From an uncultured Planctomycetota bacterium (GTDB lineage Bacteria > Planctomycetota > Phycisphaerae > Tepidisphaerales > Tepidisphaeraceae): 64,000 nt of DNA. Under the pieces are notes generated by a model. The model was not told the DNA's origin. It saw nothing but the letters and a program-made list of their open reading frames with translations, and searched no databases. The stretch spans positions 1,024,001 to 1,088,000 of the forward strand of contig CAWJEN010000006.1 of NCBI GenBank assembly GCA_963841915.1, given 5' to 3'. Position 1 is the stretch's first letter. Each line of letters opens with the position of its first letter. The position numbers and the translations under genes are program-made. Below, one piece after another: positions 1-64,000 of the stretch.

Positions 1-267
1 GTCGGCGGTGACATGGCCGGGTTCCTGACGAACGGCGACGGTGACGACCTGCTTCGGTCGCTGGCAGCTACGCCGACGAAGCCGGAAGTCGTGACGCCCG
101 AGCCTGTTCCCGAAGCAGCCGCAGCCGACGAAGGCGAGCTGGAGCGACTTCGCGACGAACCGGTGTCAGCCGCCCCCGAGCCTGTTGCGCCTGCCCAGCC
201 GCAGAAGGACGATGACTTCCTGAGCGATCTGGCCGGTCCCAAAGAGACTGACGAGGCCGGCCGATGA
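1..267 (+). CDS. C-terminal part of a protein running in from the left edge; possibly the ABC ATPase partner of the next gene
   Basis: Frame is open from base 1; acidic Pro/Ala-rich tail; ATGA overlap with the downstream permease. ATPase identity is inferred from context only. Confidence 0.45.
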   Translation, partial: VGGDMAGFLTNGDGDDLLRSLAATPTKPEVVTPEPVPEAAAADEGELERLRDEPVSAAPEPVAPAQPQKDDDFLSDLAGPKETDEAGR

Positions 268-2132
268 CCGCGTTCGATCAGGACATCCTCGCCGGTCGGA
301 AACGACGCCAAGGCCGCGTCGGCTTTGCCAAGTACCTCGCAGGCCGAGCGACGGGTTGGATGATTGCCATCGCGGCAACACTGCTCGTCGTTTTCGTCAT
401 CGGCGGCTTCGCCGAAGCTGCTGGCGGAGACTCAGCTTTTCGTATGCCTTGGGATTGGTTGCCAGCCGTGCTCAACGGCAGCGAGCCGATGGCCCGGTGG
501 ACCGGCGTCGTTCTGACCCTCTTTCTGGGCGGCTGGCTGGCGACGATTGGCCTGAAGCTATGTCGGCTCCTGCTGTCGCTCGACATCATTGCCAGCACGG
601 CCATCGGCAGCGTCTTTACCGTCGCCCGCGCCGGACTCGACGAGGCCGTCCGCAACAGAACGGTCGTCGTGCTGCTTGGCCTGATGCTCGTCGCCTTGTC
701 CGTGCAGCCGTACCTGACGCTCGGCACAATCGAGCACCCGCTACGCGACACTATTCGCTTCACACTGTCGTACAGCGGCTTCATTGCCGCGCTGTTTTTG
801 GGCGGCGTGACTATCTTCTTGGCCACCAGCGGCGTGGCCAGCGACTTTTCTGCCCGCCGGGCCGGCAGCGTTTTCGTCAAACCCGTTCCACGGTGGGGCT
901 ACTTGCTAGGCCGCTGGCTCGGCACGGTGGTGCCGATGGCGGTGCTCGTCATCGTCTGGGCGGTGGTAACCCTATTCATCTCGACGGTTTGGCTGAATCA
1001 TCAGACCGCCCTGGACATTCAAGATCGCGACTTCATCTCGAATCAGGTGCTCGTCGCACGGGCCGAGACGGAGGCGCAGCCGGACGAGTCGCTTCAGGAC
1101 CGCGTTCGTGATCGGGTGATGACGCTCCGCGAAACGGATCCGGACCGCGTGGCCCGTCGTGGCGAAGCGAACCTGGTCCAGGACCTGCTTAACGAGGAGC
1201 GACTTTCGTTCCTCGCCCTGCAGTACGATGAGACGAAGTCGTACCGGTTCCCGGGCCTGGGAGAAGTTCGCCAGCGGGCGCTGGCATTGGAGGCTGAGCT
1301 GAAGGCAGATGCCCAGGAGATCAGCGACCGGCTCAAGGAGATTAATGTCGACTTGAAACCGAATGCCGTAACGCTTGCGAGCGTTCTACCCTTTGGTGAG
1401 TTCCTTGATCTCGACCTGTCGCAGGGCCAATTGCAATTGCAGTTCAGCGTCCGCGGGAGCAACACCTACGGTTCGACGAACGGCGTGGTGAGTCTCGAAG
1501 CTGCGGGCGCCGTGCTCACGGTCAATTATCTTATCGACCGCGTTCAGACGTATTCGCTTCCCGCCACCTTTATTGATGAAGACGGGACGTTGGAGTTGTC
1601 GGTGAAGAATCGAGGCTTCATCCGAAACGACACGCTGCAGCAGGTTCCGATTCAGTTCGAGGCTGATACGTGGCTGAGTATCTTCTCAGTCCGCGGTGAC
1701 TTCGGCGGCAACGTGCTGCGGCAGGCGATACTGCTGTGGACACGCCTCTGCTTCCTGGCGATGTTGGCCACGGTTGCGGCATCGGTAATGAGCTTTCCCG
1801 TGGCCACGACGTTGTCGCTAGCGCTTTGGACGCTGGCGGCCGGTGGTACCTGGCTGCAGAGGACGCTGCAATCCGGCGTCGGCCGAAGCGGCGACAACGT
1901 TGCCGGCTCTGCGTTCGAGATGTTCCTGGTCCCGATCGCTCAGGGGCTTGCGTGGCTCATGAGCGGCTTCAGCAAGGTCGACGGCATCTCCCGGCTTAGC
2001 CAAGGCTTGTACTTGTCTTGGAACGACGTGCTCTACCACGTCTTGACCGTCGGGCTGCTATGGACCGCCATCGCATTTGCCGTCGGTTGGGTGCTATTCT
2101 CGCGACGCGAGATCGCACGCGTGCAGGTCTAA
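264..2132 (+). CDS. ABC-2-type transporter permease-like membrane protein
   Basis: 622 aa with many TM segments, an 'SVFVKPVPRWGYLLGRWLG' ABC-2-like motif and a large soluble loop. Confidence 0.7.
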   Translation: MTAFDQDILAGRKRRQGRVGFAKYLAGRATGWMIAIAATLLVVFVIGGFAEAAGGDSAFRMPWDWLPAVLNGSEPMARWTGVVLTLFLGGWLATIGLKLCRLLLSLDIIASTAIGSVFTVARAGLDEAVRNRTVVVLLGLMLVALSVQPYLTLGTIEHPLRDTIRFTLSYSGFIAALFLGGVTIFLATSGVASDFSARRAGSVFVKPVPRWGYLLGRWLGTVVPMAVLVIVWAVVTLFISTVWLNHQTALDIQDRDFISNQVLVARAETEAQPDESLQDRVRDRVMTLRETDPDRVARRGEANLVQDLLNEERLSFLALQYDETKSYRFPGLGEVRQRALALEAELKADAQEISDRLKEINVDLKPNAVTLASVLPFGEFLDLDLSQGQLQLQFSVRGSNTYGSTNGVVSLEAAGAVLTVNYLIDRVQTYSLPATFIDEDGTLELSVKNRGFIRNDTLQQVPIQFEADTWLSIFSVRGDFGGNVLRQAILLWTRLCFLAMLATVAASVMSFPVATTLSLALWTLAAGGTWLQRTLQSGVGRSGDNVAGSAFEMFLVPIAQGLAWLMSGFSKVDGISRLSQGLYLSWNDVLYHVLTVGLLWTAIAFAVGWVLFSRREIARVQV

Positions 2133-2179
2133 GCGGCATCGGCCGCAACTAATCTGGGGTCGGCAACGTATACCTACGT

Positions 2180-4126
2180 ATGAGGAACGCCCTGACGATC
2201 ACTGGTGGCATCGGCATCTTTGCCGCCTGCGTCGCGGCGGCGGGCATGCTGACCCAGTCGATCAACCAGCAACGCAAGGACAACAACCTTGCCGTCAGCG
2301 ACAACATCTACGACCTGCCGCCCGAGCACGCTGTCACGCAGGCAGGTCTTGGCATCTTCCGCGGCATCGCCCTCGCGTTCGCCTGGCAGCGAATGGAGGA
2401 TCTGAAGAACGAAGGTAACTACTCCGAGGCCGTCCAGCTCGGCGAGTGGATCACGAAGCTGCAACCCAAGTTCGCCCGTGTCTGGGAGTTTGTCAGCTGG
2501 AATCAGGCGTACAACATCTCGGTCGGCACCCACACGCCCGACGAGCGGTGGTTCTGGGTGCGAAGCGGCATTGACCTGCTGCAGCGCAAGGGCGGCGGGA
2601 TCGACTCGAATCCTGACAATCTTCGCCTCTATCAGCAGCTGGCTTGGATTTACCACCACAAGGTGGGCATGTTCCAGGACCAATACAACTGGTACTACAA
2701 GCGGAACGTCGCCAGCGAGTTCAACGCCATTCTCGGCGAGCCTCCCCGGAATCGCCAGCTCAATGTCGCCTGGCTCGAAGCCATCGCCGCCTCACCCGAC
2801 AGCGAGCAGCTACTCGGCGACGAAGCCCGGCGGCTGCTGCGTTACATGCGGGATAAAACTGCCGGCGACGTGGTAGACCAACTCCGCGACTTCACCGTCG
2901 CCAGCGTGCTCGTGCCGATCGAGACGCCCGAGGGGCAGGAAGACAGCGCATTCACCGCCGGAGAGCTGGAACCGCCGCAGGCGTTTCCGGAGTGGGCCGA
3001 GCAGGAGACAATTGATGAAACGATTGCATTTCTCCGAAAGAAGGCCTTAAAGAGCGACCGCCTGAACATGGACCTCGACGCGATGATTCGCGATGCCGAC
3101 GAACTGGGAGCCATTGACTGGCGGCACCCGGCGGCGCACTCAATTTACTGGGCTCGCCGCGGTCTTGAGCGAGTTGAAGAAGACGAGGGCCGAAGCCTGG
3201 AAGGCCAAACAAACCTTCGCCGGCAGGTCCTCAACAGCCTCAACGGGCTGGCACGCGAAGGACGCGTCGTCTACGACCCGTTGCAGAACTACGTGAGCTA
3301 CACACCTGACTGGCCGTTTTGGCTGGACTTTGAGCGGTATTACGTGATGGTCCAGGACGCGGAGCTCGAAGCCGCCCGTGCGGCCGGCGTAGAGCCGGGT
3401 GAGCTGGAGACGCTTCGAACAGAACGCATGTACGGCAGCGGCTTCCGCAACCGCATGGACGCCGCCATCGCCGACGCTGAGCTGTACGGCGACCGCGACA
3501 TGGCCGATGAGCTTTTCCTCCGGATGGCCCGGCGGTACGAGGGCACGCGGTTCGAAGAGCGATACAACGTCGGCCTCGACGAGTTCCTCGAAAAGCAGTG
3601 GAACGACACGATCGAAAATCCTGACACCGCCCGAGCCACCATCTCGGCCATGCTGGTGCAGGCGCTGTCGTCGCTCTACCTCGTGCGGCAACCCGAACGG
3701 TACGACCAGCTTGTTGCCAAGGCCCTCGATCTGCACGAGGGCTGGCGGAAGCTCAACCCGGACCCGAACGACCCGCTGTATCAGGAGGTGCCGCCCTTCC
3801 CGTCGCTCATCGCAGAGGCCTACGGCAACTTCCTCACCGGCAAGAGTGGTCAGGTCGTCGTGGAACGCATTCCGCTGGAGATTCGGGCAGGGGTCTGGGC
3901 TTCACTGGGCGATTCTGAGGATGTTCAAGTCGCGCTGTTTCGCTCGAACTTTGGCCAAGAGATGTACCGGCAAGCCGCCGCCGAGGGATATGACCCGTCG
4001 CTGGTGTTCCCGCCACCGCCGAGCCTGCGATTCACCGACGAGCTTAAAAAGTCCGTGTCCGGTGATAAGGACCTCAATCGCGAACTTGAAGAAGGTACCG
4101 ATTTAGCCGAGCAGGAGATCAAGTAG
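2180..4126 (+). CDS. Conserved hypothetical protein with N-terminal anchor and helical/TPR-like region
   Basis: 648-aa ORF with high-GC codon usage, N-terminal hydrophobic segment, 'LQPKFARVWEFVSWNQAYNISV' block; directly after the permease. Confidence 0.65.
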   Translation: MRNALTITGGIGIFAACVAAAGMLTQSINQQRKDNNLAVSDNIYDLPPEHAVTQAGLGIFRGIALAFAWQRMEDLKNEGNYSEAVQLGEWITKLQPKFARVWEFVSWNQAYNISVGTHTPDERWFWVRSGIDLLQRKGGGIDSNPDNLRLYQQLAWIYHHKVGMFQDQYNWYYKRNVASEFNAILGEPPRNRQLNVAWLEAIAASPDSEQLLGDEARRLLRYMRDKTAGDVVDQLRDFTVASVLVPIETPEGQEDSAFTAGELEPPQAFPEWAEQETIDETIAFLRKKALKSDRLNMDLDAMIRDADELGAIDWRHPAAHSIYWARRGLERVEEDEGRSLEGQTNLRRQVLNSLNGLAREGRVVYDPLQNYVSYTPDWPFWLDFERYYVMVQDAELEAARAAGVEPGELETLRTERMYGSGFRNRMDAAIADAELYGDRDMADELFLRMARRYEGTRFEERYNVGLDEFLEKQWNDTIENPDTARATISAMLVQALSSLYLVRQPERYDQLVAKALDLHEGWRKLNPDPNDPLYQEVPPFPSLIAEAYGNFLTGKSGQVVVERIPLEIRAGVWASLGDSEDVQVALFRSNFGQEMYRQAAAEGYDPSLVFPPPPSLRFTDELKKSVSGDKDLNRELEEGTDLAEQEIK

Positions 4127-4159
4127 CCTCTCCTGCCTCCCGCTAGGCTACCGGGCTGC

Positions 4160-6007
4160 ATGACGGACCGACGCCTGCTGCCGACGCTCGCCCTTGTCGC
4201 CGGCCTGGCCATGACAGTCGGCATGGCCGCCCCGGCCACGCTTCCTTGGCGGCTGCTGTTCATCGCTGGTTCGGTCGGCCTGTCCGTCGTCATGCTGCTA
4301 GCGTGGCGGAGCGGTCGCGTGTCATTGCCGACGGTCTTGTGCGTCGGCGTATTGCTTCGTCTGATCGTGCTGCCGATCGCGCCGACACTGTCCGATGATG
4401 TGTGGCGTTATCTCTGGGACGGCCTCGTCACCGCGACCGGGGGCAACCCATACTTGTCGCTGCCGAGCGATTCGATCAACGCCGAGTTGTCGTCGCTCGT
4501 GCCGCTCGACCGGCTCAACAGTGGTCGCTACTACAGCGTCTATCCGCCGGTCTCGCAGTATCTCTTTGCAACCGCAGGCACAGCCATTCGATTCTTCGGA
4601 TCGGCGATGGCTGGGTTGATTGTGCTGAAGCTCGTTGCCCTGCTGTGCGAGCTGCTCGTGTTGTGGCTGCTGGTCTGTCTCAAGACGCCTGCAACCCTTG
4701 TCGTGCTCTACGCGTGGAACCCGCTGGTGATTGTCGAGACGGTCGGACAGATGCACAGCGAGGCGTTCATGCTGCCGTTGCTCGTCGGCACGATCGCCGC
4801 CTGCCGCGGCGACCGCCTGCGCCTCGCGGGCGTGCTGCTCGCGGCAGCGACATGGGTCAAGCTGTTCCCGCTCCTCTTGTTGCCTTTGCTGTGGCGACGC
4901 GGCGGCTGGCGGAGCGTCTGGCCACAGATCCTCACGCTCGCGCTGCTCGCCCTGCCGTTTTACCACGGCAATGTCGTCGGCAACGTCCGTCAGTCGATTT
5001 TGCTCTACGCAACTACGTTCGATTTCAACGCGGGCCTTTATCTGCTGCTTCGGGCGGCCGTCAACGCCTTGCACGAAGGCCCGGAAAATGTCGGCCGTGA
5101 TGTCGTCGGGCCGGCGCTGCAGATCGTGCTGCTCGCTGGTGTCGTCTTGATCTACGCCTTTGACTGGTGGAAGAAGCCGTCGCTTGCTGCATCGTTCGCC
5201 CTCGTGCTGGGGCTGTTTGTCGTGACGGCGACGACGGTGCATCCGTGGTACCTGCTGGGACTCCTCGCGCTGTTGCCGCTGCAGTCCGGGCTTCGGTGGT
5301 CATGGCTTTGGCTGGCTGCGATCGCGCCGCTGACGTACCTGCGATATTTGCCCGCAGGCGAGTCAACGTATTTTGCCGCGGTCGCGGTCGGATGGTCCGG
5401 CTGGCTCGGCCTATCCGCAGTTGCCTTGCTTCCGGCTGTTCTCCGCAAACGTGCACGAAGCAAGGCGACGCGCGTCGAGGCAGCGATGGGCACGAGCATG
5501 CGAGGCCGTCGCATCCTCGATCTCGGATGCGGTGAAGGCCATGTCGGCGAGGCGCTTCGGTCTCGCGGGGCAGACGTGTCGTTCTGCGACGTTGCCGACT
5601 TCTCAGCCGACACTGCACGGCCGTTCATTCGCTATAACGGCTCTGCCCTGCCGTTCGGCGACACATCGTTCGACGTCATCGTGTTGTACTTCGTGCTTCA
5701 CCACAGCCGCGACGCAGAGCAGGTGCTGAGCGAGGCGGCGCGGGTCGGCAGCCGCGTTGTCGTGGTTGAGAGCGTGTACCGCACGGCGATCGAGTTGCGT
5801 GTCCTCACGTTCCTGGACAAGCTTGCCAATCGGCTCCGCGGCGGACAACAGATGGCGGCCCAGGAAGAGCACCTGCACTTTCGTAAAGTGGCTGATTGGC
5901 TCGCGCTGATGAAAGGCAGAGGGTTGACGGCCGATTACGTCGAGGAGCACGGCCGTTCGCCGCATCGGCAGGCAACGTTCGTCTTGCGTCAGCAGCAGCT
6001 TCTTTAG
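4160..6007 (+). CDS. GT87-like (GT-C) membrane glycosyltransferase fused to a class I SAM methyltransferase
   Basis: 'LSDDVWRYLWDG', 'YPP', 'YAWNPL', 'VHPWY' motifs; C-terminal 'ILDLGCGEG' and 'LPFGDTSFD...VLHH'. Confidence 0.75.
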   Translation: MTDRRLLPTLALVAGLAMTVGMAAPATLPWRLLFIAGSVGLSVVMLLAWRSGRVSLPTVLCVGVLLRLIVLPIAPTLSDDVWRYLWDGLVTATGGNPYLSLPSDSINAELSSLVPLDRLNSGRYYSVYPPVSQYLFATAGTAIRFFGSAMAGLIVLKLVALLCELLVLWLLVCLKTPATLVVLYAWNPLVIVETVGQMHSEAFMLPLLVGTIAACRGDRLRLAGVLLAAATWVKLFPLLLLPLLWRRGGWRSVWPQILTLALLALPFYHGNVVGNVRQSILLYATTFDFNAGLYLLLRAAVNALHEGPENVGRDVVGPALQIVLLAGVVLIYAFDWWKKPSLAASFALVLGLFVVTATTVHPWYLLGLLALLPLQSGLRWSWLWLAAIAPLTYLRYLPAGESTYFAAVAVGWSGWLGLSAVALLPAVLRKRARSKATRVEAAMGTSMRGRRILDLGCGEGHVGEALRSRGADVSFCDVADFSADTARPFIRYNGSALPFGDTSFDVIVLYFVLHHSRDAEQVLSEAARVGSRVVVVESVYRTAIELRVLTFLDKLANRLRGGQQMAAQEEHLHFRKVADWLALMKGRGLTADYVEEHGRSPHRQATFVLRQQQLL

Positions 6008-6019
6008 ACACTAATCAAC

Positions 6020-8537
6020 ATGCCGGACGTCCTGCCTTACCAAGCGAAGAAGTCACGACCGTCCGGCCCGCTCACCTGGCCACGTCGTTACGCAAACTGG
6101 CTGCACCTGCAGTGGCCCAGTGGCACCGTGGAGAAGCTGCCCGTTGCCGACCCGCAGGGTCGCACGAACGTCGACGGCCTGTCCATCGTGGGCGACCTGA
6201 CCGGCGTGCCGCTGTTGAAGCTGTCAGCGAATGCTGGTCACGACGCCGTCTGCCGAATTGCCGATGAGCTCGAGGGCGAGTCGCAGCAGGACGACGTGCT
6301 TGACGTCGCCATCATCGGCGGCGGCACCGCCGGCTTCTCCGCCGCCCTCGCCGCCGAAGAGAAGGGTCTTCGCTACTGCGTCTTCGAAGCCAGCACGCCC
6401 TTCAACACGATCAAGGACTTTCCCAAGGGAAAGCCGATTTACACGTACCCGACCAATGTGCGCACGAAGGGGTTCGAACTGCACGAGAAGTCGAACGTGA
6501 AAGAAGGTCTCGTCGAAGACCTCGAAGAGCAGACCGTCGACAAGGGTATTAGGTACGTCAAGGCTCGCGTCGACAAGATCGGGCGGCAGCGGCGGCCTGC
6601 TTGAGGTCAAACTCGCAAAGCCGGCACAGACACCCGAAGGCGTTCATCTCAATGGCACCGGCTTTGTCACCAGTGGCGAGACGGTGAAAGCCAAACGCGT
6701 CGTCGTCGCCATCGGGCGTAGCGGCAACTATCGCAAGCTCGGCGTGCCGGGCGAGGAGAAGAACGACAAAGTCACGCACCGACTGGCCGACCCGAGCGAC
6801 TACTGCAGCAAGAAGGTCCTCATCGTCGGCGGCGGTGACAGTGCGATGGAAACCGCCATCGCACTGGCCGAGTGCGGCGGTGACGTCACCCTGAGCTACC
6901 GCAAGGCAGAGTTCAACCGGCCAAAGCCTGAGAATCAGGACAAGATCGACCAGCTCCAGCAGGACGGCAAGGTCGATCTGCTGTTTAGCAGCAACGTCGC
7001 CGAGATCAAGGACGACGTCGTCGACATCAAGCTCGACGACGGCAGTACGAAGTCGGTCAACAACGATCAGGTCTTTCTAATGATCGGCCGCGAGGCGCCG
7101 CTCGACTTCTTCCGCAGAAGCGGCGTGAAGATCCGCAACGAGCGGACAGTGACCTGGTGGGTGACGCTGATCGCGTTCCTGGCGTTCTGCACCTGGATGT
7201 ACCACTGGATCAAGGGCGACCCGCTGCTCGGCATCGACGGCTGGAAGCTGCCTGCCGTCCTGCAGCCGGACCCGGCGACCTTCATCGCCAGCGTGCGAGG
7301 CGTTCTCGGCGGGTACTTCTCCGACGTCACCACGCTCGGAGGCACGATCCTCGAGTCGGCCAAAGGACGCAGCTTCTATTACACGCTGGCCTATTGCCTG
7401 CTCGTGCTGACGTTTGGCATCGACCGGTATCGCAGACGTCGCACGCCGTACGTCTTCTGGCAGACGATCACGCTGACGCTGATTCAGTGGATTCCGCTCT
7501 TCATCCTGCCCGAAATCTTATTGCCGTACCTCGGCCGCAACGGCTTCATGGACAGCGGCATCGGCGGGTGGCTCAACGCAACGCTCTTCAGCAACGAGAA
7601 CGGTCAGGGCGGCGAATGGTGGCGCGCGTACGGCCTTGTGCTCGCTTGGCCACTGATGGCGTGGAACTGGTTCACGGCCGGACCCATTTGGGGCTGGATC
7701 ATCCTCGGCTCACTGCAGACGTTCGTGCTTATCCCGGCGATGGTCTACTACTGGGGCAAAGGTGCGTACTGCGGCTGGATCTGCTCCTGCGGCGCCCTCG
7801 CCGAGACGCTCGGCGACCGCCACCGTGAGAAGATGCCGCACGGCAAATGGCCCAACCGGTTCAACCTGCTCGGGCAAGTGCTGCTCGCCTTCGGCTTCCT
7901 GATCCAGGCACTCTTCATCCTTCGATGGATGGGCGTCGGCTGGGCCAAAGATGCCAGCGACTACCTCGCCCTCACGAGCGGCCTGGGCTTCTTCAGCTGG
8001 AAGTACTTTGTCGATCTCATCTGGGCCAGCCTGCTGGGCGTGGGCGTCTACTTCTGGCTGAGCGGCCGGGTCTGGTGCCGCTTTGCCTGTCCGCTGGCGG
8101 CGCTGATGCACATCTATCACCGCTTCGGCCGCTTCGCGATTCTTGCCGAGAAGAAGAAGTGCATCTCCTGCAACGTCTGCACGAGCGTCTGTCACCAAGG
8201 CATCGATGTCATGAGCTTCGCCAACAAGGGGCGGCCGATGGTCGACCCGGAGTGCGTGCGATGCAGTGCGTGCGTACAAATGTGCCCGACGGGCGTGCTG
8301 GAATTCGGCATGATCGACCGCGACGGCAACCCGTCGTCGTGCGACCCGTCGTGGCTCGCCGCCAGCCCCGTTCGCATCCGCGAGAGCAGCTTGGGCGAAG
8401 CTGTCAGAGCTGGCGAACCATCACCCGTCGCACCCGCACCTGTCGCCACGAAGGTCCGCCTCACCGTCAACGGCAAGAAGGCCCGCAAAACCAGCGACCC
8501 ATCGCCCATCGGTTCGCTGATCGCCCGCCTCACCTGA
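6020..8537 (+). CDS. Thioredoxin-reductase-like FAD/NAD(P) oxidoreductase fused to a membrane 4Fe-4S domain; split by a frameshift at about 6581
   Basis: 'IIGGGTAG' in ORF 6020-6604; 'VLIVGGGDSA', CxxxCP-type motifs and two CxxCxxCxxxC motifs in ORF 6684-8537; the second frame is open from 6582. Confidence 0.75.
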
Positions 8538-8544
8538 CGCGTGT

Positions 8545-8964
8545 TCAATCGGCTTCCTCTGCCGCGACGACAGCCTCAGCTTCAAGCTCGACCTTTGCCT
8601 CCGGATGGGCTAGCGCCGCGACCGCGACCTGCGTCAGGCACGGGCGAACGCTCCACTCGTCGACGATCATTTCTTTAAACGATCGACCAACTTCGTCGAC
8701 GTCGTTGATGTTGGTCACGTATCCACGGACGTGGACGAGGTCGCTGCCGGTCGCTTTGCACTTGCCAAGGGCTGACAGAATGATGCGGATGGCGCGTCGG
8801 GCCTGACCCTCTGCGGTGTCGGCGAGGCTGCCGTCTTCTTCAATGCCGAGCGTTCCGGCGACGTGGATGTGCGCGCCGACGCGAACCGCTCGGCTGTAGC
8901 CGTACTTTTCTTCCCAAGCGTTGCCGGTAGTGACGGTGGTGCGTGAGTTGTCGCGGCGGGGCAT
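8545..8964 (-). CDS. RidA/YjgF-family protein
   Basis: 'WEEKYGYSRAVRVG..IHVAGT' and 'KVELEAEA' motifs. Confidence 0.85.
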   Translation of the reverse strand: MPRRDNSRTTVTTGNAWEEKYGYSRAVRVGAHIHVAGTLGIEEDGSLADTAEGQARRAIRIILSALGKCKATGSDLVHVRGYVTNINDVDEVGRSFKEMIVDEWSVRPCLTQVAVAALAHPEAKVELEAEAVVAAEEAD

Positions 8965-9012
8965 GACAATAGAGTAGTGGCCGCGGCAGTATCTGCGTGA
9001 CAGGATGCACCC

Positions 9013-10635
9013 ATGCCCGTGGCGTCCGAGTCAGCTTCACCCCCAACCCGCCTGCCGTTGGCGTGGCTGCCACCGCTGATCGGGTTGGTGTACGGCATTG
9101 TCTGCACGCTGTGGCTGATCCGCCTGCCCCAATGGACCAAGGCCGACGCCGATGAGCCTATCAACGTCGGCAAGGCTCGACTCGTTCGCGCCGGCTTCGA
9201 CCTGTACGCCGAAATCTGGTCCGATCAGCCGCCGTTGTTCACGTGGGTGCTGGCCGGCTTCGAGCACGTCGCGGGCGTGGGCCTGACGGATGACGCGTCT
9301 CGCGGCCGCCTGGTCGTGTTGGGCTTCTCGGTGATGCTCCTGACAGCCGTCTGCTTCGCCGCACGGCGGGTGGCGATCGAGGCGAATCAACAAGTCGGCC
9401 GACTCGCCGTTGCAGCCGCGACACTCTTGGCCGCAGCCCTGCTCATCGGCTCGGCCCAGTACCTGCGGCTGTCAGCCACCATCATGATCGGCCTGCCCGC
9501 TTTGTCGCTGGCCATGACGGGCATGATCTGCCTGTGGTTCGCCGGATACACGACGTCAAAAGCACGTTCGTTTGCGCTGGCTGCAATGGGTGGTGGCCTC
9601 TTCGCCGCCGGGCTGATGGTGAAGCTGAACGTGTTTCTGCTGCTCCCGGGCGTGGTCGCCCTGCTCGTACTCGGCGACCGCCGGCGGTGGCGGTTGGCCG
9701 CGTTCACAACCGCAGCAGGCGTCGTGCTTGCCGCATGCGGTGCAGCCCTGTCGTCGTCGAGTGACAACGGCGGCATGGAACTCGTCGATCAGCTCATCCG
9801 CCCGCACATGACCACCGTCACCGGTGAGGCCCCACCGCCTGACACCGCCGCCAATGATGTGTCTGCCGAGAGCGGCCAGATCTTCGTCAATCTCCAGCGC
9901 ATCGGCATCATCCTGACGCGTGACGTCGCCACCATCTGCCTAGCGCTGCTCACCATGGTCGCACTGCTTCGCACGAAGTTTCGCACGCTGCTTCCGGCGA
10001 CCTACGGGTTGATTTCCGCCTGTCTGGCCGTTGTCGCGGCGGCGCTGGTCCTGCTTCCGTTCGCCAGTCCGGTGTGGCTGCACCACATGACGATTGCAAC
10101 GGTCCCAGTTGCCATTGTCGCTGCCTGCGGCGTTGCTGTTCTCGTCGCTTCGCCGCCGATCTTCACACGTTCAACAAGGATCATGTCAAAGGTTGCCTTG
10201 GTGGCGACGCTGGTCATCGGCATCTACCGCATTGCGGTCACTGTCGACGAGCATGGTCGCGGCGTGGCGTCGCAGCCGAAGTACGAACTGCTTCAGGCAC
10301 TCAAGTCGGCTCGGAACGTGTCGGGTACGGGTTTTGGGTTCGGCGACGATCCGAACCTGCTCTTTGCCGCCGGTCGCCTGCCGTATCCCGAGGCGGCGGT
10401 GCCGTCCCTGAAGCGACGAAGCCGCGGGCTCATGAGCGACGCGATGATCCTCAACCTCATCGAGGAGAACCGGCCGGACATCATCACACTCGGGCGATTC
10501 GACTACGGCCCAACGCTCCTCGAGGCGGTCGATCGCGACTACGAACGCCTCATCGGCCCGGTGCCGAACACGCGCAGGCGAGACGTCGGCACGCTCTACA
10601 TCCGGCGAGACCTCGAGCTGCGTCAATCACCCTGA
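9013..10635 (+). CDS. ArnT/PMT-like (GT-C) membrane glycosyltransferase
   Basis: 'DADE' acidic pair after TM1, 'DQPPLF', 'GLMVK', many TM helices. Confidence 0.7.
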   Translation: MPVASESASPPTRLPLAWLPPLIGLVYGIVCTLWLIRLPQWTKADADEPINVGKARLVRAGFDLYAEIWSDQPPLFTWVLAGFEHVAGVGLTDDASRGRLVVLGFSVMLLTAVCFAARRVAIEANQQVGRLAVAAATLLAAALLIGSAQYLRLSATIMIGLPALSLAMTGMICLWFAGYTTSKARSFALAAMGGGLFAAGLMVKLNVFLLLPGVVALLVLGDRRRWRLAAFTTAAGVVLAACGAALSSSSDNGGMELVDQLIRPHMTTVTGEAPPPDTAANDVSAESGQIFVNLQRIGIILTRDVATICLALLTMVALLRTKFRTLLPATYGLISACLAVVAAALVLLPFASPVWLHHMTIATVPVAIVAACGVAVLVASPPIFTRSTRIMSKVALVATLVIGIYRIAVTVDEHGRGVASQPKYELLQALKSARNVSGTGFGFGDDPNLLFAAGRLPYPEAAVPSLKRRSRGLMSDAMILNLIEENRPDIITLGRFDYGPTLLEAVDRDYERLIGPVPNTRRRDVGTLYIRRDLELRQSP

Positions 10636-11306
10636 GCGTGGGGCCGTTTGCGATAGGTCGCACGGCATCGCCTGACGATCGGCTGCTCAGGGTCCTGCAT
10701 CACGTCGAATTGCTCAGCAGACAAGGCGTCGTGAAGCGGCAACAGATCCTCTCGCGTCAGCGGCCACGGCGGCCCGTCCTCCGGTTCGTCCGGCTCACGG
10801 AGCCGACAGATCACAATCAGTCGCCCTTCGACGCGCAGCCACGTGGGTAAAAGATGGACAATCTGCGACCGGATCGGATCGCGAACCGCCTGCAGCGTGT
10901 AGGACTCCACGATCAGATCGAACCGGCCCAGCCAAGTAGCAGGCGGCGCGGCTGCGTCGGCAACCTGGTAATCGACCCGCGACTCAGGCCACCGCCGACG
11001 GCACCAGTGGACGGCGGTAGGTGACAGGTCGAACGCCGTCACCTCGTAGCCCGCTGCCGCAACGGCTTCGGCATCGTCACCGAGTCCGCACCCGACGACG
11101 AGGCCACGGCCGCCGCGTGGCGATGCACCATCTAACCACTCGACCAGCAAAGGGTTTGGCCGATTGTCCGCCCAAGGCACCTGCACGTCGTCACCGTTTG
11201 CCGCTCGGTAAAGCGGCTCGAACCAGGCAGCCGAATCCCCAGACGACGCGGCCTGACGCCCCAGCAGGCGAGCACGCTCGCGGCCGACGTCTGATTCTTC
11301 GTGCAT
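10623..11306 (-). CDS. Class I SAM methyltransferase (TPMT-like)
   Basis: 'VPW', 'LVVGCGLGDDA', 'AFDLSPTA', 'GPPWPL' motifs. Confidence 0.8.
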   Translation of the reverse strand: MHEESDVGRERARLLGRQAASSGDSAAWFEPLYRAANGDDVQVPWADNRPNPLLVEWLDGASPRGGRGLVVGCGLGDDAEAVAAAGYEVTAFDLSPTAVHWCRRRWPESRVDYQVADAAAPPATWLGRFDLIVESYTLQAVRDPIRSQIVHLLPTWLRVEGRLIVICRLREPDEPEDGPPWPLTREDLLPLHDALSAEQFDVMQDPEQPIVRRCRATYRKRPHAQGD

Positions 11307-11349
11307 GGTCTACCTCCGCGGTAGTTGAAGGGGTCTGCAGTACTAGCTC

Positions 11350-11775
11350 TCAGTCCATGTCATCGACGTCGCCCTTGCGGTCCATCGCCAGATTCGCCAG
11401 ACGATCGGCGAGCTTGTTCTGGTCGCGAAGCTTGTGCACGTACGACACACTGCCGACCTCACCCGCGGCGGCTACGGCTTTGAGGTACAACGGCTTAAGG
11501 TTCTCGTTCCGCACTCGGTACTGCCCCTTCATCTGCTTGATCACAAGCTCGCTGTCTCCGCGGACAGTTACCTCGTCGGCACCGAGTTCGACCGCCTTCT
11601 CCAGGGCGAAGACGAGGCCGCTGTACTCGGCGACGTTGTTCGTCGCCCGGCCGACGTAACGACCTGCGGTGACGAGCGGCGTCGATTCGTCACGCGCGTC
11701 GCGGATCACGGCACCAAAGCCGGCGGGTCCGGGGTTGCCACGAGACCCGCCGTCAAATTCAACGATCAGATGCAT
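11350..11775 (-). CDS. rnhA: Ribonuclease HI
   Basis: 'FDGGSRGNPGPAG', 'TNNVAEY', 'GDSELV', 'NKLADRLAN' catalytic motifs. Confidence 0.9.
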   Translation of the reverse strand: MHLIVEFDGGSRGNPGPAGFGAVIRDARDESTPLVTAGRYVGRATNNVAEYSGLVFALEKAVELGADEVTVRGDSELVIKQMKGQYRVRNENLKPLYLKAVAAAGEVGSVSYVHKLRDQNKLADRLANLAMDRKGDVDDMD

Positions 11776-11792
11776 GAAGCAGCCTAAGCCGC

Positions 11793-12980
11793 TCAGGCGA
11801 CCGGCGTCGGCTCAGCATCGGGCAGAACTGTCGGTTGGCTCGGGACCCGATCCGTTACATCTTCCGTGGGATCGCCCAATGCACCCGAAGGCGACGCATC
11901 GGCCGACACGACGGCAACGCCGTTGTCATCAAGCTCGATCACATCAAGCTCCAGCTCAAGATCGGCGGCCTGCATACGGCCGGAGATGAGCTTGGCGTAG
12001 GTGTCGCGGCTGGCTACCGTCAGCGGGCCCACGGCGTCTTCGACACCAGCAACGCGCACCTCGACATCAACCGTCGGCTGACCCTCGACTTGGGCCGCAC
12101 GCATGGATTCGGCGGCGGCGGTCGTGAGCACACGCTTGACATCCGCTGGCACGCCCTTGCGGTCCTTGCGAGCCGGGGCCTTCTTCGTGGTCTTCTTACG
12201 AGTGGCCCGCTTGGCCGTCTTCTTCTTCTGCCGGACGGCCATTTCGGGCGTCAAATCCTGTGGGATGTACAACATGCGACCGCAGCCGGGGCACGTGACG
12301 ATGTCGTCCCGCGTCTTAAGGCGGTTGTAAACGTCCACCACCAGCTCCATGTTGCAGGCGGTGCAGTAGTAGCGCTCCTCTTTGCCGTCGATGTGACCGA
12401 TGGGAGCAAGGGCTTCGCCCTCATAATTGTCAGCCAGTCGATCGTAGGAGCCGGCAAGTTCACCCGGCAACTGCGACGCCGCCTCGTCACGCTTCGGCTG
12501 AAGCTCGTCGATATTGGCCTGCAGCTCGGCAGTGCGGTCGCCGATCTCGGCCTCGGCGGCCTTGGCCTTCTCTGCCTCAACCTTGGCTTGCTCACGCTGC
12601 TCGATCTCAAGCTTCTGCAGGTTCTCGATCTCCGTCGCTTGAGCGACGCCTTCTTCTTCGATCCGCTCGCGCTCTGCCTTCTGCGTGTTGAGCTGCTGGA
12701 GCAATGCCTGGTACTGGCGGTGGTTCTTTGCTTCTTGCTGTTGAAGGCGGAGGTGCTCGATGCCCTCGTCGCGATACTTCAGATCGCCTTCGAGCTCCAT
12801 GCCCTTGGCCTTGAGGTGCTGAAGCTTGTCGTGCGTGTCAGACAGGCTCTGCAGGGCAAGATCGGCCCGCTTCTTCTGCACGCGAACGCCTCGGGTGGCC
12901 CGATCAAGCTCATCCTTGGCAAGGCGGAGTTCGCCGTCGGCGTGGAACAGTCGCAGGAGTGCTTCGTTGGTGGGACCCAT
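11793..12980 (-). CDS. Coiled-coil + C4 zinc-ribbon protein (DUF164/CT398-like) with C-terminal extension
   Basis: Long coiled coil then 'CTAC...CPGCGRML'; start chosen at ATG 12980 (MGPTNEALL). Confidence 0.8.
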   Translation of the reverse strand: MGPTNEALLRLFHADGELRLAKDELDRATRGVRVQKKRADLALQSLSDTHDKLQHLKAKGMELEGDLKYRDEGIEHLRLQQQEAKNHRQYQALLQQLNTQKAERERIEEEGVAQATEIENLQKLEIEQREQAKVEAEKAKAAEAEIGDRTAELQANIDELQPKRDEAASQLPGELAGSYDRLADNYEGEALAPIGHIDGKEERYYCTACNMELVVDVYNRLKTRDDIVTCPGCGRMLYIPQDLTPEMAVRQKKKTAKRATRKKTTKKAPARKDRKGVPADVKRVLTTAAAESMRAAQVEGQPTVDVEVRVAGVEDAVGPLTVASRDTYAKLISGRMQAADLELELDVIELDDNGVAVVSADASPSGALGDPTEDVTDRVPSQPTVLPDAEPTPVA

Positions 12981-14126
12981 CGTGTGCAGTCGGTGGTTTT
13001 CGTCGTCGGACAACGCGGCCGGCGGCAAAGTGCCGCGGCCGTTGCGTTGAGTTGCGGGCAGTGAGTGTAGCCCGCCTGCTGGCGTTTCGCATGCATGCAG
13101 CGAGAAGAAGCCTCTCCGCCAACCGCTCATAAGGTTCAATCGGGTGAAAAGCCACGAGGTTCATCGGCACATTACGTGCTGAAACGGCCATCGGCCGCCA
13201 GGCTTGCAGCTGTGCGATGTCAGGGGTCGATCGCTCGCTAGCGACCGTTTCGGAAGCGAAAGCCGGATCAAATTGTCGCGCGACGTCACCCCAGGCGTCG
13301 CACGGAGCATCGTGCGTCTCAACATGAGAAGCGGCGGCGTCGGGCGGCGCACGCACCCCACAGGCTTAGAGCTTGAGCAAAGCGACGGCAACGCAGCCAC
13401 TTTGGTTCGATCCAGGAAGAGCTAAGCGGCCGTAGCCCCGGCTTGTGTCAGTCAACAGAGTCGGCAGTCGCTCGCGTCAGCAACAGATGGACCTCGCGGT
13501 CGGCATCCTCCAGTCTTGCAGTAGGCGAACGGTGCGAATGCCCGTGACTGAAACGGGTTCAACTTTCGTCGCCTGCACCTGGATGCGAAGACGTAGAAGC
13601 AACGAGGAAGCAGCCAGGCGGATGGAGTCGAACGCTCCCCACAGCAAGTACATCGCGTCTCCCAACGTAGTCCACGGTTGCCAAGCCAGTGCCGCAGCCC
13701 GTCACCCGTTTCGACAACTGCCCCTTAGGGAACAGGCGCTTACATGCGCGGAAGACAGAGCCGGATGATGTGCGGCGGCAGGCTCAGCTTCGGGCACGCC
13801 GAAGCTTCCGAAGCCACTCGCCCAATCTGCTCAGGCATCATGTTGTGCAGCTATGAGCGTCGTGAATGCCGGATCGAACGGGAACATCCAATAGCAACCG
13901 ACAGCCTGAAGGTGTGAATAAGCGGGATTCGTGACGATGAGCAACCAGTTCCACAAGAGGCCGACCACCAGCCTGAGCAGCTACTTATTGTTCCATCCGC
14001 TCAACGTCATGCTTCTTCTCACCTCTGCAAGTCCGGCAGGACAAGGCGGTTGAGCTACTCAAGGATCAGTTATCGAGAGGGACGGCGGTCAATGGGTCAG
14101 GCAGAAAGACAAACGATCCGCGCAGC

Positions 14127-14156
14127 AAAAACCCCGCAGCGTGAACTGCGGGGTTT
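14127..14156 (-). terminator. Intrinsic terminator downstream of the 16S rRNA gene
   Basis: Stem AAACCCCGCAG / CTGCGGGGTTT; the A5 run at 14127-14131 reads as a U tract on the minus strand. Confidence 0.8.
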
Positions 14157-14293
14157 CTGTCTCTTGGACAGGAGAATAGTCGGATCGACGACCACCGTGA
14201 GGTGGCCCCATGTGAATGGGCGAGGATGCGCTGACGAGCGTTCTTCACTCGGCGGACGAGTCCGCTTTGCTTCTGAACGTCTACGTAATCCCG

Positions 14294-15785
<1,492 letters not shown>

Positions 15786-16094
15786 TGTTCTTGATGCAGC
15801 CGACCGAAGCCAACTGCTTAATCTCAAACGTTGAAGGTTTGCCCTTGCCGATCGACTTATAAGGAAATAAGACGACCGGCGATGTGGCAACCGAAGTTGC
15901 CACGGACAAGACTCTAACTTTTTTCTAGCTGGCACGCCGCTTTGGCCGAAGCCTCTACGACGTGTTCTTAACTAAATTGGGGATCACTTGCGTACACGCA
16001 AGGATGTGCTTGTTAGAGCTTTTTTGGAAGGACTCTTGCGAGCCCTTAGATCTATGCCACTTACCATCGCTGGTGAGTGGCCACATCCTCGCGG

Positions 16095-16122
16095 CGATCC
16101 GACTATTCACCTGTCAAAGAAC
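16095..16122 (-). promoter_or_regulatory. rRNA leader: boxA-like site and 5' arm of the processing stalk
   Basis: Minus strand GTTCTTTGACAG resembles boxA; 16095-16120 and 14162-14187 form an inverted repeat (24/26 match). Confidence 0.8.
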
Positions 16123-16171
16123 CTTTCCGCTTCGTCGCGTGCCTTTCGGCGTTGCGTCCGTCGCGGTGGGC

Positions 16172-16199
16172 AGTGTAGGCGGCTTTGGCTGGTGGTCCA
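16172..16199 (-). promoter_or_regulatory. rRNA promoter P2 (sigma70-type)
   Basis: Minus strand TGGACC-N16-TACACT followed by a GC-rich discriminator. Confidence 0.6.
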
Positions 16200-16292
16200 G
16201 TGTCTTGCCGCTTTTTTCTGCCGTCGCCTCCGTCGCGTTGAACTCTGCTGAACAATCTGTTCGGCATTTGTTCCCCGCTGCGGGTGCCGGGA

Positions 16293-16320
16293 AAGATAGG
16301 CCGCCCCTTCCATTCGTCAA
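16293..16320 (-). promoter_or_regulatory. rRNA promoter P1 (sigma70-type)
   Basis: Minus strand TTGACG-N16-TATCTT; the 16-bp spacer is typical of rRNA promoters. Confidence 0.7.
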
Positions 16321-16372
16321 TGGGTGAGGGTCATTTTCCCGCTCCGCATCTTCGCTCCATTCACGCAAACCT

Positions 16373-18007
16373 CTAGCGTTGGCGGCCTTGGGTCTTCTCT
16401 TCCGTTTCGTCATCCTTCCGCCTCGGCCGCAATGTGAGGCGCATCGGCACGTCGCCGAACTCCGTCTCGTCCCTCAGGCGGTTGATCAGGAACCGGCGGT
16501 AGCTCTCGTCGAACAGGTCCGGATCATTCACAAACAACACGACGTGCGGCGGATTCGTCCTGACCTGCGTCGCGTAGAAGACCTTGGGCCGCTTGCGACC
16601 GCCCTTTCCTCCGCCGGGTGTCCGGGCGGCCAGAGCTCGCTCAATCGCTCGATTCAGCTCCCCGGTGCCGATGCGAGACGAAGCTGCCTTGTGCAGGCTC
16701 CTACACGCATCGAGCAAGGCTGCCACATTTCGACCTTCGTTGGCTGAGATGAACGCAATCGGGGCAAATGCCAGTCCGGGCACCTCTGCCTCCAGGTAGT
16801 CCCGGTACTCGTCCATCAGGTCGCCGTCCCTCGGCATCGGTTGCTTGGTGTCTGCCGCCTCGTCGCGACGCAGCTTCCGGGCCAGGTCCCATTTGTTGAC
16901 CACGACGATCGTCGGTTTCATCTCGTCGGCCACGTACTGGCCGAGCTTTTTGTCCGGTTCGCTCACGCGCAGCGTCGCGTCGGTAAGCATCAGCACCACG
17001 TCGGCCCGCCTCACGGAGCGTTGAGCCCGGTGAAAGCTGTAGAATTCGACGTCGGTGCTGACCATGTGCCGCTTCTTCCGCACGCCTGCCGTGTCGATGA
17101 CGGTCATGGTGCGGCCGTCCTTCTCGAAGATCACGTCGACGCTGTCTCGCGTGGTGCCGGCCACTTCGCTGACGATGACGCGGTCTCCGCCGCCCTCTTC
17201 TTCATTGAACAAACGGGCGATCGCATTGACGAGCGTGCTCTTGCCGGCGTTGCGCTTGCCGACGATGGCGATCTTGATGTCCGGCACCGGCGGGTTCCGT
17301 GGTGCGTCGGCCAGTTCGATGTTCTCGCTGATCACGTCGGCGATGCGCCTGACGTTGCGGCCGGTCGTCGCGCTCACCGCCATCGGCGTGCCAAATCCAA
17401 GGCGGCTGAAGTCGGCGATGTTCAGGTCGTACTTCTCACCGTCGGCCTTGTTGGCAATCGGAACCACAGGCCGCCCGGTCCGGCGAAGCAGGTCAGAGAT
17501 CATCTCGTCGCCCGCCAGCGGCCCCGTGTGGGCGTCGAGCAGGAAGAACATCAGGTCCGCCCGCTTCATGGCCGTCTCAACCTGGTCCTTAATGTGCTGC
17601 GTCAGGCCTTGGGAGTCCTCGAACCCGTAGCCGCCCGTGTCGACGAGTTGCACCCAACGCGGGCCGTCGTCGGTGTCGATTTCAAGCGGAATGCTAACGC
17701 GGTCGCGCGTCACGCCCGGTTGATCCTGCACGATGGCTACGCGCTTGCGGACAAGGGCGTTCAACAGCGACGACTTGCCGACGTTGGGCCGACCGACAAT
17801 GGCAACCGTCGGGTACCGGATGGGCGGCGGCAAGTCCTCGGGCGGCATGTCGTCGGCCGCGTCTTCGTCCAGCAGGTCATCCTCGGATAACGAAGCGTCA
17901 TCCTCCGACAACGAAACGTCATCCTCGGGCAATGCCGCATCAGGCACTTCCGGTGCCTCCGCAGTGTCGTCTTGGTCTTGCGTCAGATCGGGCTCGGCAA
18001 CGGACAT
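16373..18007 (-). CDS. der: Ribosome biogenesis GTPase Der (EngA)
   Basis: Two GTPase domains (GRPNVGKS/DTGG/NKAD; GKRNAGKS/DTAG/NKWD) plus KH-like C-terminus; acidic N-terminal extension. Confidence 0.95.
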   Translation of the reverse strand: MSVAEPDLTQDQDDTAEAPEVPDAALPEDDVSLSEDDASLSEDDLLDEDAADDMPPEDLPPPIRYPTVAIVGRPNVGKSSLLNALVRKRVAIVQDQPGVTRDRVSIPLEIDTDDGPRWVQLVDTGGYGFEDSQGLTQHIKDQVETAMKRADLMFFLLDAHTGPLAGDEMISDLLRRTGRPVVPIANKADGEKYDLNIADFSRLGFGTPMAVSATTGRNVRRIADVISENIELADAPRNPPVPDIKIAIVGKRNAGKSTLVNAIARLFNEEEGGGDRVIVSEVAGTTRDSVDVIFEKDGRTMTVIDTAGVRKKRHMVSTDVEFYSFHRAQRSVRRADVVLMLTDATLRVSEPDKKLGQYVADEMKPTIVVVNKWDLARKLRRDEAADTKQPMPRDGDLMDEYRDYLEAEVPGLAFAPIAFISANEGRNVAALLDACRSLHKAASSRIGTGELNRAIERALAARTPGGGKGGRKRPKVFYATQVRTNPPHVVLFVNDPDLFDESYRRFLINRLRDETEFGDVPMRLTLRPRRKDDETEEKTQGRQR

Positions 18008-18029
18008 GCCCGAGTCTATCGCAATTTAG

Positions 18030-19061
18030 TTATTGGAAGCCGCCGAACAGGACGATCGGGCCTGAAGGCACGGCCACGCCGCCGGCCGGCTCAAGGCTGA
18101 CGGCAATCCCGCCGAGCGATTCGGGCAACTCCTGCAGCGCCTGCACGTTGAGCGTGCCGCTACCCGTCTCATCGACCTTGAACGTCCCCAGCGGAACCGG
18201 ACCGCCTTTACCGACGATTGCCCACGCCTGGTACGTCTGCTCCGCAGCCGGCGGCGTGAGATTGCCCACGTCCAGCCGCAGCCTGCCTTCGCCGCGGCTC
18301 AAGACCACGTTGCCCGTCGCCTGACGCCTGGCTTCAGTACCTTCCAAGCTCGCCAGGAGCGTTTCAGGGATCATTGCCAGCCGAACCGCGTCGTTGGCAG
18401 CCGCGACCTGCGTCGAAAGCTCATCCAGCTGATTTTCAGCGTCGGCGAACTGTCCTCGAAGCTGGCCGACCCGGTCACGCAGCCGTCCGACCTCTGCTTG
18501 AAGCAGTTCGACAGCCGTGCCCTGGTTCTCCGCCAGCACATTGGCCTCACGAAGGGATTGCTGGGCGGCGTCGAGTTCAAGTTCAGCTTCCGCTGCCGCA
18601 GCAGCCCTCGCATCACGGGCGTCGCGTACCAGCACAAGATCGCCCTGCAGTTGTTCAACAATTTCTGTGAGCGTGTCAGCCTCCTGACGTGAGACTGCCA
18701 ACTGCCTGCTCGTCGAACTCGACCGCACCAGCAGGAAGGTCGAGAGCCCCAAAAGGCCCACCACGAGCAACGCCGCCACGGCCGGTAGCCACCATCGCGT
18801 CAACGGAACGGTGGACTTCCGCGTGCTGATTTGCCCGCGAAGTCGCTGCCATTGCATCTGTGTCACGCGGGCCGGCTGCGGCGCGTTGGCCAACGCGGCG
18901 GCGACCGCCTGGGCTTCTGCGAAGGCTGCGACTGCACGCGGATCGCCTGACTCCAACAGGCCCACGGCCTGATGCACCTCGGCCTCGTCGGCAAGTTCGG
19001 TAGCGTAGAGCAGCATCAATTCGCTCAGCTCCATCGGGGTTCGGGCTTTGTCATACATCAA
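18030..19061 (-). CDS. Anti-sigma factor, RskA-like, with coiled-coil insert
   Basis: N-terminal anti-sigma domain, one TM, coiled coil, 'YQAWAI' and 'IAVSLEPAGG...PSGPIV'; overlaps the sigma gene stop. Confidence 0.8.
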   Translation of the reverse strand: MMYDKARTPMELSELMLLYATELADEAEVHQAVGLLESGDPRAVAAFAEAQAVAAALANAPQPARVTQMQWQRLRGQISTRKSTVPLTRWWLPAVAALLVVGLLGLSTFLLVRSSSTSRQLAVSRQEADTLTEIVEQLQGDLVLVRDARDARAAAAAEAELELDAAQQSLREANVLAENQGTAVELLQAEVGRLRDRVGQLRGQFADAENQLDELSTQVAAANDAVRLAMIPETLLASLEGTEARRQATGNVVLSRGEGRLRLDVGNLTPPAAEQTYQAWAIVGKGGPVPLGTFKVDETGSGTLNVQALQELPESLGGIAVSLEPAGGVAVPSGPIVLFGGFQ

Positions 19062-19723
19062 GCCATCTCCTCCCCCGGCCGATGGCCGAACAACGCGCTT
19101 CTGATCTTCAAAAGGCCACGACGAATGTGTCCTTTCACAGTTCCAATCGGCGTTCCGGTCAGCTCGGCGATTTCCTTGTGAGTCAGACTGTCGTAAAACG
19201 CTAATTCTAGCGAACGCCTTTGGGCGTCCGGTAGCGTGTCCAGCGCTCCCAGAACAGCCTGTCGCAGTTCGTCCTGCTCGGCAGGATCGCCCGCTGGTTG
19301 ATCCGACTTCTCAGACGGAAGATGCCCTTCGTAGGGCACAGTTTGATGATCACGGCGTCGCAGGCGATCGAGACATCGACTGCGGGTGATCAATAGCAGA
19401 TACGAACGTGGACGGCCGCGGGATGCCGAGAATCTCGAACATTTCTCCCACACCTCCAGAAACACCTCGTTGACCGCGTCTTCGGCCTCGTGCTGATCCC
19501 TCAACATCCGCCGGGCCAGCCCCAGCATGAGCGGGCCGTGACGATGGAACAACGTTTCGAGCGCACTTACATCTCCGGCCACCATGCCGTCGAACAGTTG
19601 ATGATCGTCCCTGGCGTCTTCCACGTCTTCCGCGACCTTGCCGCGGGGGCAGCCTACACAAAGCAGGACGTTTGGGAAGGTCCAGCTTAGCCGACCGGCT
19701 AAGAGTGCAATGACGGCGGGCAC
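19058..19723 (-). CDS. ECF sigma factor (SigK-like); true start probably downstream of 19723
   Basis: 'AEDAVNEVFLEVW' region 2 and 'THKEIAELTGTPIGTVKGHIRRGL' region 4. Confidence 0.88.
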   Translation of the reverse strand: MPAVIALLAGRLSWTFPNVLLCVGCPRGKVAEDVEDARDDHQLFDGMVAGDVSALETLFHRHGPLMLGLARRMLRDQHEAEDAVNEVFLEVWEKCSRFSASRGRPRSYLLLITRSRCLDRLRRRDHQTVPYEGHLPSEKSDQPAGDPAEQDELRQAVLGALDTLPDAQRRSLELAFYDSLTHKEIAELTGTPIGTVKGHIRRGLLKIRSALFGHRPGEEMA

Positions 19724-20013
19724 GTCGCTTCCGTGCGTCCCACTAAGCTGCGGACGGACACCCTCGAGGTCAGCGAAGCCCCTTACGCCCCCTGAATCGG
19801 GTTGAGCAAGACCCCGAAAGGCGATCGCGTTTTGTCCCTTTGCCGCGCGTCTGCCCTAGCGTATGTTGCGTACTCATGGTGCAGGAGATCCCGATTCGAT
19901 CGGCAGGTCTCGGCAGTATTACTGCGTCGCCTGTGTGGGTGACAAGTGACATGAGAAGACACCTACGGATCGTCGTGCCGCACGGGCTCGGCACCGGAAT
20001 GCGGAGAAATAGC

Positions 20014-20904
20014 ATGAAAACCCAGATTCTTTTGGCCGCCACAGCGGCCGCTATCGCGAGTATGCCGGCTTCGGCCGACATCATTTATGGCCTGACGACG
20101 CAAAACAGCATTGCGGTCATCGACAGCGCCATGCCGAGCGACTCGATTGACGGCGGCTTCGTCATGGGCCTCGGCCAGAACGAGAACCTGCTCGAGATCG
20201 ACTACCGCCCCGGCACCGGCGAGCTGTACGCGATCAGCAGCCAGGACAACGTCTACACGATTGACCTGAACTCGTTCGAGGCCAACCTCGTCGGCAACTT
20301 CACCCCGCCGAGCCTGCGTGGCACGAGCTACGCCTTCGACTTCAACAACGCCTTCGATGGTGGCAGCGGCCTTGCCGCCGACATCGGCCGCTTCGCTCGC
20401 ATCATCAGCGACACCGACAACAACCGCGTTATCGACGGTGACACCGGTCAGTACCTCGGCACCCCCGAGAAGACCCCGGTCTTCTACCCGGCAGGTGACC
20501 CGAGCTTCGGCGTCAACCCGAACATCGTCGGCATCGGCTACACGAACGCCTTCCCCGGCGCTCAGAGCACCCAGCAGTACGGCATCGACCGCGCCACGGG
20601 CAACCTCGTCACCGTCGCCAACAACGCCGGCACGCTCAACACCGTTGGCAGCCTCGGCGTCACCGGCTTCACCAACGAGGCCGAGCTGGACATCTCGGGC
20701 GACAACGTCGCCTTCGCTGTCCTGCAGAACGGCCCCAGCAGCGTCCTGTACACGGTCGATCTCGGCACGGGTGCAGCCACGCCGCTCGGCGACTTCGCCA
20801 GCGGTGACCTGATCCGCAGCCTCGCTGTCGTTCCGGTTCCGGAGCCGACAACCGCCGCCGTCCTGGGCCTCGGTGCCCTCGGCATGCTGCGTCGCCGTCG
20901 CTAA
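20014..20904 (+). CDS. Secreted PEP-CTERM protein with DUF4394-like beta domain
   Basis: Signal peptide MKTQILLAATAAA; 'IDYRPGTGELYA', 'TVANNAGTLNTVGSLG'; C-terminus VPEPTTAAVLGLGALGMLRRRR. Confidence 0.85.
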   Translation: MKTQILLAATAAAIASMPASADIIYGLTTQNSIAVIDSAMPSDSIDGGFVMGLGQNENLLEIDYRPGTGELYAISSQDNVYTIDLNSFEANLVGNFTPPSLRGTSYAFDFNNAFDGGSGLAADIGRFARIISDTDNNRVIDGDTGQYLGTPEKTPVFYPAGDPSFGVNPNIVGIGYTNAFPGAQSTQQYGIDRATGNLVTVANNAGTLNTVGSLGVTGFTNEAELDISGDNVAFAVLQNGPSSVLYTVDLGTGAATPLGDFASGDLIRSLAVVPVPEPTTAAVLGLGALGMLRRRR

Positions 20905-20934
20905 CGCGACAACGGCTCAGCCCACCTGCCCATC

Positions 20935-20968
20935 AGCGGCCCGCAGGAACTTCTGGGGGCCGCTTCTT
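20935..20968 (+). terminator. Probable terminator after the PEP-CTERM gene
   Basis: AGCGGCCC...GGGCCGCT hairpin followed by TCTT. Confidence 0.5.
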
Positions 20969-21118
20969 GATGCGCGGTCTCCAAGCGAGCAACACGTTAC
21001 CTTTCCGTCATCCCGAGCGAAGCCTGGCCCTGATTGGACGATGCGCGAGACAGGTGGCCTGCTTTCTCACACTTAGCCCCCTCCGGGCTGGCGGGCGAGC
21101 AGGTCGATGGCTAGCCGC

Positions 21119-21730
21119 TCAGTCCTTTTCCCGCCGGACGCCGAGTTCGCGGGCGATTTCGCCGTCGAGTTTGTCGAGCTGGCTGAGTTCTTCCTGTTCC
21201 TCTGCCACGACGTCCGCCTCGATCATGCGGTCGATTTCGTCGTCGGTCACCAGATCGTCTCGACTGCCGGCCGCCGCGGGGTCGGCCGAGCCGCCCTGCT
21301 CCATGGCGTCGAGGAACAGGTCCATCCGCTCTTCCATGCTGCCGGCCTGGCTGACGGCTTTCTCCCAGTCGGCCTGCGTCTTGGTCAGATCCAGCTCACC
21401 GAAACTGCGACCGATCTCGCGGGCGATGACGTTCATGCTCTCGGCAAACTCTCGACCGGCCTCGGCCTGCTTCTGGATGAGCATCGCGTTCTTCATGCTC
21501 AGCAATTGCCGCTCGAGCATCTTCCGCACTGCCGCAGTCCGCTTGAGGCTGCCGCGGATGAATTGGTACTGCTGCTCATCGCCGACGCGTTTGGCCTGCC
21601 GGGCGTTCTTGAGAAAGTCCTCGCCGAAGCGTTCCTGTTGTTTGATGGAACGCTCGATTGACCGCAGCGACTGCCGCAGCCGCATGTCCCGCTCGACGCG
21701 GCGTTCTTCTTTGCTTTTGAACAGGCCCAT
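21119..21730 (-). CDS. ESCRT-III-like (Snf7/CdvB-type) helical protein, 203 aa
   Basis: Starts MGLFK; basic N-terminal helical hairpin; acidic C-terminal half with 'VTDDEIDRMIE'; no TM segment. Confidence 0.65.
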   Translation of the reverse strand: MGLFKSKEERRVERDMRLRQSLRSIERSIKQQERFGEDFLKNARQAKRVGDEQQYQFIRGSLKRTAAVRKMLERQLLSMKNAMLIQKQAEAGREFAESMNVIAREIGRSFGELDLTKTQADWEKAVSQAGSMEERMDLFLDAMEQGGSADPAAAGSRDDLVTDDEIDRMIEADVVAEEQEELSQLDKLDGEIARELGVRREKD

Positions 21731-21741
21731 GAGGCGACAGC

Positions 21742-22377
21742 TTACGAGCCGGCGGCCGCTTCTGCTTGACTGGACGATCCACCGGCCAGCTTCTTGCGCG
21801 TCGCTTCCTCTGCCTGTTGGTACGCCTCGTCTTCTTCCACGCTGCCGGCGTCGAGCTGGTCCCACAGATGCATGAGATCGTTACCGCTTTTGCCCAGCTC
21901 CGCCGACTCGATCGCCTCGCGGTCAGCCATGCCGCCGATCTCGAGCAGTTGATCAAGCTTTTCGGCGTACACCTCCTGCCCCACCGCGTCGCTTTCGAGC
22001 CACCCGCTGACCTTGGCCATGTCCTTGGCAGTGAGATTCAATCGGCCGGCCCCGCTGGACGACTGCTGATTTTCTTTCACCATCCGCAGCCGGGCGACCG
22101 TCATGAGCTCTTTGCTCCGCAGGTTCAGCTCGCGGGCGGCCATGAGCTGTTCCTGCGTCTTGAGCTCGAAGTCCTGGGCCAGCGTCTTTCGCAGCTCCGG
22201 CGAACTCGACTGCTTGCCCTGCCTGAAGATTTCGTGCTTCTTCTGGGCGATGTCGTCGACGTTCTTGAACAGCTTGTCGCGACGCTTGGTGATGAGGATC
22301 TCCTCACGACGAAGCTCGCCGCGCGACAGCTGGCTGAGCGTCTTGTTCCGCCCGAAGATGCGATCGATCAGGGCCAC
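21742..22377 (-). CDS. ESCRT-III-like helical protein, 211 aa
   Basis: N-terminal amphipathic MALIDRIFG; basic coiled-coil hairpin then acidic tail; GTG start. Confidence 0.6.
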   Translation of the reverse strand: MALIDRIFGRNKTLSQLSRGELRREEILITKRRDKLFKNVDDIAQKKHEIFRQGKQSSSPELRKTLAQDFELKTQEQLMAARELNLRSKELMTVARLRMVKENQQSSSGAGRLNLTAKDMAKVSGWLESDAVGQEVYAEKLDQLLEIGGMADREAIESAELGKSGNDLMHLWDQLDAGSVEEDEAYQQAEEATRKKLAGGSSSQAEAAAGS

Positions 22378-22391
22378 GGTGCTGCTTTTCC

Positions 22392-23939
22392 TCAGTTGGC
22401 CTCTGCCCGCCGGGCCGGAGCGGCCTCGGGCTCGTCTTCAACAGGTGCTTCGACCTCGAACGCCCCGGCTGCCGGGTCTTTGGCCTTTTGCTTCGTCACC
22501 GGAATCTCACGCTCGAACGATGGCGTCTCGGCCTCCTTCGCCTTCATCGACTCGGCCGTCAGCTCGGCGTAGAGACGTTCTTCCTCGTCGCTCAAGCCCG
22601 TCGCGCCCGTCGAACCACCGGCCAGCTCGTCGGCCATTTCGGTCGTCACCTGCAGGTCGGCCAAGACCTCCTCGGCCCGGGCGGCGTCGTTGGCCAGCTC
22701 GTCGGCCGTCGGTAGCTTGCCGGCGACGCTGCCGGCCCGGGCCAGCTCCAGGTTGTGCAGGTGCGTGCCGACGACGTTGATCTGCTGGTTCAGCACGCCC
22801 ACCGTCTGCCGGCGGCGGTCGACGTCTTTACCGAGCTGCACGAGCTGGCTCGTGATGCGACGCCTGGCACCAGTCGACTCCTCCGCCGCGAATGACGCTT
22901 TAAGTTCCCGCTCGCGATCCTCGAGCGTCGCCATCTCGTCGTATTGGCGGTCGCGCTGGCGCGACAACGCCGCCCGCTGTTCGGCGAGTTCTGACAAGCG
23001 GGCCTCGGGTGAGACGTTGGCCCCGAGCATGCGACGCAGACGGTCCATGGTCGAAAGTGTACCCGACGATGCCGCCTGCGACCCGGCCCCTTGCGACGTG
23101 CCAGTCAAACTTTCGTCACGGAACAACATCGGCACGCCGTTCACCGGCTTGACCCGCAACGGCTCGCCGCTCCGCGCCGCCCATTGCTGCGTCGCCAACG
23201 CCACCGCACCGATCGGCAGATTCAATTGGTCGGCCAAGTCGTCCAAAGCGACGGCACCGGTGAGCAGGTCGATCTTCCGCTTGTCCAACGCCGCCGCGAC
23301 ACGGGCCTGCCGCTCGGCAGGTGCTTCGGGATCGAGCATCGCGATCAATCGTCCCGCAGCCGCCGGACCGGTCAACGTGAACCCACCGGCGTCGTTGGGC
23401 TCGATCAGAATCGTCGGAGGCCCGTCGACGAAGCTGCGGGCGACCTGCCTCGCTTCCTCCGTGAATCCACTGCCGCTGAACAGGATCAGCGTCATCGGTC
23501 CGCCGAATTGGTCGGACGGCGTCTTGCTGTCGCCTGGTGGTGGCAGTTGCCCGACCCGACGGCGAACGTCGTCTGATCCCATCGGCACGGGCTCGCGGCC
23601 ACGTGCAAGATCATCCCAGGGCGGCATCGACGCGAATCGAACGTGCGCTACCGGTTGCCGAAACGCCAGCAACACCTGACGGCCCAGCGACGCATCGAGG
23701 CCTTCGCCGATCGGCATCGCGTCTTGAAGCTCAAAGTCCGGCCGATCGGCGGCGACGAGCGACTGCTTCACCGCAGCCGCCTGATTCCACCGCACCACAA
23801 TCGGCGAAAACGCCATCGCCGGCTTCGGCCCAAGCGTCGTCGGCACGACGAACGCCCGGTCCGACAACAACCCGGTAACGTGGCTCACCACGCGTCGTTC
23901 ACTCTCCCGCTGCTTTCTGGCGGCTTGCGTGTCGCTCAT
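22392..23939 (-). CDS. Multidomain protein: nuclease-like N-domain, winged helix, C-terminal ESCRT-III (Snf7-like) domain
   Basis: 'TLILFSGSGFTEEAR'; HTH + beta wing 'VALDDLADQLNLPIGAVA...LRVKPVNGVPMLF'; from aa 298 a coiled-coil hairpin ending 'LSDEEERLYAEL'. Confidence 0.6.
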   Translation of the reverse strand: MSDTQAARKQRESERRVVSHVTGLLSDRAFVVPTTLGPKPAMAFSPIVVRWNQAAAVKQSLVAADRPDFELQDAMPIGEGLDASLGRQVLLAFRQPVAHVRFASMPPWDDLARGREPVPMGSDDVRRRVGQLPPPGDSKTPSDQFGGPMTLILFSGSGFTEEARQVARSFVDGPPTILIEPNDAGGFTLTGPAAAGRLIAMLDPEAPAERQARVAAALDKRKIDLLTGAVALDDLADQLNLPIGAVALATQQWAARSGEPLRVKPVNGVPMLFRDESLTGTSQGAGSQAASSGTLSTMDRLRRMLGANVSPEARLSELAEQRAALSRQRDRQYDEMATLEDRERELKASFAAEESTGARRRITSQLVQLGKDVDRRRQTVGVLNQQINVVGTHLHNLELARAGSVAGKLPTADELANDAARAEEVLADLQVTTEMADELAGGSTGATGLSDEEERLYAELTAESMKAKEAETPSFEREIPVTKQKAKDPAAGAFEVEAPVEDEPEAAPARRAEAN

Positions 23940-24058
23940 GCCGCCCCCTGATGTGGATCATCGAACCGTCGCCCGACGTAGCGCGTCGACGCGATGCCGA
24001 GGCACCCCATGGCCCACGCCCAGCCCGCAACACTCAGTAGCATGATCGCAAAGCCCAT
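23936..24058 (-). CDS. 40-aa single-TM peptide
   Basis: MGFAIMLLSVAGWAWAMGCLGIASTRYVGRR...; stop overlaps the next start (ATGA); fills the operon gap. Confidence 0.5.
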   Translation of the reverse strand: MGFAIMLLSVAGWAWAMGCLGIASTRYVGRRFDDPHQGAA

Positions 24059-24098
24059 TCGTCGGCCAACACCGTAGGTCGCCCGTCGCCGCGGCAAG

Positions 24099-25007
24099 CT
24101 AGCCCAGTGCTTCCGTCGTCGGCGTGACCCGGCCGCACCGCGGGCAGAACGTTGCATCGACCGGAAGCTCGGCCCGACAGTCCTCGTGCGGACAATGCCG
24201 TGCCCGCCCGACCATCGCCGGCACCGCCTGCTTGGGCCGCTTGTCCCGCACGCGGCCGCGGAGCACGACGCCGAGCCTTTGCAACTGCTGCCGATCCGTT
24301 CGCGTCACGATGCGACGCAACGCGACGACGCTCACCGCCATGGGCAGCGCCCAGGTGATGCCCGTGTAGGCCAGCACGATTGCTGCCGTGGTCGGCACGA
24401 TGGCCATGCCGAAGTCCCATGCTTTGGGCGACTTCCAGGTTGCTTCGTCGAAGTGTCGGACAAAGCTCAACCCGGATCGGCCGTGCAGGTTGGCCCCAAC
24501 CCATGTGAGGAGAAATGAGAGGCCAATGAGCCCGAGAAACGCCATCTGCGGCGGCTTGGGCTCGCTGCCGCGGAACGGGTCGACGAGCCAAAGCCGCCAC
24601 AACGGCTCACCGATGACGAGGTGCATGACGGCAGCCAACCCCGCCGCCAACGCCACCGCCTGGGCGGCCAGTGCCAGCACCTTCGCTGCGTGATCCTTCG
24701 CCTCGTCACCCGCCTTGCCGTCGAGCCTGGCCCAGTCGGCGACATGGCCCAGCACGTCTCGTCGCCACCGAACCGCGGTTCTAAGACACGATGCGTTGAT
24801 CCACGCCGGCCCCAACCCGGCTGTCGCAAGCCCGAGAACAAACGTCTGCCACACGTGCCCCTGCGTCGCCTCGGGCGGCGTGCGATCCAGCGTCGTCAGC
24901 AACGTCGACGTCAGCAGAGGCGGCGATTCGCCTCCGTCTGTGGCGTGCATGTCGTCGAGCACTTTCATCGCGTTGTCTTGTCGATCTGAAGACGCAGCTG
25001 CCCACAA
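24099..25007 (-). CDS. Multi-pass membrane protein with C-terminal zinc ribbon (start 25007 or 24968)
   Basis: About four hydrophobic segments; CPHEDC-x10-CPRCG. Confidence 0.7.
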   Translation of the reverse strand: MWAAASSDRQDNAMKVLDDMHATDGGESPPLLTSTLLTTLDRTPPEATQGHVWQTFVLGLATAGLGPAWINASCLRTAVRWRRDVLGHVADWARLDGKAGDEAKDHAAKVLALAAQAVALAAGLAAVMHLVIGEPLWRLWLVDPFRGSEPKPPQMAFLGLIGLSFLLTWVGANLHGRSGLSFVRHFDEATWKSPKAWDFGMAIVPTTAAIVLAYTGITWALPMAVSVVALRRIVTRTDRQQLQRLGVVLRGRVRDKRPKQAVPAMVGRARHCPHEDCRAELPVDATFCPRCGRVTPTTEALG

Positions 25008-25046
25008 CGTGCGACGCTCGGATGCAGCACCGCTCGCTTCGCAGGT

Positions 25047-25364
25047 TCAAGCCACAGCCGGTGCATTCGAGAGCATCCGACCGCAATGCCGACAGTACCG
25101 TGCGGCCTGTGGATTGATGGTCCGACAGACCGGATCAGGACACGCCCGACGACTTGGCGTCACGTCGCCCTTGCGGCGGCCGACGGTCGGCCAGATGGCC
25201 AGCTTGGTCATGATCATGACCAGGCCGCGGAGGGCGATCCAGCCGACCCAGAAGACGAATGCGACAGCCGTTAATGCCGTAATGCCTGCCGTGAACAGCA
25301 CGAACAAAGCGGCCTCCGGCGAGGCGAGCGGTTGGGCGAAATGGACGGTGAGGTCTGCGGACAT
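25047..25364 (-). CDS. Small membrane protein with C-terminal zinc ribbon
   Basis: Long hydrophobic segment; CPDPVC-x10-CRHCG. Confidence 0.75.
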   Translation of the reverse strand: MSADLTVHFAQPLASPEAALFVLFTAGITALTAVAFVFWVGWIALRGLVMIMTKLAIWPTVGRRKGDVTPSRRACPDPVCRTINPQAARYCRHCGRMLSNAPAVA

Positions 25365-25376
25365 CGGACCGGTATC

Positions 25377-25724
25377 TTACGCGATGGGCGACGCCAAGGT
25401 GCGGCCGCAACGCCGACAGAATCGGGCACCGGCCGGATTCTCGCAGCTGCAACGCAGGTTGCCGCAAGGTACGCCCAGCGTCACCGGCGAGACCACGTAC
25501 CGCGACCGCCCGCCCAACGACGGGCCGATTCCGATCGCCCGGAACGGCAGCGCGATGACCCAGCCGACGGTGTACCCGATGCCCTCGAGCACGGTCGCCA
25601 GCAGCCTGATCGTGCCGCGAATGAGCAGAAGGAGACCGCCGATCGTCCAGATGAGCAGGTACGAGGCGAAGATCGACACGAGGACGACCCCGACCATGAG
25701 CACGATGGTTTTGACGATCATCAT
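25377..25724 (-). CDS. Small membrane protein with C-terminal zinc ribbon
   Basis: Hydrophobic N-half; CGNLRC-x10-CRRCG; ATGA overlap with the kinase stop. Confidence 0.75.
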   Translation of the reverse strand: MMIVKTIVLMVGVVLVSIFASYLLIWTIGGLLLLIRGTIRLLATVLEGIGYTVGWVIALPFRAIGIGPSLGGRSRYVVSPVTLGVPCGNLRCSCENPAGARFCRRCGRTLASPIA

Positions 25725-26818
25725 GCCTTGCCTCCTGTCGCGGCGGCTTTGGACCCGCTCAGGCCGTTGCCGCAGAACATGCAGTACGCGTCACCGGGCG
25801 CCGGGAACGCCCCGCACTTGCCGCAGCGACAGATCGCCTCGACGAGTTGCTTGCCGCACCGCATGCAGAACTGGTCGTTGGGGTCGGCCCTGCCGCCACA
25901 AGACGGGCAGCTGCCGGCCGCAAGCTGTTTCAGGCCTTCCGGCACCTGCGCTCGTGACGGGGCTGATGCACTGCCGATGAGCGCGGCCGCAAATGCGCCG
26001 GCAGAGGCAAAGCGGTTGTCGAGCCTCGCATAGCTACGCCGGAACGCTTCGTCCAAGTGCGACGGCACGTTCTTGACGAGATCGCTCGGCACGTCCGTAC
26101 CGGCCGGTCGTTCGCCCGTGAGCATCTCGAAGAGCATCACGCCACACGCGTACACATCGGCTCGGCCGTCGACGTTGGCGTTGGTCCGCTGCTCGGGCGC
26201 CATGTAGTCGAGGCTGCCGGCAACGCTGCCGGTGGCCGTGTTGTCGGTCGTGAAGACGAGACTGCCGGCCCCGCCCGTGGCAACGCCACTGGCCGCGTGC
26301 TCGGCGGCACCGAGGCCGAAATCAGTCAATTTCACCAGGCCGTCGCCGGCCAATCCCGGGCCGCCCGCTTTGAGGGCCTGCTCGTGGATGAGAACGTTCT
26401 CGGGCTTGACGTCGCGGTGGACGACGCCCCGCTCGTGGGCGTGGGAAAGGGCGGCCAGAACCTGGGCGAGGACAGCCGTCGCATCATCGGGCCTCATTCT
26501 TCCGCGGCCGATGAGGTCGCGCAGCGTCGTGCCCGGCACGTACTCCATGACGAGGTAAGGCGTCTCGGCAAACGGGTCGATGCCGATCGCCTTGACGATG
26601 CCGATGTGGTCGAGCCGGTGGGCCATCACGCCCTCACGACGCAACGCCTGGAGATAAGCCGGGTCGCGCGGCAGTTTGACGGCGGCAATCTGGTCGGCCC
26701 AGACGTGGTGGCGGGCCCGCCACACGTCGCCGAACGTGCCGTGGCCGACGGGCGACTCCAGCACCCACTCGGCGATACGGCTGCCTTCGCGTGGTTGTCG
26801 TGCGTCTGACTTTGGCAT
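25721..26818 (-). CDS. Hanks-type Ser/Thr protein kinase with C-terminal double zinc ribbon
   Basis: GHGTFGDV, AAVK, HRDVKPEN, DFG, YMAPE; CPSCG..CMRCG and CGKCG..CMFCG; no TM. Confidence 0.92.
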   Translation of the reverse strand: MPKSDARQPREGSRIAEWVLESPVGHGTFGDVWRARHHVWADQIAAVKLPRDPAYLQALRREGVMAHRLDHIGIVKAIGIDPFAETPYLVMEYVPGTTLRDLIGRGRMRPDDATAVLAQVLAALSHAHERGVVHRDVKPENVLIHEQALKAGGPGLAGDGLVKLTDFGLGAAEHAASGVATGGAGSLVFTTDNTATGSVAGSLDYMAPEQRTNANVDGRADVYACGVMLFEMLTGERPAGTDVPSDLVKNVPSHLDEAFRRSYARLDNRFASAGAFAAALIGSASAPSRAQVPEGLKQLAAGSCPSCGGRADPNDQFCMRCGKQLVEAICRCGKCGAFPAPGDAYCMFCGNGLSGSKAAATGGKA

Positions 26819-26880
26819 CGTGCTCACTTCGCGTCCGTGGTTCCCCGCACAAGGTACCACGAAAAGCGGACCATGGGCAG

Positions 26881-26897
26881 GGCAAAGTTGGCGCCAA
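26881..26897 (-). promoter_or_regulatory. Sigma-54 (-24/-12) promoter of the kinase/ESCRT-III-like operon
   Basis: Minus strand TTGGCGCCAACTTTGCC = GG-N10-GC, about 63 nt upstream of the kinase ATG. Confidence 0.6.
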
Positions 26898-26966
26898 ACC
26901 CGGCGAAAGCTGTCGCAACTTTCGGCAGGTGGCTCGCCAGGCCTGTCGCCGAAGAGCCCCGCGGGG

Positions 26967-27362
26967 TCATCCGACGAGTCGGTCGGCGATGAAGTCGCAG
27001 GTCAGGAGATTGTACGCCGTGGCCAGCAGTGCCCCGACGATGAAAAACCCGATCGCGACGCCGCCTCCGACGCCAAAATCAAACATCCACCAGAGTCCGA
27101 GAAGTTCCAGCAGCGAGACCGTTGCGACCAGAAAAATGCCCGCACCGTTCGAATCGGCCCGCGCAACTTTGACGACCACGCCCACCAGCACCCAGGGCGT
27201 CACGGCGACGATGAGCACCCACGCCACGATCTTGCCCCCCGCGTCGAAGAACACCGCCCGCCCTTCGGGCCCCGCCTGCCAGAACGCGATAGCCGCCACA
27301 ACGACGGCCAGGAAGACGAACCCGCCGACGACCTTGCCGCCGATGCCTTTGAGGAAGTCCAT
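26967..27362 (-). CDS. Four-TM membrane protein, hypothetical
   Basis: 131 aa, mostly hydrophobic; same strand, just upstream of the kinase operon. Confidence 0.75.
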   Translation of the reverse strand: MDFLKGIGGKVVGGFVFLAVVVAAIAFWQAGPEGRAVFFDAGGKIVAWVLIVAVTPWVLVGVVVKVARADSNGAGIFLVATVSLLELLGLWWMFDFGVGGGVAIGFFIVGALLATAYNLLTCDFIADRLVG

Positions 27363-27450
27363 GGCGTGGGATGGTACGGGAACCGAATCGAACGGCTCAG
27401 CTTCGACATCTGGAGAACTAGACGGCGTGACAGCTTAAGCTTAATCCGAG

Positions 27451-28434
27451 ATGCCGCGGACGCTCGATTACGCCCGGCAGCAGACATCTGGCGGGCCTCG
27501 ACTCGACGTGTGCGTCATCATCGCCGTTTGGGCGACGGCGTGCCTGCCCTTTCTGGCGATTCTCGGCGATGTTTTGCGTGGTCTGGCCAATTTGCTGACC
27601 GCGCTGGCTGCGGCGATTGCCGTCATAGCCGCGATCATCGGCATCGTGCGGACCTCGACGTTTCGCGGCATTCGGATCGTGACCGTCCATCGCCCGACCT
27701 ACGGCACCGGGCTGGCGGCAGCGTGCCTCATCATCGGCGGACTCGTTCTGCTGGCGAACCTGATGCCGACCTACAGCGGCCGATCGCCAAAGGCGGCAGC
27801 CATGGTCAAGTGCGGATTTAATCTGCGGCAGATCGGCTTTGCCGCACGGCAGTATGCCCAACTTTATGGAGAATTTCCGAGCGACTTCGAAACGCTGATC
27901 GAGTTAACGGATCTGTCAGCGGAGAGTCTCGTGTGCCCTCATCATGACCTTCCCCGCGGCCAAAGAGGGTTGACGTACAGCTATGTCCCGCTGATGCACG
28001 GACTGACGCCGGCATCACCACCCGATCTTGTGGCTGCGATCTGTCCCTCATACCTCCATCAAAACGACGGAGGCAACGTGCTCTATGCGGACGGGAGCGT
28101 GCGCTTCGAACGACATGACCTGTTGCCGATTCTGCTCGGTGAACAGTTCGCCCGGCCATCGACGCGGCCGGTCGGACAGGTTGACGACGGGCTGAGTGAT
28201 CGAGAAGACCCAGGCGCCGGTGCCACTGATTGGCCGCATTCTGATGCGGACAACCAGTGTCGGTGGCGTATCGCAGCCCAGCCCGGGAGACATAGTCTGC
28301 GTCACATATCCACGCGGGGAAACCGTGTCCGGTGGCGGCAGCGGCACGGTTTGCCCGCCGCAGACGGCGGCTCATACCGTGGCACCGCGGTTCGTCCGCC
28401 GGCCGAATTATTCCGAGTCGCCTGGTGCTTTTGA
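27451..28434 (+). CDS. Membrane protein with H-X9-DG motif (DUF1559 C-terminus-like); C-terminal part runs into a repeat array
   Basis: Three TM segments, 'CGFNLRQIGFAARQY', 'HQNDGGNVLYADGSV'. Confidence 0.7.
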   Translation: MPRTLDYARQQTSGGPRLDVCVIIAVWATACLPFLAILGDVLRGLANLLTALAAAIAVIAAIIGIVRTSTFRGIRIVTVHRPTYGTGLAAACLIIGGLVLLANLMPTYSGRSPKAAAMVKCGFNLRQIGFAARQYAQLYGEFPSDFETLIELTDLSAESLVCPHHDLPRGQRGLTYSYVPLMHGLTPASPPDLVAAICPSYLHQNDGGNVLYADGSVRFERHDLLPILLGEQFARPSTRPVGQVDDGLSDREDPGAGATDWPHSDADNQCRWRIAAQPGRHSLRHISTRGNRVRWRQRHGLPAADGGSYRGTAVRPPAELFRVAWCF

Positions 28435-28851
28435 TTGGGCCTGGTGCCACTGATTGGCCGCATTCTGATGCGGACAACCAGTGTCGGTGACGTACCGCAG
28501 CCCGAGCCGGGTGACGTAGTCTGCGCCGTATGTCCACACGCGTAAACCATGTCCGGCGGCGGCAGCGGCACGGTTTGCCCGCCGCAGACGGCGGCTCATA
28601 CCGTGGCACCGCGGTTCGTCCGCCGGCCGAATTATTCCGAGTCGCCTGGTGCTTTTGATTGGGCCTGGTGCCACTGATTGGCCGCATTCTGATGCGGACA
28701 ACCAGTGTCGGTGACGTACCGCAGCCCGAGCCGGGTGACGTAGTCTGCGCCGTATGTCCACACGCGTAAACCATGTCCGGCGGCGGCAGCGGCACGGTTT
28801 GCCCGCCGCAGACGGCGGCTCAAACCGTGGCACCGCGCTTCGTCCGCCGGC
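28219..28851. repeat. Tandem array of about 2.8 x 224-bp units, each with two opposed REP-like palindromes
   Basis: GGTGCCACTGATTGGCCGCATTCTGATGCGGACAACCAGTG recurs at 28219, 28443 and 28667. Confidence 0.92.
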
Positions 28852-29060
28852 AGACACGTTGCGGGTCGCTCGGTGCCGCGGCATGTCTCATTGAGATACG
28901 TTGGCGGAACACGCGTTGCGCCGCGGCGGCCGCGGCGGCGCGTGTTGTAATCGGGCGTACGGTGTACGGCGGCGGACTTGTTTGTCCGTCCAAAAGCTGC
29001 ACGGCGAATAACATTTTTAACGCGTGGCCGACGACCCGCCGACGTACTCGGCGGAGTCGA

Positions 29061-29076
29061 TGTTCCACGTGGAACA
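29061..29076. promoter_or_regulatory. parS-type centromere site
   Basis: Perfect palindrome TGTTCCACGTGGAACA. Confidence 0.85.
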
Positions 29077-29127
29077 TTCGGCGGCGGTTGCCGACACGGC
29101 TGGTGACGCGTGGCGAGGGTCGGCCGA

Positions 29128-29143
29128 TGTTCCACGTGGAACA
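29128..29143. promoter_or_regulatory. parS-type centromere site
   Basis: Perfect palindrome TGTTCCACGTGGAACA. Confidence 0.85.
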
Positions 29144-29192
29144 TTCGACCCACCGCCAACCGCCGCCGCCCACGTGGCCGCCGCGGCGCAAC

Positions 29193-29229
29193 AAAAAATG
29201 CCCCGCGGCTGGTTAGGCCGCGGGGCATT
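29193..29229 (-). terminator. Intrinsic terminator of dnaK
   Basis: AATGCCCCGCGGC / GCCGCGGGGCATT stem; A6 run gives a U tract on the minus strand; just downstream of the dnaK stop. Confidence 0.88.
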
Positions 29230-29252
29230 CGTGGTGGGGGTGAAGGGAGCGC

Positions 29253-31187
29253 TTACTCCTTCTTAACTTCGTACTCGGCGTCGATGACGTCGTCGTCCTC
29301 TGGCTTGACGCGGTCGCCCTCGGCCTCGGGGGCGGCGCCTTCGGCAGAGGCGGTCGGGTCGGCATCGGCGCCACCGGCTGCGGCATAGGCGGCTTCGCCG
29401 ATCTTCATGACGGCCGTGTTGAGCGTCTCCAGCGCCTTCTTGATGACGTCGCCGTCGTCCTGGTCCTTGACCTCCTTGACGCGGTTGAGGGCGCTTTCGA
29501 CCTCGCTGCGGACGTCGCCGGGGATCTTGTCGGCGTCTTCGCCGTTGAGCAGTTTCTCGGTGCTCGTAATGGAACCGTCGGCCTGGTTGCGAAGGTCGAC
29601 GACCTCGCGACGCTTCTTGTCGGCCTCTGCGTTCTTCTCGGCGTCGGCCTTCATGCGCTCGATCTCTTCGTCGCTCAGGCCACCCGAACCCTTGACCTCG
29701 ATGGAGGCTTCCTTGCCGCTGGACTTGTCGACGGCCTTGACGCCGAGGATGCCGTTGACGTCGATGTTGAAGGTCACCTCGATCTGCGGCACGCCACGCG
29801 GCGCCGGCGGGATGTCGTTCAGGTTGAACTCGCCCAGGAGGCGGTTGTCCTTGGCAAACTCGCGCTCGCCCTGCAGGACGCGGATGGTGACCGTCGTCTG
29901 CGAGTCGGCAGCGGTGGAGAACGTCTCGCTCTTGCTGGTCGGGATGGTGGTGTTGCGCTCGATGAGCTTGGTCATCACGCCGCCCAGCGTCTCGACGCCG
30001 AGGGACAGCGGGGTCGCGTCGAGGACGAGGATGTCCTTGACGTCACCCTTGGCAATGCCGGCCTGGACGGCGGCACCCATGGCGACGACTTCGTCAGGGT
30101 TGACGCTCTTGTTCGGGTCCTTGCCGAAGATGTCCTTGACGAGCTTCTGAACGAGCGGCACGCGGGTCGAGCCGCCGACCAGGATGATCTCGTCGATCTC
30201 GCTCGGCTTGAGCTTGGCGTCTTCCAGCGCCTTCATGACCGGCTGCTTGATGCGATCGACGAAGGAGCCGATGAGGCCCTCGAACGCGCTGCGGGTCAGC
30301 GTCAGGTTGAGGTGCTTGGGACCATTTTGATCGGCTGTGATGAACGGCAGGTTGATGCCGGTCTCGACGTTGGAGCTGAGCTCCTTCTTGGCCTTTTCGG
30401 CAGCTTCCTTAAGCCGCTGCAGAGCCATGGCGTCGTTGCGGAGGTCGATGCCTTCCTGCTTCTTGAACTCGCCTGCGAGCCAGTCGATGATCTCTTCGTC
30501 AAAGTCGTCGCCGCCGAGGTGAGTGTCACCGGCGATGCTGAGCACCTCGAAGAGGGTCTCGTCGGCGTCCTTGTCGACATCGAGCACGGAGACGTCGAAC
30601 GTGCCGCCACCAAGGTCGAAGACGAAGATCTTGCCGCCCTTGTTCTTACCTTCGCCGTAGGCCAGCGCAGCCGCGGTCGGCTCGGGAAGCACGCGCAGGA
30701 CCTTCAGGCCTGCGATTTCACCGGCGTTCTTCGTGGCTTGACGCTGGGCGTCGTTGAAGTAGGCCGGCACGGTGATAACGGCCTCGTCGACCTTCTCGCC
30801 GAGGTAGTCTTCTGCGGTCTTCTTGAGGTCCTGGAGGATGAAGGCCGAGACCTGCTCGGGGGTGTATTCCTCGTTGCGGACCTTGATCTTGACGTAGTCC
30901 TCACCGCCGCCGGTGACTTCGTAAGGGACGGTCTTTTCTTCGCTGGCGACTTCGTTGTGCCGACGGCCCATGAACCGCTTGGCGCTGAAGACGGTGTTTT
31001 TGGGGTTGGTGACCTGCTGGTGGCGGGCCGGCTCACCGACGAGGCGTTCGCCCTTGTCGGTGAAGGCGACGACCGACGGCGTGATGCGGTTACCGCGGGA
31101 GTTGATGAGAACCTTGGGCTGATCGCCCTCCATGACGCTCACCACGCTGTTGGTCGTGCCGAGGTCGATTCCGATGATCTTGCTCAT
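29253..31187 (-). CDS. dnaK: Chaperone DnaK (Hsp70)
   Basis: [49 protein letters not shown]-terminal [10 protein letters not shown]. Confidence 0.98.
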
Positions 31188-31260
31188 AATGCTGTTGTTG
31201 GTCTTCGTTGTGGGTTGAGGCGTCGTCCGACGTGCGGCAACGCGGGTGCTGGCCCATATG

Positions 31261-31275
31261 GCAAGGGTCGTGCCA
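31261..31275 (-). promoter_or_regulatory. Sigma-54 (-24/-12) promoter upstream of dnaK
   Basis: Minus strand TGGCACGACCCTTGC matches TGGCACG-N4-TTGC. Confidence 0.75.
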
Positions 31276-31308
31276 CACCTGAAACCGGCGTGAGGCCGCG
31301 TGAGGGGC

Positions 31309-31324
31309 GGTTCCACGTGGAACC
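31309..31324. promoter_or_regulatory. parS-type site (variant)
   Basis: Palindrome GGTTCCACGTGGAACC with the same 14-bp core as the two downstream sites. Confidence 0.7.
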
Positions 31325-31520
31325 GTGGCAGCACGGGCATGAACCGCTGCCACTATGGCGGTCGGGGCAGGACGTCTAAGCCATTGGCAAAGCCGTGTTG
31401 GAGGATCAGAACGAGGTTCCGACCGGTCGTGGTTGACGGGCGGCGTGGCCGCCGTAGCTTTTGCTGACCACCACAGCCACCTGTGCCGGCCACGCCCGCA
31501 CGGTCCAACCGCCGTCAGCC

Positions 31521-33710
<2,190 letters not shown>

Positions 33711-33732
33711 TGGTCGCGGCGAAAGTAATGCA

Positions 33733-34515
33733 ATGACCCTCTTCCGAACCGACCGCCCGATTCTCGTCGGCATGGTCCACCTAATGCCCCTCCCCGGCTC
33801 ACCACGGTTCGGTGGCGACATGGTGGCGGTGGTGGACGCCGCCAAACGTGACGCCGAAGCTCTCGACGCCGGCGGGTGCGACGCGATCATGGTCGAGAAC
33901 TTTGGCGACGTGCCGTTCTACAACGGCAGCGTCCCGTCAGAAACGGTCAGCGGCATCACGGCAGGCTGCCTTGCGGTTCGCGATGCGAGCAACCTGCCGA
34001 TCGGCGTGAACGTGCTCCGCAACGACGGCTGCAGCGCGGTCGGCATCGCAGCCTGCGTCGGGGCAGCGTTCATCCGCATCAATGTGCTGAGCGGCGCTCG
34101 CGTGACGGATCAAGGCATCATCGAGGGCCAGGCGGCCGATGTCATGCGGGCCCGGCAGGCCCTGTGCCCGCACGTGCAGGTGTGGGCGGACGTCGACGTC
34201 AAGCACTCTGCCCCGCTTGCCGCAAGGCCGCTGTCAGAAGAAGTCGCCGACCTCGTCAAGCGTGGCTTGGCCGACGTCGTCATCGTCTCAGGCGGTGGGA
34301 CAGGGCTCGCCACCTCGCCTCAGCAGGTTGACGAAGTGGCATCGATGACCGATGCCCCCGTCGCCATCGGCAGCGGCGCAAGCATGGAGACGATCGGCCA
34401 CTACCCTGCTGCCCGAGCCTTCATTGCGGGTACCGCGCTGAAGCAGAACGGCCACGTCGACGCGCCGGTCGATGTGGCGAGGGTTCAAGCATTTGCCGAC
34501 GTGCTGTCGTCTTGA
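33733..34515 (+). CDS. BtpA/SgcQ family TIM-barrel protein
   Basis: GMVHLMPLPGSP, ENFGDVPF, GVNVLRND, DVDVKHS. Confidence 0.9.
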   Translation: MTLFRTDRPILVGMVHLMPLPGSPRFGGDMVAVVDAAKRDAEALDAGGCDAIMVENFGDVPFYNGSVPSETVSGITAGCLAVRDASNLPIGVNVLRNDGCSAVGIAACVGAAFIRINVLSGARVTDQGIIEGQAADVMRARQALCPHVQVWADVDVKHSAPLAARPLSEEVADLVKRGLADVVIVSGGGTGLATSPQQVDEVASMTDAPVAIGSGASMETIGHYPAARAFIAGTALKQNGHVDAPVDVARVQAFADVLSS

Positions 34516-34521
34516 AGGCGT

Positions 34522-35001
34522 TCAGATCCAGCGGTCGCGGATCTCCTTGATCTGCTCCCACTGTTCGTCTCGGTAAAGCGGCGGACATGTCTCGCAGTTG
34601 GGACACACGCCATCGAAGAACTCTTCGGCGTCGTCGGAGATGGCATCGTCGGTCTGGCCGATGCTCTTTCGCATCTCGTACCGCTCGTTGACCTCCTCTG
34701 CCAAACGCACCGCCTCAAGGCCCGCGTGCTTGCGGACGTGTCTGGCCAGTCGCTTGTACCAATCCTTCGTCAGCTCGTCGGCGTGCTCCGGTGGGATGCA
34801 GTGCTTCTTGAGCGCGTGCCTGAACGCTTTGAGCTTCTGCGGCCAAGGCTCATCGGGGTTACGCGTCGCCAGCGTCAGGTATTGCCCGACCTTGGCGGCC
34901 TCATGGACCAGGTCGTTGCAGTGCCTGGACGCCTGCTTGGCGACCTTGAGGTACATCTCCTCGGGCAAGCCGACCTTGGGCATGCCCGGCAACTTGCTCA
35001 T
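34522..35001 (-). CDS. Hypothetical helical protein (start 35001 or 34983)
   Basis: Protein-like composition and high-GC codon usage; C-terminal CPNCETC. Confidence 0.65.
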   Translation of the reverse strand: MSKLPGMPKVGLPEEMYLKVAKQASRHCNDLVHEAAKVGQYLTLATRNPDEPWPQKLKAFRHALKKHCIPPEHADELTKDWYKRLARHVRKHAGLEAVRLAEEVNERYEMRKSIGQTDDAISDDAEEFFDGVCPNCETCPPLYRDEQWEQIKEIRDRWI

Positions 35002-35618
35002 GCCCGGCACACCGGCCAATGAGGCCTCTGGTTCGCCGCTGATCATCGAAGACATCGATACGCTCCTCAGGTGAAACCGACTCCAGGCCCGGCAAAACAA
35101 CATGCCGAGGTCCACAACAACTTCCTCCGCCGCCCGGTGCCGACGATGCGGCACATGGTTCGAGCGGACCCGCACAATCTACCACATCGGCGCATCCGCG
35201 GCAAAGCGTCGCACGTCGAGGTCGATAAGAATCAATTTTTTCTTGTCGAAGTTGATTCTTTCGGCGATAGGGCCGATATGCTGTGGCGGACGGACGTTGC
35301 CTTGTTTGGCATCGCACGTGCACCAGCGAACCGAGGCAAGCGTGGTACGGTCGACCTGAGGGTTGACCCTTCGTGCCCGATCCGCACCCGCATGTAACGC
35401 ACTTGATGTTGCACCGCGGTTGGTATCGGTCCTGTGCAGGCGAAACCGATGGGCTCAAGGCCGAGTCGTCGCCGCCGCAGGAGGAGCTTGAGTCGTAAGA
35501 GGAGACCGATCCGGGTGTCGACGCGTGGCGTCGGACGGACATCGGGCTCGCCCGCAGCACGATCTGCGGGACCGCGCCGCCGACATGTCGTCGGGCGGCC
35601 AGTGAAAGCAGTTTGGCA

Positions 35619-36005
35619 ATGAACAATTCGACGCTCGAAAAGCGCGTTAATCGCCTGTCCAACACAGTCGCCCCGGCCGTGGTTCTGGATCGCGATAGTC
35701 GCAGGCAACGCCGCGGCCCCGTCCGCCGGTCGGCCCGTGTTAAGGTTCAGGGCGGCCTCTTCGGAGGCGAGAGCTTTGACGTCACCATCCGCGACGCCTC
35801 CACCGCCGGCAGCGCGTTTTACCTCCGCGAGGCCTTGCCTGTCGGGACCAAGGTCCGCGTCATCGAACTCGTCGATGGCCGCCAACATCGCACGTTTGAC
35901 GGTGAAGTCTGCCGCAGCCGCCCCATCAGCAACGGCCGCCACGAGATGAACGTCCGCTACTCCGAACGCAAGGACGTCGCGGAAGTCGTCAAGCAGCTTG
36001 GTTGA
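35619..36005 (+). CDS. Stand-alone PilZ-like (c-di-GMP-binding) protein
   Basis: RxxxR ('QRRGPVRR') and DxSxxG ('DASTAG') motifs followed by beta strands. Confidence 0.7.
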   Translation: MNNSTLEKRVNRLSNTVAPAVVLDRDSRRQRRGPVRRSARVKVQGGLFGGESFDVTIRDASTAGSAFYLREALPVGTKVRVIELVDGRQHRTFDGEVCRSRPISNGRHEMNVRYSERKDVAEVVKQLG

Positions 36006-36026
36006 GGCAACAACGTCCGGTCGGTT

Positions 36027-37145
36027 TCACGAGACCGTCAGCACCGGCCCCGCGTTGTCAACATCGGCAACCCGCTTGGCCACCTCGCCCGCGACGCGAC
36101 CGGCAAGGCCTTCCAACGCCTCGCGCAGCCGTGGATCGCCTTCATAATTCGCGTGCGGCCTGCCTGTGTCGCTGTTAACGCGAAGCTCGGGGAACATCGG
36201 GATCTCCGCCAATATCGGCAGGCTTAGCTTTTGTGCCATCTTGAGCACCCCGCCGCGGCCGAAGATGTCGTGCTCGCTGCCGTCGGGTGAGACGAAGTAG
36301 CTCATGTTCTCGACCAGCCCGAGCACCGGGCAGCCCAGCTGCTGAAACATCTTCACCGCACGCGTCGCATCATCAATCGCCACCTGCTGCGGCGTCGCAA
36401 CCACCACGGCACCCGTCAGCGGCAAAATCTGGCACAACGTCAGCGGCACGTCGCCCGTGCCCGGTGGCAGGTCGATGATCAGGTAGTCCAGCTCCGGCCA
36501 CTTCGTGTTGTCCAGCACGAGCTGCTTGAACGCGCCGTGCGCCATCGGGCCACGCCACATGAGCGGCTTGTCCTCCTCGACGAGCGAACCGATTGTCACG
36601 CCGTGAATGCCATGCACATGGTGCGGCAGGATACGTTTCTTGTCGGCGTCGACCTTGGGCACGACGCCCCGGACGCCGAGCATCGTCGGCATGGACGGGC
36701 CGTAGATGTCGCCGTCCATCAGGCCGACCTTTGCACCAGTCCGCTGCAGGCCGACGGCGAGGTTGACTGCGACGGTCGACTTGCCCACGCCGCCCTTGCC
36801 GGCACCGACGGCGATGATGTTTTTGACCTGCGGCAGCGGCGGCTCGCTGAAATCGCCCGGCTGATCGGCACCGATCGATGGCTTGCTCCGGCCGCCACGC
36901 GTGTCGGCAGACAGCTCGACCTCAACCGATTCGGCCCCGGCGGCAACGAGGGCATTCCGCACCCGCTTCTCGATCTCGTCCTTCATCGGACACGCGGGTG
37001 TGGTCAGCTCGACGTTGACGCTGACTCGTCCCGCATCATCGACATCGAGACGTTTAACCATCTTCAGGCTGACAATGTCTTTGAAGAGTTCGGGGTCTTC
37101 AACGCCGCGTAGGGCGTTCATGGCATCTTCCTGGGTGATGGGCAT
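36027..37145 (-). CDS. mrp: Mrp/ApbC (NBP35) Fe-S cluster carrier ATPase
   Basis: ELTTPACP, GKGGVGKST, DIYGPS, WRGPM, DLPPGTGD, ENMSYF. Confidence 0.93.
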   Translation of the reverse strand: MPITQEDAMNALRGVEDPELFKDIVSLKMVKRLDVDDAGRVSVNVELTTPACPMKDEIEKRVRNALVAAGAESVEVELSADTRGGRSKPSIGADQPGDFSEPPLPQVKNIIAVGAGKGGVGKSTVAVNLAVGLQRTGAKVGLMDGDIYGPSMPTMLGVRGVVPKVDADKKRILPHHVHGIHGVTIGSLVEEDKPLMWRGPMAHGAFKQLVLDNTKWPELDYLIIDLPPGTGDVPLTLCQILPLTGAVVVATPQQVAIDDATRAVKMFQQLGCPVLGLVENMSYFVSPDGSEHDIFGRGGVLKMAQKLSLPILAEIPMFPELRVNSDTGRPHANYEGDPRLREALEGLAGRVAGEVAKRVADVDNAGPVLTVS

Positions 37146-37218
37146 AAGCCGTCGATGGTACGGTCGTAGTCGAGCGACCTTGTGCGACACGCCGCCGCCG
37201 AGTTGAAGTAGAAACTGC

Positions 37219-38589
37219 ATGCCGAGCCAACTGCCCAAGACCGTCCGCCACGCGCTCGAGAAGGTGCCGCGTGTGACGCCTGGCACCGGTCGGGACGTGC
37301 CACCGCTCAGCGAGGCCGACGACCTGGCGACGTTCGGCCTGAACACGAGGCCCGGTCATGAGGACGACGGCTGGCGATCGCCTTTGCCCGCTTATTTGCG
37401 GGACGGCACACGGCTGCAGTTGTTCAAGGACGGCGAGGCCGCCGCCGCGGCGTATCGAGCCATTGAGGACGCCGAGCATCGCGTGCTGCTGGAGGTCTAC
37501 ATCTGGCCGGGCGATGAAACGGGCGAGGCATTCAGCCACCTGCTTGCCGAAAAGGCGGCGGCGGGTGTTCGCGTCTTCGTCATCTACGACGCCTTCGGCT
37601 GCTTGCTGACGCCGGCTGAAACGTTCGACCGCATGCGTCGCAGCGGCGCGAACGTGCTGGAGTTTCACCCGCTCAACCCGTGGCGCAGCCGATGGGGCTG
37701 GCGACCTGCCAATCGCGACCACCGAAAGCTCCTCGTCGTCGACGACAACGTTGCCGGCGTCGGTGGGCTTAACATCGGTAACGACTATGCGGGCAACTGG
37801 GTTGCGCCCAACGCACGCGTACGGCCGGGCGATATGTATCGCGACGCGGGCGTCGGCATCGTGGGACCGGCGGCAGAGGCGTACGCGCGGGCGTTTCAGA
37901 AGACGTGGCGATACGTCATCCATCGAGGCCCGATGAGCAGGGCCAGCGTCGCCGACGGCATCAGAGACCTGCGACCCGCCAAGGGCGCGCGTATCGGCAA
38001 GAGCCGGGAGAGCATCGATGCCCGCCAAGGTGTCCTGCAGCCCGGCCGCGACATCGGGCTCGTCGGCAGCGCGCCCACGCTTTCTTCGCCGCTGCGGCCG
38101 TTTCTGCACGACCTCATCAACGAGTCACGCCATTCGCTCCTGCTGACGATCGCCTACTTCGCACCGGACGACGCGCTGATCGACTCGCTCTGCCGAGCCG
38201 CACGACGCGGCGTGCGGGTGCGGCTGATGCTCGCCGGCAGGAGCGACGTGCGATTTCTCATCAGCGCCGGCCGCGCGTTCTACGGCCGCCTGCTCGACGC
38301 AGGCTGCGAGATCTATGAACGCCAGGAAGCTTTTCTGCACCAGAAGTCGATCATCTCCGACGGCCGCGTGACCGTGCTGGGCAGCACGAACCTCGACTAC
38401 CGCAGCATCGAGTTCAATCTGGAGCTGTCAGCCGTCATCGACAACAGGCCGTTCGCCCGGCAAATGATCGATCTGTTCGACCACGACACCGGCTTTGCCC
38501 GCCGCATCGACCCTGAGACCTGGCGTCGGCGACCGACGCGGGACCGGTTCGTGCAGTGGCTCATCAGTCGACTTCGTTACGCGTTGTAG
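37219..38589 (+). CDS. Cardiolipin synthase-like phospholipase D (ClsB type)
   Basis: Two HKD motifs: HRKLLVVD...GGLN and HQKSIISD...GSTN. Confidence 0.9.
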   Translation: MPSQLPKTVRHALEKVPRVTPGTGRDVPPLSEADDLATFGLNTRPGHEDDGWRSPLPAYLRDGTRLQLFKDGEAAAAAYRAIEDAEHRVLLEVYIWPGDETGEAFSHLLAEKAAAGVRVFVIYDAFGCLLTPAETFDRMRRSGANVLEFHPLNPWRSRWGWRPANRDHRKLLVVDDNVAGVGGLNIGNDYAGNWVAPNARVRPGDMYRDAGVGIVGPAAEAYARAFQKTWRYVIHRGPMSRASVADGIRDLRPAKGARIGKSRESIDARQGVLQPGRDIGLVGSAPTLSSPLRPFLHDLINESRHSLLLTIAYFAPDDALIDSLCRAARRGVRVRLMLAGRSDVRFLISAGRAFYGRLLDAGCEIYERQEAFLHQKSIISDGRVTVLGSTNLDYRSIEFNLELSAVIDNRPFARQMIDLFDHDTGFARRIDPETWRRRPTRDRFVQWLISRLRYAL

Positions 38590-38595
38590 CGACGT

Positions 38596-38886
38596 TCACC
38601 AGTCGGACAAGACTTCCTGATCGAGGCTCACCCACTCGTCGACGGCAGCCTCGCGGGGCGGTTGCTTCGACCGGGCCTCGTGCATCGCCTGGACCGCTTC
38701 GACCGCAGACGGACTTGTCGCGGCGGCGACTTGCACCTGCTGCCGCCAAAGCGTCTGCTCGACCTCAAACATCTCGGCGTGGAGGACATTGCAGGCGTGT
38801 CGAAGCCGCAGGTTCTGCTGTCGAAGCAACAGCAACACAGCGGCGATGGCCAGCAATCCGACGACGGCAATGATGATGCGTGGCAT
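38596..38886 (-). CDS. FtsL-like bitopic coiled-coil protein
   Basis: N-terminal TM, coiled coil, then 'TSPSAV'; two genes downstream of rsmH. Confidence 0.5.
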   Translation of the reverse strand: MPRIIIAVVGLLAIAAVLLLLRQQNLRLRHACNVLHAEMFEVEQTLWRQQVQVAAATSPSAVEAVQAMHEARSKQPPREAAVDEWVSLDQEVLSDW

Positions 38887-38908
38887 AGCGGTTTGCCTCG
38901 AGCCGAAT

Positions 38909-39775
38909 TCAGGAAGGCAGCTTCAGCGTCATGCCCGGCTGCAGCGCGTTGGGATCGTTCAGGGCCGGGTTGAGCTTGACGATCTCGGTGTGTCGATTGC
39001 CGTTGCCGAGTTGCCTGGCAGCGATCTGCCAAAGGTTGTCACCCTCACGGACCGTGTATGTCTTGGCGACCGGCTCACGCACCGTTGGCACCTGGATGGC
39101 GGCGGCTTCCTTGGCGTCGGCGGGAAGTCGATAAGTGCGGCCGGCGACGATCAGGTTCGGGTCGTCGGCCAGCGACGGGTTGAGGGCAACGATCTTGGCG
39201 TTGTTGTCGCTCGTGCTCCGGCCAAACGCCCGGGCGGCCAGGTGGCCCAACGTGTCGCCGGACTTGGCCTTGTACTCGATGACGCCGACCGGACGGTCCA
39301 CCATCGTCGCGGCGGCAAGCCGTGTGTCTACAACATTCACCTGCGGCTCAGCCTGGACGGTCTCGACCGGCTCGCCCTGCTCGGCGGCGAGTTGCTCGAC
39401 CGTCGCGACCTGCGTCGGTTGCACCTGCTCAACCGCCTGCATCGTCGGCGGGTTGTCCCAAATCGGCTCAGTGTGCGTCGGCTCGCGATCGAGTGTCGGC
39501 CGCGGCTCGGGGGCGTGGCCGATGCGAATGTCGATGCGGCCGGCTTCAGGCTCGGCCGTCGGGTCGTAGACGAACGCCTGCTTCTCAGGCTCGGCCGGCA
39601 GCGAAATCTGCTGACCGCCGGGCGTGGTGAGGCTCGACTCGATGCCACGGACGCTGCCTGTGAGCGGCGCGGGAGGTTGCCGGGTAGCGACGGTCACGTG
39701 GTCGCTGAGGAGCAGCCCGACCACGAGAATGAACGCCGTTGCGACGAGAAGGCCGATTTTGCTTTCGCGGGACAC
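38909..39775 (-). CDS. Membrane-anchored protein with two LysM domains
   Basis: GTG start after GGAG; TM; 'YKAKSGDTLGHLA' and 'YTVREGDNLWQIA...LQPGMTLKLP'. Confidence 0.88.
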   Translation of the reverse strand: MSRESKIGLLVATAFILVVGLLLSDHVTVATRQPPAPLTGSVRGIESSLTTPGGQQISLPAEPEKQAFVYDPTAEPEAGRIDIRIGHAPEPRPTLDREPTHTEPIWDNPPTMQAVEQVQPTQVATVEQLAAEQGEPVETVQAEPQVNVVDTRLAAATMVDRPVGVIEYKAKSGDTLGHLAARAFGRSTSDNNAKIVALNPSLADDPNLIVAGRTYRLPADAKEAAAIQVPTVREPVAKTYTVREGDNLWQIAARQLGNGNRHTEIVKLNPALNDPNALQPGMTLKLPS

Positions 39776-39866
39776 GCTTGTCTTGCTCCGATGGAGGGCC
39801 GGCGGGGGGCGAAATGCCCGCCGCAGTTCTCGCATCGGCATTATCGGGCGCGGGGCATCAATGCCG

Positions 39867-40790
39867 CTATGGCCGCCGCGCTGCCCGCATCTTCGCCGAA
39901 CGACTACGTGGGTTGCTCTCCACCTCGGCCTCGCCGGGAGCGATGGGCTTCTTCGTCAAAATCTCCAGCCGATCCCATTTGGCGGCCTCGCGAAACGCGT
40001 TCTTGACCAGCCGATCCTCGCCGCTGTGGAAGCTGATGATCGCGACCCTTCCGCCGGGAGCTAGCACGTCCGGCAGCGCCTCGAGCAGCTTCTCGATGGC
40101 GTCGAGTTCGCCGTTGACGGCCATCCGCAGCGCCATAAAGGTCCGCGTCGCCGGGTCGATCGCGTTCTTCTTGTGCTTTGGTGGTCTCGGCACGCAACGC
40201 CTGACAATGTCGGCCAACTCGCCCGTCGTCCGCACGCTCTGGCCGGCCTTGCGTTGCTCGACGATCCGCCGCGCGATTCGCCGACTGAACCGCTCGCCGG
40301 CAAACTCGAAAATGGTGTCGGCGATCTTCTTTTCGGGCCAATATCGCAGCAAGTCTGCCGCCGTGTCGCGAAGTTCCGGGTCCAGCCGCATGTCTAGCGG
40401 CGCGTCCCGGTCGGCAAATGAGAGGCCGTAGTCGCTCGTGAGCAATTGGTTGGTGCTCACGCCGAAGTCCGCGAGCAAGGCGTTGACCTTGCCGACGTCA
40501 TCTCCCAGTTCGTGCCGCAGATCGGAGAAGTTGCTGTACCTCAGGTCGGCCGCGTCACCGAGTCGGTCCCGGGCGTACTCGAGGTTGCGCGGGTCCCGCT
40601 CAAAGGCGATGAGGCGGCCGCCGGGAGCGACGCGCTCGCGGAGCAGCAGCGAATGGCCGCCACGGCCGAGCGTGCAATCAACGACGAGTTCGCCCGGCTG
40701 TGGATTGAGCAGGTCCAGCACCTCCGTAGCTAGCACCGGCTCGTGCCCGTGCGGCACAGCCTGCGTCGGCGTTGTTGCGTCGTCTAGCAC
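39867..40790 (-). CDS. rsmH: 16S rRNA m4C1402 methyltransferase RsmH (start approximate)
   Basis: HEPVL, VDCTLGRGGHS, PLDMR, ISFHSGEDRLVK, NPRSRSAKMR. Confidence 0.95.
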   Translation of the reverse strand: MLDDATTPTQAVPHGHEPVLATEVLDLLNPQPGELVVDCTLGRGGHSLLLRERVAPGGRLIAFERDPRNLEYARDRLGDAADLRYSNFSDLRHELGDDVGKVNALLADFGVSTNQLLTSDYGLSFADRDAPLDMRLDPELRDTAADLLRYWPEKKIADTIFEFAGERFSRRIARRIVEQRKAGQSVRTTGELADIVRRCVPRPPKHKKNAIDPATRTFMALRMAVNGELDAIEKLLEALPDVLAPGGRVAIISFHSGEDRLVKNAFREAAKWDRLEILTKKPIAPGEAEVESNPRSRSAKMRAARRP

Positions 40791-40967
40791 AGAAGAACGT
40801 AGCGCAGAGCCGAGGGAAGCGCAAAGACGCAAAGGGAGCAAAGCGGTGCGGTGGCAACGCGGCTTAAGCCACTACGCATCTCTCCGTCCGTACCACCACC
40901 TCATCCATGCCTGCTCTGCCCTTTGCTCTCTCTTCGCCCCCTTCCCATCTTTGCATTTCCATCGGCT

Positions 40968-41516
40968 TCACCCCACCAGTGCCGCCCCCACCGCTGCCCG
41001 CTTCTCGTCGAACGCTGCCGCCGTCAGCACCGGCTCACCCTCCTCGACCGCCGCGTCCAACGGCACCCAGCTGCGACAGCCGGCGATCTTGTACGTGTTC
41101 TTGAGCGTGACCGCCGACGCCAAGGCAAACGCCCGCACGACCACCAAATACAGCGGCCGTTCGGGCTTGTAGTTCCACCGCAGGTCGAAGTATTCCTCGT
41201 CCCAAACGTGCAAGCCGTCCAGCCGATCAAGGGCTTCACGGCTCGGGACAGTGTGAATGTCCGTCACCTCGCCGCCGTGCGTGAGGTCGAACGTGACCGG
41301 CTCATCGTCGCCAGGCTCGACCAGGTCGCGGGCATCCGGCCGCAGCATGTCGATGTTTTGGTGCAGCTGTGTCGGCAACAACGCAAAGCGGCTGTGCGTG
41401 ATGGCAAACCCGCCTGGCCCTTCCTGGATGCCACCTTTGCGCAAAAGAACCGTCTGCCGACCCTCGGCGAGGGCGCGGCAGACGGATTGCCATTCCTTCA
41501 GAGCGGTGTCAATCAC
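40968..41516 (-). CDS. DUF1802 family protein
   Basis: ALKEW..VC.AL..G.Q..LLRKGGI.E and GCRSWV. Confidence 0.85.
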   Translation of the reverse strand: MIDTALKEWQSVCRALAEGRQTVLLRKGGIQEGPGGFAITHSRFALLPTQLHQNIDMLRPDARDLVEPGDDEPVTFDLTHGGEVTDIHTVPSREALDRLDGLHVWDEEYFDLRWNYKPERPLYLVVVRAFALASAVTLKNTYKIAGCRSWVPLDAAVEEGEPVLTAAAFDEKRAAVGAALVG

Positions 41517-41869
41517 TCGTCGCTCTCGCTGAACTTCCAGTAGTACGTCCGGTCGAAGACGGTGCCTTGGCTCAGGTCCTTCTCGAAGTCACCGGCGACG
41601 GCCTTGACGACGCCACCGTCTGGGCGGCCGTCCTTGAAGCCGACGTCATCGCCGCGCTGGACCTGGATGTTGACGTTGGGCTCGATGTCACTGCCGCTGT
41701 AGAGGCCAGCTGTGCCGTTGGCCGGTGCCGGAACGATAAGGTCGCCGGTGTCGTTCTTCTCGTACTTGGCAAGCGTCTTACCGCCGCGGAGGCCGCAACC
41801 AGTGACGAGGAGGACGGCCATGCCGAGGGCGGCAAAGGTGGCGAGACGGCGGGTGATGCGTTGGGTCAT
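41513..41869 (-). CDS. Small lipoprotein, hypothetical
   Basis: Signal peptide with lipobox LVTGC; GTGA overlap with the DUF1802 gene. Confidence 0.7.
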   Translation of the reverse strand: MTQRITRRLATFAALGMAVLLVTGCGLRGGKTLAKYEKNDTGDLIVPAPANGTAGLYSGSDIEPNVNIQVQRGDDVGFKDGRPDGGVVKAVAGDFEKDLSQGTVFDRTYYWKFSESDE

Positions 41870-41929
41870 GTTGCCGCTAACCTAGTCGCTCCCGCCACCA
41901 GCCTGCAACGGGCGAATCCGCTACGACTT

Positions 41930-42814
41930 ATGGAAGCCAACCTTCGCCGCCGCCTGACTTTCGGGCCGATCATGCTCGCCGCACTTGGCCTGGTGCTGCT
42001 GGTTGACTACTGGCTCGAGCTGCAGACGGATGTCAAGGGCATCGGCATCCTCGTTGTGCTGCTGATCCTCGTCCCGCTGGCCAACATGGAACTGGCAACG
42101 CTGTTCACTGCCGAGAACGCTCGGCCGTTTCGCCTCATCGCCAGTCTCGGCGGCGCAGCCATCGTCGTGCACGCCTTTGCCACTCAGTTCGCATCTTTCA
42201 AGCCGATTGCCGCCAGCACCTTGGCGTTCATCATGGTGGCCGTGCCGCTGGCCAGTGCCCTCCGCAAGGTGTTCCTCAAGCAAACGGAGCAGGCGATCCT
42301 CAGTATGGCAGGCACCCTGCTGGCAGTTATGTACCTCGGCGGGCTCGCGTGGTTCCTCATGGCCATTCGAGTCAAAGAAGGTCGCTACATCGATGTCGAA
42401 GAGCCGCTCTTCGTCGGGACGACGCTGCACATTCTCACCGTACTGCTGTGCGTGAAGTTCACGGACATCGGTGCCTACTTCACCGGTAAGAACTTCGGCA
42501 AGCACAAGCTCATCCCATGGCTCAGCCCCGGCAAAACCTGGGAAGGTCTGGCCGGTGGTCTTGCGACTGCCGCCCTCGTCGGCATGGCTTGTGCCCCGCT
42601 GCTACCGGAGGTCGAATTTTGGAAAGGGGCGATCTTCGGCGCGATTCTCGGCCTCGTCGGGCAGATGGGTGACCTCCTCGAGAGCCTCATGAAGCGCGAC
42701 GCCGACGTCAAAGACAGCGGCCAGAGTCTGCCCGGCTTCGGTGGTGTGCTCGACGTGATCGACTCGCCCCTCGTTGCGGCACCGGTGGCCTACCTGCTCT
42801 TTAGCCTCGCCTGA
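41930..42814 (+). CDS. cdsA: Phosphatidate cytidylyltransferase
   Basis: DIGAYFTG, SPGKTWEG, GDLLESLMKR..VKDSG..LPG.GGVLD.IDS. Confidence 0.93.
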   Translation: MEANLRRRLTFGPIMLAALGLVLLVDYWLELQTDVKGIGILVVLLILVPLANMELATLFTAENARPFRLIASLGGAAIVVHAFATQFASFKPIAASTLAFIMVAVPLASALRKVFLKQTEQAILSMAGTLLAVMYLGGLAWFLMAIRVKEGRYIDVEEPLFVGTTLHILTVLLCVKFTDIGAYFTGKNFGKHKLIPWLSPGKTWEGLAGGLATAALVGMACAPLLPEVEFWKGAIFGAILGLVGQMGDLLESLMKRDADVKDSGQSLPGFGGVLDVIDSPLVAAPVAYLLFSLA

Positions 42815-43648
42815 TCACGATCGGGCCGCATACGCAGACGGTCCGCTGCCGAACAGCCGCTTGAATCGCCTGCTGAAGTGCGGGTGGTCATGGAACCCGC
42901 ACGCATGTGCAACTTCTTTACCCGACAGCCCGCTCGTCTCGAGTAACTTGGCCGCGTGGTGCAGGCGAACATCTTCTGCGTAGCGGGCCGGCGACGTGCC
43001 GAGCGATGTGCGGAACAGCGACGTCAACCGAGGTTCGCTCAGCCCCGCGACTTCTGCCAGTTCTGCAACTGTCACACGTCGATCAAGGTGTCGGCGGGCA
43101 CAGTCACACGCCGCCCGAACGCGTTCGTCAACTCGTTGTCCCTCCGTCGCCTGCGTCGCACACCACAGGATGGAGGCCTCGATGGCGTTCATGATCAGGC
43201 GGTCGGCGCCCGGTAACGGCGAGCCGACGAGTTGCCGCGCGACGGCCAGTGCGTCCAGTGCGGCGGCCTGGGCGGCAGTGTCGTGGAACGTCGCCACCGC
43301 CAGCCCCGGCAAAGGCATCGGCCAGTCGAGCGATGGCCACCACTCGGCCCGCGGGAACACGTGGACGAAGCGAAATCGCCAATGACCGGCGTCGGGGCAG
43401 GTCGTATAGAACTGATCTGCGTTCGGCAACCAAATCGCCGCCTGGTTCGGACCCAGCGTCACCGTCGCCCTGCCGACGCGAAAGCGGCCGGCACCTGATT
43501 CATTGACGATGAACAGAAGATCAGGCCTGCCGACACGCGAGGTCCCGTAGAGCGGGCCGGCGTTGAAGTAGCCCCCGACGGGGACGGCGCTCAGCTTCCG
43601 GATCCGGACCTCGGAGAAAGTGTCGACCTCCGTTGCGTGGTCTGCCAT
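42815..43648 (-). CDS. AraC-family transcriptional regulator
   Basis: N-terminal cupin-like domain; 'VAHACGFHDHPHFSRRFKRLFG.GP'. Confidence 0.9.
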   Translation of the reverse strand: MADHATEVDTFSEVRIRKLSAVPVGGYFNAGPLYGTSRVGRPDLLFIVNESGAGRFRVGRATVTLGPNQAAIWLPNADQFYTTCPDAGHWRFRFVHVFPRAEWWPSLDWPMPLPGLAVATFHDTAAQAAALDALAVARQLVGSPLPGADRLIMNAIEASILWCATQATEGQRVDERVRAACDCARRHLDRRVTVAELAEVAGLSEPRLTSLFRTSLGTSPARYAEDVRLHHAAKLLETSGLSGKEVAHACGFHDHPHFSRRFKRLFGSGPSAYAARS

Positions 43649-43714
43649 AATCGAAATCTACAAGTCTTCGATCGGCGTGTCCATGGTCATGTAGCGGCAC
43701 CATGAGTTACGCTT

Positions 43715-44647
43715 ATGTTCATGACAGCAACACTCCAGCCGCTTCCGACTCGCCAAGGCATCGACGGACTTGTTCAACCTGAGGGCAGCGACATCGTCGA
43801 GCTGTCGTCGCCGCCTGATCGTGCGGAGCTGGCGAGCTTTGCCGACAGTGGCGTGGGCATCGTGCGGTCGCTGCTGACCGCCGACGAAGTCGCTGAGGTA
43901 CGCGATGTCTTTCAGGCGGCGGGCGATAAGGGGCCGCAGCAAGGTCTTGTCGATCCGGACATGCTCGACGTCAATGGTGCAGGCCGTGACGAGATGTTGC
44001 GCCGCTTCCCCAGGATGCTGCACCCGCACCGCTACCCGGAGCAAGACTTCGGCCGCCTTGCCCTGCAATGGATGCTCGACGACCGCATCACCCGCGTCAT
44101 CCGCAGCCTGTACGACGACGAGCCCGTCGCCGCCCAGAGCATGTACTACTTCAAAGGCCCCGGCGCACGCGGACAGTCGTTGCACCAGGACAACCTGTTC
44201 CTATCGATCCGCCCAGGGACGTGCATCGCGGCATGGATTGCGATTGACGACTGCGACGAAGAAAACGGCGCGATGGCCGTCGTGCCCGGTAGCGGGACAT
44301 GGGAACTCATCTGCAACGGCTTTAAGAAGAGCCAGGCGAATGCTGACGAATTCTGGGGCGACAGCTCGCTGGCCTTGCCGGACGGGTGCGAGCCGAAGGT
44401 CGCGACAATGAAGGCCGGCGACGTCTTGTTCTTTAACGGCAGCCTCGTCCACGGCAGCTACCGCAACCGATCCGCCGACCGATTCCGACGATCACTCATC
44501 TTCCACTACGCGCCGCGGTCCTGCCACGAGATTGCCAAGTTTTACCACCCGATGCTCGATATGAACGGCAGCGTCGTCGACTACGCCACCGCCGAACGTG
44601 GAGGGCCTTGTGGAACCAACACTGAGATGAGCATGATGATGGGCTGA
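43715..44647 (+). CDS. Phytanoyl-CoA dioxygenase (PhyH) family Fe/2OG enzyme
   Basis: HQD, WIAIDD, ENG..VVPGS, GDVLFF..LVHGS..N; divergent from the AraC gene. Confidence 0.9.
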   Translation: MFMTATLQPLPTRQGIDGLVQPEGSDIVELSSPPDRAELASFADSGVGIVRSLLTADEVAEVRDVFQAAGDKGPQQGLVDPDMLDVNGAGRDEMLRRFPRMLHPHRYPEQDFGRLALQWMLDDRITRVIRSLYDDEPVAAQSMYYFKGPGARGQSLHQDNLFLSIRPGTCIAAWIAIDDCDEENGAMAVVPGSGTWELICNGFKKSQANADEFWGDSSLALPDGCEPKVATMKAGDVLFFNGSLVHGSYRNRSADRFRRSLIFHYAPRSCHEIAKFYHPMLDMNGSVVDYATAERGGPCGTNTEMSMMMG

Positions 44648-44792
44648 GAACGTCGACAACGATGCATTGCGTGCTTAGCCATACCTTTGCACTTTGCTGT
44701 TGCAACAGTAGCGTTTCGCCAGATGGCGTTGGGTCGACGCATCTGTTAGGTTCAGCAGACATGTCTTTTCCTTCTGATGTTGGCCGTGTAGC

Positions 44793-47700
44793 AATGAGTA
44801 CATCCCGCTCCGGGAACGCGCGGTGGATGACCATCGCTGCGGCGGCAGCGATGACGCTTGCATCGCTCAATCTGGCTTCGGCTGAACTTCCTTCGGCGAC
44901 GGCTTGGCTTGATGCGGTCGATGAGCAGGCAGGCGTCGAAGCAGAAGCCAGTACACCGGCGACTGAGATCGGTCGGAAACTGGCCGAGTTCACCGATCGA
45001 AAAGGTGATCTTGCACCAGAAGACGCGGCAGTGGCCTGGCACGACTTGCTGCAGGCGTGGATCGATAAAGGCGGAGCCTCCACCTACGACCCGTACTCCG
45101 GTAGGATGAGTAGCGGCCTGGCCTTCAGCGACTTCGTGGCGGCAATGCCGGCACCAGAAGCGTGGCCGAAGCTCAGCGAGTTGCTCCAACAAGCCGACGG
45201 CGACGACGCTTCGGCAGCGCACCTCTTTGGCAGCTTCCTCGCAAACGACCTTCAGGGGATGCAGACGGCATTGCTGGATGTCGGCAAATCGGGCAGACGT
45301 CTCGAAAATTGGCAAAGGCAGGAGTTCAACACACTTCTGCAGGAGACGGCTCAAATTGTTGGCGATGCTGATAATGCCCAGGCCATCGTCGAGGCCATGG
45401 AGCAACAGCTCGATGCGGCCGAAGAGAATGCTGACAGCGTGTTTCAACTCTTCGTGCCTGACCTCGTAACGCTGGTCGGCGAGGATCGCGCAAGTGAACT
45501 TCTCGAGCGGGCACTGTCCAGCCGGATCCGTCACCTCGAGTTCACGCCGGGCGGCCAAACGGAGGCCTTGGCGCGCAGCGTTGCGACGGAGCAGGCGGCG
45601 ACAATGCAGTTGCCTCGCTGGTCGCTCGTGAATGTGGTCGGTCCGCAGGCGGCCGACTTGTACGAGGCCATGGCCGACCGCTTCCTGCAGAAAGGCGGCG
45701 CGCGGCCGGGTGTGCTTGGTCGACTCTTCGGCATGTCGGCCCCGCAGGAAGACAGCTTTGCCAATTACGAGGAGTGGCAGGCACGGCAGTATTACATCCT
45801 GAGCCTGATCGCCACCAACCGCAGCGAAGATGCGGTGCGCGTCGTCCGGCGACTTGACGAAAATGCCGATGAAATCAGCCGCTACGGCATGGGGCTGACA
45901 ATGCCGTTCAACGCCGTCACGAAGCTCGACAAGGCCGGACTGACGCCGCAGGTGTACGAATTCGCCAGCCGCCTGCTGACGGATGAGCCGCAATTGCCGC
46001 TTTGGGATCTGTATGTCTCGACCGCAGTTCGCACCGGCCACACCGAGGACATGCTGGAGCTGTTCCGCACGGCCATGGCGCGTCAAGACCTGTCCGACGC
46101 AACGCGGCAGACGATTCGCTACGCCTATGCCGATGCCCTGCTTGCCGCCGGTGATGTCGAGCCTGCTCTTGAAGCCATGCGGGCGCGGTTGGAGTCGACG
46201 CTCGAGGAGTCGGAAGATCCTTCGCATGTCGCAGGCATGGCAGTGCGAATTGCACGCGTTGCCGACCTTGTGGAGCAGCCGGAGCTGCGCGATGAGATGG
46301 TGGCCAAAGCAGTCGAGCTGAACAGCAAGAAGGCGGACGGGTCGATCTACTTCAGCGTGTATGGGCTCGTCGCATCGATAGACACACTCGTAGAAATGGG
46401 GGCCGACGACGCAGCCGCCACCATGTTGCAGCAGGCGCTTGTGCGTCAGGTCCAGCAGCAGCGTGATCCCTCCCGCGGCATGCGGGGTCCCGTCGACGCC
46501 TCCGATCTCCTGGCAAAGCTCGCCGGGCTCTACCACCTGCAGGGTCGTCATGGTGAGGTGAGGGCACTGGTCGAGCGGGCACCCTATTGGGGCCACGATG
46601 ACCTGGTTGACATCATCGGCACGAACGCCGCCGTTCAAGTCAATCTTGGCACCGCCGTCGCCGCGGCTCTGGCTGACGCCGGTCGAGACCGCGAAGCACT
46701 CGACGTCGTCCACGCCATGCTGCTCGAAGACGGTGGCCAGGACGCGACGTACCAGCTTCTGCTCGACCTCGAGGGCCAGGAGGCAATGCCGATGCTCGAT
46801 GAGATCTTCAGCCGCGACCAATTCGAAGAACGGCCGCTCATCTGGAAGGCGACGCTGCAGCTCGGTGCGGGCGACCTCGATGCCGCCGAGGAGACGATTA
46901 AGCGTGCGATCCGCATCGACCCGTCAGACGGCGAGCAAGGGCCGGGCGACCGCATGCGGGCCTACGCGGTTCTAGCCGACATCATGGAAGCCAAGGGCGA
47001 GGACGCGACTGTCTATCGCGGTGCGGTCAAGGCCATTCGCATGGCCGAGGCCGCAGACGAGTTCTTCGACGCGGGACTGATCAGTCACTCGGTCGACATG
47101 TACGAAGAGTCGCTGACGCACTTCAGCGATGCCTACTGCATCCAAAGCCGACTTGCCTTGCAGCTGACTCGCCTAGGCCGCACCGAGGAGGCGGCCGCCC
47201 ACTACCGCAAGGCGTACGAGCTGATGCCGTCCAGCTTCGGCCGCGTCGAGAGCCATTGCTTCGGCTGCGAGGGCATCTTCGACAACGCACAGGCAGAATC
47301 CATTGCAGAAGAGGTCTTTGCCAACCTGATGGAAGAGCAGCCGGAGAATCCGCAGGTTCACTACCTCTACGGCTATCTCCTCGAGCAGCAAGGTGACGCG
47401 GCCGCAGCCGTCCCGCACTATCAGAAAGCGGTTGAACTCGACGCCGACTACCTCAACGCCTGGAAGAAGATCGCCGAGGCCGCCGAAGCCGGGCTGCTGT
47501 CGATCGAGGAGCGTGACGAGGCGACGCTGAGTCTGCTCCGGCTCGACCCGCTGCGTCAGCACGCGTCGCCGCACCTGTCACAGGTTCGAGATGCGAAGGC
47601 CTTTTGGACGACCGTCGCCCAAGCCCGCGAGGCGGTCGAGCCCATGCCCGCGTCGGTACTGGCCTTGCCCGCGACGGCCGCCGCCATGCCTGCCGAGGGA

Positions 47701-47850
47701 GCTAGCGATCCCTACAACATGTTTCACTCCGTCCAGTCGTTCGACATGTACGGCAACCCGATGAAGCAAGGCCGCATCGGCGAGCCGGGTGAAGAACTGG
47801 CCACCCACTTGATCAGCCGCCTCGTCGAACAAGCCCTTGAAGCCGACTAA
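44793..47850 (+). CDS. Large exported TPR-repeat protein (start uncertain)
   Basis: Signal-like segment; C-terminal TPR-like repeats ('PENPQVHYLYGYLL', 'AVPHYQKAVELDADY'). Confidence 0.8.
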
Positions 47851-47871
47851 ACCTCGACACGTTTGTGCTGG

Positions 47872-49002
47872 CTACACCGCCGAGGGAACGTACGGCTCTT
47901 CGATGCTCTCGACGTTCTCGCGGCTGGTGGCGTAGCACATGCCGAAGCGGTTGGCGAGGAAGTCGCTGAGCGTAATCTCTTCCTGCCTGACGAAGCCGGT
48001 CTTCGTCGCCAGAGCGTCTTCGCGAATCAGGTCGAGAACCGCACAGATGGCGGCGGCGGTCGTGATCTGGATGCCCGACAGATTCAGGCCGCGGAAGTCG
48101 CCGTGGTAGACCTTGCGGGCATCGGTCATCTGCATGAGCTGGCCGTCGATCTCGCCGACGGCGGTGCAGAAAATGAGCACCACGTCCTGCGGCGTCATCG
48201 GAATCGCGTTTTCCAAAATGCCCTTGAGCATCGGTCGCTGCTCGTTGAGCCGCAGGTCGAACATGAGGAACTTCACCAGGTCACGGTGGCCGCGATAGCG
48301 GATCGTCTTGTAGTCGAGCCGCCTGCACTGCCCCGCGAGCGACTCGGCCAGCGTGCCGACGCCGCCTGACGTGTTGAACGCTTCGTACATCACGCCGTCG
48401 AGGCTGAAGTTCTCGAGTCCCTCCAGCGGCAGGACGTCGATCTGCTTGCCTTCGACGACGGCGTCGCACGGGTTGCCGTACTCGTTGATCAGGCCGTCGG
48501 TCGACCACGTCAGGTTGTACTTCAGCTCATTCGTAGGGAAGATCGGCAGCGCGCCGACCCGCAGGTGCAAACGGTCAAGCCGGTCGAACTTCTTGGCGAG
48601 GTCGTTGGCGGCGATGGAAACGAAGCCGGGTGCCAAACCGCACTGCGGGATAAACCGTTGGCCCTCTTTGGCGTCCTTGGCGATGTCGCGGACCTTCTTC
48701 GTCGTCTCGACATCTTCGGTGAGGTCGAGGTAATTGGCACCCGCGTCGAGCGCCGCCTTGGCAATGGCGGGGTTGGCGTCGAAGCTAACGGCCGACATCA
48801 CGCTGTGGCGACCCTGCGTTGCCTCGGCCAGCCTGTCCGCGTCGTCGACCGGCATCTCGACCGTCTCCACACCCTTGGGCAGTCGAGCCAATGCCGCCCC
48901 GCTCACGTCGGCCACGCGAACGTGGTAGTCGCCGGTGTCCACCAGGAACTTGGCGATAGCTGAACCGATCTTGCCGGCACCGACGAGCAGTACGTTGTGC
49001 AT
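47872..49002 (-). CDS. Saccharopine dehydrogenase / lysine 6-dehydrogenase family protein
   Basis: VGAGKIG, YLDLTED, CGLAPG, YNLTWS.DGLINEY, YKTIRY.GH. Confidence 0.9.
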   Translation of the reverse strand: MHNVLLVGAGKIGSAIAKFLVDTGDYHVRVADVSGAALARLPKGVETVEMPVDDADRLAEATQGRHSVMSAVSFDANPAIAKAALDAGANYLDLTEDVETTKKVRDIAKDAKEGQRFIPQCGLAPGFVSIAANDLAKKFDRLDRLHLRVGALPIFPTNELKYNLTWSTDGLINEYGNPCDAVVEGKQIDVLPLEGLENFSLDGVMYEAFNTSGGVGTLAESLAGQCRRLDYKTIRYRGHRDLVKFLMFDLRLNEQRPMLKGILENAIPMTPQDVVLIFCTAVGEIDGQLMQMTDARKVYHGDFRGLNLSGIQITTAAAICAVLDLIREDALATKTGFVRQEEITLSDFLANRFGMCYATSRENVESIEEPYVPSAV

Positions 49003-49018
49003 GAGGGCACGGTAGCCC

Positions 49019-49264
49019 TCAGGCGGCTTCGGCGGTCTCCGACGCTTCAAGGAACTCGATCTTCGTGACGTGCAGGAGCGAGTACAGATTGTAGTTGTCG
49101 CCGAGCTTACCGTTAGGCTTTAAGTCGGAGATCAGGATGCTGGTCCGGGTCATCATCGCGTTCTCAGGATGCCGCACCTCGACTCTTTCTCCGCTCGACA
49201 TGACGAGAGCGAACGGCTTGAACGGAGCGTTGTTCATCAGGTTGCGAAAGTCCTGCGTTGTCAT
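49019..49264 (-). CDS. Small hypothetical protein
   Basis: 81 aa with 'PFKPFALVMSSGERVEVRHPE'. Confidence 0.7.
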   Translation of the reverse strand: MTTQDFRNLMNNAPFKPFALVMSSGERVEVRHPENAMMTRTSILISDLKPNGKLGDNYNLYSLLHVTKIEFLEASETAEAA

Positions 49265-49312
49265 AGCTCGATCTTACCTCGAATCCGGCGGAAACGCCTG
49301 CTAGAACAGCAC

Positions 49313-50050
49313 ATGTCCGACACGCCCAAGATCGAGATCAGCCCGACGCCCGACGCCGTCGCCCATGCCGCGGCCAGGCGATTCGTCAGCTTGTGCGAGC
49401 GGGTGCTGAACGAACAGGAAACCGTCGCCATCGGCCTGGCCGGCGGGTCGACGCCCAAGGCGATGTACGAGCTGCTCGCCAGCGATTTCAAGAATCACGT
49501 CGAGTGGTCGCGGGTCGAGCTGTTCTTCGGCGACGAGCGCACCGTGCCGCCCGACGATGACGAGAGCAACTACAAGATGGCCAAAACCGCGTTGCTCGAC
49601 CACGTCATCGTCCCCGGCGACAACGTCTACCGCATGAAGGGCGAGCTCGACCCCCACGACGCCGCCGCGGCGTATGACCAACTGCTCCTCGAAAAATTCG
49701 GCGAAGACGGCGGCCTTGATCTCCTGCTGCTCGGCATGGGTGACGACGCCCACACCCTCTCGCTCTTCCCCGGCACCGCTGCCCTCGACGAACACGACAA
49801 ACGCTGCGTCGCCAACCACGTCACGCAAAAGGACACGTGGCGGATCACCCTGACCGCCCCCTTCGCCAACCGCAGCCGCGAAACGCTCGCCCTCGTCACC
49901 GGAGCCAACAAGGCAGAGGCCCTGTCGAACGTGCTCGAAGGCGAGGACAACCCGAAGCAGTACCCGATGCAGCTCATCCAGCCGACGCTGGGCCGCCTCG
50001 TCATCCTCGCCGACGCCGCCGCGACGGGGATGGTGGGGGAGATAGAATAG
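49313..50050 (+). CDS. pgl: 6-phosphogluconolactonase
   Basis: LAGGSTP, FFGDERTVPPDD.ESNY, LLGMGDDAHTLSLFPG, RITLT. Confidence 0.95.
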   Translation: MSDTPKIEISPTPDAVAHAAARRFVSLCERVLNEQETVAIGLAGGSTPKAMYELLASDFKNHVEWSRVELFFGDERTVPPDDDESNYKMAKTALLDHVIVPGDNVYRMKGELDPHDAAAAYDQLLLEKFGEDGGLDLLLLGMGDDAHTLSLFPGTAALDEHDKRCVANHVTQKDTWRITLTAPFANRSRETLALVTGANKAEALSNVLEGEDNPKQYPMQLIQPTLGRLVILADAAATGMVGEIE

Positions 50051-50248
50051 CCAGGTCTGTGTCAATTTGACGCAGGCAAAACTGCCACGAAGTCACTACA
50101 TCAACCCATGACTTCTACTTGACGAGTTACAGCGGCTGTCGCTACAGCGCAGATCAATGACGGAACTGACTGGTTCGTATCCGATTGGAAGCTGCGAGAT
50201 GGCGATCCGAATTTTGATACGCAACTCGGTTTCACACCCATCACATCT

Positions 50249-50875
50249 GTGACAAAGCCGATCATGGCCGAAGATCCAAGTAATGTATTTGGTGTCAGTT
50301 ATATCGAGATTGGATCCTTCACGAAGAGTTTCTACTATCGTGACGAGCTTGTCCGAGCAGGAAATAGAACCAGCGGAACCTGGGGCCAGGCTGTCCAGAT
50401 TACGCTCTCTGAGACGATCGGCACCACGCTGACTCTCGGAACAGATTTTGGAGTTGATGTACCACTTGGACCTGTCGCAGCCGCAACATTCAGCATTGAT
50501 GTCGGCAGGTCTTGGAGCCAAAACGCAACAGCGACAATGACCTTCCCGGCCGATGGCCCTGTTGTCCCTCACGATGACGAACGCGTTGAATTGGTCGTAT
50601 ACGCGAAGCAGCGAACATACTATGTTCAGACATCGCAGACGGTCCACGGCATAACGACTGTGAGCGATCCGGTTGTTCTAGCAAAAGGCATCGACTCCAA
50701 CTTTGGCTTACGGCATATTGTGCTTCACCAAGAGCGTGAATGGCTCGATGAAGATAACGGTGAGCGACAAGCGTTTCCGCACCACATGCTAGACCGTCCT
50801 TTGTCGCCGCTGTCGGGTGGACCATCCGTGTTTAACTGGCCTGGGAAAGATGATTACGATCCCACCGCGTTGTAA
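50249..50875 (+). CDS. Hypothetical beta-rich protein, possibly aerolysin/ETX-MTX2-like; N-terminus uncertain
   Basis: Visibly lower-GC DNA; Ser/Thr-rich alternating segment; frame open back to 50123. Confidence 0.5.
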   Translation: MTKPIMAEDPSNVFGVSYIEIGSFTKSFYYRDELVRAGNRTSGTWGQAVQITLSETIGTTLTLGTDFGVDVPLGPVAAATFSIDVGRSWSQNATATMTFPADGPVVPHDDERVELVVYAKQRTYYVQTSQTVHGITTVSDPVVLAKGIDSNFGLRHIVLHQEREWLDEDNGERQAFPHHMLDRPLSPLSGGPSVFNWPGKDDYDPTAL

Positions 50876-51512
50876 AGGTTTTCAACCTGGGTCTGACCCA
50901 CTGTCGACTCAAGTAGCGAGTGGCGAGAATGTACAGCCTCCACGCGTTCGCTGGTGGGGTTGGATCGCATTCTTCGTGCAACTACTCCTGCTGTCCTCGC
51001 TGCCGGTCTTGTGGATGACGTTTGCGAATATGGCGCCGCGTCCCAACACGGCCGTTCACACGCTCTGGGACAAGACGTGGACGGATGAGGACGGCATCTT
51101 GCGCCATGACCGGATTACCTTTACCACCAGTCGCTGGTTCATCTACGATGTCGGCGCACCGGGATACTGGTTTGTCAACAGCCCGCCCCGAACGGAGCGG
51201 GTTCATCCGATGGCGATCCGGAAGTTCATTCCCGTTCCCTCCAAATACCGTCGCTACTACAGCTACCAACGTGCCAGGCAGACGGGCCCTTCTTCCGACG
51301 GACACGTTTATGAATATGTACGATACGACCTGCATAGCCGCGTCTTCCTCATCCTTCCGGCGGTATGCTTTATATTGTTGTTCGCCTTCCGCAACGTCCG
51401 CAACGCTTGGAGGGCAGCGGGTACTCTACTTCTGCAGATCGCAAAACCGCCTCCCGCGACCGGCCGCACCGGAGGCTTTCCGGTCATCGTGAAGCGTGAC
51501 GCATCTTCATGA
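50817..51512 (+). CDS. Hypothetical two-TM membrane protein (start probably later than 50817)
   Basis: Two hydrophobic segments around an aromatic-rich loop; C-terminal 'GGFPVI'. Confidence 0.5.
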   Translation: MDHPCLTGLGKMITIPPRCKGFQPGSDPLSTQVASGENVQPPRVRWWGWIAFFVQLLLLSSLPVLWMTFANMAPRPNTAVHTLWDKTWTDEDGILRHDRITFTTSRWFIYDVGAPGYWFVNSPPRTERVHPMAIRKFIPVPSKYRRYYSYQRARQTGPSSDGHVYEYVRYDLHSRVFLILPAVCFILLFAFRNVRNAWRAAGTLLLQIAKPPPATGRTGGFPVIVKRDASS

Positions 51513-51522
51513 GCACATATGA

Positions 51523-53145
51523 TCAGCTTGTACGCGACTCGACCGCGTTGCGGACTTCGGTCAGCATCTGCTCGACGCGGAACGGCTTGAACAGGACCGC
51601 CTGCAGGCCTTCCTGGCTGGCACGGACGATGCAGTGGTTCGGGTCGTAGCCGAAGCCGGTCATGAGGATGACGGGCGGCGGCGTGTCGAGTTTGCGGGCG
51701 GCGGCGAAGACGTCGTAGCCGCTGCGGTCGGGCATGCGGATGTCGCTCAAAACCAGGTCGAAGCGGTCGCCGTTCTGCAGCCGTTCGATCGCGCCGCGGC
51801 CGTCGACTTCAATCGTCACCTCGACGCGATACTTCCGCAGCACCGCAGCGACCGTGTCACGAATCGCAGGCTCATCGTCGACCACGAGCACGCGAGCACC
51901 ACGCAGCGGACCGGCCTCTTCGTCGTTGTGATCGTCTTCGGCCAGCTCCGTGCGGGTGCCCAGCACCGTCTGCGGCCCACGCACGGCGGCTGACATGCTG
52001 CGGCGTATGCCTTCGACATTGTCCAGGATCGCCCGAAGCCGACCTTGAAGCTGCTCCTGGCCGACGAAATCATCGAGCAGGCTGCCGGCGTCGAGGGCGA
52101 TGTCGTTCAGCGGGCCGGCAATCTCACCGGCGACGTCGTCGGCGACCTTCTTGTTGGTCGCCGCCCGCTCGCTGACGAGCAGCTTCAAGATCGACAGTGC
52201 GATGGCAACGTAGCGGCCGAAGATCTCGGCAAACTGGCGGTCATCTTCATTGAACGCGCCAAGCTGGCTGCTTTCGACATTGAGGACGCCGACGACCTGG
52301 TCGTCGAGCGTCAGCGGAACGGTGAGCGAGCTTTGTGCGTCGGCGAGCCCGGTGACGTAGCGGCCGTCCTGGCGCACATCATGACAGATGTAGCTGCGGC
52401 CGGTGAGGGCGACGAATCCACTGATGCCGCCTTGCTCGCCGTCGGTGTAAAGCTCGACATCGAGGGCTTCACTCGGCAGGCCGCTGGCGAGCACAGGCTC
52501 GAGCCGTTTGGTGTTGGGATCGACGAGGCGAATGTTGAAGTGCTCGAAGGCCATCAGATCGCGGGTAGCGCGGATGACCTTTTCCTCGAGCAGGCGCAGC
52601 CGCTCGGCGAGCGACATGTTGGCCACCGCCTGGCTCTCGATTTTAACGAGTTCTGCCCCAGCCTTGTCGATAGCGTCGATCTTCTGCCGCAGGCGTCGGT
52701 TGGCGGTGGCGTCGAAGATGACGGCGACGACCTGGCTCGCCCGGCCGCCGTCGTCGCAAACACAGTTGACGACCAGCTCGAAATGTCGATCACCGGCAAC
52801 GTTGAGCTGAATGCGTCGGCTTGGGCCGGTCGATTGCGCGGCAGGCTGGATGTCCTGGAACTGCTCGAAGGCGTCACGACACGTGTGAATCACCTGTTGC
52901 TGAATGTCACCGGCCCACCGTCGCATACGGCCGTTCATCCAGCGGACGTCGCCGTCACGCCCGACGACGACGATGCCTTCGCCGACCACATCAAGCACGC
53001 CGCCCAACGCCTCTGCGGCCTGGCCTACGTCGGCCTCCACGGCATCAGGCCCGGCGTCTGATTCAGCGATCGGCAGGCCTGGGCGCACGGGTACGGCAGG
53101 GTGGGTGGACGAGCAGGTAGCAGAAACCCCGGCAGCCGGGCACAA
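51523..53145 (-). CDS. PAS-GAF-(HisKA-like)-receiver signalling protein; gene start uncertain
   Basis: PAS 'EGIVVV..DG.V.WMN'; GAF 'VPL..DQVVGVLNVES..AF..DD'; receiver 'VLVVDDE..DLVLSDIRMP..MTG..KPF'. Confidence 0.85.
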   Translation of the reverse strand: MCPAAGVSATCSSTHPAVPVRPGLPIAESDAGPDAVEADVGQAAEALGGVLDVVGEGIVVVGRDGDVRWMNGRMRRWAGDIQQQVIHTCRDAFEQFQDIQPAAQSTGPSRRIQLNVAGDRHFELVVNCVCDDGGRASQVVAVIFDATANRRLRQKIDAIDKAGAELVKIESQAVANMSLAERLRLLEEKVIRATRDLMAFEHFNIRLVDPNTKRLEPVLASGLPSEALDVELYTDGEQGGISGFVALTGRSYICHDVRQDGRYVTGLADAQSSLTVPLTLDDQVVGVLNVESSQLGAFNEDDRQFAEIFGRYVAIALSILKLLVSERAATNKKVADDVAGEIAGPLNDIALDAGSLLDDFVGQEQLQGRLRAILDNVEGIRRSMSAAVRGPQTVLGTRTELAEDDHNDEEAGPLRGARVLVVDDEPAIRDTVAAVLRKYRVEVTIEVDGRGAIERLQNGDRFDLVLSDIRMPDRSGYDVFAAARKLDTPPPVILMTGFGYDPNHCIVRASQEGLQAVLFKPFRVEQMLTEVRNAVESRTS

Positions 53146-53208
53146 ATACCCAGACGTCGTGGCGAAGCGTAACGCCCAACTGGTCCGACGCCAACGCTTC
53201 CTTCAGGA

Positions 53209-54144
53209 TTATGGGGGGCAAAAGCTCTCGTCAGCCTCACCTGTTCTAGCGACGTCAATCGCGTGCCGAGCAACGGCATGATCAACATTCGCCACCGTTG
53301 CATGAAGCAAATGCCCGCCTTCTTCGAAAACGACGTTGAGCGTCAGGCCACCAGCGGCGGGCGTGGCGTGGGCTGCAATCGGGCTGTGGCAGTCACCGTC
53401 GAGCAGGCGAATCACCTCCCGCTCGGCTGTCACACACCGCTGCGTCACGGGATCATTGACGGCAGCCAGGCGTTCACGCGTCACAACATCATCACGCCGG
53501 CACTGCAACGCCAACGCACCCTGGCCAGCTGCCGGAACAAAACGGTTCAAGTCCAACGGGTGAAGATCAATGCTGTTGGCCCCGCTCGGCGACAGGCGGC
53601 CTAACCGCTGCAGGCCTGCAGCGGCGAGGACGACGGCATCGACCTTGCCGGCGTCGATCAGGGACAACCGTGTGTCGACGTTCCCGCGGATGGGAACGGC
53701 GATCAGGTCAGGCCGCAACGCCCGAAGAAGTGCGACCCGTCGCGGGCTGCCTGTGCCGACGCGGCTACCGGCCGCCATTGCATCGAGCGGGTATGCACCG
53801 ACCAGCACGTCGGCCGGGTCGGCCCGAGGCGGTACGGCGGCGACGACTAAATCCGCCTCGTCGACCAACGGCATCGTCGTCGGGACATCCTTATAGCTGT
53901 GCACGGCGAAGTCTGCACCACCTCTGAGCAGGCACAGCTCGACCTCCTTCGTGAACAACCCCTTCCCACCGGCGTCGGCGAGCGAGCCCTTCGTGACGTC
54001 GCCGGTCGTGACGATGCCGACGAGTTCCACGACGAGGCCTTCATGCGCGGCTTCGAGCATCGCAGCGACTTGCCGCGACTGTGCCAAAGCCAGCGGGCTC
54101 TTGCGGGTGGCGAGTCGAAGCGTTTGTGGCGGTTTCGCGGTCAA
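53209..54144 (-). CDS. hemC: Hydroxymethylbilane synthase (porphobilinogen deaminase)
   Basis: ATRKSPLALAQ, GKGLFTKE, AVHSYKD, RGNVDTRL, cofactor Cys in GDCHSPI. Confidence 0.95.
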   Translation of the reverse strand: MTAKPPQTLRLATRKSPLALAQSRQVAAMLEAAHEGLVVELVGIVTTGDVTKGSLADAGGKGLFTKEVELCLLRGGADFAVHSYKDVPTTMPLVDEADLVVAAVPPRADPADVLVGAYPLDAMAAGSRVGTGSPRRVALLRALRPDLIAVPIRGNVDTRLSLIDAGKVDAVVLAAAGLQRLGRLSPSGANSIDLHPLDLNRFVPAAGQGALALQCRRDDVVTRERLAAVNDPVTQRCVTAEREVIRLLDGDCHSPIAAHATPAAGGLTLNVVFEEGGHLLHATVANVDHAVARHAIDVARTGEADESFCPP

Positions 54145-54212
54145 TGAGGCAGGTTAGCCGTGCGTAAAGGACCAGCGCGGTAAAGGTCGCGGGGGCGTGC
54201 TATGCTGCCCCC

Positions 54213-55364
54213 ATGAGCGTCGCCGCCCCGCCCCGCAGTAAAGAGCAGCCGGCCCAGCAAGCTGATCGGAATGGTGCCCCGCATGCCAAGAAAACGGACG
54301 TGCAAGACATCCGCTCGCCCAGGCGGATGGACGGCCTCTTCGAGCCGTCGAAGGACGGCGACAAGGAGCGGGCCCGGCTGCGGATGATGATGCTCATCCG
54401 ACGCTTCGAAGAAAGCATGTACCGCGAGTACACCGCGCCCCGCGTGCTCGAAGACGGCACGAAGGAGATGAAGATCGGCGGCTTCTGTCACCTCTACAGC
54501 GGCCAGGAAGCCATCGCCGTCGGCTGCGAAGCGGCGATGAACCGCCAAAAGCACGACGACCAGCTCATCAACGCCTACCGCTGCCACGGCCACTCGCTCG
54601 CCCTGGGCATGAGCCCGCACGTCGCTGCCGCCGAGCTCTTCGGCAAGGCCACCGGCTGCTCCAAGGGCAAGGGCGGGTCGATGCACCTCTTCGACAAGAG
54701 CCAGGGCAACAACGGCGGCCACGGCATCGTCGGCGGACACCTGCCCGTCGCCGTCGGCATGGCCTTCGCCCAGTGGTACAAGAAGACCGGCGGCGTCACC
54801 TTCTGCTTCTTCGGCGACGGTGCCATCAACCAGGGCAGCCATAACGAAGCCCTCAACCTCGCCAGCCTCTACAAGCTGCCGGTCATCTGGGTCATCGAAA
54901 ATAACGCCGTTGCGATGGGCACGACGGTCGAACGGCACAGTGCCGAGACCGACCTGGCCAAGCGTGGCCTGGGCTACGACATGCCCACGTACAACCTCGA
55001 CGCCAACGACCTCGACGCGACGATCGAGCTCTTCAGCGAATGCGTCGCCCGCGGCCGCGAGGGCAACGGCCCCAGCTACATCTGCGCCAACACCTTCCGC
55101 TTCCGCGGCCACTCGATGAGCGACCCGCTCAAGTACCGCACCCGCGAAGAGGCCGAGGCCGCCAAGGAGCGTGACCCGATCAGCCTTTACGAGATCAAAC
55201 TCCGCGAGGCCGGCTTCCTGAACGACGAGCAGTCGGACACGATGGAGCAGGAAGTCCGCCAGGAGGTCAAGGACGCCATCAAGCAGGCCGACGAGGACCC
55301 GCACCCGGACGTCGAGAGCCGGTTCGACGACGCGTTGGCGGAGAAGTATCCGTTGGAGGTGTGA
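54213..55364 (+). CDS. pdhA: Pyruvate dehydrogenase E1 alpha subunit
   Basis: IGGFCHLYSGQEA, GKGGSMH, GDGA...ENN TPP motif, RFRGHSMSDP. Confidence 0.95.
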   Translation: MSVAAPPRSKEQPAQQADRNGAPHAKKTDVQDIRSPRRMDGLFEPSKDGDKERARLRMMMLIRRFEESMYREYTAPRVLEDGTKEMKIGGFCHLYSGQEAIAVGCEAAMNRQKHDDQLINAYRCHGHSLALGMSPHVAAAELFGKATGCSKGKGGSMHLFDKSQGNNGGHGIVGGHLPVAVGMAFAQWYKKTGGVTFCFFGDGAINQGSHNEALNLASLYKLPVIWVIENNAVAMGTTVERHSAETDLAKRGLGYDMPTYNLDANDLDATIELFSECVARGREGNGPSYICANTFRFRGHSMSDPLKYRTREEAEAAKERDPISLYEIKLREAGFLNDEQSDTMEQEVRQEVKDAIKQADEDPHPDVESRFDDALAEKYPLEV

Positions 55365-55367
55365 GTC

Positions 55368-55637
55368 ATGTACAAGGACAAGCAGAACCCGATCACCCGA
55401 CACCCGAACATCGTCAGCGGTGCTGCTTGCTTTGAAGGAACACGCGTGCCCGTCAAGTTTCTGCTTGATTACCTTTCGGGTGATGAGGAGCTTGCGGCGT
55501 TTCTTGAGAGCTATCCGGGCGTCTGCAAGGAGCAGGCTCGGCAGGCGCTTGATCTTGCCGGTGAATTGCTCGAGTTAAACGCCCGTGTCATCGGCGAGGA
55601 AGACGATAAATCGGACCGGCTAGAGACAGCCGCATGA
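55368..55637 (+). CDS. DUF433 family antitoxin
   Basis: ITRHPNIVSG.ACF.GTRVPV...YP motif. Confidence 0.88.
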   Translation: MYKDKQNPITRHPNIVSGAACFEGTRVPVKFLLDYLSGDEELAAFLESYPGVCKEQARQALDLAGELLELNARVIGEEDDKSDRLETAA

Positions 55638-55975
55638 AGGTGCTTCTTGACGAGAATGTGCCGATCCTGCTGCGACAGCACATGGCCGATCACGAGTGCT
55701 TCAGCGTCAAGTACATGGGCTGGGACAGCCTCGAAAACGGGGCGCTGCTAGTGACGGCCGCCGAAGCGGGCTTTGACGCGATGCTGACGCTCGACATCAA
55801 GATGCCGGGCCAGCACAGTTGGGCCACGATGCGGCTGCCGGTCCTCGTGATCCACCTTCCCGGCGTTCGCGGCCAGAAGATGCCAGCGTTGCTGCGACTG
55901 CTCCCCGATATCCTCCGCCTGCTCGCGACGAATCCGCCGCCAGGCTTCCACCACGTTGGCAAGTCAGAAGGATGA
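55634..55975 (+). CDS. DUF5615/Mut7-C-like PIN toxin
   Basis: MKVLLDENVP...LTLD; ATGA-coupled to the DUF433 gene. Confidence 0.82.
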   Translation: MKVLLDENVPILLRQHMADHECFSVKYMGWDSLENGALLVTAAEAGFDAMLTLDIKMPGQHSWATMRLPVLVIHLPGVRGQKMPALLRLLPDILRLLATNPPPGFHHVGKSEG

Positions 55976-56253
55976 AGCAAGTCGATCAAGCCAAGGAAAC
56001 GGTGCGTCGGGTCGTCAACCAATGGGATCCCTACGGCCTGCTGCGGCTAGGCTGCCCCGTTGACGAATTCGATCCTGAGGTCGATGAGATCGTGCGTCAG
56101 CTCGGGAAGCTCAAGTCACCTTTTGACGCCGCAAACATCATCTCACAAACTTTCTCGAACTGGTTCTACGACCCGGTGAAGTTCTGCCCCGCAAACTGCA
56201 TCGAGGTCGGCGAGCGACTCTTCGAGAAGCTCCAAGAACAACAACTGGTCTAA
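55972..56253 (+). CDS. DUF1871 (YugE-like) small protein
   Basis: WDPYGL....P.DEFD.EV..I motif; ATGA-coupled to the PIN gene. Confidence 0.7.
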   Translation: MKQVDQAKETVRRVVNQWDPYGLLRLGCPVDEFDPEVDEIVRQLGKLKSPFDAANIISQTFSNWFYDPVKFCPANCIEVGERLFEKLQEQQLV

Positions 56254-56262
56254 CCTACACCC

Positions 56263-57246
56263 ATGCCCCAGATCCAATACCGCCAGGCCCTCCGCGACGC
56301 CATGACCGAGGAGATGGAACGCGACGAGAACGTCTTCCTCATGGGCGAGGAAGTCGCCGAGTACAACGGGGCTTACAAGGTCTCCGAAGGCATGCTCGAG
56401 AAGTTCGGGCCGCGACGCATCTTCGACACGCCCATCAGCGAGACCGGCTTCAGCGGGCTGGGCGTCGGGGCGGCGTGCATGGGGCTTCGGCCGATCATCG
56501 AGTTCATGAGCTGGTCGTTCACGCTCGTCTGTGCCGACCAGATCATCAACAACGCCGCCAACGTCCGCTACATGTCCGGCGGGCAGTACACCGTGCCCGT
56601 CGTCTTCCGCGGCGGCAACGGCATCGCCCACCAGCTCGGGGCCACCCACTCGCACCGCGTCGAGACCATCTACGGCCGCATCCCCGGCCTCATCACCCTT
56701 TGCCCCGCCACGCCTTACGAGGCCAAGGGCTTGCTCAAGGCCGCCATCCGGTGTGACGACCCGGTCTGCTTCCTCGAGAGCGAGATCGTCCTGAACGACA
56801 AGGGCGAGGTGCCGGACGAGGAGTACGTCCTGCCCATCGGCAAGGCCGACGTGATGCGGGAGGGCGACGCCTGCACCGTCGTCTCCTACGGCAAAACGCT
56901 CACCCGCTTCGCCCAGCCCGCCGTCGAACAGCTCGCCGACGACGGCATCGACTGCGAGCTCATCAGCCTCCGCAGCCTGCGCCCGCTCGACACCGAGACG
57001 ATCGCCAGGAGCATCAAGAAGACCAACCGCTGCGTCATCGTCGACGAGGACTACGGCCTCTACGGCATGGGCGCCGGCGTTATGGAGAAGATCTACCAGA
57101 AGACCTTCGACGACCTCGACGCCCCGATCGGCCGGGTGCACAGCGACGATATTCCTGTGCCGTACGGCCACTACATGGAAGAGGCGATGCTGCCGACGGC
57201 GGACAAGGTCATCAAGGCGGTGAAGGCGGCTTGTTACGCTGAGTGA
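56263..57246 (+). CDS. pdhB: Pyruvate dehydrogenase E1 beta subunit
   Basis: MGEEVAEYNGAYKVS, DTPISE, GLRPIIEFM, LRSLRPLD. Confidence 0.95.
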   Translation: MPQIQYRQALRDAMTEEMERDENVFLMGEEVAEYNGAYKVSEGMLEKFGPRRIFDTPISETGFSGLGVGAACMGLRPIIEFMSWSFTLVCADQIINNAANVRYMSGGQYTVPVVFRGGNGIAHQLGATHSHRVETIYGRIPGLITLCPATPYEAKGLLKAAIRCDDPVCFLESEIVLNDKGEVPDEEYVLPIGKADVMREGDACTVVSYGKTLTRFAQPAVEQLADDGIDCELISLRSLRPLDTETIARSIKKTNRCVIVDEDYGLYGMGAGVMEKIYQKTFDDLDAPIGRVHSDDIPVPYGHYMEEAMLPTADKVIKAVKAACYAE

Positions 57247-57304
57247 GCGGGAGTGACCTAAGTAGGGTCCGTGGTCACGGAATCTTAATTGGGGCTGTCT
57301 GTCA

Positions 57305-57921
57305 TGATGAGCGAGCTCAAAAGATTTCGAAGTTCGATTGCCGTTCAAGTATCGGACGTGCCATTTCCGCATTTTCCGAAGCGGAAGACCTGTATTTATG
57401 TGTTGAACGACATCGACTATCAGTGGATCGAAGACCTAGATGAAGAGCCTTGCTTAACGAACAGGGGCCAAACCGTAAGATGGTCTCTTGCAGACAAGCG
57501 AATAGAGCTGGCAGAGATCCTTCAGTTCGGGATGTGCTATGCTCTGGCATGGTCGAAAGCAGGCTTTGCTACGCTTCCAACACGGAGGACGATGAGTGGG
57601 GTTTGGAAGACTCATTTCGGTTATATCCAGCTGTTCGACTCAGGTAACGCACGGATGAAGTTGATCGGGAAGGGCACGTCGACCGATTCTGATGAGCTTT
57701 GTTGGAACATGAGCGAGAAACACCGCTTCGACCTCAGCCTGAAGGACTCAAGTAGACAAGACCGAGACGTATACAAGCAGACTTGTAACGTCTCTCGTTT
57801 TGATGGCACAATTCTTGAGATTGAGTCCGTTAGTGGCTTTAATCTTGATCCCTTCGGTTTTCCTGAGATTCAGTTGTGGAAGGCAACGAAGGGTCCCACT
57901 TCGTGGAAAGATCAAGAGTGA
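57305..57921 (+). CDS. Hypothetical protein in lower-GC DNA
   Basis: About 200-aa ORF with atypical composition and no recognised motif. Confidence 0.45.
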
Positions 57922-57958
57922 CGGCTGGAGTACCTTGCCGCGTACGTTGCTCCCATTG

Positions 57959-58054
57959 AGCCGGGTGCCGGGTGCCACGACACGCAGTGTCGTGGTAGAC
58001 CCTACCGCCACCCGAAGTCACGACACTGCGTGTCGTGGCACCCGGCACCCGGCT
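57959..58054. repeat. REPIN-like inverted doublet
   Basis: Perfect 36-bp inverted arms with a 24-nt spacer; each arm contains GGTGCCAC plus the palindrome CACGACAC-GCA-GTGTCGTG. Confidence 0.88.
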
Positions 58055-58148
58055 TGTAAACACGTGAGATAAAGGGGTCGCAAGCCTTTTCCGGGGGCAG
58101 ATAAAAGGGGGGGGGGGCAGATAAAGGGGTCGCGAGCCTATTGAGCCT

Positions 58149-58823
58149 TCAATCCTCGACCGGATCGTCCTTTGCCAGCTCCACGCCCGCGTACACCTCT
58201 GCCAGCGGCAGCTCGACGCCGATGGAGTCGAGCCGAGCGACGGTGTCGAGGCCGCGGTGGTGATCGATCCGCCAGTCGCCGTTGTCGCGGCGGAGGAAGG
58301 TCGTGACGACCGCCTCGGCCTGGTTGATCAGCACGTACTCGCGGAACGACTCGATCTCGGCGTACCGCTCGAACTTCAGGCCTCGGTCGTGGCTTTCGGT
58401 CGATTCGCTCAGGACTTCAATGAGCAGCGTCGGATTCGTTGCGGTATCTGTCTTCTTGCCGAATCGCTCGGTGTCGAGTTCGCCGCAGACGACGGTGGCA
58501 TCGGGATAGGTGTAGAGGCCTTTGTAACCGCTCTGGCGGCGGAAGCCGGGCGTGCGAATGCGAAGGTCGGACGAGTAGATACGGCATCGCCCGCCCTTGA
58601 GACGCTGATGAAGCTCGCCGATCGCATTCGCAGCCATTAATGCGTGCCTCGGCGTGCCGCCTGCCATCGCCACGACCTCGCCGCCGATGATCAGCGGCCG
58701 GTGCAGCGGCAGCACTTCGCCGTCGATCCACTCGTGCTTTTCATCCGCCTCTTCCTCGAAGGCGATGTACTCCTCCGGCGTGGCGAAGAACCGCTCAGGC
58801 TTTTGGGAGGTCGCGTCACTCAT
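58149..58823 (-). CDS. Uma2 (DUF820) family endonuclease-like protein
   Basis: HEWIDGEV..AMAGGT..H, YPDATVVC, LIEVLSEST..DRG.KF..Y. Confidence 0.92.
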   Translation of the reverse strand: MSDATSQKPERFFATPEEYIAFEEEADEKHEWIDGEVLPLHRPLIIGGEVVAMAGGTPRHALMAANAIGELHQRLKGGRCRIYSSDLRIRTPGFRRQSGYKGLYTYPDATVVCGELDTERFGKKTDTATNPTLLIEVLSESTESHDRGLKFERYAEIESFREYVLINQAEAVVTTFLRRDNGDWRIDHHRGLDTVARLDSIGVELPLAEVYAGVELAKDDPVED

Positions 58824-58869
58824 GAGCGGAGTTTATCACATGCCTCAGCTCGGTGGCTCGGTGGCACTG

Positions 58870-58915
58870 AGCGTCGGATAGTCGGTGTAGCCCACTGCCC
58901 CGCCGCCGTAGTAGG
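58870..58915 (-). repeat. Duplicated 3' end of the Old Yellow Enzyme gene
   Basis: 43/46 identical to 59632-59677; encodes YYGGGAVGYTDYPTL. Confidence 0.9.
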
Positions 58916-58962
58916 GCAGAGAAAGGGGTCGCGATGCTGTTGCTGCCTCTGAACGTTCGACT

Positions 58963-59592
58963 TCAGCCTGCCGCTTCTGCGAACGCCTCATTGGCGGGAA
59001 AGGCGAGGCCGTCGAGGACTTGGCTCGTTACGACGTCGTCCGCCCGCGAGGCGCGCCAAAGGCGGTAGCGGCCGACCAGCTTGTCGATCTCGTACTGCTC
59101 GATCAGGCGGTCGTCGGGGTCAACGATCCAATACTCGCGCACGCCGCCGGCGGCGTAGGTATCAAACTTGATGCCGCGGTCGCGATTACGGCTGGACTCG
59201 CTGAGAATCTCGATAGTGATGGCCGGGATCGGGAAGATCGTCGTGTCGGCGGTGAAGGTGTCGCTGACGGCCTTTGGCCAGTAGTTGAGGTCCGGGATGT
59301 AGTCGTTCCGCGGGAAGCGGACGAGCTTTTTGCCGGCGACGGCACCAAGGTTCCGCTGCTTGACGAACGCCTTCAGCCTGTCTTTCAGGTTGTCCTCGAT
59401 GAGGCCATGGCCCCAGCGTTCGGGTGAATGGTGAACAACCTCTCCCTGAATGAACTCGGCACGCTTGTGTTCGTCGAGCCATTCGACGTACTCCGCCCGT
59501 CGCCTCGCCTCGTCGGCGATGGCTTCTTCGAGCTCGTTCATCACGCTCGGCAAATCGGGCCGACGCATGAGTTCTTCAACGATTGCGCTCAT
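58963..59592 (-). CDS. Uma2 (DUF820) family endonuclease-like protein
   Basis: AEFIQGEV..SP...H, YIPDL, IEILSES..RDRGIKF..YA..GVREYWIVDP; ATGA-coupled to the OYE gene. Confidence 0.9.
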   Translation of the reverse strand: MSAIVEELMRRPDLPSVMNELEEAIADEARRRAEYVEWLDEHKRAEFIQGEVVHHSPERWGHGLIEDNLKDRLKAFVKQRNLGAVAGKKLVRFPRNDYIPDLNYWPKAVSDTFTADTTIFPIPAITIEILSESSRNRDRGIKFDTYAAGGVREYWIVDPDDRLIEQYEIDKLVGRYRLWRASRADDVVTSQVLDGLAFPANEAFAEAAG

Positions 59593-60736
59593 GCAGGCAT
59601 GATAACAGGCTTCGGCTGCTGTGTGGCCTCCAGCGTCGGATAGTCGGTATAGCCCGCCGCCCCGCCGCCGTAGTAGGTGGCGTTGTCGGGCTCGTTCAGC
59701 GGGCTGTCGGTGGCGAGGCGGATCGGCAGATCGGGGTTGCTGATGAACGGACGGCCGAAGGCGATGGCGTCGGCCTTCTCCTGCTCGATCCACTCGGTGG
59801 CCTCGGCGGCGTCGAAGCTGGCGTTGGCGACGAAAAGGCCGTCGAAGACGTCCTTCATTTTGGCGAGCAGCGTGTGGCCGGGCTCGGGGTCGTCGGTGCG
59901 CTGCCGGAAGCTGTCGGGGCGGAGGACGTGCAAGTAGGCCAGGCGCTTGTTCGCGAGGCGATCGGTCGCGGCGAGCCAGGTCGCTTCAACCATCTCCAGG
60001 TCTTTGCCGCCAGGCGGACTGAGGCGGACGCCGATGCGGTCGGCGTCGAGTTCATCGAGCAGCGCGTCGATGACCTGGCCGAGCAGCCGCGTGCGGTTCT
60101 CGACGCTGCCGCCGTAGGCATCGGTCCGCTTGTTGATCGTGGCGTCGAGAAACTGCTGAATGAGGTAGCCGTTGGCGGCATGAAGCTCGACGCCGTCGAA
60201 GCCGGCGGCGTGGGCACAGCGGGCGGCGTGGCGGTAGTCATTGAGCAGACGCGGGATCTCGTCGAGGCCAAGCGCCGCGCCGGCGGGTGGCGCGGACGTT
60301 CGCCCTCGGGCACGAGGTCGCCGAGGTAGGCCTTGCCCTCGGGGTGCCATTCGCTGCTGCTGACCGGGCTGCCGCCACCCGGTTGGAAGATGGCGTGGCT
60401 GATCGCCCCGACGTGCCAGAGCTGGCAGAAGATGCGCCCACCGGCAACGTGGACGGCGTCGGTGACGACCTTCCACGCCTCGACCTGCTCGTCGGTATGG
60501 ATGCCGGGCGCGCGGGCGTAACCCTGGCCTTCGTGGCTGATCTGCGTGGCTTCGCTGATGATGAGGCCGCTCGTTGCCCGTTGCGCGTAGTAGAGCGCGT
60601 GCAGCGGCGTGACGAGGTTCCCCGGCACCTCGCAACGGCAACGGGTCAGCGGTGCCATCCAAACCCGATTCTTCAGCGTAAACCGGCCCATCTCGAGCGG
60701 GTGAAGCAGCGGATGCGTGTCGAGGTCGCTGGACAT
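59589..60736 (-). CDS. Old Yellow Enzyme family alkene reductase (NemA-like), split by a 1-nt frameshift near 60278
   Basis: KNRVWMAPLTR and QLWHVG in one frame; GFDGVELHAANGYL, FGRPFISNPDL and GYTDYP in the other. Confidence 0.85.
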
Positions 60737-60771
60737 GATCTGCAAGGTAGGGACGCGTAAGTCACGCCTCC

Positions 60772-61479
60772 TCAGAATGGCAGCGGCGTTGCGTTGAGGT
60801 GCTCCAAGACGCGGTCGGCGATTGCCGCCCGCAGCCCGGACTCGCCGCCGAACTGGAAGTTGAGCTGTGAGGCGTAGGCGGCGCAAGCGTCGATCTTGGT
60901 CGGCAGCTCGCCCGTGATGTCGATCGACCAGGTCGACGAGGGCGGCTCGGGCTCGCGAAAGACGTACGGCGTGTCGTGCCAGAAGCGGGCGGTGCACCGC
61001 GACGGTACTTGCAGCTCGATCGCGGCCCGGATGACGTGTCGATGATCGACGTGCCTGCCGAAGCCGGCGGGCAGGTAGACGTGGTCACCGTCACCGATCC
61101 AAGGGATAAGCAGGTCGGCAACCTTCATCGAACAGGAGCTATCGCTCGACACGAGCGGCCCGAAGAGCATCGACGCGTCGTCGTACCCGCGGTGCGGCGC
61201 TTCAGGCAGGCCGAGGTGTGCGACGTGATCTTCATCGACCCCAAGGCGACGAAGTGCTTCGAGGTCTTCGTCGCGACGCAGGGCCATGTAGTCGATGTCG
61301 GGGCTGATGCCTTTGCTCGTCTGGCACGCAAGCGCAAAGCCGGTCGGGCTCGGCACGCTTTGGGTAAAGACGGTCAGGACGCGGACGGTTTCGCCCGCGC
61401 TGGCGAGTTGCTTGATGAGGCCGCCGACGCTGAAGACGGCATCATCAAGGTGCGGCGAGATGAAGACGTGCGACTTCAC
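60772..61479 (-). CDS. PIG-L/LmbE family N-acetyl-sugar deacetylase
   Basis: SPHLDDA, RRDED, HVDH, YASQ; GTG start overlapping the upstream stop. Confidence 0.9.
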   Translation of the reverse strand: MKSHVFISPHLDDAVFSVGGLIKQLASAGETVRVLTVFTQSVPSPTGFALACQTSKGISPDIDYMALRRDEDLEALRRLGVDEDHVAHLGLPEAPHRGYDDASMLFGPLVSSDSSCSMKVADLLIPWIGDGDHVYLPAGFGRHVDHRHVIRAAIELQVPSRCTARFWHDTPYVFREPEPPSSTWSIDITGELPTKIDACAAYASQLNFQFGGESGLRAAIADRVLEHLNATPLPF

Positions 61480-62687
61480 AGCAGATGCGGCTCGCGGCGG
61501 AAGCGGCAATCGTCGGGCTCGCCGGTGATCGGCTCGAAGCTGCCACGCGGGCCGGCGGTGCGGATGTCGCGGTAAATCTGACTGATCTGCCGGGCGACGG
61601 TGGGCCAGGCGTAGAGCGTGCGGACCTCAGACAAGGCAGTGCGGGCCAGCCGCTGCCGAAGGCCGGCGTCGCTGAGCATGCGGTCGATCGCGGCGGTAAG
61701 CGCCTCGACGTCACTCACCGGGACAAGCAGCGCGTCGCGATCATCAGCGACGCAATCTCGCACGCCGACGGCGTCGCAGGAAACGATCGGCAGGCCGCTG
61801 GCCATCGCTTCCAGGATGGTGTTGGAGAACCCCTCGGCGTGCGTCGGGCTGACAAAAACGTCGGCCTTGCGGTAAAGATCGGGCGCGGCGAAGTAGTCGG
61901 CGTAGCCGGTGACGGTCACGTTCGGCATGGCGTCGCCGCGTCGCTTGGTCTCCTCGTAGTCCGGGCCGATGCCGCTGACGGTCAGGTGGAACGGGCGATC
62001 GAGTCGGTCGACAGCATCGAGCAGTTCGAGCACGCCTTTTCGCCGGTCGACGCGGCCGTGATAGAGCAGCCGCGGCGGCTCGCTCAAGTCGCCGAGCGTG
62101 CGGCCGGCGCGAGGCTGAAAGCGGCTCGTGTCGACTGCCCCGGGAATGATCGTGAAGACGTCGCGTGGCACGTCGAGACGATCGCTGACTTCCTGGGCGA
62201 ACGAGTCGCTGCCGATGATGACAGCGTCGGCGTCGCGGCAGACTTTCTGCATCGCCAGTCGATGCGTACAGCAGCAGTCGCCGACCCAATGCCCGTCGCC
62301 GCCCTGGATACTGACGACGCACGGCAGGCCAAGTCGCTTTGCAGCGACGAGGGCGGCGTAGCCCGTCGGATAGCCATATTGGGCGTGGATGACTTCGAAC
62401 GGGAACGCATGGTGACGCCGCCCGACCTCGTTGGCGAGTGCTTCAATGTCGGCCTCAAAATCGCCGTCGGTCTGCTCGCCGACGCTCTCGAAGCCGACGA
62501 CGCATGCGCCGTCAATACCGGGTGGCGGCCCGCCACCGTAGACGTCGGCCGTCTCGCCGCCGTAGTACTGGCTGAACATGGTGACGTCGTGCCCGATCGC
62601 CACCATCTGCCGCACCATGTTGTCGGCATAGACGCTCATGCCGCTGATCGTCGGAAAGTACCGACGCGACAGGAAGCAGATTCTCAT
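61476..62687 (-). CDS. GT4 glycosyltransferase
   Basis: GRVDRRKG and EGFSNTILEAMASGLP (E-x7-E motif). Confidence 0.92.
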   Translation of the reverse strand: MRICFLSRRYFPTISGMSVYADNMVRQMVAIGHDVTMFSQYYGGETADVYGGGPPPGIDGACVVGFESVGEQTDGDFEADIEALANEVGRRHHAFPFEVIHAQYGYPTGYAALVAAKRLGLPCVVSIQGGDGHWVGDCCCTHRLAMQKVCRDADAVIIGSDSFAQEVSDRLDVPRDVFTIIPGAVDTSRFQPRAGRTLGDLSEPPRLLYHGRVDRRKGVLELLDAVDRLDRPFHLTVSGIGPDYEETKRRGDAMPNVTVTGYADYFAAPDLYRKADVFVSPTHAEGFSNTILEAMASGLPIVSCDAVGVRDCVADDRDALLVPVSDVEALTAAIDRMLSDAGLRQRLARTALSEVRTLYAWPTVARQISQIYRDIRTAGPRGSFEPITGEPDDCRFRREPHLL

Positions 62688-64000
62688 CGCGTCTCCTCGG
62701 CTAAGGCGATTGCGTGAACTTCAGGCTCGCGGTAGAGGCAGTAGTAGTTGCCGACCTGTGCGTCGAGCCTGGCCTTGTGCATCCATGCGGCGCTGCCGTC
62801 GTCGAGCAGAACGCGATCGGCCCCGGCCGGTGGCGTGCCGTAGCCGACGAAGTCAAAGCCGCGGGCGGTCAGGCGGTCCAGATTGCGACGGCCGATGCGG
62901 TGGTACGTCATCGTCTCGACCTCCATCGCCGGCACAATGGCCTTGCACGCAGCCGTCGTTTGCGTTCGCCCGTAGTCGGCTACATAAATCGGAAGTCCCT
63001 CGGCCGCGTAACGCTTCGTCACCTCTTCCAGCAGGCTCGACACACCATCCATAGTGCCGCGCTCGATCGTCGGCAGGTCGCTGAACCTGGTCGTCTCCGT
63101 GACCTTGAACACGTCGCGGTGCATGAGCTGCATCGTCTCGTCAGCCGACAGGTTCACGAGGCGGCGGACGTCGTCGAAGCTGCGGGATTCCTCGACCGTG
63201 GCGGGGTTTTGGCGAAAGCGGTCGAGGTAGTCGGCCGGGAACAGATGCTTCATCGCCTGGATCGGCCCGTGCGTGAAGAACTTGCGGACGCGGCTGGCGC
63301 AGAACTCCAGCAACGCCTTGCTCAGTGCCGCCTCGCGATCCGGGTGGGCCGCCTCGCCGCAGCCGGTGAGCATGATCGGGTGCGGCACACTTGTGGGCTC
63401 ACGCTCGTGACCGACGACGTACAGATTCGTCATGCCAAGGTTCGTGTCGGCGAGCTTGACGACGACCTCGATGCCGGCCTCGTCGAGCCGTTGCAGAAGC
63501 TCACGCGTCGCCGGTGTCTGCACGTCGTCGAGCTCGATGCGAACGTGCCGATCGACGGCGCGATAACCGGCCGAGTTGCCGTCACGTTGCACAAGCTCGA
63601 GCAGGCCATGACAGAGTGCGCGTTCGAAGGTGTCGCCCGCGCCGTTGCCGTTGGAGATCGGCTGGAACAAGGGCGACGTCACGCCACCGCCGAGGTCATA
63701 CCGGTGCGTCGCCGCCGCCTCGATCGGGCACCAGACGTCGGGCATCGCCTCGAACGCGCATCTCGGCTCGTATCGCTTCACCGCAACCCACGTCAAAGGC
63801 GTGTCATGGTCGTAGCTCGTCCCGGCGGGCAGGCGAAGCGACCGCGGATCGATCTTGTCGCCCTCCATCTCGTTGAACGACCCGCGACGTTGCGGCAGCT
63901 TCGTCACGCCGTGACTGCCGGTCTGTTCGATCAGCTCCGCCCACGCACCGACGCGTGCCCGCAGGTCTGACTCGCCGTACCCGATGCCGTTGATCATCTC
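62684..64000 (-). CDS. YcaO-family protein (N-terminus beyond the window edge)
   Basis: SNGNGAG...GLLELVQRD and G.AAHPD..AL.KALLE..SR, resembling YcaO ATP/Mg-binding motifs. Confidence 0.85.
   Translation of the reverse strand, partial: EMINGIGYGESDLRARVGAWAELIEQTGSHGVTKLPQRRGSFNEMEGDKIDPRSLRLPAGTSYDHDTPLTWVAVKRYEPRCAFEAMPDVWCPIEAAATHRYDLGGGVTSPLFQPISNGNGAGDTFERALCHGLLELVQRDGNSAGYRAVDRHVRIELDDVQTPATRELLQRLDEAGIEVVVKLADTNLGMTNLYVVGHEREPTSVPHPIMLTGCGEAAHPDREAALSKALLEFCASRVRKFFTHGPIQAMKHLFPADYLDRFRQNPATVEESRSFDDVRRLVNLSADETMQLMHRDVFKVTETTRFSDLPTIERGTMDGVSSLLEEVTKRYAAEGLPIYVADYGRTQTTAACKAIVPAMEVETMTYHRIGRRNLDRLTARGFDFVGYGTPPAGADRVLLDDGSAAWMHKARLDAQVGNYYCLYREPEVHAIALAEETR

Follow-up and report, generated by a model that had tools for sequence, protein, structure and literature searches.

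An operon-encoded winged-helix and ESCRT-III-like fusion protein of Planctomycetota: a candidate adaptor of an ESCRT-type system

The window analyzed here is a stretch of 64,000 nucleotides from an uncultured Planctomycetota bacterium (Tepidisphaeraceae; assembly GCA_963841915.1, contig CAWJEN010000006.1, positions 1,024,001 to 1,088,000). Its minus strand carries an operon in which a membrane protein, a Ser/Thr kinase and three zinc-ribbon membrane proteins are followed by a fusion gene and then by two ESCRT-III-like genes. The features of this locus are as follows.

26967..27362, minus strand: small multi-pass membrane protein with which the operon begins
25721..26860, minus strand: Ser/Thr protein kinase whose catalytic motifs are intact, with a double zinc ribbon at the C-terminus
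25377..25724, minus strand: small membrane protein with a zinc ribbon, paralogue of 25047..25364
25047..25364, minus strand: small membrane protein with a zinc ribbon
24099..25007, minus strand: membrane protein with a C-terminal zinc ribbon, start codon uncertain
22392..23939, minus strand: fusion gene encoding 515 aa, which comprise an alpha/beta N-domain, a winged helix, a linker, an ESCRT-III-like domain and an acidic tail
23331..23939, minus strand: N-domain (aa 1-203) of alpha/beta structure, possibly a restriction-nuclease (Mrr-like) fold in degenerate form, without the catalytic lysine motif
23109..23330, minus strand: winged-helix domain, aa 204-277, at the end of which the stand-alone gene of split relatives stops
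23049..23108, minus strand: G/S-rich linker, aa 278-297, former intergenic space; the Shine-Dalgarno motif of most relatives is eroded here
23055..23057, minus strand: CTT codon where the family has a conserved internal start ATG, lost in the window's genus
23046..23048, minus strand: in-frame ATG (M298), corresponding to the second Met in the M-x-x-M start of the family; candidate internal start lacking a Shine-Dalgarno motif
22527..23048, minus strand: ESCRT-III-like domain (aa 298-471) made up of an amphipathic helix 0, a long hairpin and two more helices, basic in front and acidic behind
21742..22377, minus strand: E3b, second ESCRT-III-like gene, homologous to the fusion C-domain
21119..21730, minus strand: E3a, Snf7-family ESCRT-III gene with profile matches to CHMP3, Snf7 and CHMP2A

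A first-pass annotation of this DNA, which left the strand unstated, had described the product as three parts with a G/S linker and an in-frame ATG at 23048. Both the open reading frame, which runs from 23939 to 22392, and an AlphaFold2 model (mean pLDDT 87.5, pTM 0.76) uphold this anatomy. The model has alpha/beta structure at residues 3-201, helices and a beta-hairpin at 207-274, a low-confidence linker at 284-294, and C-domain helices at 297-304, 311-352, 356-406, 412-440 and 451-471; TLILFSGSGFTEEARQVA lies at residues 150-167 and TILIE at 176-180. A chance frame is excluded because a first protein search returned 77 relatives, most of them full length and the named ones from Planctomycetota or Phycisphaerae, and because 57 of 61 genomes of the order carry the gene once, the unpublished genome G468 being among the four misses. 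The named records for the closest loci are from Tepidisphaeraceae and Tepidisphaerales. No Pfam or NCBIfam family matches the 515-residue protein; across its family, Pfam DUF489 matches 41 of 73 members, with a best E of 5e-4.

The gene had been given an ESCRT context from its letters alone, and the evidence for this turned out to be stronger than that annotation knew, as it includes a Snf7-family neighbor and MIT+AAA ATPases. The E3a family profile matches CHMP3 (E = 2.4e-4), Snf7 (6e-3) and also CHMP2A, with no PspA row; PF03357 is found in 100 of the 120 best E3a relatives, the window's own E3a scoring below the Pfam model. Among 16 named loci, the kinase is present in 14 and the next downstream gene in all 16. 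An MIT+AAA gene accompanies 17 of 20 loci at which the two halves are separate genes and 8 of 12 fused loci of other families, and an SPFH-propeller gene accompanies 12 and 8 of these, respectively, counts to be read with the fact that both profiles were partly built from the same loci. Neither gene was seen in the 20 loci read from the window's own family (two of which are the same place), and the window's genome encodes both away from the operon, the ATPase at C6:665527-666690 and the SPFH-propeller protein at C6:976641-978152. The latter homologue (also L180:6642-8153) is divergent, 503 residues long as against about 600, and 70 kb from the operon.

The genome's ATPase aligns end to end (residues 11-385) with the CdvC model at E 8e-64, and this is the sole model that covers its N-terminus; its score is 216 bits against a cut-off of 650, and the Cdc48 and PAN models score slightly higher. 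The best PDB match of its N-terminal profile is 2mpk (E = 7e-4), which we take to be an MIT domain, and Pfam MIT is detected at E = 0.011 in 2 of 15. Vps4/CdvC is recognized by an MIT domain or by ESCRT neighbors (Makarova 2024), and the ATPases here have an N-terminal MIT-like domain on a single AAA domain. The MIT-like domain occurs in 34 of 41 genomes of the order, G468 among the 34. A second MIT+AAA type was seen in split loci only; VPS4B is its best single-domain PDB match, and its N-terminal profile reaches VPS4 MIT chains at E 0.22 and 1.2. Split loci L047-L066 often encode a pair of distinct MIT+AAA ATPases together with as many as four ESCRT-III-like genes; in the loci read, a single ATPase type is seen in the fused class. 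A promoter and terminator scan gave nothing above chance. Overall, we consider it very probable that the fusion protein is part of an ESCRT-type system.

The middle domain had been taken for a winged helix, and structure comparison with VIA-align supports this; the domain is a three-helix bundle with a C-terminal beta-hairpin wing. It shows no clear preference for ESCRT-II over Z-alpha, UFL1 or PCI domains, and the fusion model contains one winged helix rather than the tandem pair of ESCRT-II. Its top structural neighbors include Z-alpha, SelB and transcription-factor winged helices, and the best Foldseek rows outside winged helices are the restriction enzymes MspJI, BsmI and AspBHI (E 0.06-0.2, rmsd 8-14); in addition, wing positions 264, 265, 269 and 274 are basic in 40-90% of members. 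These features would suit an N-terminal half, winged helix plus dead nuclease fold, that binds nucleic acid and ties the polymer to DNA or RNA, possibly to keep membrane remodelling in step with the chromosome or to detect foreign DNA. However, 83% of 42 members have a neutral or acidic would-be recognition helix (residues 243-257), in 64% this holds for the entire winged-helix domain, the neighboring genes are of membrane and ESCRT type rather than DNA-handling, no PADLOC family matches the N-terminal half, and the gene's single copy in nearly every genome of the order is unlike a defence island. Nucleic-acid binding therefore strikes us as unlikely, and we found no support for the earlier proposal that the polymer is seeded on nucleic acid. 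A PADLOC coiled-coil match to JetC was dismissed as compositional.

For the C-domain, which had been called Snf7-like, shape and gene context bear out the proposal and a significant sequence match does not. The domain has the ESCRT-III layout of a helix 0, a hairpin of helices 1 and 2 and further short helices; its first helix is amphipathic (moment 0.60, rank 19 of 504 windows), and its charge of +3 in front and -16 behind resembles that of both downstream genes. The six best Foldseek rows for the full fusion model are CdvB2 filaments (E 0.014-0.06, rmsd about 20), and a 37-member C-domain profile finds CdvB at E = 0.27, ranked behind designed coiled coils; VIA-align is unable to separate ESCRT-III from other hairpins. 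Profile comparisons make the domain homologous to E3b (95.7% and 93.8%), with no match to E3a (0.8% and 0.17%), and Pfam Snf7 (PF03357) matches none of 73 fusion-family members. One relative, P0175, is named as CdvB/Snf7 family by its source. We conclude that the C-domain is ESCRT-III-like by shape and context, that a Snf7-like identity is plausible and, with good confidence, that it is of ESCRT-III descent. The missing matches to the Snf7-family neighbor and to Pfam Snf7, together with the unspecific structure matches, could instead indicate a degenerate helical-hairpin scaffold, with a CdvA- or ESCRT-I-like role, that recruits true ESCRT-III while staying outside the filament. To this we give little credence, given the complete helix 0 to helix 5-type layout and the shared charge polarity, the weak matches that pick out CdvB or CdvB2 in two separate searches, the source name of P0175, and the occurrence of the C-domain as a free gene at 41 loci.

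Stand-alone C-domain relatives with divergent starts and tails were also seen (P0179, P0185, P0191, P0201, P0205, P0211, P0213, P0215, P0217 and P0222). They are possibly mobile or phage-borne; one sits on a 522-kb contig, and viral-contig scans for two of them found nothing.

Split homologues, which the first-pass annotation had proposed to look for, do exist. A phylum search with a strict filter matched 73 of 401 genomes, and among 109 distinct loci 68 are fused, all in the class of the window's genome, and 41 are split, in other Planctomycetota, exactly at the linker. In the split form, a gene of about 265-280 residues encodes the N-domain and winged helix and stops right past the wing, and a separate C-domain gene follows close behind. 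In a quick, unrooted tree of 80 rows thinned from 105, one branch parts 52 fused from 28 split sequences (SH-aLRT 96). We infer one fusion event in the class, given the start signal still present at the join and the many families over which the split form is spread.

Might the join be functionless, a tolerated read-through of two genes whose halves alone matter? The second gene retains its own start signal, the halves work apart at the 41 split loci, and two N-only proteins have fused-type sequence (P0143, P0144). Nevertheless, one frame is maintained at 68 loci across linkers of about 6-26 codons, all fused loci fall on one side of that single branch of the quick tree, and the window's clade loses the internal start yet keeps the join, all of which makes such a read-through very unlikely. 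Separately, the fused gene at L164:9256-10685 (G445) is broken about 72 codons past the winged helix, by a frameshift or an assembly error. In some split loci (L050:9574-11034, L054:9587-11098) a MerR-type helix-turn-helix apparently extends the start of the N-domain/winged-helix gene; the extension in L054 has a Pfam E of 3.7e-6, with the gene start being our own call.

In most fused genes the linker retains the marks of a translation start. A linker Met is present in 40 of 41 fused loci, and pairing to the 16S tail, whose sequence was read from the window itself, averages -8.4 kcal/mol at this Met against -1.6 at 359 other in-frame ATGs of the same genes, a contrast whose P of 5e-22 is overstated because the genomes are kin. 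(The 3' end of the 16S rRNA gene lies on the minus strand in the 14310 region of the window.) Glycine codons ahead of the linker Met are GGA 38, GGT 30, GGC 7 and GGG 6, compared with GGA 110, GGT 102, GGC 606 and GGG 258 elsewhere in the same genes. In other families the Shine-Dalgarno motif encodes Lys-Glu, Glu-Glu-Asp, Gln-Glu or Ala-Arg-Ser; since the same motif lies under different amino acids, selection acts on the nucleotides. Across all fused loci, 66 of 68 have the linker ATG, with pairing of -4 or better in 59 and -6.5 or better in 51, counts that use the best ATG per linker and so carry a mild upward bias. The cultured strain Fontivita pretiosa has a fused operon with a strong internal start signal. 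As 66 of 68 loci keep the ATG, 59 of them behind a Shine-Dalgarno motif under varied amino acids, most fused genes probably yield two in-frame products, a filament seed and a free subunit, and on these sequence patterns we predict an internal start in the class with strong confidence.

The window's own genus differs. There the pairing amounts to -2.4, CTT, ATA or ATT stands at the family's start position, and the signal is eroded. Weak pairing at 23048 is still compatible with a start, since among 2956 predicted starts of this genome only 20% reach -4 or better; local folding there is -8.2, compared with -7.3 for true starts and -10.4 for internal ATGs. The earlier suggestion that the internal ATG gives a free ESCRT-III subunit thus holds as a signal across the class, whereas use of 23048 in this genome appears rather doubtful.

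A further Shine-Dalgarno-like sequence encodes EPEAG, the conserved C-terminal end of the fusion protein (window 22392-22410), and precedes the start of the next gene in several loci (L003, L009, L097, L098, L102, L106 and L107). EPEAG may be retained for translation coupling, as an ATPase-binding tail, or for both.

The N-domain had been likened to Mrr. A profile of 141 members matches a 17-member Mrr_cat (PF04471) alignment at 82.7% over 104 columns (P 9.6e-6) and places D82 opposite the catalytic Asp of Mrr; 51 unrelated families score no higher than 2.6%, and 30 block shuffles no higher than 24.6%. The two share helix and strand order and a strand-SGFT-helix-strand end. The match nevertheless depends on one 13-residue stretch, falling to 0.45% once residues 153-165 are masked, and split-type members alone (n = 23) give 0.5%; the N-domain also differs by insertions and by the absence of the Q/E-x-K motif. 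The proposed check for PD-(D/E)xK residues found no D ... (D/E/Q)xK arrangement and no catalytic lysine in the N-domain. Nuclease activity is unlikely, to judge by the residues themselves, because Lys occurs in 0-5% of the 141 members at residues 98-105 and D82 is acidic in just 52%. An active Mrr-type nuclease is accordingly highly improbable, for all that the profile match stands above its controls and E14 is retained in 84% of members, since in addition the match hangs on residues 153-165 and the Mrr_cat model is silent in the window's genome.

Whether the fold itself is restriction-endonuclease-like is about evenly balanced. Besides the restriction enzymes, the best Foldseek rows outside winged helices include viral Rpb5 (E 0.026), the N-domain of which we take to have a restriction-endonuclease-like fold; the two VIA-align lists are filled by the winged helix and carry no information on this domain. 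PDB profile searches with the whole protein and with the N-terminal half gave nothing significant, ESM Atlas gave no usable named match for residues 1-203, and a word-limited profile search for relatives of the N-terminal half returned 12 proteins, none named outside Planctomycetota. As leads, ESM Atlas placed the N-terminal half with one 276-residue planctomycete cluster at 0.90 and with two archaeal clusters (133 and 521 residues, Methanobacteriota) at 0.76-0.78; the 521-residue cluster could be the archaeal ESCRT winged-helix protein arCOG09748.

The closest parallel to the operon is archaeal. In the accessible part of a 2024 survey (Makarova 2024, PMC10936438), archaeal ESCRT loci (arCOG09748 'Main' clade; arCOG11741 Halo_adaptin; Meth_adaptin with SPFH) have a winged-helix gene directly upstream of the ESCRT-III genes, as here, and share the MIT+AAA ATPase, Ser/Thr kinase, SPFH and zinc-ribbon proteins. 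The present system differs in being bacterial, in an adaptor made of an alpha/beta domain and one winged helix without a coiled coil, and in the fusion of that adaptor to an ESCRT-III-like subunit in one class; the likeness to arCOG09748 is one of gene arrangement. Crenarchaeal CdvB, an ESCRT-III with a winged helix according to the part available of PMC12818579, likewise joins the two domains on one chain, and CdvB and CdvB2 are the weak best matches here, but its winged helix is C-terminal, whereas that of the fusion protein is N-terminal, behind a 200-residue domain and separable by an internal start. Unlike PspA/Vipp1, which represent the ESCRT-III superfamily in bacteria, the E3a family matches CHMP/Snf7, and the system has MIT+AAA partners.

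Eukaryotic ESCRT-II Vps25 primes Vps20-type ESCRT-III. Compared with eukaryotic and Asgard ESCRT-II (Vps22/25/36), the fusion protein has a single winged helix and a covalent join to its ESCRT-III-like subunit; PDB profile searches gave no sequence match to ESCRT-II, and no ESCRT-I or ubiquitin genes were seen in the loci read. The fusion protein would work like the adaptor-plus-primer end of an archaeal-type ESCRT system; it belongs neither to ESCRT-II nor to the active Mrr nucleases.

In the parts accessible, a 2025 review (PMC7619361) has a Vps4-like ATPase appear absent from bacterial ESCRT-III systems, and the 2024 survey places homologues of ESCRT components in archaea, not bacteria, with no mention of planctomycetes or Mrr in 10 of its supplement files. 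Ravi 2024 (PMC11237479), again as far as available, describes Vps4-like ATPases in Planctomycetes, but with a TPR-6TM gene displacing snf7; its Table S3 and web tables could list the present proteins. Subscription papers aside, a literature search found no publication on a planctomycete ESCRT with Vps4 or on this system, and none on ESCRT-III with internal translation initiation, and none of 25 papers listed mentions Phycisphaerae; the fusion system is apparently undescribed in print.

We favor, with moderate confidence, the reading in which the fusion protein serves as upstream, ESCRT-II-like adaptor in a membrane-remodelling system of ESCRT-III/Vps4 type in planctomycetes, joined in one class to the first ESCRT-III-like subunit. 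What was observed is how the domains are laid out, the split form of ancestral type, the operon, and the internal start signal conserved in the relatives. In the proposed mechanism, each binding step of which is drawn from gene order and from archaeal and eukaryotic parallels, the nuclease-dead alpha/beta domain and winged helix would bind a membrane-anchored operon partner (the zinc-ribbon membrane proteins, the kinase or the SPFH-propeller protein), placing the tethered ESCRT-III-like domain at the inner face of the membrane. There, it would prime a copolymer with the two downstream subunits, giving a three-subunit filament. The MIT+AAA ATPase, whose gene lies elsewhere in this genome, would recycle this polymer under control of the kinase. 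Free subunit would come, in most members of the class, from a second ribosome start within the linker, so that one gene provides seed and chain; this step may be reduced or lost in the window's genus. For the adaptor and primer role as such, the analysis leans only slightly in favor.

A cellular role in repairing membranes or forming vesicles would suit the partnership with SPFH and kinase genes and the lack of PspA (PF04012, PspA_IM30), with 0 matches in the window's genome and a positive control in 9 of 14. A role in division fits the absence of FtsZ/tubulin, for which 0 of 31 genomes of the order gave a match (control positive in 13 of 14), and the nearly fixed single copy in the order. The FtsZ-free division and the uptake mechanisms of the phylum are described as unexplained in the accessible part of PMC12673574. 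A universal division machine was rejected as a general answer, since most of the families sampled in the class yielded no copy of the gene: it was found in 40 of 151 genomes of the class and, under a strict filter, in 73 of 401 of the phylum, with 0 of 14-20 in several families. It is conceivable, if unlikely, that some FtsZ-less Planctomycetota cut membrane at division, or in uptake, by a cascade of archaeo-eukaryote type, comprising a kinase-controlled membrane anchor, a dead-nuclease winged-helix adaptor, three ESCRT-III subunits and a Vps4-like ATPase, in which a dual-start gene would fix the ratio of filament seed to free subunit. The locus adds a candidate winged-helix adaptor layer to the bacterial ESCRT-III/Vps4-like set, and its split, fused with internal start and fused with eroded start forms offer a natural series for testing how ESCRT-III filaments are primed.

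Several further features lie elsewhere in the window. An ECF sigma factor with an RskA-type anti-sigma factor and a PEP-CTERM DUF4394 gene (18030-20904) adjoin the end of the operon. Three tandem 224-nt copies, 83-93% alike (28219-28890), repeat the end of an open reading frame at 27451-28434, and short copies similar to them occur elsewhere in the genome. Finally, two perfect 16-bp palindromes (29061-29076 and 29128-29143; 0.03 expected by chance), which match the parS consensus, stand just past the end of a DnaK-like open reading frame, named by eye, and the origin may be nearby.
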